From Mobula hypostoma (lineage: Eukaryota): a stretch of DNA of 64,000 nt. The notes under the pieces are model-generated. The model ran no database searches. It had not been told where the DNA came from and worked only from the letters and a program-made list of their open reading frames with translations. The stretch covers positions 87,484,001-87,548,000 of the forward strand of contig NC_086108.1 of the NCBI RefSeq assembly GCF_963921235.1, given 5' to 3'. This document shows, piece by piece, positions 1-64,000 of this stretch (positions are counted from its first letter, which is position 1; each line of letters opens with the position of its first letter). The position numbers and the translations under genes are program-made.

Positions 1-211
1 CATCCTTGTAAATTTTCTCAGTACTCTTTCAACTTTGTTTACGTTTACATCCTGTAGGTAGGTGACCAAAACTGCACACGATACTCCAAATTAGGTCTCA
101 CCAATGTCTTATATAACTTACATGTAACGTCCTATGTCCTGCACTCAGTACTTTGATTTGTGAAGGACAATGTGCCAAAAGCTTTCTTTATGACCATATC
201 TACCTGTGACG
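1..211 (-). mobile_element. CR1-clade LINE fragment (ORF2 C-terminal region)
   Basis: Reverse complement resembles the RPHLEYCVQFWSP-type segment seen in other CR1 copies of this window. Confidence 0.7.
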
Positions 212-1811
212 TTCGACAATCAATGTCAGGCATGCATAAAAAGAGCTACCTTTCAATCGGGACAGCGATCGAGATTTAAAAGGCAGAGCTTCACGGCAGT
301 TTCTCTGAGTTGAGGAGCAACCAATCAGGAAGAGGGATTAATTAGAAAGGGCCAGTAGAAATAACTCAAGTGCCAGCAGAGAGGCCATTCTGTTGAGCGT
401 ACCAGTGTTTGGAGTGGCTTTGGCTCATCAGGTTTTGGCAAGGTAAAGTATTTGGTAAGTTTCTCTTCTTCTGTTCTTACTTGCTAGGGCACAGTAGTTT
501 ACTGAGAATTGCTCCTGGGGCAGTGTTTTGTTCTGTGTGTGGGATGTGGAAAGTCTAGGAGACCTCCAGTCACCCAGATTCACATCTGCACCAGGTGTGC
601 TGAGCTGAGAGAATGTATTATGGAGGTGGAGCTGCGACTCGATGACCTTTGACTTATAGTGGAGAATGAGGAGGTGGTAGACAGGAGCAGCCGAGAGGTA
701 GTCCTCCTAGATTGCAGGAGACAGGTAACTGGGTGACAGTCAGGAGAAGGCGGGCAAATGTGCAGCCAGTACAGAGTACACCTGAGTATTCCCCTCAATA
801 ATAAGTATACAACTTTAGATGCTGTTGAGGGGGATGACCAGCCAGAGGGGAGCCACAGTGACTGGGTCTCTGGCACTGAGTCTGGTGCTGTGGCTCAATA
901 CAGCGGAGAGGTGAAGATGACTGCAGTGTTGACAGAAAATTTCATAGAAACAAGATTCTGTGGGTGCCATAGAGGCACCTGGGTAGTATATTGTATACCA
1001 GGTGCCAGTGTCTGATTGTCTCGGATCGGGTCCATGGCATTCCCAAGCAGGAGGGTGAGCAGCCAGAAGTCTTGGTGCATATCGGCACCAGTGACATAAG
1101 TAGACAAGGTGAGGAGGTCCTGAAGAGAGATTTTAGGAAGTTAGGTAGAAAGCTGAGAAACAAAACCTTCAGGGTAGTAATCTCTGGATTTCTGACTGTG
1201 TCAGTGAGGGAAGAAGAAGAAGATGATCTGGCAAATGAATGTTTGGCTGAGGAACTGGAGCAGGGGGCAAGGGTTCAGACTTATGGATCTTTGGGATCTC
1301 ATCTGGGGAAGATACGATCTGTACAAAAGGGACAGGATACACCAGAACCAGGGGTGTTCCAAAATCCATGCAAGCAAGATGGTTAGAGTTGTTCAAGAGG
1401 GTTTAAATTTATTTGGCAGGGGGGATGGGAATCTGAGTGATAGTGCTGAAGATGATGTCGTTGGTTTACAGGGACAATATGTAGTGAGGGAAAAACTGCA
1501 GTCAACAGGATGAGTTGCAAAGTTAACTTTACTATGGAAGACACCAGTAGTCTGCCAGCTGTTGAAGGGTGCAGGGGTAGAAAAGAAAGTGCAGTTACTA
1601 TTACAAAGGAGAAAGTGCTGCTGAAAGATCTAAAGGCGCATAAGTCATCCAGACCAGATGAATTGTACCGTAGGGTTCTGAAAGAAGTGACGGTAGAGAT
1701 TGCAGAGGCATTAGTAATGATCTTTCGAAAATCATTGGTCAGTGTCACGGTTCCAGAGGACTGGAAATTGTAGATGTCGCTCTACTCTTTAAGAAAGGAA
1801 ATTATAGATCA

Positions 1812-1891
1812 CAAGTAAGAGAAAATCTGCAGATGCTTGGATTCCAAGCAACACACAAAATTATAGGGCCGAGACCCTGCAGCGGGACTGC
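1812..1891 (-). mobile_element. Penelope-like terminal fragment, internally deleted
   Basis: aaaatctgcagatgct...gcaacacacaaaa plus a remnant ggccgagaccc...ggactg; imperfect flanking duplication attatagatca/attttagatca inside the CR1. Confidence 0.6.
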
Positions 1892-2186
1892 ATTTTAGAT
1901 CAGTTAGACTAACCTCAGTGGTTGGGAAGATGTTGGAGTCAATTGTTAAGGATGAGGTTAAGGAGTACTTGGTGACACAGGACAAGATAGGACAAAGTCA
2001 ACATGGTTTCCTTCAGGGATAATTTGCCTGACAAACCTATTGATATTCTTTGAGAAGATTACAAATAGGGTAAATAAAGGGGATGGAGTATATAACAGGA
2101 ATTCTGCAGATGCTGGAAATTCAAGCAACACACATCAAAGTTGCTGGTGAACGCAGCAGGCCAGGCAGCATCTATAGGAAGAGGCG

Positions 2187-2224
2187 CAGTCGACGTTTCA
2201 GGCCGAGACCCTTCGTCAGGACTA
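2187..2224 (-). ncRNA. Minimal type I hammerhead ribozyme motif (mirror copy)
   Basis: Minus strand reads UAGUC-CUGACGA-AGGGUCUCGGCCU-GAAAC-GUC^GACUG with an intact core. Confidence 0.75.
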
Positions 2225-2228
2225 ACGT

Positions 2229-2266
2229 TAGTCCTGAGGAAGGGTCTCGGCCTGAAACGTCGACTG
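2229..2266 (+). ncRNA. Minimal type I hammerhead ribozyme motif (PLE type)
   Basis: UAGUC-CUGAGGA-AGG(gucucgg)CCU-GAAAC-GUC^GACUG: conserved core CUGANGA/GAAA/GUC, stem I UAGUC:GACUG, predicted cleavage after 2261. Confidence 0.75.
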
Positions 2267-3539
2267 CGCCTCTTCCTATAGATGCTGCCTGGCCTGCTGC
2301 GTTCACCAGCAACTTTGATGTGTGTTGTTGGGATGGAGTATATTTTGGTTTGCACAAGGCCTTTGATAAGGTAACCTATATGAGGCTGCTTATGAAGTTA
2401 AGAGCCTATGGTATTGCAGGAAAGTTACTAACATGGTTAGAGCCTTGGCTGATTGGTAGGAGACAGCAAGTGGGAATAAAAGGATACTTTTCTGGTTGGC
2501 TGCCAGTTACTAGTGGTGTTCCACAGGGTTCGGTTTTGGGACCACATCTTTTTATGCTGTATGTCAATGATTCAGATGATGGAATAGATGGCTTTGTTGC
2601 CAAGTTTGCAGATAATATGAAGATTTGTTGAGGGGCAGGTAGTGTTGCGGAAACAGGTAGGCTGCAGAAGGACTTAGACAGATTAGGAGAATGGGCAAGA
2701 AAGTGGCAAATAAAATACAATGTTGGGAAATGCATGGTCATGCACTTTGGTAGAAGAAATAAATGTGCAAACTATTTTCTAAACAGGAAAAAAATCCAAA
2801 AATCGAATTTGGATTGTGAGTGCTTGTGCAGAATACCTTAAAGGTTAACTTGCAGGTTGAGTCATTGGTGAGGAAGGCAAATGCAATGCATGTTAGCATT
2901 CATTTCAAGAGGTCTAGAATATAAGAGCAGGGATGTGATGCTGGGGCTTTATAAGGCACTGGTGAAGCCTCACCTTGAGTATTGTGAACAGTTTTGGGCT
3001 CCTCATCTAAGAAAAGATGTACTGGCATTGAGAGGGTTCCGAGGAGTTTCACAAGGATGATTCCAGGATTGAGAGCGTTATATGAGGAACATTTGATGGC
3101 TTTGGGCTTTTTCTCACTGGAATTTAGAAGGATGGGGTGGGGGGCGGGGGGGATCTCCTTGAAACCGTTCGAATGTTGAAAGGCCTAGACAGAGTAGATG
3201 TGGAAAAGGAAGTCTAGGACAAGAGAACACAGCTTCAGGATAGAGAAGCGTCCATTTAAAACAGAGATGCAGAGAAATTTCTTTAGCCAGAGGGTGTGGA
3301 ATTTGTTACCACAGGCAACTGTGGAGGCCAAGTTGTTGGATGTATTTAAAGCAGAGCTTGATGAGTTCTTGATTGGCCATGGCATCAAAGGTTATGGCGA
3401 GAATGCTAGGGAGAGGGGCTGAGGAGGGAAAAAGGATCAGCCATGATTTTATTGTCGAGCAGACTCGATAGGCCAAATGGCCTAAATCTGCTCCTATGCC
3501 TTATGGTAAAAATCAGACAAAATCAAAGAGGATGAATAC

Positions 3540-4310
3540 ATGACTGGAGTTCTTATATACGGAATAAGGTAGATGAACTTGTAGCACAGTTACAGATTGG
3601 CATGTATGTGATTGCAGGCATCAATGAAGCATGGCTGAAAGAAGATTATAGCTGGGAGCTTAATGACCAAGGATACACAGTGTATCAAAGGGACAGGCAG
3701 GAAGGCAGGCAATGGGATCTTGCTCTGTTGGTAGAAAATGAAAGATGTTGAATCGTTGTGGATACAGCTAAGGAACTACAAGGGTAAAAAGATCCTGATG
3801 AGAGTTGTATACAGACCTCGAAACAGTAGTAGAGATGTGGTCTACAAATTACAACAGGAGATAGAAAATGCATACCAAAAGGGCAATGTTACAATAGACA
3901 TGGGGGATTTTAATATGCAGGTAGATTGTGAAAATCGGGTTGGTGCGGGATTCCAAGAGGGGCAATTTCTAGAATGCCTACGAAATGGCATTTTAGAGCA
4001 GCTTGTCATTGAGCCCACTGGTGGAGTAGCAATTCTGGATTGGGTGTTGTGAAATGAACCAGAACTGATAAGAGACTTTAAGGTAAAAGAACCCTGAGGG
4101 ACAAATGATCATAATGTGAAATTTCAGGAGGAGAAGCTAAAGTCAAATGTATCAGTATTACAGTGGAGTAAAGGGAATTACAGGGGCATGATAGAGGAGT
4201 TGGCCAGAATTGATTGGAAAGAACACAGGCAGGGATGATGGCAGAGCAGCAATAGCTGGAATTTCTGGAAGAAATTCGGAAGGCACAGGATATATAAATC
4301 CCATAGAGAG
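3540..4310 (+). mobile_element. CR1 ORF2 AP-endonuclease fragment
   Basis: VESLWIQLRNYKGKKILMRVVYRP, MGDFN, ILDWVL motifs (ORF 3738..4052). Confidence 0.8.
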
Positions 4311-4314
4311 ATTG

Positions 4315-4560
4315 CCTCTCCTGCCCCCTTCTTTCTTCTGTGGCCTTCTGCCTCCTTCAACAATCAACTTCCTGGCTCTTTACTTCATCTCTCCCCCTCC
4401 AAGTTTCAGCTATCGCCTAGTGTTTCTCTCTCCCCTCTCCTCATCTTTCAAATCTACCCCCAAGACCTGCCGAAGGGTTTCGGCCCGAAACGTCAACTGT
4501 ACTGTTTTATATAACACTGCCTGGCTTTCTGAGTCCCTCCAGCATTTTGTGTGTGTTGCT
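4315..4560 (+). mobile_element. Penelope-like 3' end with degenerate hammerhead (4462-4499)
   Basis: Pyrimidine-rich tract, then ctgccgaagggtttcggcccgaaacgtcaactg (core A6 changed to C), then ccagcattttgtgtgtgttgct. Confidence 0.75.
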
Positions 4561-4667
4561 CACACTCTCTCTAGTTTTGACCTCTATGTAGATGTGAACT
4601 TCTCACTATTCAGGACATTTACAAAGACAGGTAAGCAAAAAGGGCCTGAAGGTTCATTGGTGACCCA

Positions 4668-4967
4668 AGTGATCCCGACCACCACAAACTGGTCCAATTG
4701 CTACCGTCCGGGAAATGGTACCACAGCATAAAAGCAAGAACCAACTATCTCTGGGACAGCTTCCTCCACTAGGCCAAAAGACTGATTAATTCATACTGAA
4801 GCAAATGTATTTCTATGTTATATTGACTATCCTGTTGTACATACTATTTATTATAAATTATTATAATTGCTTATTGCACACTTGAACGGAGACGTAATAT
4901 AAAGATGTTTACTCCTCATATATTTGAAGGATGTAAGTAATAAAGTCAATTCAATTCAATTCAATTC
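4668..4967 (+). mobile_element. Rex-Babar LINE 3' end with (CAATT)n tail
   Basis: LLPSGKWYHSIKARTN-like remnant, AATAAA then caattcaattcaattc; same family as 53885-54438. Confidence 0.7.
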
Positions 4968-5911
4968 ACAGATGCTGTGTGACCTTCTGATTATTTCCAG
5001 CATTTTCTGTTTTTTAGTTGAGAGGGTAGATTCTATCTGGTCCCATGTCAATTATACTGCTCCTATCAGTACTTTCAGTCTTGTAGCCCATCTGGTTTTA
5101 GACTAATTTCCAAATGCTGTGCTTTCTTTTCTTTCCAACAGTTGCTGAATAGTTTCTCATTTGTCTTATTCTTTCTGGAAATGCTGACTGATAACAGCAT
5201 CTCCTGAACTCAGCTATCTATCTTGGGAGCCAGCCAACTTCACCTGATGACTTGATTTAATTTGCTTGAGCTTATTCCTGCGTGAAGGCTTTTTTCCCCT
5301 TCCAAAGACATTAAATTATCAGCCATATGTCCTGTAATTTCTGAAATATACCTTTCACTCTTTGAGAATTTGCAAAGTAGCATCTTAATCTCCCTTCATT
5401 CCTCAGGCAGTTTTATGTAGCTCTCAATACTCTGATTCCTATAGTCACCTTGATCAAGGCTGCTGTCTGTAACTCTCATCTGCAAATTATTCCATGATGA
5501 CTCCCCAAACAATGGTCTGCTCAAGTTTCAGTGAACCCTGGTGCCTTCTGGATATTCTTGTGGATCAAGAGTATAATTCTATCAAATACACAGTTCTTTA
5601 ATCGAAGTAACTATCCTACAACTGCCATTGCATGGACATTGCCCATATACAGAGGAGGCAAATGAAAGTAACTGTGCTTGCTAGGTAGGCACACGACTCT
5701 GAGTGTGGCTTCTGAATATGTGTACACCATTGTCTTGATCCTTCTCAGCAAAAAGGTGATAGAAATATGTTAAATACAACATCCCAAGTTGAATTTAGTG
5801 TCCTTAGAAGAGACCGTGTCAACAATTGACACAATGACACCTCACATCTCCAGCCCTAATACCACCAGCTAAACCATTTCCCCCTCTATGGTTATCATTA
5901 TCTATTTTATG

Positions 5912-6026
5912 GAGAGATACAGCGCCCGATAACCGGCCCTCCCGGCCCAATGAGCCCGCACTGCCCGATGACACCCATGTGACCAATTCACCTACTAACT
6001 CACAGTTCTTTGGAATGTGAGAGAAA
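5912..6026 (-). mobile_element. HE1-like V-SINE, 3' half (5' half continues at about 10861-10940)
   Basis: Recalled V-SINE domain (gaccaatt...tttggaatgtgagagaaa) resumes as gtggttacgggcagaacatagaaagttcttacagacagc after the nested LINE. Confidence 0.6.
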
Positions 6027-6527
6027 GAGGACCATGTCCAAGACCGGAAGAAGCTGCAGAAGATCGTGAACACGGCGCAGCACATCACACAAACCAATCT
6101 TCCATCCTTGGACTCACTTTACACCGCACGCTGTCGGAGCAGTGCTAATCAAGGACACAATCCACTCAGCCAACACACTTTTCGTCCCTCTTCCCTCTGG
6201 GAGAAGGCTCAGGAGCTTGAAGAATCATACGGCCAGATTTGGGACCAGCTTCTTTCCAACTGTGATAAGACTGCTGAACGGATCCTGACCCGGATCTGGG
6301 CCGTACCCTCCAAATATCCGGACCTGCCTCCCGGTTTTTTTTTGCACTACTGTAGCGGTGTGCTACACACAGCGCTAGAATAACGACATGTAGTCGGTGA
6401 TTTGGAGTTGCGATAAAAGAGATTTATTCAAACTTTGCGGCCTCCTTTAAAGCCTTCCCGTTCCCGCCCTCCCTAGGTGGGACTGCTGTGGGGAATGCAT
6501 ATTCGCAGACCCTTTCCACGCGCAGGA

Positions 6528-9500
6528 TTATCCCCCTGCTGGTGAAGATGGCCTGGCCTTTTTGGGGCCGGCCTCTGTGCCGGCGCGCACCGTTTCGTGA
6601 GCCAGGAAGTGGGTCGCCACATAACCGCCCACCCCAGAACCGGCGATACGTCCCCCAATGTCCACAGTCTGGATCGGCCTCTGTTTGGGAGGTCTGCCCC
6701 TGCGCCGCCGTGCCTGAGCCTGGACCGGTTGCGCCAAGTCCACATGGGCCGGTTTGAGTCGGTCCACCATGAAAACCTCCTCTCTCCCCCCAATGTCCAG
6801 CACGAACGTGGACCCGTTGTTCCTGATCACCTTAAACGGCCCCCCGTAGGGCCGCTGTAGCGGTGCCCGGTGTCCGCCCCATCTTACAAAAAGAAACTTA
6901 CAGTTCTGCAGGTCTTTGGGTACGCAGGTCGGGCTCTGTCTGTGCTGTGAAGTGGGTATGGGGGCCAGGTTACCGAGCCTCTCCCGTAGTCTGTCCAGGA
7001 CTGCTGCGGGTTCTTCCTCTTGCCCCCTTGGGGCCGGTATGAACTCTCCTGGGACGACCAGGGGCGCGCCGTACACCAACTCGGCCGACAAGGTGTGCAG
7101 ATCCTCCTTGGGCGCCATGCGGATTCCGAGCAGGACCCAGGGAAGTTCGTCCACCCAGTTAGGCCCCTCCAGGCGGGCCATGAGAGCCGATTTCAGGTGA
7201 TGGTGGAAGCACTCCACTAGTCCGTTCGACTGTGGGTGGTAGGCAGTTTTGTGGTGTAGCTGAGATCCTAAAAGGCTGGCCATAGCCGACCACAGGCTGG
7301 AGGTGAACTGGGCGCCCCTGTCGGAGGTAATGTGGGCCGGTACCCCAAAGCGTGCTACCCAGGTTGCTATCGGTGCTCAGGCACAGGATTCGGAGGTAGT
7401 GTCAGTGAGCGGGACTGCCTCTGGCCATCTGGTGAACCGGTCTATCATCGTTAGGAGGTACCGTGCTCCTCGCGACACTGGCAGGGGTCCCACGATATCC
7501 ACATGAATGTGGTCGAACCTCCGGCGGGTGGGTTCGAACTGCTGCGTCGGAGCCTTGGTGTGCCGCTGCACCTTGGCCGTTTGGCACTGCATGCACGTTT
7601 TGGCCCATTCACTGGCCTGTTTACGAAGTCCATGCCACACGAACCTGTTGGAGACCAACCAGATGGTTGTTCTGATGGAGGGGTGCGCTAAGTTGTGAAT
7701 GGACTCGAAAAATCGCCGCCGCCAGGCTGCTGGGACGACGGGGCGGGGTTGGCCGGTAGCTACGTCACACAGTAGGGTCCTCTCACCTGGGCCTACGGGG
7801 AGGTCTTGAAGCTGTAAACCGGAGACTGCAGTCCTGTAACTGGGGATCTCAGTGTCTGCCTGCTGTGCCTCTGCCAGCGCTGCATAGCCCACCCCCTGGG
7901 ACAGGGCCTGTATGGTAGGTCTGGATAGTGCGTCTGCCACGACGTTGTTCTTTCCAGAGACATGCCGGATGTCCGTCGTGTACTCGGAGATGTAGGACAG
8001 ATGTCGCTGCTGGCGGGACGACCAGGGGTCGGACACCTTAGTGAACGCAAAGGTAAGCGGTTTGTGGTCTGTGAACGCGGTGAAGGGCCTACCTTCTAAG
8101 AAGTACCTGAAATGCCGGATTGCCAGGTATAGTGCCAATATCTCCCAGTCGAAAGCACTGTATTTGAGTTCGGGTGGTCGTATGTGTTTGCTGAAGAACG
8201 CCAGGGGTTGCCAGCGACCCTCGATGAGTTGTTCCAGCACTCCACCGACTGCTGTGTTGGATGCGTCCACCATGAGGGCAGTAGGAACGTCCGTTCTGGG
8301 GTGCACTAGCATCGCGGCGTTTGCCAAGGCTTCTTTGGTTTTAACGAAAGCGGCTGCGGCCTCTTCGTCCCAGGTAATGTCCTTGCCCTTACCCGACATC
8401 AGGGTGAACAGGGGGTGCATGATTCGGGCTGCTGAGAGGAGGAAACGGTGGTAGAAATTCACCATACCCACGAATTCCTGCAGGCCTTTGATTGTGTTGG
8501 GTCGGGGGAAGTGACGGACCGCGTCTACCTTGGCGGGCAGAGGGGTTGCCCGGTCTTTAGTAATCCTGTGGCCCAGGAAGTTGATGGTGTCAAGTCTGAA
8601 CTGGCATTTGGCTGGGTTGATTGTAAGGCCGAATTCGCTCAGTCGGGAGTAGAGTTGATGGAGGTGGGACAGATGCTCCTGACGACTACTGCTGGCTGTG
8701 AGGATGTTGTCAAAATAGATGAATGCAAAGTCCAGGTCGCGTCCCACCATGTCCATTAGCCACTGGAACGTCTGTGCGGCATTCTTTACGCCGAATGGCA
8801 TTCGGAGGAATTCGAAAAGGCCGAACGGGGTGATAAGTGCTGTTTTGGGGATGTTGTCCGGATGTACCGGGATTTGATGGTATCCCCGGACAAGGCCTAC
8901 CTTGGAAAAGATCCTTGCGCCGTGTAGGTTTGCTGTGAAGTCTCAAGACTGTGCGGCACAGGGTAGCGGTCTGGCGTTGTAGCCATGTTCAGTCTGCGGT
9001 AGTCGCCGCATTGTCTCTAGCCCCCCATTGCCTTGGGCACCATGTGCAGGGGGGAGGCCCATGGGCTGTCGGACCATCGTATGATCCCCAATTCCTCCAT
9101 CTTCTTGAACTCCTCCTTCGCCAGTCGGAGCTTGTCCGGGGGAAGCCTTCGAGCATGGGCGTGGAGGGGTGGTCCCTGGGTCGGGATGTGGTGCTGTACT
9201 CCGTGTCTGGGCATGGCTGCCGTGAACTGCGGTGTCAGAACTGATGGGAAATCCGCCAGGACCCTGGTGAATTCGTCGTTGGACAGCGTGATGGAGTCCA
9301 GATGTGGGGCTGGCAACTTGCTTCACCCAGGCAGAACGTTTGAAAAGTCTTGGCGTGGACTAGTCGCTTCCCTTGCAGGTCGACCAGCAGGCTGTGGGCT
9401 CGCAGAAAATCCGTCCCCAGGAGTGGTTGGACCACGGCGGCCAGTGTGAAGTCCCACGTGAACTGGCTGGAGCAGAACTGTAGCTGCACCGTGCAGTGCC

Positions 9501-10356
9501 GTAGGTTCGTATTGTGCTGCCATTTGCGGCCCTCAGGGTGGGTCCCGATTCTCTGTTGCGGGTGTCGTAACTCGTTGGAGGTAAAACGCTGATCTCCGCT
9601 CCGGTGTCCACCAAAAAGCGGCGTCTCGACTGCTTGTCCCAGAAATACAGGAGGCTGTCACGATGGCCAGCCGCCGTAGCCATCAGCGGCGGCTGGGCCT
9701 TGGCATTTCCCAAGAATTTGCAGGGTGGTCTACAGCAGCGGGCCTCTGTGCCCCACTGCTGGTGGTAGAAGCACCATTGTTCGTTGGGCTCTGCTGCCGG
9801 GCCTGGTCTGGTCTGTCGTTGGGCACACGGTTTGGTGATCTGTGTGACGGACGCCCCTCTCCTTCTTGGCATTCCACAGCACATCCACCTGGGCCGCCAC
9901 CTCCCGGGGGTCACTGAAATCTGTGTCGGATAGCAGCAGGCATATGTCCTCGGGTAGTTGCTCTAGGAACGCCTGCTCAAACATGAGGCAGAGTTTGTGT
10001 CCTTCAGCCAGGGCCAGCATTTCGTTCATCAATGCCGAAGGCGGCCTGTCTCCCAAACCATCCAGGTGCAGTAAGCGGGCAGCTCGCTCGCGCCGTGGGA
10101 GTCCAAAAGTCCTTATGAGCAGGGCTTTGAATGCTGTGTATTTGCCGTCCTCCGGGGGCGACTGTATTAACTCCTCAACTTATGCAGCTGTCTCCTAGTC
10201 GAGGGAGCTCACCACGTAGTAGTAATGAGTGGAATCCGAGGTAATCTGCCGAATGTGGAATTGTGCTTCTGCTTGTTCGAACCACAAGTGGGATTGCAGC
10301 GTCCAGAAGCTTGGCAGTTTTAATGAAACTGCGTGAACAAATGCGGCGTCGGTCAT
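6528..10356 (-). pseudogene. Gypsy gag-pol polyprotein, disrupted
   Basis: gag KLPSFW..WFEQAEAQF; protease FLVDTGAE; RT MPFGVKNAAQTFQ with catalytic YxDD changed to YFDN; RNase H VDAS/TDHKPL/NVVADALSR; integrase HHCC, HVDIVG, NGLVE, GPF. Several stops and frameshifts (first stop at 10195-10197). Confidence 0.93.
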
Positions 10357-10380
10357 CTCTGGTCCAAATATCATTTGGGC

Positions 10381-10394
10381 CGTCGGGGTCACCA
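10381..10394 (-). promoter_or_regulatory. Primer-binding site, tRNA-Trp type
   Basis: TGGTGACCCCGACG 2 nt inside the 5' LTR; matches the first 14 nt of the known tRNA-Trp PBS TGGTGACCCCGACGTGAT. Confidence 0.85.
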
Positions 10395-11159
10395 ATTGTA
10401 GCGGTGTGCTACACACAGCACTCGAATAACCACACGTAGTCGGTGAGTTGGAGTTGCGATAAAAGAGATTTATTCAAACTTTGCAGCCTCCTTTAAAGCC
10501 TTCCCGTTCCCGCCCTCCCTAGGTGGGACTGCTGTGGGGAATGCATATTCCCAGACCCTTTCCACGCATGGGATTTTCCCCCGCTGGTGAAGACGGCCTG
10601 GCGCCCTTTTTGGGGCCGGCCTCTCCGCCGGCGCACGCCAGTTCATGAGCCGGTTCGAGTGTGCTAGAAAGTGGGTCGCCACACTACCTTACTTTCCATT
10701 TTTCTATTTTCTATTTACAAACTATAATTTAAATTTTTAATATTTACTATTTAATATTTAATTTTTGTAATTCAGGGAGCGGGAAGCGCAGAATCAAATA
10801 TCGCTGTGATGATTGTACGTGTTAGTATCAATTGTTTGGCGACAATAAAGTGTAAAGTATGTGGTTACGGGCAGAACATAGAAAGTTCTTACAGACAGCA
10901 GAACAGTCTCTGGCACTGTAAACCAACTGCTCTGCTGCCACTCATCCTCAAATGGATTCTGTTTGTCTGGAAGGCCAACTTGGCACGGTCTGTGTCCGAC
11001 ATGAATGCACACTGAGCAAGCTCCCTGAAGGTTCTCACGCATCCCTGCCATCCATACCATGGATGTTCTTGCACATCCTGGGTCTTGAGATTCACAACAG
11101 AAACAGTACCCGTCTCCTTTTCCCCTCACAAGCAGGAACTTCCCAAACTCAAGGTCAGT

Positions 11160-11324
11160 TTCTTTTTTGCTTTCTCTTTTGCACTACTACTTGATTTAAT
11201 TTTTATATATTTCTTATTGTAATCTACATTTTTATTATTATGTATTGCATTGTACTGCTGCCACAAAATAACAAATTTCACGACACATGCCAGTGATATT
11301 AAACCCGATTCTGATTCTGATTCT
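11160..11324 (+). mobile_element. LINE 3' UTR fragment with (ATTCTG)n tail
   Basis: aaatttcacgacacatgccagtgatattaaacccgattctgattctgattctg, a typical microsatellite-tailed LINE end. Confidence 0.55.
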
Positions 11325-11999
11325 GTTGTGTGCGGTGTTACTGCAGACACCCGGACCAGACAAAGCAAATGACAGAACATTCTTTACAAACATTCCCGAG
11401 GCAAAAAAACAGAAACTGTATCAAAGTCAAACTTTTAGATGTCAAATGTATACTCACAGTTTGCCCAACGTTAAGACATGTTGATGTGGCAGGAAGTCTG
11501 GAGCTTCACCTGTAAGAAAATGATGCTCACAGAATAACAGGTGCAGGCCTGGCAGCAGTGATGAAAATAGACAACTTTACTCATGCCGACAACCTTGTTT
11601 TTTTTCCTGTTACCACAAATCCTTCTCCGCAAATGAAGCCTACACAGTCGAAGTTAAAGCACTGCTTGCTTCTTACTCAGTGAGCCTATCAAAAGTCAAC
11701 ACACAAGATTGCCACAAATGGCTTGGTAAACTTCCTGGTCACAAATGGGGACAATTCATGAAGAAAGAAAACCTCCACCTTAGCCCGAGGTAATATTAAA
11801 AATTCCAGAGGAAGACCTAGCAGAAGGACATCTTTTACTGCAGTCCAAACTCTCAACTGGACGGCTGTGGCTGGTTCCAGAATGGCTAAAAATTATCCCA
11901 TGTGGTGCATGAAGATACTGTACAATCAGATTCCGTTAGAGTAGAGCATTGTGACAGATCATCAGTCTGGCACATGGTCTATCGTTGTCTTTCATCCCA

Positions 12000-13780
12000 C
12001 TCAAAATCCCATTTAATTCCTTACCAGCTTATCGATTGTAATGCCACTTTTAAGGATCTGTGGACTTGATCCCACTACACCATTTAATATTCTCCCATAT
12101 ATTGTATATCCTCTTTCCTTGTTGCAACTCCTCAAATAAATTATCCCATACTTCTTCGGATTCAATTTCATTTGGTACTTTTCTGTCTAACTGACTAGAT
12201 TATCGACATGTTCTTGCAGTCTAAAGGTCATTGTTGACCGCTGGATAAATTTTGTATTGTCTACATACCTCTTGATCTTGTACGCCCCTCGTCCTCCAAA
12301 ATACACACAGACACACACGCACACAGTTAAAGAACACTACAGCACAGAAAACAGGCACTTCAGCCCATCTAGTCTGTGCCAATCTATTAATCTACCTAGT
12401 CCCATCGACTTGTACCAGGACCATGGCCCTCGATACCACCCCAATCCATGTACCTAACCAAATTTCTCTTAAGTGTTGAAATCCAACCTGCATCCACCAC
12501 TGGCACTAGCAGCTTGTTCCACACTCTCACCACCCTCCGAGTGAAGAACATCCCCCTCATGTCCCCTTAAGCATTTCACCTTTCACCCTTAACCCCCACT
12601 GGTTCTGGTCTCACCCAACTTCAGTGGAATAAGCTTGCTTGCATTGACCCTATTTATACCGCACATACATAATAATGTATACCTCCCTCAAATCTCCTCT
12701 CCCTCTTCTTATTTTACACCTAACTCATAAATGAGTGCCACAAAAAGCAAAATCATGACTATTAGGACCTGTGAAATGCCAGTGTTGAAAGTCTTCCAGT
12801 GAAAAAAACAGTTGTTGACCCTCGCAACCTGCCACTGAGCCAATCTGTTCCTCTCCATCGGATTCCGTGTTTTTTATTATTATTTTAGCTTGCCATGCAG
12901 GATCTTATAAATCAAACACTCAGCAATCTCCCCCCTCCCTCACCACCCACCCCTTGTCATCTCCTCAAGAAGCTCAATGTAATTAGTCAGGTCGCAGCTT
13001 TCTTTAAGAAATCTGTGCTGACAGTCATCAGCTACAGTCTTCCTTTCTAGATGAAGGCATACACTGCTCCTGAGGATGGATTCCAATAATGTGCTGTCTG
13101 CTAAAATACATCTAACTGGCCTGAAATTGCATAATTCATCTCTTTTTCTCATTTTAAAAATAATAATACATGAGCAGTTCCTCATATCTAATCTAGCTAG
13201 TGAGAACTGGAGATAAAAGTTAGTCAAAATCTCTGCAGTTTCCTTCTTTATCTCTTTTAATGGCCTTGGATGTATTTCACTCAGGCCTGGTAATTCGTCC
13301 ATTTTCAAAGATGATAAACACCTTCATAATTTCACTTCTACAACATTTATTCCATTTAATGTTTCAAACTTTTTTTTTGCCAGAAATCAGCATATATATC
13401 AATACCGCCCCCTTCTTTTTATGAAGACAGTCACCACAGTCAGCAACGGATCATACCTGCATTACCGACCTCATGGCAAGTTACATTTTTTCAGTCCCTA
13501 ATGGATCCTAACCTTCCTTAATTATCCTCCTGCTCTTTCTGCATTTACAAAATACCTTTAGATTTCCATTGGCTTTATTTGCCAGTAATTTTCCATTCCA
13601 ACTCCTTAATTTCCCAGTTTCTCTTTAATCTCATTACTTTGCTTCCCATACTCTTCCAAACTGGCTGGAAACTGAGTGTGACATCATCTTTCCTTTTCAG
13701 CCATGTTGTACGATTGCTGCATCATAGCGTCCAAGTGACTCTTTTTGGAAACATGTTACCTTGAACCGCTTAAATGCCTC
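12000..13780 (-). mobile_element. Cluster of old CR1 fragments
   Basis: CR1 3' end at about 12325-12700; degraded RT-upstream region PGLSEIHPRPLKE...NFRPV...QHRF (ORF 12940..13308). Confidence 0.65.
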
Positions 13781-14062
13781 CCATCTCTAAATCTTGTTCA
13801 AGTTCACATAGCTAATTCTAGTCCACTTTTCAAAGATTCAAAGTACATGGATGGGAGGTGTATGGAGGGATATGGTCCGTGTGCAGGTCAGTGGGACTAG
13901 GCAGAAAATGGTTCGGCACAGCCAAGAAGGGCCAAAGGCCTGTTTCTGTGCTGTAGTTTCTATGGTTTCTATGACTTATAATTATTATCAAAGAATGTAT
14001 AAATTATACAACCTTGAGATTTACTTGCTCACAGGTAGCCACAAATAGAGAAATCCAAAAGA

Positions 14063-16960
14063 TCTAACATAAAGAGGCATTGAGGAAAGAGAAACAGAAT
14101 AAAGGGTGTAAAGGTAGTAAGGTAGAAGTGTATGTACCTCAATGCAAGAAGCATCAGGAACAAAGGTGATGAACTGAGAGCTTGGATACATACATGGAAT
14201 TATGATGTAGTGGCCATTACAGAGACTTGGCTGGCACCAGGGCAGGAATGGATTCTCAATATTCCTGGATTTCAGTGCTTTAAAAGGGATGGGGCGGGGA
14301 GGGGAGGGGGGTGGCATTGCTGGACAGGGATACTATTACAGCTACAGAAAGGATGGGTAATGTAGCAGGATCCTCTTTTGAGTCAGTATGGGTAGAAGTC
14401 AGGAACAGGAAGGGAGCAGTTATTCTATTGGGGGTATTCTATAGGCCCCCTCGTAGCAGCATAGATACCGAGGAGCAGATTGGGAGGCAGAATTTGGAAA
14501 GGTGCAAAAATAACAGGGTTGCTATCATGGGTGACTTTAACTTCCCTAATATTGATTGGCACCTGATTAGTTCCAATGGTTTAGACTGGGCAGAGTTTGT
14601 TAAGTGTGTCCAGGATGGATTCCTGTCACAGTATGTTGACAGGTGGACTGGGGGAATGCCATACTAGATCTGGTATTAGGTAATGAACCAGGTCAGGTCA
14701 CAGATCTCTCAGTGGGTGAGCATCCGGGGGACAGTGACCACCGCTCCCTAGTCTTTAACATTATCATGGAAAAAGATAGAATCAGAGAGGACAGGAAAAT
14801 TTTTAATTGGGGAAGGGCAAATTATGAGGCTATAAGGCTAGAACTTAAGGGTGTGAATTGGGATGGTATTTTTGCAGGGAAATGTACTATGGACACGTGG
14901 TCGATGTTTAGGGATCTCTTGCAGGATGTTAGGGATAAATTTGTCCTGGTAAGGAAGATAAAGAATGGTTGGGTGAAGGAACCATGGGTGACACGTGTGG
15001 TGGAAAATCTAGTCAGGTGGAGGAAGGCAGCATACATGAAGTTTAGGAAGCAAGGATCAGATGGGTCTATTGAAGAATATAGGGAAGCAAGAAAGGAGCT
15101 TAAGAAGGGGCTGAGGAGAGCAAGAAGGGGGCATGAGAAGGCCTTGGTGAGTAGGGTAAAGGAAAACCCCAAGGTATTCTTCAATTATGTGAAGAACAAA
15201 AGGATGACAGGAGTGAAGATAGGACCGATTAGAGATAAAGATGGGAAGATCTGCCTGGAGGCTGTGGAAGTGAGCGAGGTCCTCAATGAATACTTCTCTT
15301 AGGTATTCACCAATGAGAGGGAACTTGATGACGGTGAGGACAATATGAGTGAGGTTGATGTTCTGGAGCATATTGATATTAAGGGAGATGAGGTGTTGGA
15401 GTTGTTAAAACACATTAGGACAGATAAGTCCCCAGGGCCTGACGGAATATTCCCCAGCTGCTCCATGAGGCAAGGGAAGAGATTGCTGACCCTCTGGCTA
15501 GGATCTTTATGTCCCCGTTGTCCATGGGAATGGTACCAGAGGATTGGAGGGAGGCGAATGTTGTCCTCTTGTTCAAAAAAGATAGTAGGGATAATTATAG
15601 ACCAGTGAGCCTTACGTCTGTGCTGGGAAAGCTGTTGGAAAAAATTCTTAGAGATAGGACCTATGGGCATTTAGAGAATTATGGTCTGATCAGGGACAGT
15701 CAGCATGGCTTTGTGAAGGGCAGATCGTGAATAACAAGCCTGATAGAGTTCTTTGAGGAGGTGACCAGGCATATAGATGAGAGTAGTGCAGTGGATGTGA
15801 TCTACATGGATTTTAGTAAGGCATTTGACAAGGTTCCACATGGTAGGTTTATTCAGAAAGTCAGAAGGCATGGGATCCAGGGAAGTTTGGCCTGGTGGAT
15901 TCAGAATTGGCTTGTCTGCAGAAAGCAGAGGGTTGTGGTGGAGGGAGTACATTCAGATTGGAGGGTTGTGACTAGTGGTGTCCCACCAGAATTGGTTCTG
16001 GGAACCTCCACTTCTCGTGATTTTTATTAACGACCTGGATGTGGGGGTAGAAGAGTGAGTTGGCAAGTTTGCAGACGACACAAAGGTTGGTGGTGCTGTG
16101 GATAGTGTAAAGGATTGTTGAAGATTGCAGAGAGACATTGATAAGATGCAGAAGTGGACTGAGAAGTGGCAGATGGAGTTCAACCCAGAGAAGTGTGCGG
16201 TGGTACACTTTGGAAGGACAAACTCCAAGGCAGAGTACAAAGCAAATGGCAGGATACTTGGAAGTGTGGAGGAGCTGGGGGTACATGTCAACAGATCCCT
16301 GAAAGTTGCCTCACAGGTAGATAGGTTAGTTAAGAAAGCTTATGGAGGGTTAGCTTTCATAGGTCAAAAGATAGAGTTTAAGAGTCGTGAGGTAATGATG
16401 CAGCTCTGTAAAACTCTGGTTAGGCCACACTCGGAGTATTGTGTCCAGTTCTGGTCACCTCACTATAGGAAGGATGTGGAAGCATTGGAAAGGGTACAGA
16501 GGAGATTTACCAGGATGCTGTCTGGGTTAGAGTGTATGGTTTATGATCAGAGGTTAAGGGAGCTAGGGCTTTACTCTTTGGAGAGAAGGACATTGAGAGG
16601 AGACATGATAGAGGTATACAAGATACTAAGAGGAATAGAAAGAGTGGACAGCCAGCTCCTCTTCCCCAGGGCACCACTGCTCAATACAAGAGGACATGGC
16701 TTTAAGGTAAGGGGTGGGAAGTTCAAGGGGGATATTAGAGGAAGGTTTTTTCACTCAGAGAGTGATTGGTGCGTGGAATGCACTGCTTGAGTCAGTGGTG
16801 GAGGCAGATACACTAGTGAAGTTTAAGAGACTACTAGACAGGTACATGGAGGAATTTAAGGTGGGGGGTTATATGGGAGGCAGAGTTCAAGGGTCGGCAC
16901 AACATTGTGGGCTGAAGGGCCTGTATTGTGGTGTACTATTCTATATTCTATGTTCTATGT
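14063..16960 (+). mobile_element. CR1-clade LINE with near-complete ORF2 (endonuclease plus RT), disrupted
   Basis: YLNARSIRNK, AITETWL, MGDFN, SDH, DFSKAFDKV, KFADD; tail ttctatattctatgttctatgt; inserted into a minus-strand LINE 3' region (about 13830-17560). Confidence 0.92.
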
Positions 16961-17732
16961 AACCCAATTAAAGAATAAAAAATAAAAAAAATAGAAGACC
17001 AACGCCCCACATGCAAGAGAAAGAAAGAATACAAATCATGCAAATAATTGAAGCAAACAGCAACATACTGAACCAAAATTGTAGGCCCAGAGCCTCGCTT
17101 ATTAGTTCACCATTTTAGCACGGAGCACAGCAGCCGGGGCAGTCTTCATAGCTTCAGCACCATGGAGAGAGGAGTGACAATCATGGAGAATGAGAAAAAT
17201 CGGCTCTTGCCCAGATCCCAACTCCCTGTCTTTTCAGTGTATCTTGGCTGGTGGTTAAATTAACCAAACAATTGATTAGCTCAGGTGCCTGTTGAAAGAG
17301 GAGTGAACTTTGCAGAGAGCAAGCAAAATCTGCTATCACCTCCAATTTGGACCGGCATTTATATTGCCTAAACAGTGGATTTTACTTCATACTAGGATCC
17401 AGCTACTGTGAAAGGCTCTGGGCCTAGACCACACTGCCCAGTGACTCGCTCCAGGCCCAGATTTCGCTGCCCAGAGTGATCCAACCTTGCACCCAGGCCA
17501 GGTGAACGGGTATCAAGTCTTCTCAGCCCGGGCTCGAACTTCACTTCTTTGTGCCCAACCAGAGTGATCCATCCTCACACCCAGTCACTTTTGCTAATCA
17601 CTTCTCCATCTAATAAAGCTGCCTTTACCTCTAGTTTTAATTTTCACTCCTGTGTTATTTTTCACCTATGTTAATATATAAGTGAATTATGATCACTAGC
17701 ACAAAAATACTTTTCCACTTCATAAAACTAAA

Positions 17733-19400
17733 TCAACTTCAACCTTTGTACATGACATTCATTGACCTCACCAAAGCCTTTGACTTGGTATCAAGGGAAC
17801 TCCTATGGGATGTCCTGTCCACCTATGGCTGCCCTGAAAAGTACAAACATTTGTACATTCGAATCCTGAGACTCCTCCACGATGGCATGCTTGCCACAGT
17901 CATGGTCAGCAGCAGTAACCGTGTGTCTTTTCAAGTTAGATCAGGACAAAACAGGGAATGCTGATTGCCCCAACTTTGTTCACCATCTTCATTGCGACAA
18001 TCATCCACATTATCAAGGATGATCTACCCCCGGGAATCGAAATTGTCTACAGAACAGATGGCAGACTTTTCAATCCTGCCCATCTCAGATCCAAAACAAA
18101 GACATCCACTAGTTCCCTCATCGAGTTCCAATAAGCAGATGACAACAGTGTTGCAGCTCTTTCAGAAAACCACCTACAACAGATTCTGAACACAAAATAA
18201 TCTGCAGATGCTGGGATCAAAGCAACACTTACAGTACGCTGGAGGAACTAAGCAGGCCGGGCAGCATCAGTGGAAACGATGAGTTGACGTTTCGGGCCGG
18301 AACCCTTCATCGGGGCTGAAGAATGAAGGAGGGGGAAGGATTTGAAGAATGCTTGTAGGTTCGGTTGAAAGTCCAGTAATTTGAGAGACAAAGGGGTTGG
18401 GGAGGGGAAGCATTGACGTCATAGGCAGGAATTGAAAACAGATTCTGACTGCCTTCCACCGTGCATACACGAAACTTGGACTTACGATCAATTCCAAGAA
18501 GACTCAGGTCGTCTATCAACCATCACCAATTGAGACAAATTGGATAGAACCATCATTTCAACTTGGTGAAACAACCCTGGAAAATGTGGACTACTTTCCA
18601 AATCTTGGAAGTCACCTCTCCTCCAATGTCAACCTTAATGACAAGATCCAACATCGTCTTAAATGTGCTGGAACAGCTTTTGGATGTCTCCGAACAAGAG
18701 TCTTTCATGATTGTGACATCCAAACAGACACCAAAATGTTGGTGTACAAAGCAGTAGTAATCCCAGCGCTCCTGTATGCATCAGAAACCTGGACAACATA
18801 CCGATGACATTTGAAGTCACTTGAAAAGTTCCATCAACGCCGTCTTTGAAACATCTTAAATATCAGCTGGGAAGATAGAAGAACCAACGTCGGTGTGCTA
18901 AATGAAGCAAAAACAACAAGCATTGAAGCCTACATCATCAGGAACCAACTAAGATGGAGCGGTCATGTTGTTTGGATGAAAGACAAACGTCTGCCAAAAC
19001 AAATCTTCTACTCCCAGCTTAAAGAAGGCAAACGTAAAAGAGGCAAACAACAGAAGAGATTCAAAGACATCTTAAAAGCCGACATGAAGAAATGTGACAT
19101 CGACATCAACAATTGGGAAACCAATGCCAAGGACAGGAAACTCTGGCAAGCCATCATCCGAGAAGGAACAGCAACTTTCAAAGCCAACAGATGTGCAGAA
19201 TTAGAGGAAAAGAGAAGAAAATGGAAAGAGAGGCAGCAACAACCAAAGCCCAATCTGCCATCTGGAACTACCTGTCCTGAATGCGGAAGATTTTTCAAAG
19301 CCAAGATTGGACTCCTAAGCCACTTGAGAGTCCATAAATAGATCAACAGAACGAAGGCCATCATCCTCGACCTCGAGGGATAGCCACAATGACGACAACG
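17733..19400 (+). mobile_element. RTE-clade (BovB-like) LINE, 5'-truncated, with 60-bp TSD
   Basis: FIDLTKAFDLVSRELLW, LLYASETWT, QLRWSGHV...RLPKQIFY, C-terminal C2H2 finger CPECGRFFKAKIGLLSHLRVH; (GAC)-like tail; direct repeats 17673-17732 / 19401-19460. Confidence 0.92.
18190..18436 (-). mobile_element. Penelope-like 3' end inserted in the RTE; hammerhead remnant 18281-18318
   Basis: 12-bp TSD aacagattctga (18178-18189 / 18437-18448); minus strand ccgatgaagggttccggcccgaaacgtcaact (core U4 changed to C). Confidence 0.82.
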
Positions 19401-19686
19401 AATATATAAGTAAATTATGATCACTAGCACAAAAATACTTTTCCACTTCATAAAACTAAACCAAGTACTGCAAACTCTTTTGGGATTTCTCCAACCTGGC
19501 TGAAACATTTCCATTGAATAATAGATCAGGAATTTTGTGCTCTTTGTCTTTTATACTTACTGTATTCCCAGTTAATGTTGACGCTTTGGAATCCCTACCA
19601 TTGTCATTGTCATTGCCATTGTTTAAGCGCGTTTTCCACACACCTCTTCCCTCCTGAGAAGTCTGCAAACAGGAAAACTTCCACCT

Positions 19687-22600
19687 AGAATCATAGAAAA
19701 GTACAGCACAGAAACAGGTCGTTTGCCCAACCCTTTCAAATGCCTACTACCATTGACCTGTACTGGGAACATAGCCCTCCATACCACTGCTATCCATGTA
19801 CTTATCCAAACTCCTTTTAAATGTTGAAATTGAGCTCGCATGCACCAATTGCACTGGCAGCTCATTCCACACTTTCACAAAGCTTTGAATGAAGAAGGTT
19901 CCCTTCATATTGCCCTTAAACCTTTCACATTTCACCCTTAACCCATGATCTCCAGTTATAGTCTCACCCAACCACAGTGGAAAAAGCCTGATTGTATTTA
20001 CCCTATCTATGCCCCTCATAATTTTGTATACCTCTATCAAATCTCCTCTCAATCTTCTATATTCCAAGGAATAAAGTCCTAACCTATTCAAACTTTGCTT
20101 ATAACTCCGGTCCACCAGTTCCAACAACATACGTGTAAATTTTCTCTGAACTCTGTCAACCTTATTTATATCTTTCCTGTAGGTAAGTGACTAAAATTAC
20201 ATACAATACTCTAAATTAAGCCTCACCAACATCTTACTCAACTTCAACAGAATATTCCGTCTCCTGTACTCAATACTTTAATTTATGAAGGCTAATGTGG
20301 CCAAAGCCTTTCTTTACAAACCTACCTACCTGTGACACCACTTTCAATGAATTCCCAGATACCTTTGTTCTACAGCACTTCTCAGTGCCCTACTGTTCAT
20401 GGTGTAACAACCCAATCTTGGTGTCATCTGCAAATTTGCTGATCTAGTTAACTTCATTATCATCTGGACCACTGACAAAGGTGACAAACAACAATGGTCC
20501 TGCAGCATTCCACTACTCCCAGGCCCCCAGTCAGAGAAGCAACTATCTACTGTCACCCTCTGGCTACTCCCACAAAGCCCATGTCTAACCAAATTTACTA
20601 CCTCATCTTGACCGCCTGGTGACTGAACCTTCTTGACCAACTTCCCATGCAAGACTTTGTCAAATGCTTTGCAGAAGTTCATGTAGAGAACATCCACTGC
20701 CTTGCTTTCCTTGTAACTTCCTTGAAAATCTCAAGAAGTTGATTAGACATGACCTACCATGCCTAAAGCCTTGCTGACTATCTCGAATCAGTCTGTGTCT
20801 ATCCAAATACTCGTACATCTGGTCCCTTAGAATACCTTCCAATGACTTTCCAACCACTCACATCAGGTTCAACAGCCTATAATTTCCTGGTTTATTTTTA
20901 GGAGCCTTTCTTAAACAGTGCAACAACATTACCTATCCTCCAGTCCCCTGCTGCCGCACCTGTCACTAAGGATGATTTAATTATCTCTGCTAGGGACCCT
21001 GCAATTTCTGCACTTGCCTACCACAGGGTCTGAGGGAACACCTTGTTAGGCCCTGGAGTTTTATCCACCCTAATTAGCCTCAAGACAGCAAACACCTTCT
21101 CTTCTGTAATCTGAATAGGGTCCATGAAGTCAATGCTGTTTGCCTCACTTCTACATACTCTGTGTCTGTCTCCTGAGTAAATACAGGTGCAAAAAAAGCC
21201 ATTTTATATCTCCCCCATTCATTTGGCTCTAGGCGTGAATTACCATTCTGATATTCCAGAGGACCAATTTTGTCTCTTTTGCTCTTAGCATGTCTGTAGA
21301 ATCCCTGAGGATTCTTCTTCACCCTGTCTGCTAGAGCAATCTCATGCCTTCCTTTAGCCTTCCTGACTTATTTCTTAAGTGTTCTCTTGCATTTCCTATA
21401 CTCCATCAGTACCTCATTTGATCCTATACCTGCTATGCATCTCCTTTTTTTTTTAACATAACCAGGTCCTCAATTTCTCTTGAAAACCAAAGTTCCCAAC
21501 ATCTGTTATCTTTACCTTTTATTCTGACAGGCACATACAAGATTTGTACTCTCAAAATTTCACTTTTGAAGGCATCCCACTTTGCCAGTACACCTTTGTC
21601 AGAAAACACTCTGTTCCAATCCACACCTGCCAGATCTTTTTTGATACCATTAAAATTGGCCTTTCTCCGATTTAGAATCTCAACCTGTGGACCAGACCTA
21701 CCTTTTTCTATATATACTTTGAAACTAATGGCATTATGATGATCACAAAATGCAAAGTACACGAACTTCTGACACCTGCCCTATCTCATTCCCTGGTAGC
21801 AGATCAAGTATTGCATGCTCTCGTTGGGACTTCTACGTACTGATTAAAGATACTTTCCTGAACGCACTTGACAAGTTCTATCCCTTCGAGTTCTCTTACA
21901 GTACGAGAGTCCCAGTCAATATGTTGAAAGTTAAAACCACCTCGTATTATAACACCTTATGTTTCTTGCAAAATCCTGCACACTGTTGGGTCTGTAATAT
22001 AGCTCCATTCACACGGTCACACCTTTCTTATCCCTGCTTCATTAGATGAGTTCTCCAATCTCCTGATCAAGTGCTGCGTGACATTTTCCCTGACTAGTAA
22101 CACCACCCCTCTTTTATTCCCTCCCGCTCAGTCACGTCTAAAACAATCGAACCCAGGAATATTGAGCTGCCAGTCCTGCCTCTCCAAATCTCATTAATGG
22201 CTGCATTATTATCATAATTCAATGTGCTCTGAGCTCATCTGCCTTTCTTACGATACTTCTTGCATTGAAATATTTGCAGCTCGTGACATTAGTGGCACTA
22301 TGCTCAACCTGTTGATTACTGACTTTGTCTGAAATTTTAATGTGTCTCCACAACCTGACCATTTTCTGTTCTGGCATTCTGGTTCCCACCCCCTGCAACT
22401 CTAGTTTAAACAACCCCCCAGCAGCACTTTCCCGCCAGGATATTAGTCCCGCTCCAACTCAGATGCAAACCGTTCCTTCTGTACAGGTCCCATCTTCCCT
22501 GGAAGAGAGCCCAATGATCTAAAAATCTTACGCATTTCCTCCTACACCAACTCCTTAGCCAGGTGTTAAACTGTATAAATCTTCTTAGCTCTGGCCTCAC

Positions 22601-23005
22601 CAGCACGTGGCACGGGTAGCAATCCAGAGATCACAACCCTGGCGGTCCTGCCCTTTAATTTAGCACCCAACTCCCTGAACTCCCAATACAGAATCTCATC
22701 ACTCTTCCTACTCATGTCATTGGGATCTACATAGACCACACCCTCTGGTGTTCACCCTCTACTGAGGTCTCGATCTGAGATGTCCTGGATCCCAGCACTG
22801 GGGAGGCAACATGCCATCTGCGAATCTCATTCTCGCCCACTGAACCTCCTTTCTGTTCCCTTAATTAATGAATCCCCTAGAACCTCAGTTCTCCTCTCGT
22901 CCCCCTTCCCTTCTGAGTTACTGAGCCAGACTCAGTGGCAGAGACCAGACAACTGTGACTTTCCTCTGCTTGACAATCTCCCCCAACAGTATCCAAAGTG
23001 CTATA
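19687..23005 (-). mobile_element. CR1-clade LINE, degraded (partial ORF1 esterase plus ORF2)
   Basis: FLDHWALFQGRWDLYRRNGLHL, YFNARSIVRKADEL, FCKAFDKV, RRLRGDLIEVYKI. Confidence 0.88.
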
Positions 23006-23619
23006 TCTATTCGGATAGTGGTACACCACTTCTCAGTTTTCCTGAGCTGACCTGATTTCGTCTGATATAAAGTGAGAGGCAAGAGGGCCAACATAAGGTT
23101 TACTGGCTTACAGTCAGTTCATTTTCAGATGCCGGCTTCTGGAAATCTTAAAGCAATGCTAGACTGATGTCTACAATTGTCTTGCTACCCAAGTTACTTG
23201 GTTTCCACTAGATGACAGCTGTGCTGAGTGTAAGATTAATGCGGCTGAGGTCTCTAATCACTTTTCCTATTCCCTGGAAAAGCTGAGAATGCTCCAGAAT
23301 GTAAATACCGTCTTAGTTATAACTGCTTGGTGAAAGTAGGTATGTTTTACCACTCCCTTTCTCTCTGGTTCTACTATTTCTTTCACCTTTAAGTTCCTCC
23401 TACAGCATGATGAAGAAGTGGTTGAAAGATGGCTCTTAAATAATTATAATTGGTTCAGCTAAATTGTAATTAAAACACAAGAGAAGACATTGATTAATCA
23501 AGATTTTATTGAAAGACAGAGCAAGGTTGAGAGGCCACATGGGTGATTCCTTCTGACATTTTAAGATAGTGAGATTTAGTGGAGTGGGTGATGTTCAAAG
23601 TACATTTATTATCAAAGTA

Positions 23620-23865
23620 AGTAAAGGCATCCGTTAGTCTTGCGAGACCATGGATCTACGCCTGGAAAGTCTTCACTCTCCACGACGCCAATGTTGTCCA
23701 AGGGAAGGGCATTAGGACCCATACAGCTTGGCACCAGTGTCGTCGCAGAGCAATGTGTGATTAAGTGCCTCACTCAAGGACACAACACGTTTCCTTGGCT
23801 GGGGCTCGAACTCACGACCTTCAGGTCGCTAGTCCAATGCCTTAACCACTTGGCCACATGCCCAC
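23620..23865 (-). mobile_element. tRNA-derived SINE with RTE-like tail
   Basis: A box TGGCCAAGTGG (23846-23856), B box GTTCGAGCC (23803-23811); 13-bp TSD tattatcaaagta (23607-23619 / 23866-23878). Confidence 0.85.
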
Positions 23866-24549
23866 TATTATCAAAGTATGTATCCATTATACAACCTTGA
23901 GATTCATCTTCATACAGGCAACCAAAAGCAAGAAACCCAAAAGAACCCATTAAAGAAAATCCAAACACCCAATGTGCAGAGACAGAAAAAAACAATAGTG
24001 CAAACAATAAAAGCAAGCAAAACGCGTTCAGAATGGTGCTATTCATAAGAGACTAACGCATATTAAAGCAAGACAATACCACAAAGAGGGCAGTGAACTA
24101 ATCAGAAGTGACAATCCAACAGCAGACAAGGAAAGGAAAATAATATTTAAAAATTATTATACATCAAATGGATAAGGAGAATTTTGCCATGAAATACAAG
24201 ATTTTTTTTAAATTAAAAAAAAGCTTCAGCAATTTGAAGAGAGCTAATTATGGGATAGTTTATGTAGGTCATGTCAAGATGAGTGAGGTTTTTTGGAGAA
24301 AACGGATGTAAATTTAAATAGTTGGTGCAGAATTGTTGAAATGAACAAATGTGTAACTTTGAGCAGCTCAAGGCTGTCTTTAGCTTGTATTTATTAGAGA
24401 GGCTGAATTGGTTATTGTTAGGTGACACTCCAAGCAGTAAAGAGATAGCTTTAGAATGAGGCAGCAGGGGAGCTGGTGATCTTTGTCCAAATCAAAATAC
24501 TTTGTTCCCTATACAACCAATATTCAGGTCATCAGAAGAGAAATTCAGA

Positions 24550-24655
24550 AGATAGTCCTGATTCAGGGTTTGGACTCAAAACATTGACAATTCCTTCCCT
24601 CCCACAGGTGCTGCTTAAACCATTGAGTTCCTTGAGCAGATTGTTTGTTACATCT
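24550..24655 (+). mobile_element. Old Penelope-like end with heavily decayed hammerhead
   Basis: tagtcctgattcagggtttggactcaaaacattgac...ccacaggtgctgct...tgagttcc. Confidence 0.5.
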
Positions 24656-24838
24656 GAATGTGACCTCAATGGGTTTGGATAGACAAATAAAAGTACACCA
24701 GAAAAGATAAAATAGGTAGATTATCAAAATAAACAGCCATATGGGGATAATGGAAGAGAGAATAAGAAGGAGAATGAATAAATATTTTAAAACCATTGGG
24801 TGGTACAGGGAAGTTAAAAATATGTACAATGGAAGTTA

Positions 24839-25136
24839 ATAATAGGCATCCGCTAGTCTCATAAGACCATGGATTTGCGCCTTGGAAGGTTTCCAGGGCA
24901 TAGGCCTGGGCAAGGTTGTATGGAAGACTGGCACTTGCCTATGCTGCAAGTCTCCCCTCTCCACACCACCGATGTTGTCCAAGGGAAGGGCACTAGGGCC
25001 GATACAGCTTGGCACCAGTGTCGTCACAGAGCAATGTGTGGTTAAGTGCCTTGCTCAAGGACACAACACGTTGCCTCAGCTGAGGCTCGAACTAGCGACT
25101 TAGACCGATGCCCTAGCCATTTGGCCACATGCCAAC
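24839..25136 (-). mobile_element. Second copy of the same tRNA-derived SINE
   Basis: Aligns with 23620-23865 (longer body, deletion in the tRNA head); imperfect TSD caatggaagtta/caatgaaagtta. Confidence 0.82.
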
Positions 25137-25544
25137 ATGCAATGAAAGTTACGGTAGAGATTTCATCCAGGTACAAAGAAAGCACAGAAAACATTTCCTC
25201 TGAAGGAAAGAAACGGAAGATAACTTCCTTAAGGACAAGGGAGACAAGAAAGTGTAAAGGCTACCATAATTTAGCAGATGCAGATGAAAGTCATCCAAGG
25301 TACAGGTTATGATGGTTATTGAAATCATTTTCAGTTAGATAAATGGGCACCTATATGATTGGTGATAGGTGGCTCACTGTTCTTAATAGTCATCAGTTTC
25401 TTCATATAGCAATATTCAGAACTAGTTTGAAACCCATCAAACCAATGCAGCCCTGTTGTGTGAACAGTCAAAAGTTGGCAGGTTAATTTACCTAATGCCC
25501 CATATGGATCCAGGTGTCCTCTAATATGACAAGACAATAACCTA

Positions 25545-26366
25545 TCCCTCAATGTCAGCAAGACGAAGGAATTGGTTGACTTCAGGAGTAGCGGACTGCA
25601 CGACCCAATTTACATCGGTGGTGCGCAAGTGGAACAGGTCAAAAGCTTTAAGTTCCTTGGGGTCAATATCACAAATGACCTGACTTGGTCCAACCAAGCA
25701 GAGTTCACTGCCAAGAAGGCCCACCAGCGCCTTTACTTCCTGAGAAAACTAAAGAAATTTGGCCTGTCCCCTAAAACCCTCACTAATTTTTATAGCTGCA
25801 CCGTAGAAAGCATTCTTCTAGGGTGCATCACAACCTGGTATGGAAATTGTCCTGTCCAAGACCGAAAGAAGCTGCAGAAGATCGTGACCACGGCGCAGCA
25901 CATCACACAAACCAACCTACCGTCCATGGACTCACTTTACACCGCACGCTGTCGGAGAAGTGCTGCCAGGATAATCAAGGACACGACCCACCTGGCCAAC
26001 AGACTTTTTGTCCTTCTTCCCTCTGGGAGGAGGCTCAGGAGCTTGAAGACTCGTACGGCCAGATTTGGAAACAGCTTCTTTCCAACTGTGATAAGACTGC
26101 TGAACGGATCCTGACCCGGATCTAGGCCGCACCTTCCAAATATCCAGACCGGCCTCTCGGTTTATGCACTACCTCACTTCCCATTTTTCTATTTTCTATT
26201 TATGATTTATAATTTAGATTTTTAATATTTACTAATTTTTATTATTTTAAATATTTTTAATATTTAATATTTGTAATCCAGGGAGTGGGAAGCACAGAAT
26301 CAAATATCGCTGTGATGATTGTACGTTCTAGTATCAATTGTTTGGCGACAATGAAGTATAAAGTAT
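25545..26366 (+). mobile_element. Rex-Babar LINE 3' fragment
   Basis: ORF 25572..26114: FKFLGV...KKAHQRLYFLRKLKKF...ESIL..CITTWYG...LPSGRRLRS...NSFFPTVIRLLN; AT-rich 3' UTR and aaagtataaagta tail. Confidence 0.9.
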
Positions 26367-27064
26367 GACAGAAAACATTGCAATAGCTAACACCTTACAG
26401 TATTAGGTTATCCCAGTGGACTATGCAGCATTGTAATCTGTTGTATAAGGCACCAATGAGGCCACCTAAGAGTCTTCTTTTAAAAATACAAATATGCTAA
26501 TACCATTCGGAAGCAGATGTAGTTTTTAATCTAGTATCATTTTTCTCCTTCCAGCACAGCTGAGCTCTCCCTAAGATTGTGCTAGTGCCACTTACAACAT
26601 TATTCAGAAACTTACTGACAAAGTGCTTTAAAAGCAAGGTCAGAAGTAGGACTGCTTTAAGCATAATAAGCAAACCATAAACTGCCATGGGAACTACTTA
26701 AAACCGATGACATTGAAAAATCGAACACTCAGCACTACTGTAAATCCTAATATTGTACATTTCCTACTGATGACTCTCCCCATTTGACAAGGGACAGAAT
26801 GGTACAATGCATGTCAAAGGGATTAACCAAATTTGTGTCCCACTATCCAATACATAGTACAAATAAAACCAGGGAAAAACGGTGTGCATTGTCATCTTAT
26901 ACAAATTATTTATGTGATAACAGATTGAATTATGGCTAGAATGGGTATGAAGCTACTAAGTCACTTCTTCTACCAGTGATATTATATGGCTCCAATATTT
27001 CCTGAATATTAGATACTAGCCAATTTCTTTAATTAGCACTACATCTTGTGTAAATCCCCACAGC

Positions 27065-28480
27065 ACCTGGCAACTCTGTGATCTCGTCTCGGAGGCCAAT
27101 GTTCAAACATCCTTCAAGAGGGTGAATCCTGGCAAGGCATCCGGCCTCGATGGTATACCCGCCCTAGGTACTGAAACCAGTACAAACCAAGATTTTGAGG
27201 CAGATTGTTCTGAGATTCCCACCTGCCCAAAAGGGTAGCCATCATTCTGGTGCCTACGAAGGGCAGGTATGCTGCCTCGGTGACTGTCACATAGTGGCAC
27301 TCACATCTACCGTAATGAAGTGCTTCAAGAAGTTGGTTATGGCTAGAATTAACTCCTGTCTGAGCAACCATATTGGATCCACTGCTATTCACTTACTGCC
27401 ACAAAAGGTCTACAAGTAGGTGCCATCTTACTGGCTCTCCACTCTTTAGAGCACCCAGTTACAAGACAAGTGGCCGGTTACTCTTCCTCGATTACAGTTC
27501 AGTGTTCAAAAGCACCATTCCCTCAGTACTATTAACCAAGCTTCAAAACCTGCGCCTCTGCAACAGGATCCTAAACTTCCCTATTGGGAGACCACTGTCA
27601 GTGTGGATAGGTAAGAACATTTCCTCCTCGCAGATCATTAACAAGGGCACACTTCAAAGCTGTGTGCTTAGTCCACAGATCTACTCTCTATGTTCATAAC
27701 TGTGTGGCTAGGCTCAGCTCGAACATCATCTACAAATTCACCAATGACACCACCGTTGGTAGATCACACATGGTGATCAGAAGGTTTACGGGAGCTAAAT
27801 AGACTGGCTAGTTGAGTGGTAACACAACAGCAACCTTGGACTCAACATCAGCAAGAACAAGGAACTGATTGTGTTCTTCAGGAGGTCTGCAGAACACATA
27901 CCGGTCCGCTTTGAGGGGTCAGCGGTGGGAAAGGTGAACAGCATCAAGTTTCTAGGCGTCAGCATCTCAGAGGATTTATCCTGGGCCCAACGTATCAATG
28001 CAACCATGGTTCTACTTTGTGAGGACTTTGAGAACACTTGGTATGTCACCACAGAATTATTAATTTCTATAGTGTAAACGTACAATGAAAAGCATTCCGA
28101 ATGGTCGCATTACAACCAGGTACGGAGCCTCGAATGCACAGGATCACAAGAGGCTGCAGAGTGTTATAGACTCAGCCATCTCCACCATTAGTAGGCACAA
28201 CTCTCCCCACCAGTAAGAACATCTTCAAGAGGCGGTACCTTAAGGAGGCATCATCTATCATTAATGATCCTCATTGCCTGGGACATACCCTCTTCTCCTT
28301 ACTACCATGAGGAAGGACCCATACTTAACAGTTTAGGAATGGCTTCTTCCCCTCTGCCATAAAATTTCCAAAAAACACTGACTTGTTATTCAGGTTTTTT
28401 TTTTGTTGCACTATTTGTTTCTGTAATTTTTATTGCAAAGCAAATTACATGTCATAAGCAAGTGATAATAAATTTAATTT
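27065..28480 (+). mobile_element. Older Rex-Babar LINE (RT region to 3' end)
   Basis: VALTSTVMKCFKKLV, RLLFLDYSSVF, QSCVLSP, IKFLGVSISEDLSW motifs; heavily disrupted. Confidence 0.8.
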
Positions 28481-29109
28481 TTAAATATACTTTCCAAAGA
28501 TTAAACAACTGTAACATGAGAAAATCTATAGATGCACCGTGTGTTTGGTCCCAAGTTCTTTGATCTTAGTGAGAAAGAAAACAGTTCTTGTTAGATTAAC
28601 AAAACAGAGAGCATTTCATGCATTCCATCATGTATCTATTGTCATGTCGATACTGGGAACAACAAAAATATGCACATGCTTGTTCCTTTGGTAAAAATAA
28701 TCATTAACAAATAATTTTAAAATCACTTATGCTTTACATTACTTTTGCAAACAGTAAATGTACAATCCACACTATTTAAAAAAAAATCACCCATTTTGTC
28801 TGTTAAGGCCACAGTGTAGTTTTATCTTTGAAATGAATGTAATGATAACTGTATTACACGGTTGGATACCCTATTGAGTTTGAGATACATTTCAGTGACT
28901 GCTTCATTTACAATGGGATAGTTGGCAATTTATCATTAGCTTGTAACACTCAATCTAACTACATGTGCAACCTAGCAGATTTCAAGTTCCAGTCACAGAC
29001 TGGAGCATTGACTGGATTTTTACAAAGAAAAACTGGAAAAGGCCATCATTTTTTTTTTCACACCACTGATGTACCTTGATGTCAAATTACTAAAAACTTC
29101 TTCTTTAGT

Positions 29110-32100
29110 GCAGAAAATGGAACGGGGGCAGGGATTCAGATTTCTGGATCATTGGGACCCTATTTTGGGGTAGGAGTCACCTGTACAAAATGGACTTGAA
29201 TCCCAGGGAGACGAATATCCCGGCGGGGAGGTTTGCTAAGGCTACTGGGGAAAGTTTGAATTAGGATTGCTGGGGGGGGTGGGGGGTGGGAACTGAACTG
29301 AAGGGACAGAGGAAGAAGCTGTTGACTCACAAATAGAGAAAGCTTGGAGACAGTGCGAGAGGGAGGATAGGCAGGTGACAGAGAAGGGATGTGCTCAGAC
29401 CAATGGTTTGTGATGTGTCAATTTTAATGCAAGGAGTATTATAAACAAAGCAGACGAGCTTAGAACATAGATCAGTACTTGGAGCTATGATGTTGTGGCC
29501 ATCACAGAGACTTGGACGGCTCAGGGGCAGGAATGGTTACTTCAAGTGCCAGGCTTTAGATGTTTCAGAAGGACAGGGAGGGAGGCAAAAGAGTTGGAGG
29601 CATGGCACTGTCGATCAGAGATCTGGAGGGATTGTCTACGGAGTCTCCGTGGGTGGAAGTTAGGAACAGGAAGGGGTCAATAACTCTACTGGGTGTTTTT
29701 TATAGACCAGCCAATAGTAACAGGGACATCAAGGAGCAGATGGGGAGACAGATTCTGAAAAGGTGCAATAATAACAGGGTTGCCTTGGTGGGAGATTTTA
29801 ATTTCCCAAATATTGTTTGGCATGTCCCTTGAGCAAGGGGCTTAGATGGGGTGGAGTTTGTTAGGGGTGTTCAGGAAGGTTTCTTGACACAATATGTAGA
29901 TAAGCCTATAAGAGGAGAGGCTGTACTTGATCTGGTATTGGGAAATGAACCTGGTCAGGTGTCAATCTCTCAGTAGGGGAGCATTTTGGAGATAGTGATC
30001 ACAATTCTATCTCCTTTACCAGGGGTCCCCAACCACTGGGCCGCAGAGCAAGCGCTACCGGGCCGCGAGGAAACGATAGGAGTCAGCTGCACCTTTCCTC
30101 ATTCCCTGTCACGGCCACTGTTGAGCTTCAATGCATGCGAGGTCATAACCTGCGCATCATCCATGTCAGCGCAGGAAGGAGATCAATTCCTCGAGCTTGC
30201 AAATGACGGCAGGCTGAAAAGTATGTTTGACATAACATCTCTGCTGGCATTCTGGATCAAAGTCAAGGCTGAATATCCTGAGATAGCCATGAAAGCACTG
30301 AAAACGTTGCTTCCATTTCCAACATATCTCTGCAATGAATGCAATGAAAACTAAATTGCGGAACAGACTGGACATAAGGAACCCCCTTCGAGTATTGTTG
30401 TCTCCCATCACCCTTCGATAGGACCGTCTTGTTGCAGGGAACAAGTATTCAGCCCAGGGCTCCCACCGATTCAGTGATAGTGGTGTGTTGCAATGATTTT
30501 ATATGTTCATACGGGGAAAATATGTGCTGTGTGTTTAATATCCAAACGTTACTTAAAATGTTATGATGCTATTGACTTATAAGTGACTTAACAATTACAG
30601 CACGGAAACAGGCCATCTCTGCCCTTCTGGTCCGTGCCGAATGCTTACTCTCACCTTGTCCCACCGACCTGCACTCAGCCCATAACCCTCCATTTCTTTC
30701 TTGTCTATCCATTTTTTCTTTAAATGATGATATCGAACCTGCCTCTACCACTTCTACTGGAAGTTCGCTCAACACTTACTTCAAGCCCCGCCGTCCTCCC
30801 CTGATAATTGAATTATCACTATATTCATGCGAGGAAAATATGCGCTGTGTGTTTAATATTAAATTCGTTAGAGAAACCCTTTAGACACGAAATTGAGTGT
30901 ATTAGCCACTTATCACCTATATTCCGGTCATGATTAACACCCCCCTCCCCCCTGGACAGAATCGCCAAAAACCATTTGTAGAAAAAAATTGGCACGTACA
31001 CACATGCGCACTGGTACCCACGCAAGGCTTCGTGATCATTGTAGTTTTTCCTGCGGTAATCCCAACATATTTGACTGCTACTCTTGTCCGTTGGCCATCC
31101 TTCCCCACCACCCCCGGGTCGGCTGGTCCGCAAGAACATTGTCAATATTAAACCAGTCCGCAGTGCAAAAAAGGTTGGGGACCCCTGTCCTTTACCATAG
31201 CATTGGAGAGGGATAGGAACAGACAAGTTAGGAAAGCGTTTAATTGGAGTATGAGGAAATATGAGGCTATCAGGCAGAAACTTGGAAGCATAAATTGGGA
31301 ACAGATGGTATCAGGGAAATGTGGCAAACGTTCAGGGGATATTTGCAGGGAGTTCTGCATAGGTACGTTCCAATGAGACAGGGAAAGGATGGTAGGGTAC
31401 AGGAACCGTGGTGTACGAAGGCTATTGTAAATCTAGTCAAGAAGAAAAGCTTACGAAAGGTTCAAAAAACTAGGTAATGATAGAGATCTAGAAGATTATA
31501 AGGCTAGCAGGAAAGAGCTTAAGAAAGAAATTAGGAGAGCCAGAAGGGGCCATGAGAAAGCCTTGGCGGACAGGATTAAGGAAAACGCCAAGGTATTCTA
31601 CAAGTATGTGAACAGCAAGAGGATAAGACATGAGAGAACAGGACCAATTAAGTGTGACAGTGGAAAAGTGTGTATGGAACCAGAGAAGATGGCAGAGGTA
31701 CTTAATGAGTACTTTGCTTCAGTATTCACTACGGAAAAGGACCTTGGCAATTGTAGGGACTGAAAAGCTTGAGCATATAGATATTAAGAAAGAGGATGTG
31801 CTGGAGCTTTTGGAAAGCATCATGTTGGATAAATCACCAGGACCAGACGAGATGTACCCCAGGCTGCTGTGGGAGGCAAGAGAGGAGATTGCTGAGCCTC
31901 TGGCGATTATTTTTGCGTTATCAATGGGGACAGGAGAGGTTCCAGAGGATTGGAGGGCGGCAGGTGTTGTTCCATTATTCAAGAAAGGGAGCAGGGATAA
32001 CCCTGTAAATTATAGACCAGTGTGTATAACTTAGGTGGTTGGTAAGTTGATGGAAAATATCCTGAGAGGCATATTATTATTAGGAATAGTCAGTATGGGT

Positions 32101-33351
32101 TTGTCAAAGGCAGGTCGTGCCTTACGAGCCTGATTGAATTTTTTGAGGATGTGACTAAACACATTGATGAAGGAAGAGCAGTAGACATAGTGTATATGGA
32201 TTTCAGCAAGGCATTTGACAAGGTACCCCATGCAAGGCTTATTGAGAAAGTAAGGAGGCACGGGATCCAAGGTGACATTGCTTTGTGGATCCAGAACTGG
32301 CTTGCCCACAGAAGGCAAAGAGTGGTTGTAGATGGGTTATATTCTGCATGGAGGTTGGTGACCAGTGGTGTGCCTCAGGGATCTGTTCTGGGACCTCTTC
32401 TCTTTGTGACTTTTATAAATGACCTGGATGAGGAAGTGGAGGGATGGGTTAGTAAATTTGCCGATGACAGAAAGGTTGGGGGTGTTGTGGATAGTGTGGA
32501 GGGCTGTCAGAAGTTACAGAGGGACATTGAAAACTGGGCTGAAAAATGGCAGATGGAGTTCAACACAGATATGTGTGAGGTGGTTCATTTTGGTAGGTCA
32601 AGCATGATGGTAGAATATAGTATTAATGGTACAACTCTTGGCAGTGTGGAGGATCAGAGGGATCTTGGGGTCCGAGTCCATAGGACACGCAAAGCTGCTG
32701 TGCAGGTTGACTCTGTGGTTAAGAAAGGATACGGTGCATTGGTCTTCATCAATCGTGGGATTGAGTTTAGAAGCCGAGAGGTATTGTTGCAGCTATACTG
32801 GACCCTGGTCAGACCCTACTTGAGTACTGTGCTCAGTTCTGGTCGCCTCACTACAGGAAGGATGTGGAAACCGTAAAAAGGGTGCAGAGGAGATTTACAA
32901 GGATGTTGCCTAGATTGGGGAGCATGCCTTATGAGAATAGGTTGAGTGAATTTGGCCTTTTTTCCTAGGAGTGGCGGAGCATGAGAGGTGATCTGATAGA
33001 GGTGCATAAGATGATGAGAGGCATTTGATCATGTGGAAAGTCAAGAGGCTTTTTCCCAGGGCTGAAGTGGCCAACATGAGAGGGCACAGTTTTAAGGTGC
33101 TTGGAAGTAGGTGAGAAGAGATGTCAGGAATAAGTTTTTTTATGCAGAGTGGTGAGTGCATGGAATGAGCTGCCAGCAATGGCTGTGGAGGCAGATACAA
33201 TAGGGTCTTTTAAGAGACTCCTGGACAGGTACACGGAGCTCAGAAAAATAGAGGGCTATGGGTAACCCTAGGTAATTTCTCAGGTAAGGACACGTTCAGC
33301 ACAGCTATATGGGCTGAAGTGCCTGTATTGTCCTGTAGGTTTTCAGTGTTT
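29110..33351 (+). mobile_element. CR1-clade LINE interrupted by a hAT element (30020-31187) and, in its tail, by a solo LTR
   Basis: AITETW, VGDFN, DFSKAFDKV, GVPQGSVLGP, KFADD; tail resumes gtttctatgt at 34175. Confidence 0.92.
30020..31187 (+). mobile_element. Non-autonomous hAT (Charlie/Buster-like) DNA transposon
   Basis: 15-bp TIRs caggggtccccaacc / ggttggggacccctg; 8-bp TSD tcctttac (30012-30019 / 31188-31195); dimerisation-domain remnant FWIKVKAEYPEIAMKALKTLLPFPTYLC. Confidence 0.93.
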
Positions 33352-34174
33352 TGTGACAAAAGACCAAGTTATCAGAAGATTGATGCCGATAAGAGAGACA
33401 ATGGGGAAAACATGCAAAATGCTAATAAGAGAGAGGAGAGAGATTAACGAAAAGAGACACAGTTCCGAGTATTGTCAGACCGGTTGCTTTGAACCTGAAC
33501 TGTTTGAAGTTTGATGGACAGGCGATACCCCAGCAGGGGTATAAAAGGAACAGGTTCGCTAAGGCAAGGGACACACCACGACACCACAAGATAATGAGAC
33601 CCTGGAAGTGTGGTGTGGCCCCCCCCCTCACAAGTTGGTGGGAGTTTTGGAGGTCTAGTCACGGGACTGACCATAGACGCACAGGGTGAAAAGGTACGAT
33701 CGGCGGGAACCTGGTGTGTGTGTCCGCCCTTGCCTGGGTGCCGGGTTCACTGCAGAAGAACGGTCGTATCCGGAACGGAGGGGTCACAGTCGGTGACCTC
33801 GGAAGACAATAAAGGGTTCGCCCAAAAGCTAACTGCGACGAACATCAAGGTCTGCTGAATCTGATTTGCATATCTCTCTCTCTCCAACGGCACAACAGCA
33901 ATTACTGCGAACTGTATTCAGCTGAACTGAACTCTGCGTCACTTGAGACTGATCATTTACCCCTAGACTGCGATAGAGCTTGACTGATCCTATTATCCTA
34001 GTTCTGTGTACATGCATGTTTTATCATTGCTAACCTGTCGCATTTATATCCTTACTATTAGAATACTGTGTTACTTACTTCCTTAATAAAAACTTTCTTA
34101 GTTCCAGTAATCCAGACTCCAACTAGGTGGTTCATTTCTGCTGGTTTGGCAACCCAGATACGGAGTACGTAAGA
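33352..34174 (+). mobile_element. Solo LTR (823 bp)
   Basis: TGTGAC...GTAAGA (probably mutated from GTAACA), 4-bp TSD gttt (33348-33351 / 34175-34178), TATAAAA at 33540-33546, AATAAA near 34085; no internal domains. Confidence 0.78.
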
Positions 34175-35039
34175 GTTTCTATGTAAAATGCCATTTAAGT
34201 AGGGAAGCATAGCTGTTCTCTTTAAGATGTATAGGGTATGCATCTTGTATAACACTGACATTCTCCTGGAAAGAGGCCAGTTTTCACAAGTTCATATTTC
34301 CCTTCATTTAGGGAAGCCCAGCGTATCCTGGTCAGGATGAGTTCACCAATCTCCTGCCAACCTTGTTTTTGAACAAGCTGCAGGCAGATACATTATGCAG
34401 TTGGTTGACCTCACTTGTTGCCTCATCATAGCAAGCGGGAAGTGGCACAGAGTTAACACCACTTACTGATCTGTCATAGCTTTAATGCTTTGCATTTGCT
34501 TACAGGCTATGGTCCTTTATCAAAAGGTTATGTTGCCAGTTCATTCTGCTAGTGCGAGTAATTCTTCAACGAGAACGGAGGAGAATTGAATAACTGCTCA
34601 AAAATGACAGACTAAGCCTAGTTGTGTAGTTTTACCTGACCAGCAATCGGATGACACATTAAATACTACAAACAGCTTTCCTAGATTAACTACTACCAAA
34701 TCCACCCGTTACAGGAGCCCTAATAATCATTTTGGATTCACTATTCTTACAGATGTCTTTGGGTCACATTCTGAATCATTAACTTAAGTCATCGCCATTT
34801 TATTTGTGAAGGCTTTATCCAATTAGATTACTTGATTTTTCAGACTTTGGAGAATATATCATCTAATTCTGCCCATTTCCTGCTAAATATCCAAAAATTC
34901 TGAAAATGATGAAACACTGAAAATATTGATGGCAAAACAGCATCATAAAAAGGGAATAAAAATACCCTCAAGGTGTGCAGATCAGATGGAAGATGGTACA
35001 AAGAAACAGCTAAATCTCAGAGAAAATGATTGATATAAC

Positions 35040-35045
35040 TTTATT
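35040..35045 (-). terminator. Candidate SZT2 polyadenylation signal (AATAAA); 3' UTR about 1 kb
   Basis: tttatt on the + strand about 1.0 kb past the stop, in repeat-free AT-rich sequence; an alternative lies at about 34799-34804. Not verifiable without transcripts. Confidence 0.45.
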
Positions 35046-36052
35046 ATTTTACAGCAATATTTCAGCCATTTTCATTATATACATAATATACAGTACATTA
35101 AGTATTTTCACTTACAATTAAACTCTAAGCAAGGAGACATTGTGCACCTGCAACTAGGTGTAATTGACTGTTGAAATTTTACAAAGGAATGTGCTTTAAA
35201 ACCACTTAAATACTCCACTTACATTCCAAAATGCAGCAGCACCTTCATTTCATTATAGGAGTAATCAGTAAGTCATGATCAAAGCAACACCTCTCCAGAA
35301 TACGTATGAAAATTATGTCTCTGGTGCAGAAACAGAAGTTTTCTTTAAATGTGAAAATAAGCCTGAATTTTAAAATGACTGATACCTGTGCATCTCATGA
35401 AAAATATATTCAATTGTTTTCCAGTGCATGTATATTTGAGATAATGCAGTCACTAATAAAACTAAATGTTTAAAAGGTTCAGGTTTAACAGCCTAGACAT
35501 TTGACTTACAATTTGGCAGACACAGACGTGCATTCTCAATGCACTCGGTTGCTCAAGTCTGTCTACAGCACTGTGATGAGTTTTGTCAGTTCATCACATC
35601 GACAGCGAGGGCAAGACCTTTCATGTAGTTTGCCCTAAATCCAGTGCTGGCTTGCTATTTGAGCAATGCTTCTTCTGAACGTTCAACCCGCCTGCCCTTG
35701 CCATTGTACACAGACAAAACGAGCAAGATGAAGGGAAAAAAGGAAATCCCAAAAATGAACAAGCATAAATTAGTTATTAATAAATTTACTAAATAAAAAT
35801 AAATTAATAAACAGAAACATCCAGTAGGCTCCCAATTGTGAGGGGCCCACAAATCCCTTTAAGGATTCCCTAAAATCACTGAAGTTCAAAATGAATGAAA
35901 CATGGCTGAAAAGAATGGATTACAAAGAATTTAGTACTTCTCAGTATGAAGCTTGCTATACCAGTTTCTTGCCTCAAGGAACAGTGTAAATGTAGAACTT
36001 CATATAGTGAATCAGACCACTCAAAAATCAGAGCAGGTGGATTTGCAGTCTG

Positions 36053-36199
36053 TTACTGTAGCATACCCGTCCATAGGTTGAAACAAGCAGTGTTGATAAC
36101 AGATTCCAAGTGGTAGTACATGGATACAAGTTGAGGTAGGGGGCTCTCACTGTTCTGTGGTTGTGCAGGAAGTGGCTCTCTGAATACAACCTTTAGATT
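36053..36199 (-). CDS. SZT2: SZT2 terminal coding exon with stop codon
   Basis: (TC)n...tctctag|AAT CTA AAG...[54 protein letters not shown], matching the recalled SZT2 C-terminus (...[18 protein letters not shown]). Confidence 0.96.
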
Positions 36200-36509
36200 C
36201 TAGAGAGAAAGAGAGAGAGAGAGAAAGATTATTCAGGAACACAGCAGATTTCTCTTAAAAGGTTATAAGGAGCCATTTCCCAAAATCAGCAATGAGATAA
36301 TATGTATACTCTTCAGAAATGGTTTCAGTTCTTTGCAGTAATTAAGATGAGGGCCTTTGGGATGACTCTAATTAGGTCAAATCCTACACAAAGTCATTGG
36401 ACTAATTATATACAAGTCTTCTTGAATCAACTGCCAGTGTCAAATAAAAATGCAGGAATATTCCAGGGCAACAATAACTACTTCCTACTGATCTTCCGAA
36501 TGAAATTAA

Positions 36510-37860
36510 GATCATAAGACATAGGAAGAGAATTGGGCCATTTGGCCCTTCCAGTCAGCTCTGCCATTCAATTATGGATGATTTCTTTTTCCGGTCAACT
36601 CCATTTTTCCTGCTTTGTCCCTTTACCTTTGACACTGTTACCAATCAAAAACTTCTCAATCTCTGCTTTAAGTATACCCAATGACTAGGCCTCCACAGCC
36701 ATCTGTGACAATGAATTCCACTGATTCACCACCCTTTGGCTCAAGAAATTCCTCTTCATCTCTGTTCAAAAGGGTATTCCTTCTGAGACTGTACCCTCTG
36801 GTCCTAGATTCTCACAGTATTTGAAACATCCTTCTCATGTCCACCCAACCCAGGCTTTCAATATTCAATGAGATCCCCGCTCATTCATCTTAACTAAAGC
36901 GAGTACAGGCCCAGAGTTATTAAATGCTCCTCATGTGTGAACCCTTCATTGACGAATCATGCTCCTGAACCTCCTCTGTACCCTCTCCAAAGCCAGCACA
37001 TCTTTTCTTAGATAAGGGGCACAAAACTGCTGACAATACTCCATTTACAGTCTGACCAATTACATAAAGCCTCAGCATTAGATATTTGCTTTTACATTCT
37101 GGTGTTCACAAAATGAATGCTAACAATGCATTGGCCTTCCTTACCACTGACTCAACTTGCAAGTTAGCCATCAGGGAATCCTGCACGAGGACTCGCATGT
37201 CCCTTTGCACCTCTGATTTTTGAATTTTCTCCATTTAGAAGATAGTCTATACTTTTACCCCTCCTAACAAAGTGCATGGCCATATACACCCCAACACTAT
37301 CTTCCAACTGTCACTTCTTTGCCCATTCTCCCAATCTGTCCAACCCCGCCTGCAGCCCCCTGCTTGTCAACACTACTGACCACTCCACCTTTCTTCATAT
37401 CGTATGCAAACTTTGCCACAAAGCCATTAATCTGTCATCCAAATCATTGACGTACAACATGAAAATTAGTGGACCCAACACCTATGCCTGTGGAACAGCA
37501 CTAAATCAGAAAAGGCCTCCTGTACTTTCACTCGTTGCCTTCTGCCAAACGGTCTATGCTCCAGTAATTCCATGGGCCCTTAACTTGTTTAGCAGCCCCG
37601 TGTGCAGCACCCTTGAAAAATCCAAATAACAACATCCACTGAGTCTCCTTTGTCTAACCGGCCTGTTGTTTCCTCAAAGAATTTCAAAAGGTTTGTCAGG
37701 CAAGATTTTCCCTGGAAGAAACCATGCTGCCTTTGGCCTATTTTATTGTGCGCCACCAAGTACCCTGAAAACTCATCTTACCAACCATTGAAGTCAAGCT
37801 AACTTCCCTATATTTTCCTGTGTTTTGCCACCCTTGCTTCTTAAGGAAGAGGGACATTTG
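36510..37860 (-). mobile_element. Old CR1 LINE in the last SZT2 intron
   Basis: CR1 3' end (cataagacatagga...ggccatt) and degraded RT region. Confidence 0.78.
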
Positions 37861-38113
37861 AGAATTTGCTGAATATGTGCTTAGTCTCTTCCAAACAAAA
37901 CTGAAAATCACTTTCATATGGGTTTGAACAACTGAAGTAACCTACCACAATCTCTTGGACCTTTGAAATGCTATGTGAAAAATCACAAAAACAACACAGA
38001 TCTGGAAATTTGAAAGAGAGCATGCTGAAAACATGGAGTCGCTGAAGGGGTTTTCAGCATTTTCTGTTTTTATTCAAAATCATGTATATAGGAGAACTTT
38101 ATTAAGATCTTAC

Positions 38114-38182
38114 CGTCTTTGCAGACTGAGAATCAAGGAAGATGAGAACAAAACAGTCGATAAATTTCTGATTCAACACCGC
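38114..38182 (-). CDS. SZT2: SZT2 penultimate coding exon, 69 nt
   Basis: ttctttacag|GCG GTG TTG...AAG ACG|gtaaga; AVLNQKFIDCFVLIFLDSQSAKT, phase 0/0. Confidence 0.95.
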
Positions 38183-38396
38183 CTGTAAAGAAGTTTCATC
38201 GTTGTGTTAAAGAAAGGCTGCAGTTGCTCTTATTAACAATACAGGTAATGGTAAACACAATGGTACGACAGCAAATTGTAACCACAGTGCTCATTCAGTA
38301 ATACAGACAATTTTTAAAAAATTAACAAAATGGCCTTGAGTTGCAGGAAAGTTCCCAAAACATGGGAACATCCAGAAAATTTGGATAATGAATCCA

Positions 38397-39947
38397 TTTG
38401 GATAATGAAGTTTGTTTTCAAAGCTTGCATAGAGATTTAGGCCAGTTGGAAGAGTGGGCTGAAAGACGGCAGATGGAGTTTAATACTGATAAATGTGAGG
38501 TGCCACACTTTGGTAGGACTAATCAAAATAGGACATACACGGTAAATGGTAGGGCATTGAAGAATGCAGTAGAACAGAGGGATCTAGGAATAATGGTGCA
38601 TAGTTCCCTGAAGGTGGAATCTCATGTGGATAGGGTGGTGAAGAAAGCTTTTGGTATGCTGGCCTTTATAAATCAGAGCAGTGAGTATAGGAACACACAT
38701 CAAAGTTGCTGGTGAACGCAGCAGGTCAGGCAGCATCTCTAGGAAGAGGTACAGTGGACGTTTCAGGCCAAGACCCTTCGTCAGGACTAACTGAAGGAAG
38801 AGTTAGTAAGAGATTTGTAAGTGGGAGGGGGAGGGAGAGATCCAAAATGATAGGAGAAGACAGGAGGGGGAGGGATGGAGCCAAGAGCTGGACAGGTGAT
38901 TGGCAAAAGGAATATGAGAGGATCATGGGACAGGAGGTCCGGGGAGAAAGACAAGGGGTGGGGGACACATTCTTTCTTGCACTCTCCTCTTTCTCCCTCT
39001 GTCCCTCTGACTATACCCCTTGCCCATCCTCTGGTTTCCCCCACCCCTTGTCTTTCTCCCCGGACCTCCTGTCCCATGATCCTCTCATATCCCTTTTGCC
39101 AATCACCTGTCCAGCTCTTGGCTCCAACCCTCCCCCTCCTGTCTTCTCCTATCATTTTGGATCTCCCCCTCCCCCTCCCACTTTCAAATCTCTTACTAAC
39201 TCTTCCTTCAGTTAGTCCTGACGAAGGATCTCGGCCTGAAACGTCCAATGTACCTCTTCCTAGAGATGCTGCCTGGCCTGCTGCGTTCACCAGCAACTTT
39301 GATGTGTGTTGCTTGAATTTCCAGCATCTGCAGTATTCCTGTTGATTGAGTATAGGAGTTGAGATGTAATGCTGAAATTGTACAAGGCATTGGTGAGGTC
39401 AAATTTGGAGTATTGTGTACAGTTTTGGTCACTGAATTATAGGAAAGATGTCAACAAAATAGAGAAAGTACAGAGAAGATTTACTAGAACGTTATCTGGG
39501 TTTCATCACCTAAGTTACAGAGAAAGGTTGAACAAGTTGGGTCTTTATTCTTTGGAACGTAGAAGGTTGAGGGGGGACTTGATAGAGGTATTTAAAATTA
39601 TGAGAGGAATAGATAGAGTTGATGTGGATAGGCTTTTTCCATTGAGAGTGGGGGAGATTCAAACAAAAGGACATGAGTTGAGAGTTAAAGGGCAAAAGTT
39701 TAGGGGTAACATGAGGGGGAACTTCTTTACTCAGAGAGTGGTAGTTGTGGAACGAGCTTCCAGCAGAAGTGGTTGAGGCAGGTTCAATGTTGTCATTTAA
39801 AGTTAAACTGGACAGCTATATGGACAGGAAAGGAATGGAGAGTTATGGGCTAAGTGCAGATCGGTGGGACTAGGTGAGAGTAAGAGTTCGGCACGGACTA
39901 GAAGGGCCGAGATGGCCTGTTTCCGAACTGTAATTGTTATATGGTTA
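38397..39947 (+). mobile_element. 5'-truncated CR1 LINE, split by a PLE fold-back
   Basis: QMEFNTDKCEV, LEYCVQFWS, RRLRGDLIEVFKIMRG; tail gttatatggtta. Confidence 0.9.
38693..39344 (+). mobile_element. Penelope-like fold-back insertion (274-bp inverted arms, 71-bp spacer); hammerhead cores at 39213-39250 (+) and 38752-38789 (-)
   Basis: 38692-38965 versus 39037-39310 are reverse complementary (about 8 mismatches by eye); unpaired tail 39311-39344; TSD tgagtatagga (38682-38692 / 39347-39357). Confidence 0.88.
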
Positions 39948-40889
39948 AAATAAGAAGTTTGTTCCTTGTGAAAACACAGCTCGATGCCTGTTTTCTCAGA
40001 ACCTGTTAAATATTTTGTTTGCAGGCTTATCTTTCAAATGATCACTTTCAGCTAAGGAAGCTTTCATCAATAGCTTGAGGAAAAGTCAAGCCTATAAAAA
40101 TGATTTGATAATCACACTGCTAAACCGATGTAGTGAAGTAGATGATGTTACCACGGAGCTAAAACACCTGGATACAAAGATGCTGAAGGGTTCATGTGCA
40201 GTGACAGCCATAAAGAGTGTTGTGTAATCTTAATATGCTTTGATTTAATTCAGGGAAGTGCTCTTCTTAGAGGATGGGGATGCATGGTATAAATGTAGAG
40301 GAATGAATAGAGAATTGGTTGGCTAAGAAAAAGTTAGTGTGAATAGATTTTACCCATATTGAAAATTTATGTGAAAAAAATTCAGAAAGTTACTAACAAA
40401 ATAGTGGAATGGATAACCAAATAATGGATGTAAATTAATGTACATACAAATAATTTTGCAACAGCAGGGAATATTGTGCAGTCAGACATTTACTATACAT
40501 ACTTGGAAAAAACACTGTGAACACAAGTGATATGGAGAGGTACCAGGAGTAAGATGGAAGTGGCAGCTGGCACTGGAACATATATCCATTTTGGTGAACA
40601 TGCGTAATTGAAAGTGCAAAAAAGAAACTGAAGATCACTGCTTTACTGCGTATAGTCAATGGAAAGATGCAGCTGAAGAGGGACATAAGGTTTCAGATAA
40701 CTAAGTCACTGAAATTATCTGTCTGGTTAACTAAAGTAGCAAAAAAAAAAGACGAGCATTATTGGTGACATAATGTGCAAAAGAAGAAAACAAATAAATG
40801 GTGTAAAAATGGAATTAGAGTAACCATGTCAAATACAATTCATCAGGAATGGGAAACTAGAGTTATGAATAGAGATCAGCAGTATTGCA

Positions 40890-41122
40890 CTGGCTTCCCT
40901 CTTACCCCTTCTCTTCTCCTCACCTCCTACTTTTTCTCCCATGGCCCCCTCTCCTCTCTGATTCTTTCTTTTTCAGCGTTTTACCTTATGGACTGTTTAT
41001 TCCTCTCCATAGATGACACCTGAACTGCTGAGTTCCTCCAGCATTTTGTGTGGGTTGCTCTGGATTTCTAACATCTGCAATGTCTTGTGTTTAATGATTT
41101 CTGTCTTGTGTTTAATGATTTC
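40890..41122 (+). mobile_element. Old Penelope-like 3' end with the hammerhead region deleted
   Basis: Pyrimidine tract joined to gactgtttattcctctccatagatg...ctgctgagttcctccagcattttgtgtg; short tandem duplication at the 3' end. Confidence 0.6.
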
Positions 41123-42087
41123 TTTCTTGTATTATTTTCATTGCCACAGAAAATGTAATCTTTCCTTTTTTTAAAAAAAAAGTTATGAAGCACCCTGAAT
41201 GGAAGACTTGCAGTTGGCTGTTTTCTCTGATTAGGAAACTAGTTTTGAGAAATGAAGAACCTTACATTTTCACTAAGGATGAAGGAACAGTCACTGGAGC
41301 AATACATATGTACTGAAAATATTTGAGGCAGAGACCATTGCACCTTTTGAAAGAAAACTAGATTAACATTTGAGACGGGATACAGGGTAACCAATGGAAA
41401 GAACAGCAAAATGAGACAAATTTTAGATTGCTTTGACAAAATCTCATATTGATACAGATATCAATTGTCTCCTTTTCAGTAATAACCCTGTAACCTTGTG
41501 TTTTATAATGCTATTATCTATAACACATTAATAATGAAAGAGTACAATCCCAATTGAGATGCTGTGTCATTATTTAAACTGGAGAGCTCTACACCACCCG
41601 ATTGTAAAGGTGGTGTAAAGTCAAAATATTAGAGGTATTTCAGTAACTTTTGATCTTTGTATTGAGCCTTAGGCACTTCTGTCAATGGTTTATGAATGAA
41701 ACATATTCAATATTGAAATACTGCTTTGAAAAATGGCCTTTCAATTATTTTGGACTCAGGACATATTTAAACTTCAACATATTTTTGGGATACAACAATG
41801 TAGGAGTAAATTCTTGCGCAGGGGAAATTCTCTCTACAAGTACAGCACATAAAAAGGAGTAACTCTTAATTTCCTCCAGAAAAAAGGGTCTTACATTTGG
41901 TAATCATACACTTCATGAAAGAGTGATGTTTTGTGATTAATTTCAGCAGTAGAAATATCTGTCATTATTTGCTAACCTATAGTACTGTTACAGTCCAGAA
42001 CTCAACACACCCAACCGTCAGTGCACACACTACTGAACATACAGAGATATACCCCAATTCCCAGAAAAAATACTTCCTGCGTGTGCT

Positions 42088-42640
42088 GGAGACATACAGC
42101 CGTACAGCAGCAAAACAGGCCCTTCAGCCATTCTAGTCCTTGCCAAACTATGATTGTGCTTAGTCCCATTGACCTGCACCCAGACCTAGGTCTTCCATAG
42201 CCCTCCAATCCATGCGTTTATCCAAACGTCTCCTAAATGCTGAAACTGAACTCATATTGACCACTTCCACTGCCAGCTTGTTCCACAATCTCACTACTTT
42301 CTGAGTGTAGAAGATCCCCCTCATGTTCCTCTTAAACATTTCACCTTTAAACCTTATCTATACCCCTCATAATTTCAATCATATCTCCCCTCATTTTCCT
42401 AAGCTCCGGGGGAAAAAGTCCTAACTTATTCAACTTTTTCCTATAACTCGATTCCTCAGGGCTCGGCAATATCCTTATAAATTTCCTCTGTATTCTTTCA
42501 ACCTTAATGATATCTTTTCTTTAGGTTAGAGACCAGACCTTCACACAATACTCCAAATTAGGCCTCACCAACATCTTATACAGCTTCTACATAATATCCC
42601 ATCTCCTGCACTCAAAACTTTGATCCGTGAAGACAATAGC
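42088..42640 (-). mobile_element. CR1 3' fragment
   Basis: CR1-type 3' end (aacaggcccttcagcc...) and ORF2 C-terminal remnant. Confidence 0.7.
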
Positions 42641-42771
42641 CAAAGCTCCATTTCTCCAACTCTCCTAACTAAAACTATACTGCTGACATTACTGGATAAT
42701 GCCCACATTCCCACGCAACATCTATAGCTCTTGTAGCAAGTACCATCGTGAACCACCTTTTCTATAGTTAT

Positions 42772-45700
42772 TTACACCATAAGACACAGGAGCAGAATTA
42801 GGCCATTCAGCCCATTGAGTCTGCTCTGCCATTCGATCAAGGCTGATCCCGGATCCCACTCAACCCCGTACATCTGCCTTCATGCCATATCCTTTGATGC
42901 CCTGACTGATCAGGAAATTATCAACTTCCGCCTTAAATATATCCACGGACTTGGTCTCCACCAGTCAGTGGCAGAGCATTCCACTAATTCACTACTCTCT
43001 GGCTAAAAAAAATTCCTTCTTACTTCTGTTCTAAAAGGCTCCCTCTCAATTTTGAGGCTGCGCCCTCTAGTTCTGGATACCCCTACCGTAGGAAACATCC
43101 TCTCCACATCCACCTATCTAGTCCTTTCAACATTTGGTAGGTTTTAATGAGAACTCCCTGCATTCTTCTAAATTCCAGTGAGTACAGGCTTAAAGCTGCC
43201 AAATGCTCCTCATATTTTAACCCCTTCATTCCCAAAATCATGCTCATGAACCTCCTCCGGACTCTCTCTCCAATGACAGCACATCCTTTCTGAGATATGG
43301 GGTCCAAAACCATTGACAATACTCCAGGTGCAGCCTGCCTGGTGTCTTATAAAGGCTCAGCATGATCGCCTTGCTTTTATATTCTATTCTGTTTGAAATA
43401 AATGTCAACATTGCATTTGCCTTCTTTACCACAGACTCAACCTGTAAATTAACCTGCTGGGAGTCTTGCACAAGAACTCCTAAGTCCCTCTGCACCTTTG
43501 ATCTTTGAACCTTCTCCCCATTTAGAAAACAGTCCACACTACTGTTCCTTTTACCAAAATGCATTATCATACATTTTCTAACACTGTATTCCATCTGCCA
43601 CTTTTTTGCCCAGTCTGTCAATTTGTCCAGGTCCTGCTGCAATCGCATTGCTTCCACAGCACTACCTATCCCTCTACCCATCTTTGTATCATCCACAAAC
43701 TTCGCCACAAAGCCATCAATTCCATTATCCAAATCACTGATATACAATGTGAAAGGTAGTGGTCCTAATATTGACCCCTGAGGAACACCTCTAATCACTG
43801 GCAGCTAACCAGAAAAGGCCCCCTTTATTCCCACTTGCTGCCTCCTGCCTGTCAGCCATTCCTCTATCCATGCTGGTAGCTTTCCTGTAACGCTCTAGTA
43901 TTTATCTTTTTATGCAGCCTTGTGTGTGGCACCTTATCAAATGCCTTTTGAAAATCCAAGTAAATGACATCCACTGCCTCTCCTTTGTCCACCCTGCTTA
44001 TTACTTCTTCGAAGAACTCCAACAGATTTGTTAAACAAGATTTCTCTTTACAGAAACCATGCTGACTTTAACTTACTTAGTCATTAGTCTCCAAGTACTT
44101 TGAAACCTCATCCTTAATAATAGACTCTAGTACTTTCCCAACCACTGAAGTTCGACTAACTGGCTTTTAATTTCTTTTCTTTCGGCTTAAAGAGTGGAGT
44201 GACATTTGCAATCTTATAGTCCTCTGGGACCATGCAAGAATCAAGTGATTCTTGAAAGATCATGACCAATGCATCGGTTATCGCTTCAGCAACTTCTCTC
44301 AGGACTCTGGGAGGTAGTCCATCTAGTCCTGGTGACTTATCCACCTTAACCCCTTTGATTTTGCCGAGCACATTTTCCTTTGTAATAGCAATGGGACCCA
44401 CTCCTAGCCCTGACACTCATGGGCCTCTGGCACACTGCTGGTGTCTTCCACAGTGAAGACTGATGCAAAGTACCCATTAAGTTTATCTGCAATTTCTTTG
44501 TCCCCGATTACTATCTCACCAGTGTTATTTTCCGGTGGTCCAATATTAATTCTCACCTCCCTTTTACTCTTTATGTAACTGAAAAAACTTTTAGTATCCT
44601 GCTTTATATTATTGGCTGGTTTGTCCTCATATTTCATCTTTTCCCTTCTTATAGCTTTTTTAGTTGCTTTTTGTTGGATTTTAAAAGCTTCCCAATCATC
44701 CAACTACCCACTCACTGTTGCTACCTTATATGTCCTTTCCTTGGCTTTTATGCAGTCCTTAACTTCCCTTGACAGTCACGGTTGCTTACCCCTGCCATTT
44801 GAGTACTTCTTCTGTGGGACATATCTATCCTGCGTCTTGTGAACTATTCCCAGAATCTTCAGTCACCTCTGCTCTACCGTCATCCCTGCCAGTATCCTCC
44901 TCCAATCCACCGGCAAGCTCCTCTCTCATGCCTTTGTAATTCCCTTTATTCCATTATGATACTGATATGTGACTTTTGCTTCTCCCTCTCAAATACAGAC
45001 ATCCCACCCTGCAAAAACTCATTTCAGGGAGGTAGCACCACCAATTTGCAGCAGACTCCCGGAACTTCCGGGAGAGGTGGGATGTCTGCAATAGAGTAGC
45101 TCCTTAGTAGCTAGCCAGCTAGTTTAAATAATGGTAGCTATGCTAATGAACGAATGACACCTGTTAAACTCACCTCAACATGTCTTTTACAGTCTTAACC
45201 CACCATGGGCAATAGAAAAGTCACTGTTGCAAACAGTGCAGCGAGCAACACTGTCATTATTTTTCACCCCTATTAGGCAGGGGTACACTTTAGGGTAGTC
45301 TGGGGTGATGTACGTTTTATATTTTCTTTTTTTTGGAACACTCTGCCATGGCGCACTAGCTCTCTCTCGTGGTCGCTCTCTCGCTCTTGCGCTCTCTCTC
45401 GCTCTCAAAAAAATTGATTTCCAAGATATTGTATATAATTTGCGGGCATCAGTGAGCCACTATTAATATGTGGGAGATGTCTGCAAATAGCAGTATAAAT
45501 TCAGTCATATTATGATCACTGCCTCCTAAGGTTTCCTTTACCTTAAGTTCCCTAATGACATCTGGGTTATTACATAACACCCGATCTAAGATAGCGTTTT
45601 GATGAGTAGACTTGAGTACGTTGCGCTAAAAAGCCATCTTGTAGGCATTCAACAAATTCTCTTTTTTGCATTCTGACACAAACCTGAGTTTCCCAATCCC

Positions 45701-46450
45701 CTTGCATATTGAAGTCCCCCATTAAAATTGTGTCATTACCCTTATTACATGGCTTTTCCAGCTCCCTTTACAATCTCAACCCCACATTTTGGCTACTATT
45801 TGGAGGACTATATATGATTCCAATTTTTTTTTAACCCTCTTATTAAATTCACCACAAAGATTCGATATTCTCTGACCCTATGTCACCCCTTTCTAAAGAT
45901 GTAATTTCATCTCATACCAACAGATCCACACCATAGCCTATGCCTTCCTGCCTGTCATTTGATATAAAGTACATCTTTTGATGTTAAGCTCCAACTAGCC
46001 ATGACTCAGTGACACCCACAACATCACACTGACCAATCTGTAATTGCGCTACAAGTTCATCCACCTTATTCCAAATGCTACATGCACTTAAATACAGCAC
46101 CTTCAGTCCTGCATTCTTTGCCTATTTGAATTGTGCCTCTGTGGTACAATTTAACTCTTTGCTCTGTCTGCATTTGTACCCGGTCATTAGCTTGTCCTTC
46201 CTTACATTCATGTTACACCCATCATCTACTTGTAAACCTGCTGGCTCATCCTGAGCTCTATCACACTGGTTCCCATCCCCCTACTATATTAGTTTAAACC
46301 ACTTCCAAGAGCTCTAGTAAACTTGCCCGCAAGAATATTGGTCCCCTTCGGATTCAAGTGCAAACCATCCCCTTTTGTCCAGGTCACACCTGCTCAAGAA
46401 GACGTTCCAGTTATCCAGAGATCTGAATCCCTGCATTTAATCATCTGCAT
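42772..46450 (-). mobile_element. CR1-clade LINE, ORF2 largely present, interrupted by a hAT-like element
   Basis: GVPQGSILGP, KFVDD, KSPGLDGLPPRVL, FASVFTVED; ORF1 end near 46300-46450. Confidence 0.9.
44996..45483 (-). mobile_element. Non-autonomous DNA transposon (hAT-like) with BED-type zinc-finger exon remnant
   Basis: Ends cagacatc.../...gatgtctg; 6-bp flanking duplication caaata (44990-44995 / 45484-45489); YPCLIGVKNNDSVARCTVCNSDFSIAHGG...CKRHVE followed by a gtgagt donor. Confidence 0.75.
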
Positions 46451-46859
46451 CATGATAAGTGTTTCAGACACCTCACATAAAATCAGAGTTCAACTTGAAA
46501 ATAACATCAGCATGTGCTGTATAATAAAAATGCGACGTGGGTAAACCAATCATCCTTCTCGCATTGTTGCATACAAGAAAACTAAATTATTCATAAGCAA
46601 GCAAAATCTATTAGTTTACTAGCTTTAATAACTAGTTCACCAGCATTATGTTCAGATGATTAAGAAGTTTATTTTCAGCAACATAGAATCAGAGAAACAG
46701 TACAAAAATAGGACCTTCAACTTACAAAGTCAATATTGACCATCTTTTTTAAAATGCACTAATGCCTGGTCACATCTAAACTATTCATGTAGAAGAGAGA
46801 CAGGAAGGGATACAGCACTGATCATAACCAGCCCTCCACCATCATCCTTGATTTCACAG

Positions 46860-47480
46860 GGCTATGTACAAGTACAGGATTTGTGACATTATACTGCAGG
46901 TGTATACCTAGAGTACTATATTGTCCTGTTATGAGAAAGATGTCATTAAGTTGTTGGAAAAAGTGCAAAAAAGATTTATCAGAATGCTGCTGGGACTAGG
47001 TCTGGGTATAGGGAGAGGATGAGCAAGCACAAACTTTTCTGCTTGGAGCACAGGACACTAGGGGTGAGGTGGACACAATAACAACATTTAAAAGATATTT
47101 GGAAAAGTACATGGGAAATGCTCAGAGGGATATGGGCCAAATGCCCAGGCAACGGGAGTAACTTAGATGTGCATGAGTTGGACCAAAGGGCCTGTTTTTG
47201 TGTTGCATTCTCAGTATAACCTAGAACCCATTTTGTTGTCCCCATATTCCCATCACCTCCCAGATTCTATCACTCACCTCCATGCAAAGGACAATTTGAT
47301 ACCCAGTAAACCTACCAACCCATGCATTTTCGAACACAGGAGGAAACTGCAGCACCCAGGGAAAACCCATGTCATCACAGGAAGAAGATGCCAACTACAC
47401 CAAGACAATCCTGGAGGTCAGGATTTTACACAGGGTGCTGAAAATGGGAGGCAGCAGCTCTACCAGTTGTACCACAATGC
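46860..47480. mobile_element. Degraded CR1 3' fragment (+) followed by a V-SINE (-)
   Basis: CR1 remnant 46860-47220; V-domain-like ggaggaaactgcagcacccagggaaaacccatg at about 47340-47370. Confidence 0.55.
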
Positions 47481-47541
47481 TATTCTTCAGTTTAAAACAA
47501 CAAATTGATACAAATCTGTCAGGTGCTAGGTTTTAACATAC

Positions 47542-47658
47542 CAAATATTGGATTCCTCTATCCGCATCTACAAAGTGTCGACAACTCTGGGAGAAACGGT
47601 TTAACAAAACCTTGATCAAACTCTGATACCAGCTGGTGCTCATCGATAGGAAGCAATC
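47542..47658 (-). CDS. SZT2: SZT2 coding exon (3rd from last), 117 nt
   Basis: ttttgtttcag|GAT TGC...TAT TTG|gtatgt; [39 protein letters not shown], phase 0/0. Confidence 0.95.
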
Positions 47659-48650
47659 CTGAAACAAAAGGGTTTCACAAACAAACAATGAATGCAGGGA
47701 GATAAGAGGATAGAACGAACAATTACAGAATGGGAATAGGGGACTTGAATTGTCCCATTAAAACACACACATGATTTAAGAGTGACAATAGTGTTTTGTT
47801 TCCTTTGTACATAATATTCTTTTCTGTGAAATAATGTAAACAGAATCCACAGAACAAATACATCACTCCAAGAATGAAGTTGGTGTTGGAGACAAAATTA
47901 AGGCATACTGCTGCAGCAGATTAGTCAATGTCCTGCTGGTCTATCGCCGTATTCCAGACTGCCTGCTGACGAGTGTAAAAGTGCTCATTCCTCAACTTAC
48001 ATTCCTCATTTTTAATGATGCAGTGACTTATGACAACGTTGTAATATCAGATAGCGTTCACAATGATTGGAGAAGGAGCTAATTTTTTTGTTGCACTTCT
48101 CAGAATTTAAATTAGACATTGATAATGTTATATCTATGTATTTCGAAAGCTTTGGCTCAGCACAACAACATTTTAACATTGTATATTACTACCTTCAGAT
48201 CTCTCGTGCATCGTAACTATAATTACATTTAATCACAATATAATGAGAAATGTCAATCAATAGAATGACTTTACCTGTGGTGCATCTCACTCTGCAAAGA
48301 GCCATATATGGAAAAACAAACAAATGACTTTCAGGAGAACATTAAACAATACATTTCCCACTCTATGTAATATCAAGTCTCCAAGAATCTTTTGGTGGTT
48401 CAGATGATCACTATTAATATGCAAGTAAATATTTGATTGCAGTGCATTGCAATTCCTGTAGCCAGTGGTCTACTATCACTTCTGGGCTTATAAGGAATTT
48501 GAACCGTAAAATTCCACAACACATGTGCCAATGAATAAGTCAGCATATTCAGGAAGAAGTGTCTGAGCTACCAAGAGATGGGGACCATATACTGTACAAT
48601 ATTGAAAATAACCATTCAACTTCATTGTTAACTGTGAAATATTTTCTCAC

Positions 48651-49137
48651 CAGTTGTGGGTCAATCTCAGAAATGGATTTGCTATAAACAGCACTGAGTA
48701 ACTCTTCCAGCTCAGCAAAGGACAACTTGCTCATTTTGTGTTTGTCTGAAGACAGATGCTCTCCCAAAAAGAGACGCTGCCAGAGAACATCACGGCGACA
48801 GTGGGACTTTGCTTGTTGAACCATCACTGCAATCTGTTCTTGGGCACTTGCCACCTCAGACGTCAGTAAAGGAAAGAGTGGGGAGGAGTAGAACAGTTCT
48901 GGAGCCATCTTCAGTTGTTTCCCATGCGAATAAAACTCACTGGAATCGCTTGCCTCATCCCACCCATCTGGATCCAGCTCCCTCCGCTCAGGATCAGATT
49001 TTTCCGACAACGGAGAATCCCTTGCGAAGTCCAAAGAGTCCCGATGAGTTCTTGGTAATTTCTTAAAACGTCGCATGTCGGCAGTTAACCTTGGGAAAAG
49101 CTCCCTGCAGCTTGTCATTATCACATAGAAATGTAAC
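48651..49137 (-). CDS. SZT2: SZT2 coding exon (4th from last), 487 nt
   Basis: ttttctaaag|G TTA CAT TTC...CAA CTG|gtgaga; LHFYVIMTSCRELFPRLTADMRRFKK...HCRRDVLWQRLF...LSFAELEELLSAVYSKSISEIDPQL, a recognisable SZT2 C-terminal region (overlaps ORF 48549..49124). Confidence 0.96.
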
Positions 49138-50200
49138 CTTTAGAAAAAAACAAGGTCTATTTTAAATGCTATGTAATTTTCAATCTTTTAGGCAGATGTA
49201 ATTTAGTGAAGGACTAGAAATGAGCAAAACACATTTTCAAGGTGAATTGAAGCTTAATATATTCCATATGCTTTAAACTTTACATCGCTTTACACCAATG
49301 ACCTGTCATTGGCAAGGCAAGAAATATACACATATTTTGGAAAGAACTGAGATTTCATAGTTTGTAATAAAGGACAGATGAAAATCATCAATTTAAGTAG
49401 AAAAAATATCATAAAAAAATTGGGAATGAAGGAATATAAAATCATACCAATAAAGAGGTGGAGGTTTCATCTTGATGACATGAGATGAAAGATAGAAGTA
49501 AGCCGTATACATCTAATACTAGCTCCCTAACAATTTAAAAAACTACAATTAAAATTGGTCTCATTTCTAAAGGTCTAGGACATGAAGCATTGGACATTTC
49601 CCTTTCTGGAGAGGCTGTCTGATCCCTAAATATATCAAATGTTTTCTATTAAAACTATTTGATTACATCAAGAAACACTATAAACCCAACCTCCAAAATT
49701 CTGTGCAAGCTGTGATGGCTGTCCACTTTCACTGTATTTCATGTTGAAAATGAAGCCTGGAATACTGGCATTTGTCTTCTAAAATCAGGAAAATAATCAA
49801 TGCACAAAAATGCACAATCCAAACTTAATGACTACTTCACCTAAAAGCTTAAAGAGCTATGTGGAAAATATTTATAACGAACTTATTATATAGGACTCCT
49901 TGTCCACTATTTTAATGGCTCAATCACCTTTAATGCAAATTATTCACACATGGATTTCCTTTTTCACTGAAACAAACAAAACTCTATAGGTGTCTTATTC
50001 CACTGAAAATAAGGATATGTATCCGAATGTTTCGCATTATTACTGCACAGTATATGGTTTGGATATTCTTACTGTTTGCATGTTTGATCTATAACAGTAC
50101 ATCCTCTATTTGAATCTTGCTTAATGGGCCGGACTACCCAAACGGCTCCAATCTTAAACAAGACAACCATGACATTTACTGTAGAAATACAATTGAAATA

Positions 50201-51822
50201 CAGGTTTCCCCCGCCATCCGAAGATAGAGTGTTCTTATGAAACGGTTCGTAAACTGAAATGTTGTAAAGCGAAGAAGCAATTACCATTTATTTATATGGG
50301 GAAATTTTGTGAGCATTCGCAGACCCAAAAATAACCTACCAGATACTGCCAAATAACACATAAAACCTAAAATAACAGTAACATATAGTAAAAGCAGGAA
50401 TGATATGATAATTACACAGCCTATATAAAGTAGAAATACTTTTCCACAATCATTACTGCACTGTTCTCCGTAGCGAAAATCTCACGCAAGCACCGTTGGC
50501 AGAAAATCTCACATGAGCGCTGTTGGCAAAAACACTCTCTCCAGTAACCTTTAAGCTATGAAGCTGCCAAATCATACCAAATAACACAAAAAGACACAGC
50601 CTATATAAAGTAGAAATAATGTATGTACAGTGTAGTATCACTTACCGGAATTAGTTCAGCACCGAGCACACTGATGACGGTGTGTTAGACTGAGTCGTCG
50701 CAGGTTGGGGTGGTGCAGTGGCCCCCACCCTCCATGCCGCCGACCGATACATTGCCGCAAAGCACGCAGGGGTGCAGCGGTAGCTGGGAGGCACACAGCA
50801 CATCTTTAAGAAAAAAGCTGAAATAAACATGCTAATTAATTAGGTGCCGCCCAAACATAATTGCCGGCCCAGATCAGTGCCGATTTCCGATTGCGTCGTC
50901 TCTGATCTGGGCCGACAATTAGGTGTCAGGCGGCACCTAATTAATTAGCATGTTTATTTCAGCTTTTTTCTTAAAGATGTGCTGTGTGCTTCCTGGCTAT
51001 CGCTGCATTCTCCGCGAATCGGTTATCTGTCTGCAGCCTGGGGGTTGGGGTCGTGGGACACTAGGGTGTCATCTCGTTGTCTGTTTCCATTAGAGCAGGC
51101 AACTAATCTTCTCCTATGACTGCTCACCTCGACGTCGAAGGTCGAGGTTCGTTGTCTGCTATGGCTGATGTGGATGACTTGCTTGACTGCTGAGCCTCGC
51201 GCATTTATCTATCATACAGTTCTTTGTAAGGACTCAAACCATCTTGCAAATATCCCCTAAACCTACGTACCCTTTCAAAATTAAAGTCATACTTTATCAT
51301 TGCAGCGAAAATCTCATGCAGTTGCTTCACCTTCAGTTCGTTACTGCATTCGGTTTCGATTGTTATCCTTTCTTCTTCCAATTGCATCAGCTCCTCATCA
51401 ATCAGTTCTTGGTCATGGGATGCCAAAACCTCTTCAACATCATCTTCGTCAGCTTCTACAAGCCAAACTCACTTTGTCCTTACTTCGTTCACCACGATCG
51501 AAACGCTTAATTATGTCTAGTTTTACGCTAAGTGTAACACCCTTACTAGCTCTTTTAGGCTTTTCCGATACCATAGAACTCATCTTGCAAACGGCTGCTC
51601 ACAGGCACGTGTTTAAGCAATGCCGGCGAGAATGCAGTTCCGAATCCGGGGAGAGCAGCTGCTCGGGGCGCGTGCTGCCTTTTATCGCGCGCTGATTTTT
51701 TATCACGCTGATTTTTTTCGTAACAGTGAAAACACCTTCTGAAAGCGAAACAGAGAACTAATGTAGGTCTTTCGTAACAGTGAGGTTTGTAAAGTGAACA
51801 TCCAAAAAGCGGGGGACACCTC
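50201..51822 (-). mobile_element. Non-autonomous Tigger/pogo (Tc1-mariner) element, copy 1
   Basis: TA TSD (50199-50200 / 51823-51824); imperfect TIRs caggtttcccccgc / gcgggggacacctc; transposase N- and C-terminal remnants (SHDQELIDEELMQLEEE...YKELYD) with the DDD domain deleted. Confidence 0.88.
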
Positions 51823-51989
51823 TATCCAAATACGTGAAAGGGACTGAAAGTAGAAGTAGGCAGATTGTTTCCCTTTGCTGAGTCTAAAACTGGGACCATT
51901 GTCCCAGGACAAATGCTCGATCGTTAGAACAGAAATGCTATACCTTACAGAGCAGTGGGTGCTCAGTCATTAAGTATATTAAAGTATAC

Positions 51990-53535
51990 AAGACCATACG
52001 ATATAGGAGCAGAATTAGGCCATTTGACTCATTGAATCTGCTCCACCATTTATCACAGCGTATCCAATTTTCTCTCAGCCCCAATCACCTGCCTTCCTCC
52101 CCCGCCACCCCATATCCCTTCATGCCCTAACCAATCAAGAATCTATCAGCCTCTGCCTTAATTGTACATAAAGGCTTGGCCTCCACAGCTGTCTGTTCCA
52201 ATGAATTCCACAGTTTCACCTCTCTCTGGCTAAAGAAATTCCTCCTCATCTCTGTTCTAAAAGGACACCCTTCTATTCTGAGTCTGTGTCCACTGGTCTT
52301 AAGACTCTCCCACCTGTCCACATCCACTCTATCAAGGCCTTTCACCATTCGATGGGTTTCAATGTGGTCACCCCTCATTCTTCTGAATTCTAGTGAATAC
52401 AGGCCTAGAGCCATCAAACACTCTTCACATGACAAGCCAATCAAACCTAGGATCATTTTCGTGAACCTCCTTTGAAACCTCTCCAGCTTCAGCATATCCT
52501 TTCTAAGATAAGGGGCCCAAAACTGCCAACAATACTCCAAGTGAGGCCTCACCAGTGCTTTATAAAGTCTCAACATTACACATTGCTTTTATATTCTAGT
52601 CCTTTTGAAATGCATGCTAGCATCACACTTGCCTTTCTCAAACTGCAAATCCCCCTTTAGGGAACCCTAAACAAGGACTCCCGTGTGCAAATCCCCCTTT
52701 AGGGAATCCTAAACAAGGACTCCCGTGTCCCTTTGCACCTCAGCCTTTCTTTTGTATTTTCTCTCTATTTAGAAAATAGTCAAACCTTTAATTTCTTCTA
52801 CTGAAGAGCATGACCATACATTTCCCAACACTGCATTCCAGCTGCCACTTCTTTGCTCATTGTCCTAATATGTTTAAGTCCTTCTGTAGCCTCTCTACTT
52901 ACTTAAAACTACCTTCCCCTCCACCTATTTTCATATTGCTTGCAACACACACAAAATGCTGGAGGAACTCAGCAGGCCAGGCAGCATCTATGGAAAAGAG
53001 TGATTGTACTCTTCCTCACAGATGCTGCCTGGCCTGCTGAGTTTCCAGCATCTGCAGATTATCTCGTTTGTGTTCGTAGCGTTCACAAACTAAGCAACAA
53101 AGCTATAAATTCCATCATCCAAATCACTGACGTGTAACGCGAAAAGAGTTGGTTCCAACACAGACCCCCGTGGAATGCCACTAGACTGGCAGCAAACCAG
53201 AAAAGGCTCCCTTTATTCCCACTCTCTGCCTCCTGCCAATCAGCCATTGCTTTGTCCATGCTAGAATCTTCCCTGTCATACCATGGGCTTGTAGCTTGTT
53301 AAGTAGCCTCTGGTGTGGCACCTTGTCAAAGGCCTTCTGAAAATCCAAGTACACAACATCAACCGATTCTCATCTGTCTATGCTACTTGTTACTTCTTCA
53401 AAAAATTCCAACAGATTTGTCAGGCAAGATTTTCCCTTGAGGAAACCATGCTGACTACAGTGTATTTTATCATGTGCCTTCAAGTACCCCGAATCCTCAT
53501 CCATAACAATCAACTCCAACATCTTTCCAACCACT
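51990..53535 (-). mobile_element. 5'-truncated CR1 LINE
   Basis: LYKALVRPHLEYCWQFWAPYL (ORF 52127..52576); contains a 42-bp tandem duplication (52644-52727) and a PLE remnant. Confidence 0.87.
52939..53072 (+). mobile_element. Collapsed Penelope-like fold-back
   Basis: Inverted arms aactcagcaggccaggcagcatct (52966-52989) / agatgctgcctggcctgctgagtt (53020-53043); the central hammerhead-bearing part is absent. Confidence 0.72.
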
Positions 53536-53884
53536 GCTGCATCTGATCCAGAACAACAATTATTTCATTGTCCTTTACACTTGTATACAGGAAATGACAT
53601 TAAACAAAAGTAACTCAAGATTTAAATTTACCAATTTTATAATTAAAATTTGAATGATTATAGTACTATTACTTTGATACATTTGAGACACAAAATCCCA
53701 ATGTAAAAATTGGTCAGATACTTAGCAAAGTAAGTTAGAAATACTAATCAGATCCAAGGAAAAGACTTACAGGATTGCCAAAGAGCTACAAGTATGAAGA
53801 TAGTGATAATTCAGAATTCAGCCAAAATTAAGTAAGAGTAAAATAAAATATTTGGGCAAGAATCCTTATTCTAAACACTTGACA

Positions 53885-54438
53885 ATTGAATTGAATTGAC
53901 TTTATTACTTACATCCTTCATATACATGAGGAATAAAAATCTTTACGTTACCTTTCCATTTAAATGTGCAATGTGCAATTTATAATAAATAGTATGTACA
54001 ACAGGACAGTAACAAGATGGTTAAATATGATCAGTCAATATAACATAGAAGTACAGTTGTGTCAGCATGGATTAAGCAGTCTGATGGCCTGGTGGAAGAT
54101 GATGCCCCGGAGCCTGTTGGTTCTGGCTTTTATGCTGCGGTACCATTTCCCGGATTGTAGCAGCTGGAACAGTTTGTGGTTGGGGTGACCCAGGTCCCCA
54201 TTGATCCTTCGGGCCCTTTTTACACACCTGTCTTTGCAAATGTCCTGAATAGTGGGAAGTTCACATCTATAGATACGCTGGGCTGTCCGCACCACACTCT
54301 GCAGAGTAATGTGATTGAGGGAAGTACAGTTCCCATACCAGGCAGTGATGCAGCCAGTCAGGATGCTCTCAATTGTGCCCCTATGGAAAGTTCTTAGGAT
54401 TTGGGGGTCCATACCAAACTTCTTCAACCATCTGAGGC
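53885..54438 (-). mobile_element. Rex-Babar LINE 3' fragment with (CAATT)n tail
   Basis: ORF 54062..54427: TIESILTGCITAWYG...SGKWYRSIKARTNRL..FHQAIRLLN. Confidence 0.88.
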
Positions 54439-55599
54439 AGACAAATTAAACAAATGTTTTGTATCTGTCTTCATTGAGAACACCAAAAACATCCTGGAAA
54501 TAGTTGGAGATCTACAAGTCTAGCCTGAATAAGAAATGGATTAATGACATTGAGAGTTGATGAACTCCCAGGTCTTGTGATTTATAAACCAGTATTTTGA
54601 TTGAGTTGACTATGAAAACAGAAGAACCAGACTCTAGAATGGTGAATGGCTCCAACAAATTGGAAAAGTGACAGAAGTTGAGGGGTTGAGGAAGTGAGAA
54701 AAATAGGGCACTGTCAAGCAGTTATCTTCAGGCTATTATGAAGGAAATGGTAATAGGAAATTTGGTAAGTAGTGATAAGGCTGGGCAACGACAAAACAAA
54801 TTTAGAAAAGCAAAATCATTTCGACAGATCTATTAGAGTTTTATAGTTGTAACTAGTGGAATAGGGCAGGGGTAAATCAGTGAATGTGATGTGTTCTGGA
54901 AATTCTTCAATGGGGTGCCACCTTTCTATAAAATTAGATTACAACATTCTTCATACAAAGAGCAATGTAGGGCCCTTGAACCTATTTTCCAGGCTTCCTT
55001 CTAAATGATAGCACATGTTTAATCAGTTAAATAAATAACTTTGAATAAGTGCCCTAACAGCTTCTTAAATTTGGCAGCAGTGTTGTTAATCTTCACTGGA
55101 ACATCCTGAATGACATTTAGCACATCACATTTAGGTGACATTTAGGTTTAAACTATGGGCTTACCAATGTATTGTAAACTATCAAATAGCTTTCATAAAT
55201 GTGTTCTGCTCTTGCAGTCATATAATCTCAATATGCTATTAACTTTCTGAATTACTTTGTCTAACATATCTACTATTCGTCACAAGTCCTTAGGTTTCCC
55301 AAATTCAATGATCCATGCAACTGACCCACATTTATAACTCATGCATCATACTTTACATTCATTGCTATTAGTTTACATTGTCTGAAAAATTGCAAGCCAA
55401 TACAAGCTCTTTATTAAATGTTTAACTACATCCTTTCAGCAAGTGAAAAATAAACAATTGATACATTATCCAACCTAATATTGTCGTTCAGTAAATGTTC
55501 CTCCTTAGGTTTACTTATTTTAACACAAATAAATCTCAATAATTGATGTTTGAGTATGGTTTGCAAAATAAGTATATCCTATTTTTCATATCCTCTATG

Positions 55600-56012
55600 A
55601 AGCCCACAACCTTGTCGTGGTTTGGAGGGCTGCATGCCCTAATGACCCAGAAAGCTACGTTGGCTGTAGTCAGGGCTTTATGCTTTGACTCTTGGTAGGG
55701 TTACCCATACCGAACAGATCAAAGGGTAGAGGTCAGTCTAAGAGTGGTCCACTTGTCCTCCCGGTTCAGAGATTCAGCTCAGGGCTGGTAAAACAAAATT
55801 ATTATGGAAACAGCAATGAAGGATCCTTCTACCTCTGAGTGAGATGGTATTCCTGAGTCTCCACCCAGGACTTGAGTGACTGACAGCAGTGAAAGCCAAG
55901 AGGAAGCTACTGGCATGACGAGGGAGGCCCTGAACACCAGCAGAGCTGGAGGATCTTCATTGCTGCCCTAAATGCCAGAGGCATAACAGGCACACACACA
56001 CACACACACACA
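55600..56012 (+). mobile_element. Short non-autonomous RTE-derived retroposon (RTE 5' UTR joined to RTE 3' end) with (CA)n tail
   Basis: Start accttgtcgtggtttggagg...aatgaccc..agcta resembles recalled RTE/Expander 5' ends; end tggaggatcttcattgctgccctaaatgcc resembles an RTE C-terminus; no RT between them. Confidence 0.55.
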
Positions 56013-57229
56013 TTCTTCAAATACCCCACTTATGCTGTGGTTCTGCTATTGACTATACTACAAGGCAATTAAAGGAGCGCAATACCGTAACCAAATTCAG
56101 TCACAGCTCTGCTGCCCGATGAACCACATCCCATTCAGAAATGACTTCAATTACAATTTAGAGAGAAATCGACCAAAATCATAATTAACAAGTACTCTTT
56201 AATGCATCTAAGGACTCCATCAAATAGGTCTGCATTTTCTAACTAGATTTGTGAATGAACGAAGTCAGAGCAGGATTAGATTAAGGTTTCTATAATTAAT
56301 TGAATCTTGTTTCAGAGAAGAAAATTTATTGAAATCACCATTTATGTAAACAATCATACATGTTTCAATTACAAAAGCAACCCATGTCTTATTTGAGGAA
56401 AATAAGCAATTTCACACAAAGATAGTGTCAAAATTTAGGTAGAATAAATGCTAGAGTGACAAAAGCCAGGCCATAAAAATTATCTTTATTGCCCAGCATA
56501 CTGACAGCATATTACCAGAGTGTTCACACATGCAGTGTTTTCAAATGAGGCTCACTCAATTGGAAGTGTACGCAAGACTCCACAAGTACTCCCGGTACTA
56601 AACTAGATGTACAATAATGTACTTAAATTTTCTTGAAGTATCTGATAATGTGTTCCAAAGAAAGTTACTCGGGAAAATAAATATTCTGGGTGAAGAAACT
56701 ATATATCAGTATGTACAGCAAATAAAATGTGGATACAGGGCCTTCAGCCCAACTACTCCATGCCGTCCACTCACTTAGTCCCAATTACCTGAGTCTGGTT
56801 CATATCCCCGAGTCCTGCCCCTCCATGTACCTAGACAATAGCTTCTTTGATGATATTATTGTACCCTCCTTAACCACTTTCTCTGGCTACTAATTTAACT
56901 TTCAATGAGGTGCCCCACTCTTACAAAATCAGATTAAAATATTCTAATTTCAAAGGCCTCTACATCTGTTTTCCTGCATTTCTTTAAAATGGTAACACTT
57001 TTTGTATCAGTTGGATAGCCTAATAGCTGGTTAACCGGAATAAGTGGATCTTTTTCTGGTAGGAGAGATGCAAGGAATGATGTGCTGTAGGGATTGGTGC
57101 TGAAAGCCTTAACTTTGTTGATTTATTGCAGTGATATAGATATATAGCACGAAATAGACCCGACTGATTCTGAGCTGACATCAACTACCCGTCTGCAGTG
57201 ATAATATTGCTTATCCTGCTGCCATTCTC

Positions 57230-57360
57230 GTGTGCTCTCCCAGACTTTACCACTCACCCCCACACCAGCGGGAAACTTACAGCATCCAATTAACCTACCA
57301 ATCTGCATGTGATTGGAAATCGGGAGAAAACCAGAACATCTACGGCATCTCCGACACACT
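57230..57360 (-). mobile_element. V-SINE fragment
   Basis: ccaattaacctaccaatctgcatgtgattggaaatcgggagaaaaccagaaca, V-domain-like. Confidence 0.5.
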
Positions 57361-57719
57361 ATAATGTTGGATTATTTAAAATTGTTAATTTTCTTGTAGT
57401 TTAACTTTCCTACACTTGCTTATAATTTTTATATAATCAACTGCATGCTTATAATTGTTCAGTGAAATTTTAGTAATTGTAAGATCAGCCATGATTTTGT
57501 TAAGTAGCATAACAAGCTTGGCATACCACTGCTCCGGATATATGTTTGTAATATTTGACATAAACAGAATTATAACTGCATTTTGAGGTGACGCAGCCAA
57601 TGCTGCCTCACCATCAGTCCTACTACCTGCCATATCGTCATAATTACCTTCTCATAAGTTCCTACCCAATTCCCTGTTGAAACACACAAACTCAGCAGGG
57701 ATCCACAATTTTTAAACAC

Positions 57720-60700
57720 AGACATAGAAATATAGAAAAACCTACAGCACAATACAGGCTCTTCGGCCCACAATGCTGTGCCGAATGTGTACTTACTTTA
57801 GAAATTACCTCGGATTACCCATACCTCCATGTACCTATCCGGGAGTCTCTTAAAAGACCCTATCGTATCCGCCTCCACCACAGCCACTGGCAGCCCATTC
57901 CACGCACTCACCACTCTCTGCATAAAAAAATTACCCCTGACATCTCCTCTGTACCTACTTCCAAGCACCTAAACTGTGCGCTCTTGTGTTAGCTACTTCA
58001 GTCCTGGGAAAAAGCCTCTGACTATCCACACGATCAATGCTTCTCATAATCTAATACACCTCTATCAGGTCACCTCTCATCCTCCGTCACTCCAGCAAAA
58101 AAAGGCCGAGTTCACTCAACCTATTCTTATCAGGCATGCTCCCCAATCCAGGCAACATCCTTGTAAATCTCCTCTGCACCCTTTCTATGGTTTCCACATC
58201 CTTCCTGTAGTGAGGTGGCCAGAACTGAGCACAGTACTCCAAGTGGGGTCTGACCAGGGTCCTATATATAGGTGTACCCCGTTTTTCGAACGCTTGCTTT
58301 ACAAAACCTTGCTGTTACGAAAGACCTACATTAGTTACCTGTTTTCCCTAACAGAAGGTGTTTTCACTGTTACGAAAAAAAGCAGCGCATGCCCCAAGCA
58401 GCCAAGCTCCTCCCCTGGACTGCGTTCTCGCCGGCATTGCTTAAACATATGCCTGTGAGCAGCCGTTAGCAATATGAGTTCTAAGGTATTGGAAAAGCCT
58501 CAAAGAGCTCGTAAGGGTGCTACACTTAGCGTAAAATTAGACATTTCGATCATGGTGAATGAAGGAAGGACAAAGTGAGTTTGGCTTGTGGAAGTTGACG
58601 AAGATGATGTTGAAGAGGTTTTGGTATCCCATGACCAAGAACTGATAGATGAAGAGCTGATGCAATTGGAAGAGGAAAGGATAACAATCGAAACCGAATG
58701 CAGTAGCGAACAGACTGAAAATGAAGTCATCCAGGAACTGAACGTGAAGCAACTGCGTGAGATTTTCGCTGCAATGATTGCAGAAAAGTATGACTTTAAT
58801 TTTGAAAGGGTACGTAGGTTTAGGGTACATTTGCAAGATGGTTTGAGTGCTTACAAAGAACTGTATGATAAAAAAAAACGCGCGAGGCTAAGCAGTCAAG
58901 CATACTGTCGTTTCTCAAGCCTTCCACATCAGCCACAGCTGACGACGAACCTCGACCTTCGACATCGAGGCAGGCAGACATAGAAGAAGATGACCTGCCG
59001 GTCCTGATGGAAACAGACAACGATGAGATGACACCCCAGTGTCCCACCACCCCAACCCCCGGGCCGCGGATCAATACATTGCCGCAGAGAATGCAGCAGT
59101 AGCCAGGATGCACCGATTACATCGCCTCTGATCTGGGCCGATATTTACGTGCCGGGTGGCACCTAATTAATTAGCTTGTTTATTATGGTTTTTTTCTTAA
59201 AGATGTGCTGGGTGCGTCCCGGCTACCACTGTACCCCTGCATTCTTCGCGGATCGGTGTCGGGTCGCTGCCCGGTGGTTGGGGACCACTGCACCACCCCA
59301 ACCTCCGACGACTCAGCCTAACACACCATCATCAATGTGCTCGGTGCTGTCTTCCCAATTCCAGTAAGTGATACTGCACTGTACATACATTATTTCTGCT
59401 TTATAAAGGCTGTGTATTTTTATGCGTTATTTGGTATGATTTGGCAGCTTCATAGCTTAAAGGTTACAGGGAGAGTGTTTCTGCCGAGAGCGCTTGCGCC
59501 GTGTTTCTGCCGAGAGTGCTTGTGTGAGATTTTCACTACGGAGAACAGTGCGGCAATGATGGTAGAAAAGTATTTCTACTTTATATAGGCTGTGTATTTA
59601 TCATATCATTCCTGCTTTTACTATATGTTACTGTTATTTTAGGTTTTATGTGTTATTTGGCATGATTTTGTAGTTTTCTTTTGGGTCTGCGAATGCTCAC
59701 AAATTTTTCCCATATAAATAAATGGTAATTGCTTCTTTGCTTTACGACATTCCGGCTTACGAACTGTTTCATAGGAACGCTCTACCTTCGGATGGCGGGG
59801 GAAACCTGTAGCTGCAACATTACCTCTCAGCTCTTAAACTCAATCCCACGGTTGATGAAGGCCAATGCACCGTATGCCTTCTTAACCACAGAGTCAACCT
59901 GCACAGCAGCTTTGAGTGTCCCATGGACTCAGACCCCAAGATCCCTCTGATCCTCCACACCAAGATTCTTACCATTAATACTATATTCTGCCATCATATT
60001 TGACCTACCAATATGAACCACCTCACACTTATCTGGGTTGAACTCCATCTGCCATTTCTCAGCCCAGTTTTGCATCCTATCGATGTCCCATTGTAACCTC
60101 TGACAGCCCTCCACACTATCCACAACACCCCCAACCCTTGTGTCATCAGTAAATTTGCTATCCCATCTCTCTACTTCCTCATCCAGGTCATTAATAAAAA
60201 TCACGAAGAAAAGGGGTCCCTGAGGCACACCACGGGTCGCTGATCTCCATGCAGAATATAACCCGTCTACAACCACTCTTTGCCTTCTGTGGGCAAGCCA
60301 GTTCTGGATCCACAAAGCAATGTCCCCTTGGATCCCGTGCCTCCTTACTTTCTCAATAAGCTTTGCATTGGGTACCTTATCAAATGCTTTGCTGAAATCC
60401 ACAAACAATACATCTACTGTTCTACCTTCATCAATGTGTTTAGTCACATCCTCAAAAAATTCAGTCAGGCTCGTAAGGCACGATCTGCCTTTGACAGATA
60501 CTGACTATTCCTAATCATAAAATGCCTCTCCAAATGTTCATAAATCCTGCCTCTGAGGATCTTTTCCATCAACTTACCAACCCCTGAAGCAAGACTCACT
60601 GGTCTATAATTTCCTGGGCTATCTCTACTCCCTTTCTTGAATCAGGGAACAACATCTGCAACCCTCCAAACCTCTGGAAACTCTCCCATCCCCATTGATG

Positions 60701-63050
60701 ATGCAAAGGTCATCACCAGAGCCTCAGCAATCTCCTCTCTTGTCTCCCACAGAAGCCTAGGATACATCTCGTCCGGTACCGATGACATATCCAACTTGAT
60801 GCCTTCCAAAAGCTCCAGCACATCCTCTTTCTTAATATCTTTTCCAAGCTTTTCAGTCCACTGTAAGTCATCCCTACAATCGCCAAGATCCTTTTCCATA
60901 GTGAATACTAAAGCAAAGTATTCATTAAGTATCTCCACTATTTCCTCCGGTTCCATACACACTTTTCTACTGTCACAGTTGATTGGTCCTATTCTCTCAT
61001 GTCTTACCCTCTTGCTCTTCACACACTTGTAGAATGCCTTGGGGTTTTCCTTAATCCTGCTTGCCAAGGCCTTCTCATGGCCCCTTCTGGCTGTCCTAAT
61101 TTCATTCTTAATCTTCCTGCTAGTCTTATACTCTTCTAGATCTCTATCATTACCTAGCTTTTTTGAACCTTAATTAAGCTTTTCTTTTCCTCTTGACTAG
61201 ATTTAAAACAGCCTTTGTACATCACGGTTCCTGCACCCTGTCATCCTTTCGGTCTCATTGTAACGTATCTATGCAGAACGCCATGCAAATATCCCCTGAA
61301 CATTTGCCACATTTCTGCCGTACATTTTCCTAAGAACATCTGTTCCCAATTTATGCTTCCAAGTTCCTGGCTGACAGCCGCATATTTCCCCTTACTTCAA
61401 TTAAACATTTTCCTAACTTGTCTGTTCCTATCCATTTCCAATGCTCTAATAAAGGAGGTAGAGTTATGATCACTTCCTCCAAAATGCTTTCCTACTGAGA
61501 GATCTGACACCTGACCAGGTTCATTTCCCAATACCAGATCAAGTACAGCCTTTCCTCTTGTATGATTATCTACATATTGTGTCAAGAAACCTTCCTGAAC
61601 ACACCTAACAAACTCCCCCCCTTCTAAACCCCTTGCTCTAGGGAGATGCCAATCAATAATTGGGAAGTTAAAATCTCCCACCACTACAACCCTATTATTA
61701 TTACATCTTTCCAGAACCTGTCTCCCTATCTGCTCCTCGACGTCCCTGTTACTATTGGGTGGTCTATAAAAAACACCCAGTACAGTTATTGACCCCTTCT
61801 TGTTCCTAACCTCCACCCAGAGACTCAGTAGACAATCCCTCCATGACTTCCTTCTTTTCTGCAGCTGTGACACTATCTCTGATCAGCAGTGCCACACCCC
61901 CACCTCCTTTGCCTCCCTCCCTGTCCTTGCTGAAACATCTAAGGTTTGGCACTCTAAGTAACCATTCCTGCCCCCAAACCATCCAAGTCATAGCTCGAAG
62001 TACTAATCCACGCTCTAAGCTCATCTGTTTTGTCCTTAATACTCCTTGCATAAAATAGACACATCTCAAACCATCAGTCTGAGCGCGTTCCTTCTGCCTA
62101 TCCTCCCTCTCGCACTATCTACAAACTTTCTCTATTTGTGTACCAACTGCCCCTTCCTCCATCTCTTCAGTTCGGTTCCCACCTCCCAGCATTTCTAGTT
62201 TAAACACTCCCCAACAGCCTTAGCAAACCTCCCTGCCAGGATATTGGTCCCCTCAGATTCAAATGCAACCCGTCCTTTTTGTGCAGGTCATGCCTGCCCC
62301 AAAGGAGGTCCCAATGATCCAGAAATCTGAATCCCTGCCCCCTGCTCCAATCCCTCAGCCACACATTTATCCTCCACCTCATTCTATTCCTATACTCACT
62401 GTCACATGGCACAGGCAATAATCCCGAGATTACTACCTTTGAGGTACTTCCTTCTTAACTCCCTGTACTCTGTTTTCAGGACCCCTTCCCTTTTCTACCT
62501 ATGTTGTTGGTACCAATATGTACCACGACTTCTGGCTGCTCTTCTCATTTCAGGATATCGTGGATGCGATCAGAAACATCCCAGACCCTGGCACCAGGGA
62601 GGCAAACTACCATCCGTGTTTCTTTCCTGCACCCTAACTATAGAGTCCCCTATCACTGCTGCCATCCTCTTCCTTTCCCCACCCTTCTGAGCCACAGGGC
62701 CAGACTCTGTGCTTCCCCCAGATAGGTTGCCCTCCTCAACAGTACTCAAACAGGAGTACTGTTGATGCAGCTTGATGCACCTGGCGCAGATGTGGCCGTC
62801 CGGGAGGCTGGGAGTCTCCTGGACATCCTACATCCGATACCCAGTACAGAACACTGGCCTCACACACATACTTCCGGTTTCTATTCTTCACAAGTAATTC
62901 ACCTCACCTCTACCCGTCATCACCCCAAGCCCTGTTAAGCCAAAGCCCTCCTACTCTGTCTCTCGCTCTATAAAGCTGTCTTCCTTTTAAATCCTTCCCG
63001 CTGGTCTAACTCGCTGACGTCCATGCGCTTGCGCTGTCGTGCCTCGTTTG
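57720..63050 (-). mobile_element. Near full-length CR1-clade LINE (5' UTR, partial ORF1, ORF2, tail), disrupted, with nested Tigger
   Basis: ORF1 FRFLDHWDLLWGRHDLHKKDGLHLN; endonuclease VGDFN/SDHN; RT DFSKAFDKV/KFTDD; same subfamily as 29110-33351. Confidence 0.92.
58269..59808 (+). mobile_element. Non-autonomous Tigger/pogo element, copy 2 (opposite orientation to copy 1)
   Basis: Inserted at the TA of the CR1 sequence cctataTAgctgc (TSD 58267-58268 / 59809-59810); ATG at 58474 MSSKVLEKPQRARKGATLSVKLDI joined to C-terminal EVDEDDVEEVL...YKELYDKKK. Confidence 0.9.
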
Positions 63051-63224
63051 TATACTTCTCACTGCAGTAGCATTTTTCAGTGCTTAGAATGCTCTACTTC
63101 TCCCAGCAGAGGAAAGATCAATGAATAAAAAAAAATATTCATAAGCATTAAAAAGCAAGAAAATAGTTTAAAGCTCCAAAATATTGCCATCTGAATTATT
63201 CACGATCGGTAAGGGGCATCTCAC

Positions 63225-63347
63225 CGTAGCATGTTGCGTTCTGTTTCCGGCTGTTCTTCAAAAGGTCCTGCACTGTGGCACACTAATAGAGACACATCAA
63301 ATTCATCGTGATGTCTGATTCCTTCAGAATCTTTGTACGATCCAGAT
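63225..63347 (-). CDS. SZT2: SZT2 internal coding exon (5th from last), 123 nt
   Basis: Minus strand ttttcttgtag|A TCT GGA...CTA CG|gtgaga; translates [40 protein letters not shown](R), matching recalled vertebrate SZT2 ([24 protein letters not shown]...). Phase 2 end joins the next exon in frame. Confidence 0.93.
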
Positions 63348-63551
63348 CTACAAGAAAATCAAATTCCTGTCACTGCTGTGTCATTTTTCTAAACTAACAC
63401 AATCATCAATGAAAGTTGACAATTCGATATATAGACCATCCCCCAGATTGCAAACACGGACAACTGTACATATGAATGAGCTCCCATAATTTAATTAAAT
63501 TCATGAAAAGAGACCAATTGTGATTTATACATATATTACAATTATGGTCAC

Positions 63552-63625
63552 AACAAATACTGTAGGTCCTATTTTTACAGATACACATTGGTGCATCTGT
63601 AAAAATAGGACCTACAGTATTTGTT
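63552..63625. repeat. 74-nt near-perfect palindrome (31-bp perfect stem)
   Basis: 63552-63582 is the exact reverse complement of 63595-63625, plus cac/gtg pairing and a 4-nt loop. Confidence 0.95.
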
Positions 63626-63669
63626 TCCAAGGGATGACTTGTATACCTGTATGTATATTCTGGAAGCAG

Positions 63670-64000
63670 AACGTGATCAACTCATCCATGCTGACCAATA
63701 TGCTCAACTAAGCTGATGCCATTTGCCCACATCTGGCCTATATTGTAAAGCTTTCCTATCCATGGACTTGTCCAAATGTCTTTTAAATGTTGTTATTGTA
63801 CTAGCCTCAACCACTTTCTCTGGCAGATCATTTCACTTATGCACCCCCCCCCCCCCTTTCTGTGAGGAAGTTTCTCCTCAAATGCCTTTTAAATTCTCAC
63901 TTTAAACATTAATTATTGCTTCTCTTTTCTTCAGAAAAAAAACTGTGCACTCACCTTATCTATGTCCTGCATGATTTTATGTACAACTATAAAGTCACCC
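63670..64000 (-). mobile_element. CR1 3' fragment running off the window
   Basis: tccaaatgtcttttaaatgttgttattgtactagcctcaaccactttctctggcag, a typical CR1 3' region. Confidence 0.65.

What the first reader, a model, noticed from the sequence alone, without database searches (positions are those of the whole stretch)
2094..2329. Zero-spacer 202-bp palindrome carrying an intact minimal hammerhead ribozyme on each strand
Seen: two 101-bp arms meet at actaac|gttagt with one mismatch. That mismatch falls on the free N7 position of the core (CUGACGA versus CUGAGGA), so both strands keep a consensus hammerhead. There is a 14-bp TSD and a 32-nt unpaired tail on one side. Known: Penelope-like elements carry minimal type I hammerheads in their pseudo-LTRs, often insert with an inverted pLTR, and have a short tail extension. 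GAAACGUC leaves no loop for stem III, so the palindromic ACGU would have to pair between two motifs (dimeric hammerhead). Inference: this is an extreme minimal PLE product with no ORF. On either strand the antisense arm is transcribed before the ribozyme, so the ribozyme should be locked in dsRNA. It could be a one-off truncation product or a member of a non-autonomous hairpin-ribozyme retroelement family.
Basis: partly seen in the sequence, partly recalled or inferred. Interest (0 to 1): 0.72.

Follow-up and report, generated by a model that had tools for sequence, protein, structure and literature searches.

The report
Penelope stump palindrome, locked hammerheads
This 236-base mirror-image DNA is real, but it is most likely an ordinary, very short insertion of a very abundant Penelope-type jumping gene, laid down in a mirror-plus-tail pattern already described for this group, and the self-cutting RNA motif on each strand is predicted to be locked shut here.

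Summary
Observation confirmed: 101-bp arms (2126-2226/2227-2327) with one mismatch at hammerhead N7, a 32-nt tail and an exact 14-bp target-site duplication (TSD), inside a dead LINE. The repeat is very abundant (132,615 contigs in one run). Its two 3' ends lie about 27 nt apart, the Penelope tail signature. The window holds two more inverted pairs with other centres (65- and 6-nt spacers), so the centre is a variable truncation point. This centre does recur in other DNA, but in roughly 0.05-0.1% of arms, which independent truncation could give; nothing shows an amplified hairpin family. The layout (inverted pLTR, tail, TSD, palindromic junction, opposite-strand minimal hammerheads) is published. 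The ribozyme fold costs 65.5 kcal/mol inside the hairpin, and helix II closes G•U instead of G-C. No link to a GIY-YIG/RT ORF could be made (no genome held). One small lead: the centre falls on the only 7-bp hairpin of the longer copy, just before helix I. The scan has noted such palindromes before, in this genome and others. Verdict: ordinary; interest 0.2.

The parts
2080..2093 (+). left copy of the 14-bp target-site duplication
   Evidence: exact match to 2330-2343, only two copies in the window
2094..2125 (-). 32-nt unpaired tail, the 3' extension of the sense arm
   Evidence: the same tail ends the long arm of copy 2 at 39312-39344; family loose ends at 39312-39314 and 39340
2126..2226 (-). 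tail-bearing arm (3' end of the pLTR), cut at its 5' side 7 nt before the hammerhead core
2188..2223 (-). minimal type I hammerhead motif, core CUGACGA; predicted cut after C2192 (- strand)
   Evidence: mirror of the + motif
2227..2329 (+). inverted tail-less arm (101 bp paired plus 2 nt)
2230..2265 (+). minimal type I hammerhead motif, core CUGAGGA, extra A, G•U-closed helix II, no helix III; predicted cut after C2261
   Evidence: features compared with PMC4209133
2330..2343 (+). right copy of the TSD
1900..2560 (+). host: decayed LINE reverse-transcriptase region (CR1-like; label recalled) interrupted by the insertion
   Evidence: RVT_1, E 5.5e-10, in the right flank; both flanks map end to end on paralogues near 43.8-44.2 kb and 53.1-53.5 kb
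38693..39344 (+). copy 2 of the same repeat: 280-nt arms, 65-nt spacer, same short end and same tail, 13-bp TSD with one mismatch (38680-38692/39345-39357)
   Evidence: a paralogue at 20262-20274 holds the 13 bp once
39195..39216 (+). 7-bp inverted repeat with 8-nt loop in copy 2, spanning the position equivalent to the centre of the palindrome (39211); also a pyrimidine run ending in CAG at 39209-39211
   Evidence: the only stem of 7 bp or more with a 3-15-nt loop in 38969-39344
52942..53068 (.). copy 3, related subfamily: inverted pair with 6-nt spacer, cut 3' of the hammerhead; right end approximate, TSD not established

Best explanation
The palindrome is two head-to-head stubs of one abundant repeat end, with a one-sided tail and a 14-bp TSD, and is likely a severely 5'-truncated Penelope-like insertion whose mirror arm was probably made during this one insertion rather than copied from a hairpin parent. 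Likely mechanism (inferred from in vitro work on the anole PLE, PMC11167929): the element's GIY-YIG nuclease nicks both strands 14 nt apart. Each nick primes reverse transcription of sense pLTR RNA, one at the tail start site and one about 30 nt upstream. Both cDNAs stop early, here at the same base 7 nt before the hammerhead core, and repair joins their 3' ends. That gives a head-to-head pair, a tail on one side only and a TSD. Shown: the anatomy, the two family 3' ends, variable centres and high abundance. Inferred: PLE identity, two-strand priming and end joining. Predicted: the hammerheads are passengers that cannot fold in a read-through RNA from either strand, and each strand carries only one motif, so no dimer forms in cis.
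For: Anatomy. Same short end and tail but other centres at 38693-39344 and 52942-53068. Over the shared 101 nt, the arms of this locus differ by 1, those of copy 2 by 5, and arms across loci by 6-8; each pair shares its own subfamily letters. Family 3' ends with long unlike flanks pile up at 39312-39314 and at 39340 in runs X1 and X5. The short end lies at the foot of a 6-bp stem-loop, 39292-39313, as the anole start site lies in a stem-loop. Abundance: 132,615, 121,003, 14,354 and 5,723 contigs laid in 4 of 4 runs. Published layout: inverted pLTR, 31-bp tail, 8-10-bp TSD, solo pLTRs, palindromes at the inverted junction (PMC3846280); inverted truncated copy plus 30-40-bp tail (PMC8557442); opposite-strand min-HHR pairs 100-700 bp apart (PMC4209133). 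Both strands are extended, two start sites define the tail, and the hammerhead is not needed for insertion (PMC11167929). Lock: -220.7 kcal/mol free versus -155.2 with the hammerhead enforced.
Against: No link to a GIY-YIG/RT ORF: 0 of 135 window ORFs of 90 aa or more hit a GIY-YIG family, and protein searches gave only 3 Mobula gene models that contain the repeat. The same centre recurs: in X1 one contig at depth 245.7 ends 15 nt past it, 7 more listed contigs cross it with variants and 3 show right-arm deletions; X5 has one crossing contig. A small lineage is therefore not excluded. Two cDNAs stopping at the same base needs chance or a preferred stop. The joining step has not been shown in any PLE work I read. 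Arkhipova et al. 2013 favour self-priming on an antisense template. Copy 2's arms differ from each other (5 of 101) almost as much as from this locus (6-8), so the within-pair argument rests mainly on shared diagnostic letters.
Confidence: 0.75

Rival explanations
1. Add-on to the best reading: the centre is a preferred stop point, not a random one. Copying would end just before helix I because of the 7-bp RNA hairpin there, or because a splice acceptor or the RNA's 5' end lies there, so near-zero-spacer palindromes of this size arise again and again.
For: The centre-equivalent base 39211 lies in the 3' arm of the only 7-bp stem in 376 nt of copy 2 and is the G of a pyrimidine-run-CAG. In Drosophila virilis Penelope the intron's 3' end maps to the 5' end of helix I (PMC4209133). 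Gene model P0001 begins matching the repeat at this codon. Variants with 3 or 4 gaps at this centre exist in X1.
Against: Only this one centre was probed, so there is no background for other positions. Its estimated share, 0.1-0.2% of two-arm insertions, is below the 0.29% that an even spread over 340 positions gives for all spacer types (rough). A fold-back at this hairpin would keep the loop, not remove it. Position 39199 in the stem is A in only about 41% of depth in X1 and mostly T in X9, and this locus's parent letters there are unknown. P0002 matches two residues further upstream and does not fit that acceptor.
Confidence: 0.4
2. One reading: a non-autonomous hairpin retroelement that is transcribed and re-inserted whole by the PLE protein, so that one centre is inherited.
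For: The exact centre recurs in two species' runs (X1 record 8, depth 245.7 against 12-23 for most single contigs; X5 record 16). pLTR sequence alone can mobilise in trans (PMC3846280), and non-autonomous PLE derivatives exist (PMC8557442; bioRxiv 10.64898/2026.07.22.740005).
Against: Rough count 4-9 loci with a perfect centre plus about ten variants, against about 10,000 or more arms. Arms behind the same centre carry different letters and deletions. Other centres occur in the same window. The template would be a 101-bp duplex. Described animal retrozymes are tandem, not inverted.
Confidence: 0.08
3. Same element, other route to the mirror arm: self-priming or template switching on one nascent strand, as proposed for rotifer PLEs.
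For: Arkhipova et al. 2013 read palindromic inverted junctions as self-priming on an antisense template. The antisense strand can form the 7-bp hairpin at this place (-3.7 kcal/mol, DNA parameters).
Against: Fold-back leaves a loop, and none is present. It does not explain why the mirror arm ends at the second start site, 30 nt short of the tail, in both this locus and copy 2.
Confidence: 0.15
4. The insertion was first longer or had a spacer, and the centre collapsed later through cruciform cutting and repair, with the arms made alike by conversion.
For: Long palindromes are unstable (recalled, not tested). Right-arm deletions exist at other loci with this centre.
Against: Only 1 mismatch in 101 bp and a perfect TSD suggest little time. 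Copy 2, with longer arms and more decay, kept its spacer.
Confidence: 0.08

Closest known systems
Inverted-pLTR insertions of endonuclease-bearing Penelope-like elements (Pen2a_Av and others, PMC3846280; scheme in PMC8557442; D. virilis Penelope, PMC2377424)
   Same: Head-to-head inverted end, tail of about 30 nt on one arm only, TSD, palindromic junction, inverted repeats of varying length, solo pLTRs.
   Different: No ORF sequence at all; 236 bp; zero spacer; 14-bp TSD against 8-10 bp in the rotifer examples; parent ORF not identified.
Minimal type I hammerheads (min-HHR) of metazoan PLE pLTRs (PMC4209133)
   Same: CUGANGA and GAAA boxes, UC cut site, 4-5-bp helix I, extra base between 9 and 10.1, palindromic 15.2-16.2, no helix III; pairs on opposite strands 100-700 bp apart already reported.
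   Different: Helix II is short with two G•U pairs and closes G•U instead of G10.1-C11.1; the two motifs are only 7 bp apart.
Poseidon PLE of Anolis carolinensis, PAc (PMC11167929)
   Same: Hammerhead followed about 100 nt later by two 3' ends that define a tail; short end at a stem-loop.
   Different: In PAc the ORF starts within the hammerhead; here the core has no ATG and no long ORF was found. Clade not determined.
Animal non-LTR retrozymes (bioRxiv 10.64898/2026.07.22.740005; PMC7229834, listing only)
   Same: Non-coding, type I hammerhead, PLE-related.
   Different: Retrozymes are head-to-tail tandems with motifs on one strand; this is a head-to-head pair with one motif per strand.

Membership tests
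EN+ Penelope-like element (truncated copy) | Parent ORF with telomerase-like RT and GIY-YIG endonuclease linked to this end | tested here: inconclusive
   None in 135 window ORFs of 90 aa or more; protein searches gave only host gene models; four collection scans empty; no genome held
EN+ Penelope-like element (truncated copy) | Inverted 5'-truncated copy head to head with the sense copy | tested here: met
EN+ Penelope-like element (truncated copy) | 30-40-bp tail on one end only; two alternative 3' ends | tested here: met
   32 nt here; loose ends at 39312-39314 and 39340
EN+ Penelope-like element (truncated copy) | Short TSD | tested here: met
   14 bp here; 13 bp at copy 2, held once in a paralogue
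EN+ Penelope-like element (truncated copy) | Partial tandem (direct) pLTRs | not testable with these tools
   none in the window; needs the genome
min-HHR of metazoan PLEs | Core boxes, UH cut site, helix I, extra base 9/10.1, palindromic 15.2-16.2 | tested here: met
   against PMC4209133
min-HHR of metazoan PLEs | Highly conserved G10.1-C11.1 pair | tested here: not met
   G2242•U2253; C in about 19% of depth in X1 and in the older copies at 4463 and 18317
min-HHR of metazoan PLEs | Self-cleavage as a dimer | not testable with these tools
   bench test; the hairpin fold is favoured by 65.5 kcal/mol
Rfam hammerhead families | Covariance-model match | tested here: not met
   E<=1; single arm, E<=10
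Non-LTR retrozyme | Head-to-tail tandem units with hammerheads on the same strand | tested here: not met
   one motif per strand, inverted; definition read
Proposed hairpin-ribozyme family | One centre at many loci with distinct TSDs and shared descent | tested here: inconclusive
   centre recurs at low copy; contigs too short to show TSDs or descent; other centres in the window

The most novel reading that the evidence does not exclude
This PLE has a fixed stop point just before its hammerhead (hairpin, splice acceptor or RNA 5' end) that repeatedly yields a minimal 236-bp hairpin unit, and some of these units are re-inserted whole: a non-autonomous fold-back retroelement carrying locked ribozymes.
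Probability: 0.08. Interest if true: 0.6.

Novelty: new member of a known kind. Interest (0 to 1): 0.2.

Why it matters
As an object it matters little: the layout is in print and the scan has noted it many times. As data it has some use. How PLEs build their inverted ends is still open (PMC8557442, PMC11167929), and a family with about 10,000 or more young arms gives the statistics to test two-strand priming and a preferred stop before helix I. Two searches found no paper describing this repeat in rays or sharks (0 papers; 1 review, listing only), but Repbase and Dfam could not be searched and may hold it.

Tried and rejected
Whole-genome BLASTN: not possible, no genome held. Rfam: no hammerhead match; mir-3926 and mir-3190 hits lie below their gathering scores and reflect hairpin shape, so they were rejected as microRNA evidence. 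Pattern scans of viral, metagenome and prokaryote genome contigs: 0 matches. Three protein searches with the arm's open frame returned only 3 Mobula gene models that contain the repeat; none has a PLE domain. Pfam on 135 ORFs of 90 aa or more showed LINE- and LTR-type RT remains and no GIY-YIG. ORFs under 90 aa were not scanned, so small PLE fragments could be missed. Expression: no RNA holder listed; run X15, only guessed to be RNA, had 5,723 contigs on the arm and 0 on the centre; neither is used as evidence. No listed contig matched this locus's 48-nt centre letter for letter; a filter drops contigs, so this shows nothing. Most strand-switch joints were not printed (15 of 110 joints shown), so no centre histogram could be made. 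MITE reading rejected: no terminal inverted repeat on the tail side, a 14-bp TSD and variable centres. A perfect branch-point word upstream of the centre in copy 2 was dropped as evidence because its A is not conserved. The N7 mismatch as a sign of selection was rejected (single, post hoc). Lunse et al. (PMC5785218) is not held and is known only through a review. Free co-folding of two single arms did not give a dimeric hammerhead; the ACGU duplex is worth only -3.1 kcal/mol, and ViennaRNA cannot model that fold.

Full report
Observation. The structure is as described. From 2226|2227 the arms pair for 101 bp with one mismatch, 2215/2238, which is N7 of the hammerhead core. 2094-2125 is a 32-nt tail, and a 14-mer flanks the insert exactly at 2080-2093 and 2330-2343 and occurs nowhere else in the window. 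Ten base shuffles of the window gave perfect zero-spacer arms of 7-9 bp at most. The insert interrupts a decayed LINE RT region: RVT_1 hits the right flank at E 5.5e-10, and both flanks map end to end on paralogues near 43.8-44.2 kb and 53.1-53.5 kb. Those paralogues hold 8-9 more bases at the site, so they are not exact empty sites. 'CR1-like' is my recalled label.

The ribozyme motif. On each strand there is a 4-bp helix I, the CUGANGA and GAAA boxes, an extra A before helix II, palindromic ACGU and C17 at 2261 (+) or 2192 (-). These are the features of the minimal hammerheads of metazoan PLEs, which showed no cleavage as monomers and low cleavage as dimers (PMC4209133; parts 1-2 of 4 read). 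One conserved feature fails: helix II closes G•U, not G10.1-C11.1. C at that place is about 19% of depth in run X1 and is present in the older copies at 4463 and 18317. Rfam has no matching hammerhead model. In a read-through RNA the full hairpin folds at -220.7 kcal/mol, and at -155.2 with the hammerhead enforced. Each strand carries one motif, so a dimer cannot form in cis. The motifs are predicted to be silent here.

The same repeat in the window. BLASTN of the arm finds a second young insertion at 38693-39344 with 280-nt arms, a 65-nt spacer, the same short end, the same tail and a 13-bp TSD with one mismatch; a paralogue holds those 13 bp once. A third pair at about 52942-53068 has a 6-nt spacer and is cut 3' of the hammerhead. 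Single or decayed arms lie at 1817-1889, 4463-4560, 18201-18317 and 41009-41079. Three inverted pairs thus have three different centres. Over 101 shared bases the arms of this locus differ by 1, those of copy 2 by 5, and arms across loci by 6-8, and each pair shares its own diagnostic letters. This fits a mirror arm made from the same template at each insertion.

The family outside the window. No genome is held. Of 24 runs listed I laid 4. On the long arm of copy 2, 132,615, 121,003, 14,354 and 5,723 contigs were laid. Loose ends with long unlike flanks pile up at 39312-39314 and at 39340 in X1 and X5. That is the two-end signature that Frangieh et al. traced to two reverse-transcription start sites (PMC11167929; parts 1-2 of 4 read). 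The only protein hits were 3 Mobula gene models that contain the repeat, so it is a repeat of rays; I infer no more about the source.

Does the centre recur? On the 48 bases across the centre, X1 gave 41 contigs (8 listed), X5 8, X9 2 and X15 0. One X1 contig runs 2205-2241 with one other letter at depth 245.7. It stops 15 bases past the centre, where a perfect palindrome would end a contig built from 31-mers (inference); the differing letter is not printed and is probably N7. Seven other listed contigs cross with 1-4 other letters or 3-4 gaps at depths 11.9-65, and three loose ends read as deletions in the right arm with different arm letters. X5 has one crossing contig (2212-2250, depth 55.5). 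So the centre is not unique. The tool warns that depth is no copy number, so the following is an order of magnitude only. With single-copy depth 14-28, the perfect centre stands for about 4-9 loci and the arm for at least 9,000-18,000 copies; the centre is 0.05-0.1% of arms or 0.1-0.2% of two-arm insertions, against 0.29% per position for an even spread over 340 positions. I left out contigs that cross by only a few bases; taking the summed depth 5-6 bases past the centre (1,159) as a ceiling gives 0.45% of arms (hand arithmetic). Library fold-back chimeras could add to these counts. The data need no amplified family, and they cannot separate an even spread from a modest hotspot.

What sits at the centre. 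In copy 2 the equivalent base (39211) lies in the 3' arm of a 7-bp inverted repeat with an 8-nt loop, the only stem of that length in 376 nt. It is also the G of a pyrimidine run ending in CAG. In D. virilis Penelope an intron ends at the 5' end of helix I. Gene model P0001 begins matching the repeat at this codon, but P0002 does not fit that acceptor. Against the hairpin idea: fold-back would keep the loop, one stem base is variable in the family, and only this centre was probed. I give a preferred stop here 0.4.

Mechanism. Shown in vitro for the anole element: both target strands are cut and extended, copying starts at two internal sites, and hammerhead mutants still insert. Inferred here: nicks 14 nt apart each prime a cDNA, one from the tail site and one from the short site; both stop 7 nt before the core and are joined. 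This gives the head-to-head order, the one-sided tail and the TSD in one step. The joining is not shown anywhere I read, and Arkhipova et al. prefer self-priming on an antisense template. A search for Penelope with 'twin priming' and 'inverted' gave 2 papers whose titles concern other topics (listing only).

Comparison with what is known. Inverted pLTR, 31-bp tail, 8-10-bp TSD, solo pLTRs and palindromes at inverted junctions: PMC3846280 (passages). Inverted truncated copy and 30-40-bp tail as general PLE traits: PMC8557442 (passages). Inverted repeats of varying size: PMC2377424 (passages). Opposite-strand min-HHR pairs tied to truncated PLEs: PMC4209133. Dimer dependence: review PMC6765202 (passages). 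Retrozymes are tandem (bioRxiv 10.64898/2026.07.22.740005; part 1 of 5 and passages). It works like a truncated EN+ PLE insertion. Membership is likely but unproven, because no RT or GIY-YIG link was found. I opened no supplements; the alignments in those of PMC4209133 and PMC11167929, and Repbase or Dfam entries, may already hold this family. Searches for Penelope with Mobula (0 papers), with elasmobranch terms (none of the 15 listed, of 80, held 'elasmobranch') and with shark and hammerhead ribozyme (1 review) found no description of it.

Earlier notes of this scan. A look-up by sequence found nothing. By words and by place, 16 listed notes describe the same kind of palindrome in this genome and others. 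They are unchecked AI notes and not support. Several suggest that stubs end just before the ribozyme, which raised my odds for a preferred stop from about 0.2 to 0.4.

Verdict. Real, ordinary in kind, a clean miniature of a published insertion pattern. Interest 0.2; new member of a known kind. The boldest reading not excluded, a re-transposing minimal hairpin unit, has probability 0.08.

Noticed in passing
window 1800-1900: An older, decayed arm of a related subfamily lies 200 bp upstream in the same LINE, in two pieces (1817-1857, 1867-1889) with the middle deleted; an 8-mer repeats at 1800-1807 and 1860-1867.
   Followed up: partly
window 2095-2226 (-) and 38971-39342 (+): One frame of the arm stays open through hammerhead and tail, and Mobula gene models (a STARD3NL isoform, a CoA synthase, one uncharacterised protein) include it, so the repeat is exonised or mis-annotated in public gene sets.
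   Followed up: partly
window 39292-39313: A 6-bp stem-loop ends where the family's short 3' end maps, like the stem-loop start site of the anole PLE.
   Followed up: partly
window 50773-51007: An unrelated inverted repeat: 79-nt arms, 95% complementary, 77-nt spacer; similar sequence seems to occur near 59.0-59.3 kb.
   Followed up: no
window 63552-63625: 35-bp near-perfect inverted repeat with a 4-nt spacer.
   Followed up: no
window 6500-10500 (-): A fairly young LTR-type (Gypsy-like; label recalled) element with RT, RNase H and integrase domains, broken by stops.
   Followed up: no
run X1 and X5 contigs on window 39214: Several joints lead into 39214, the first base of helix I (table 5c); their kind was not printed. 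They may mark a homology boundary between subfamilies or a preferred junction.
   Followed up: no
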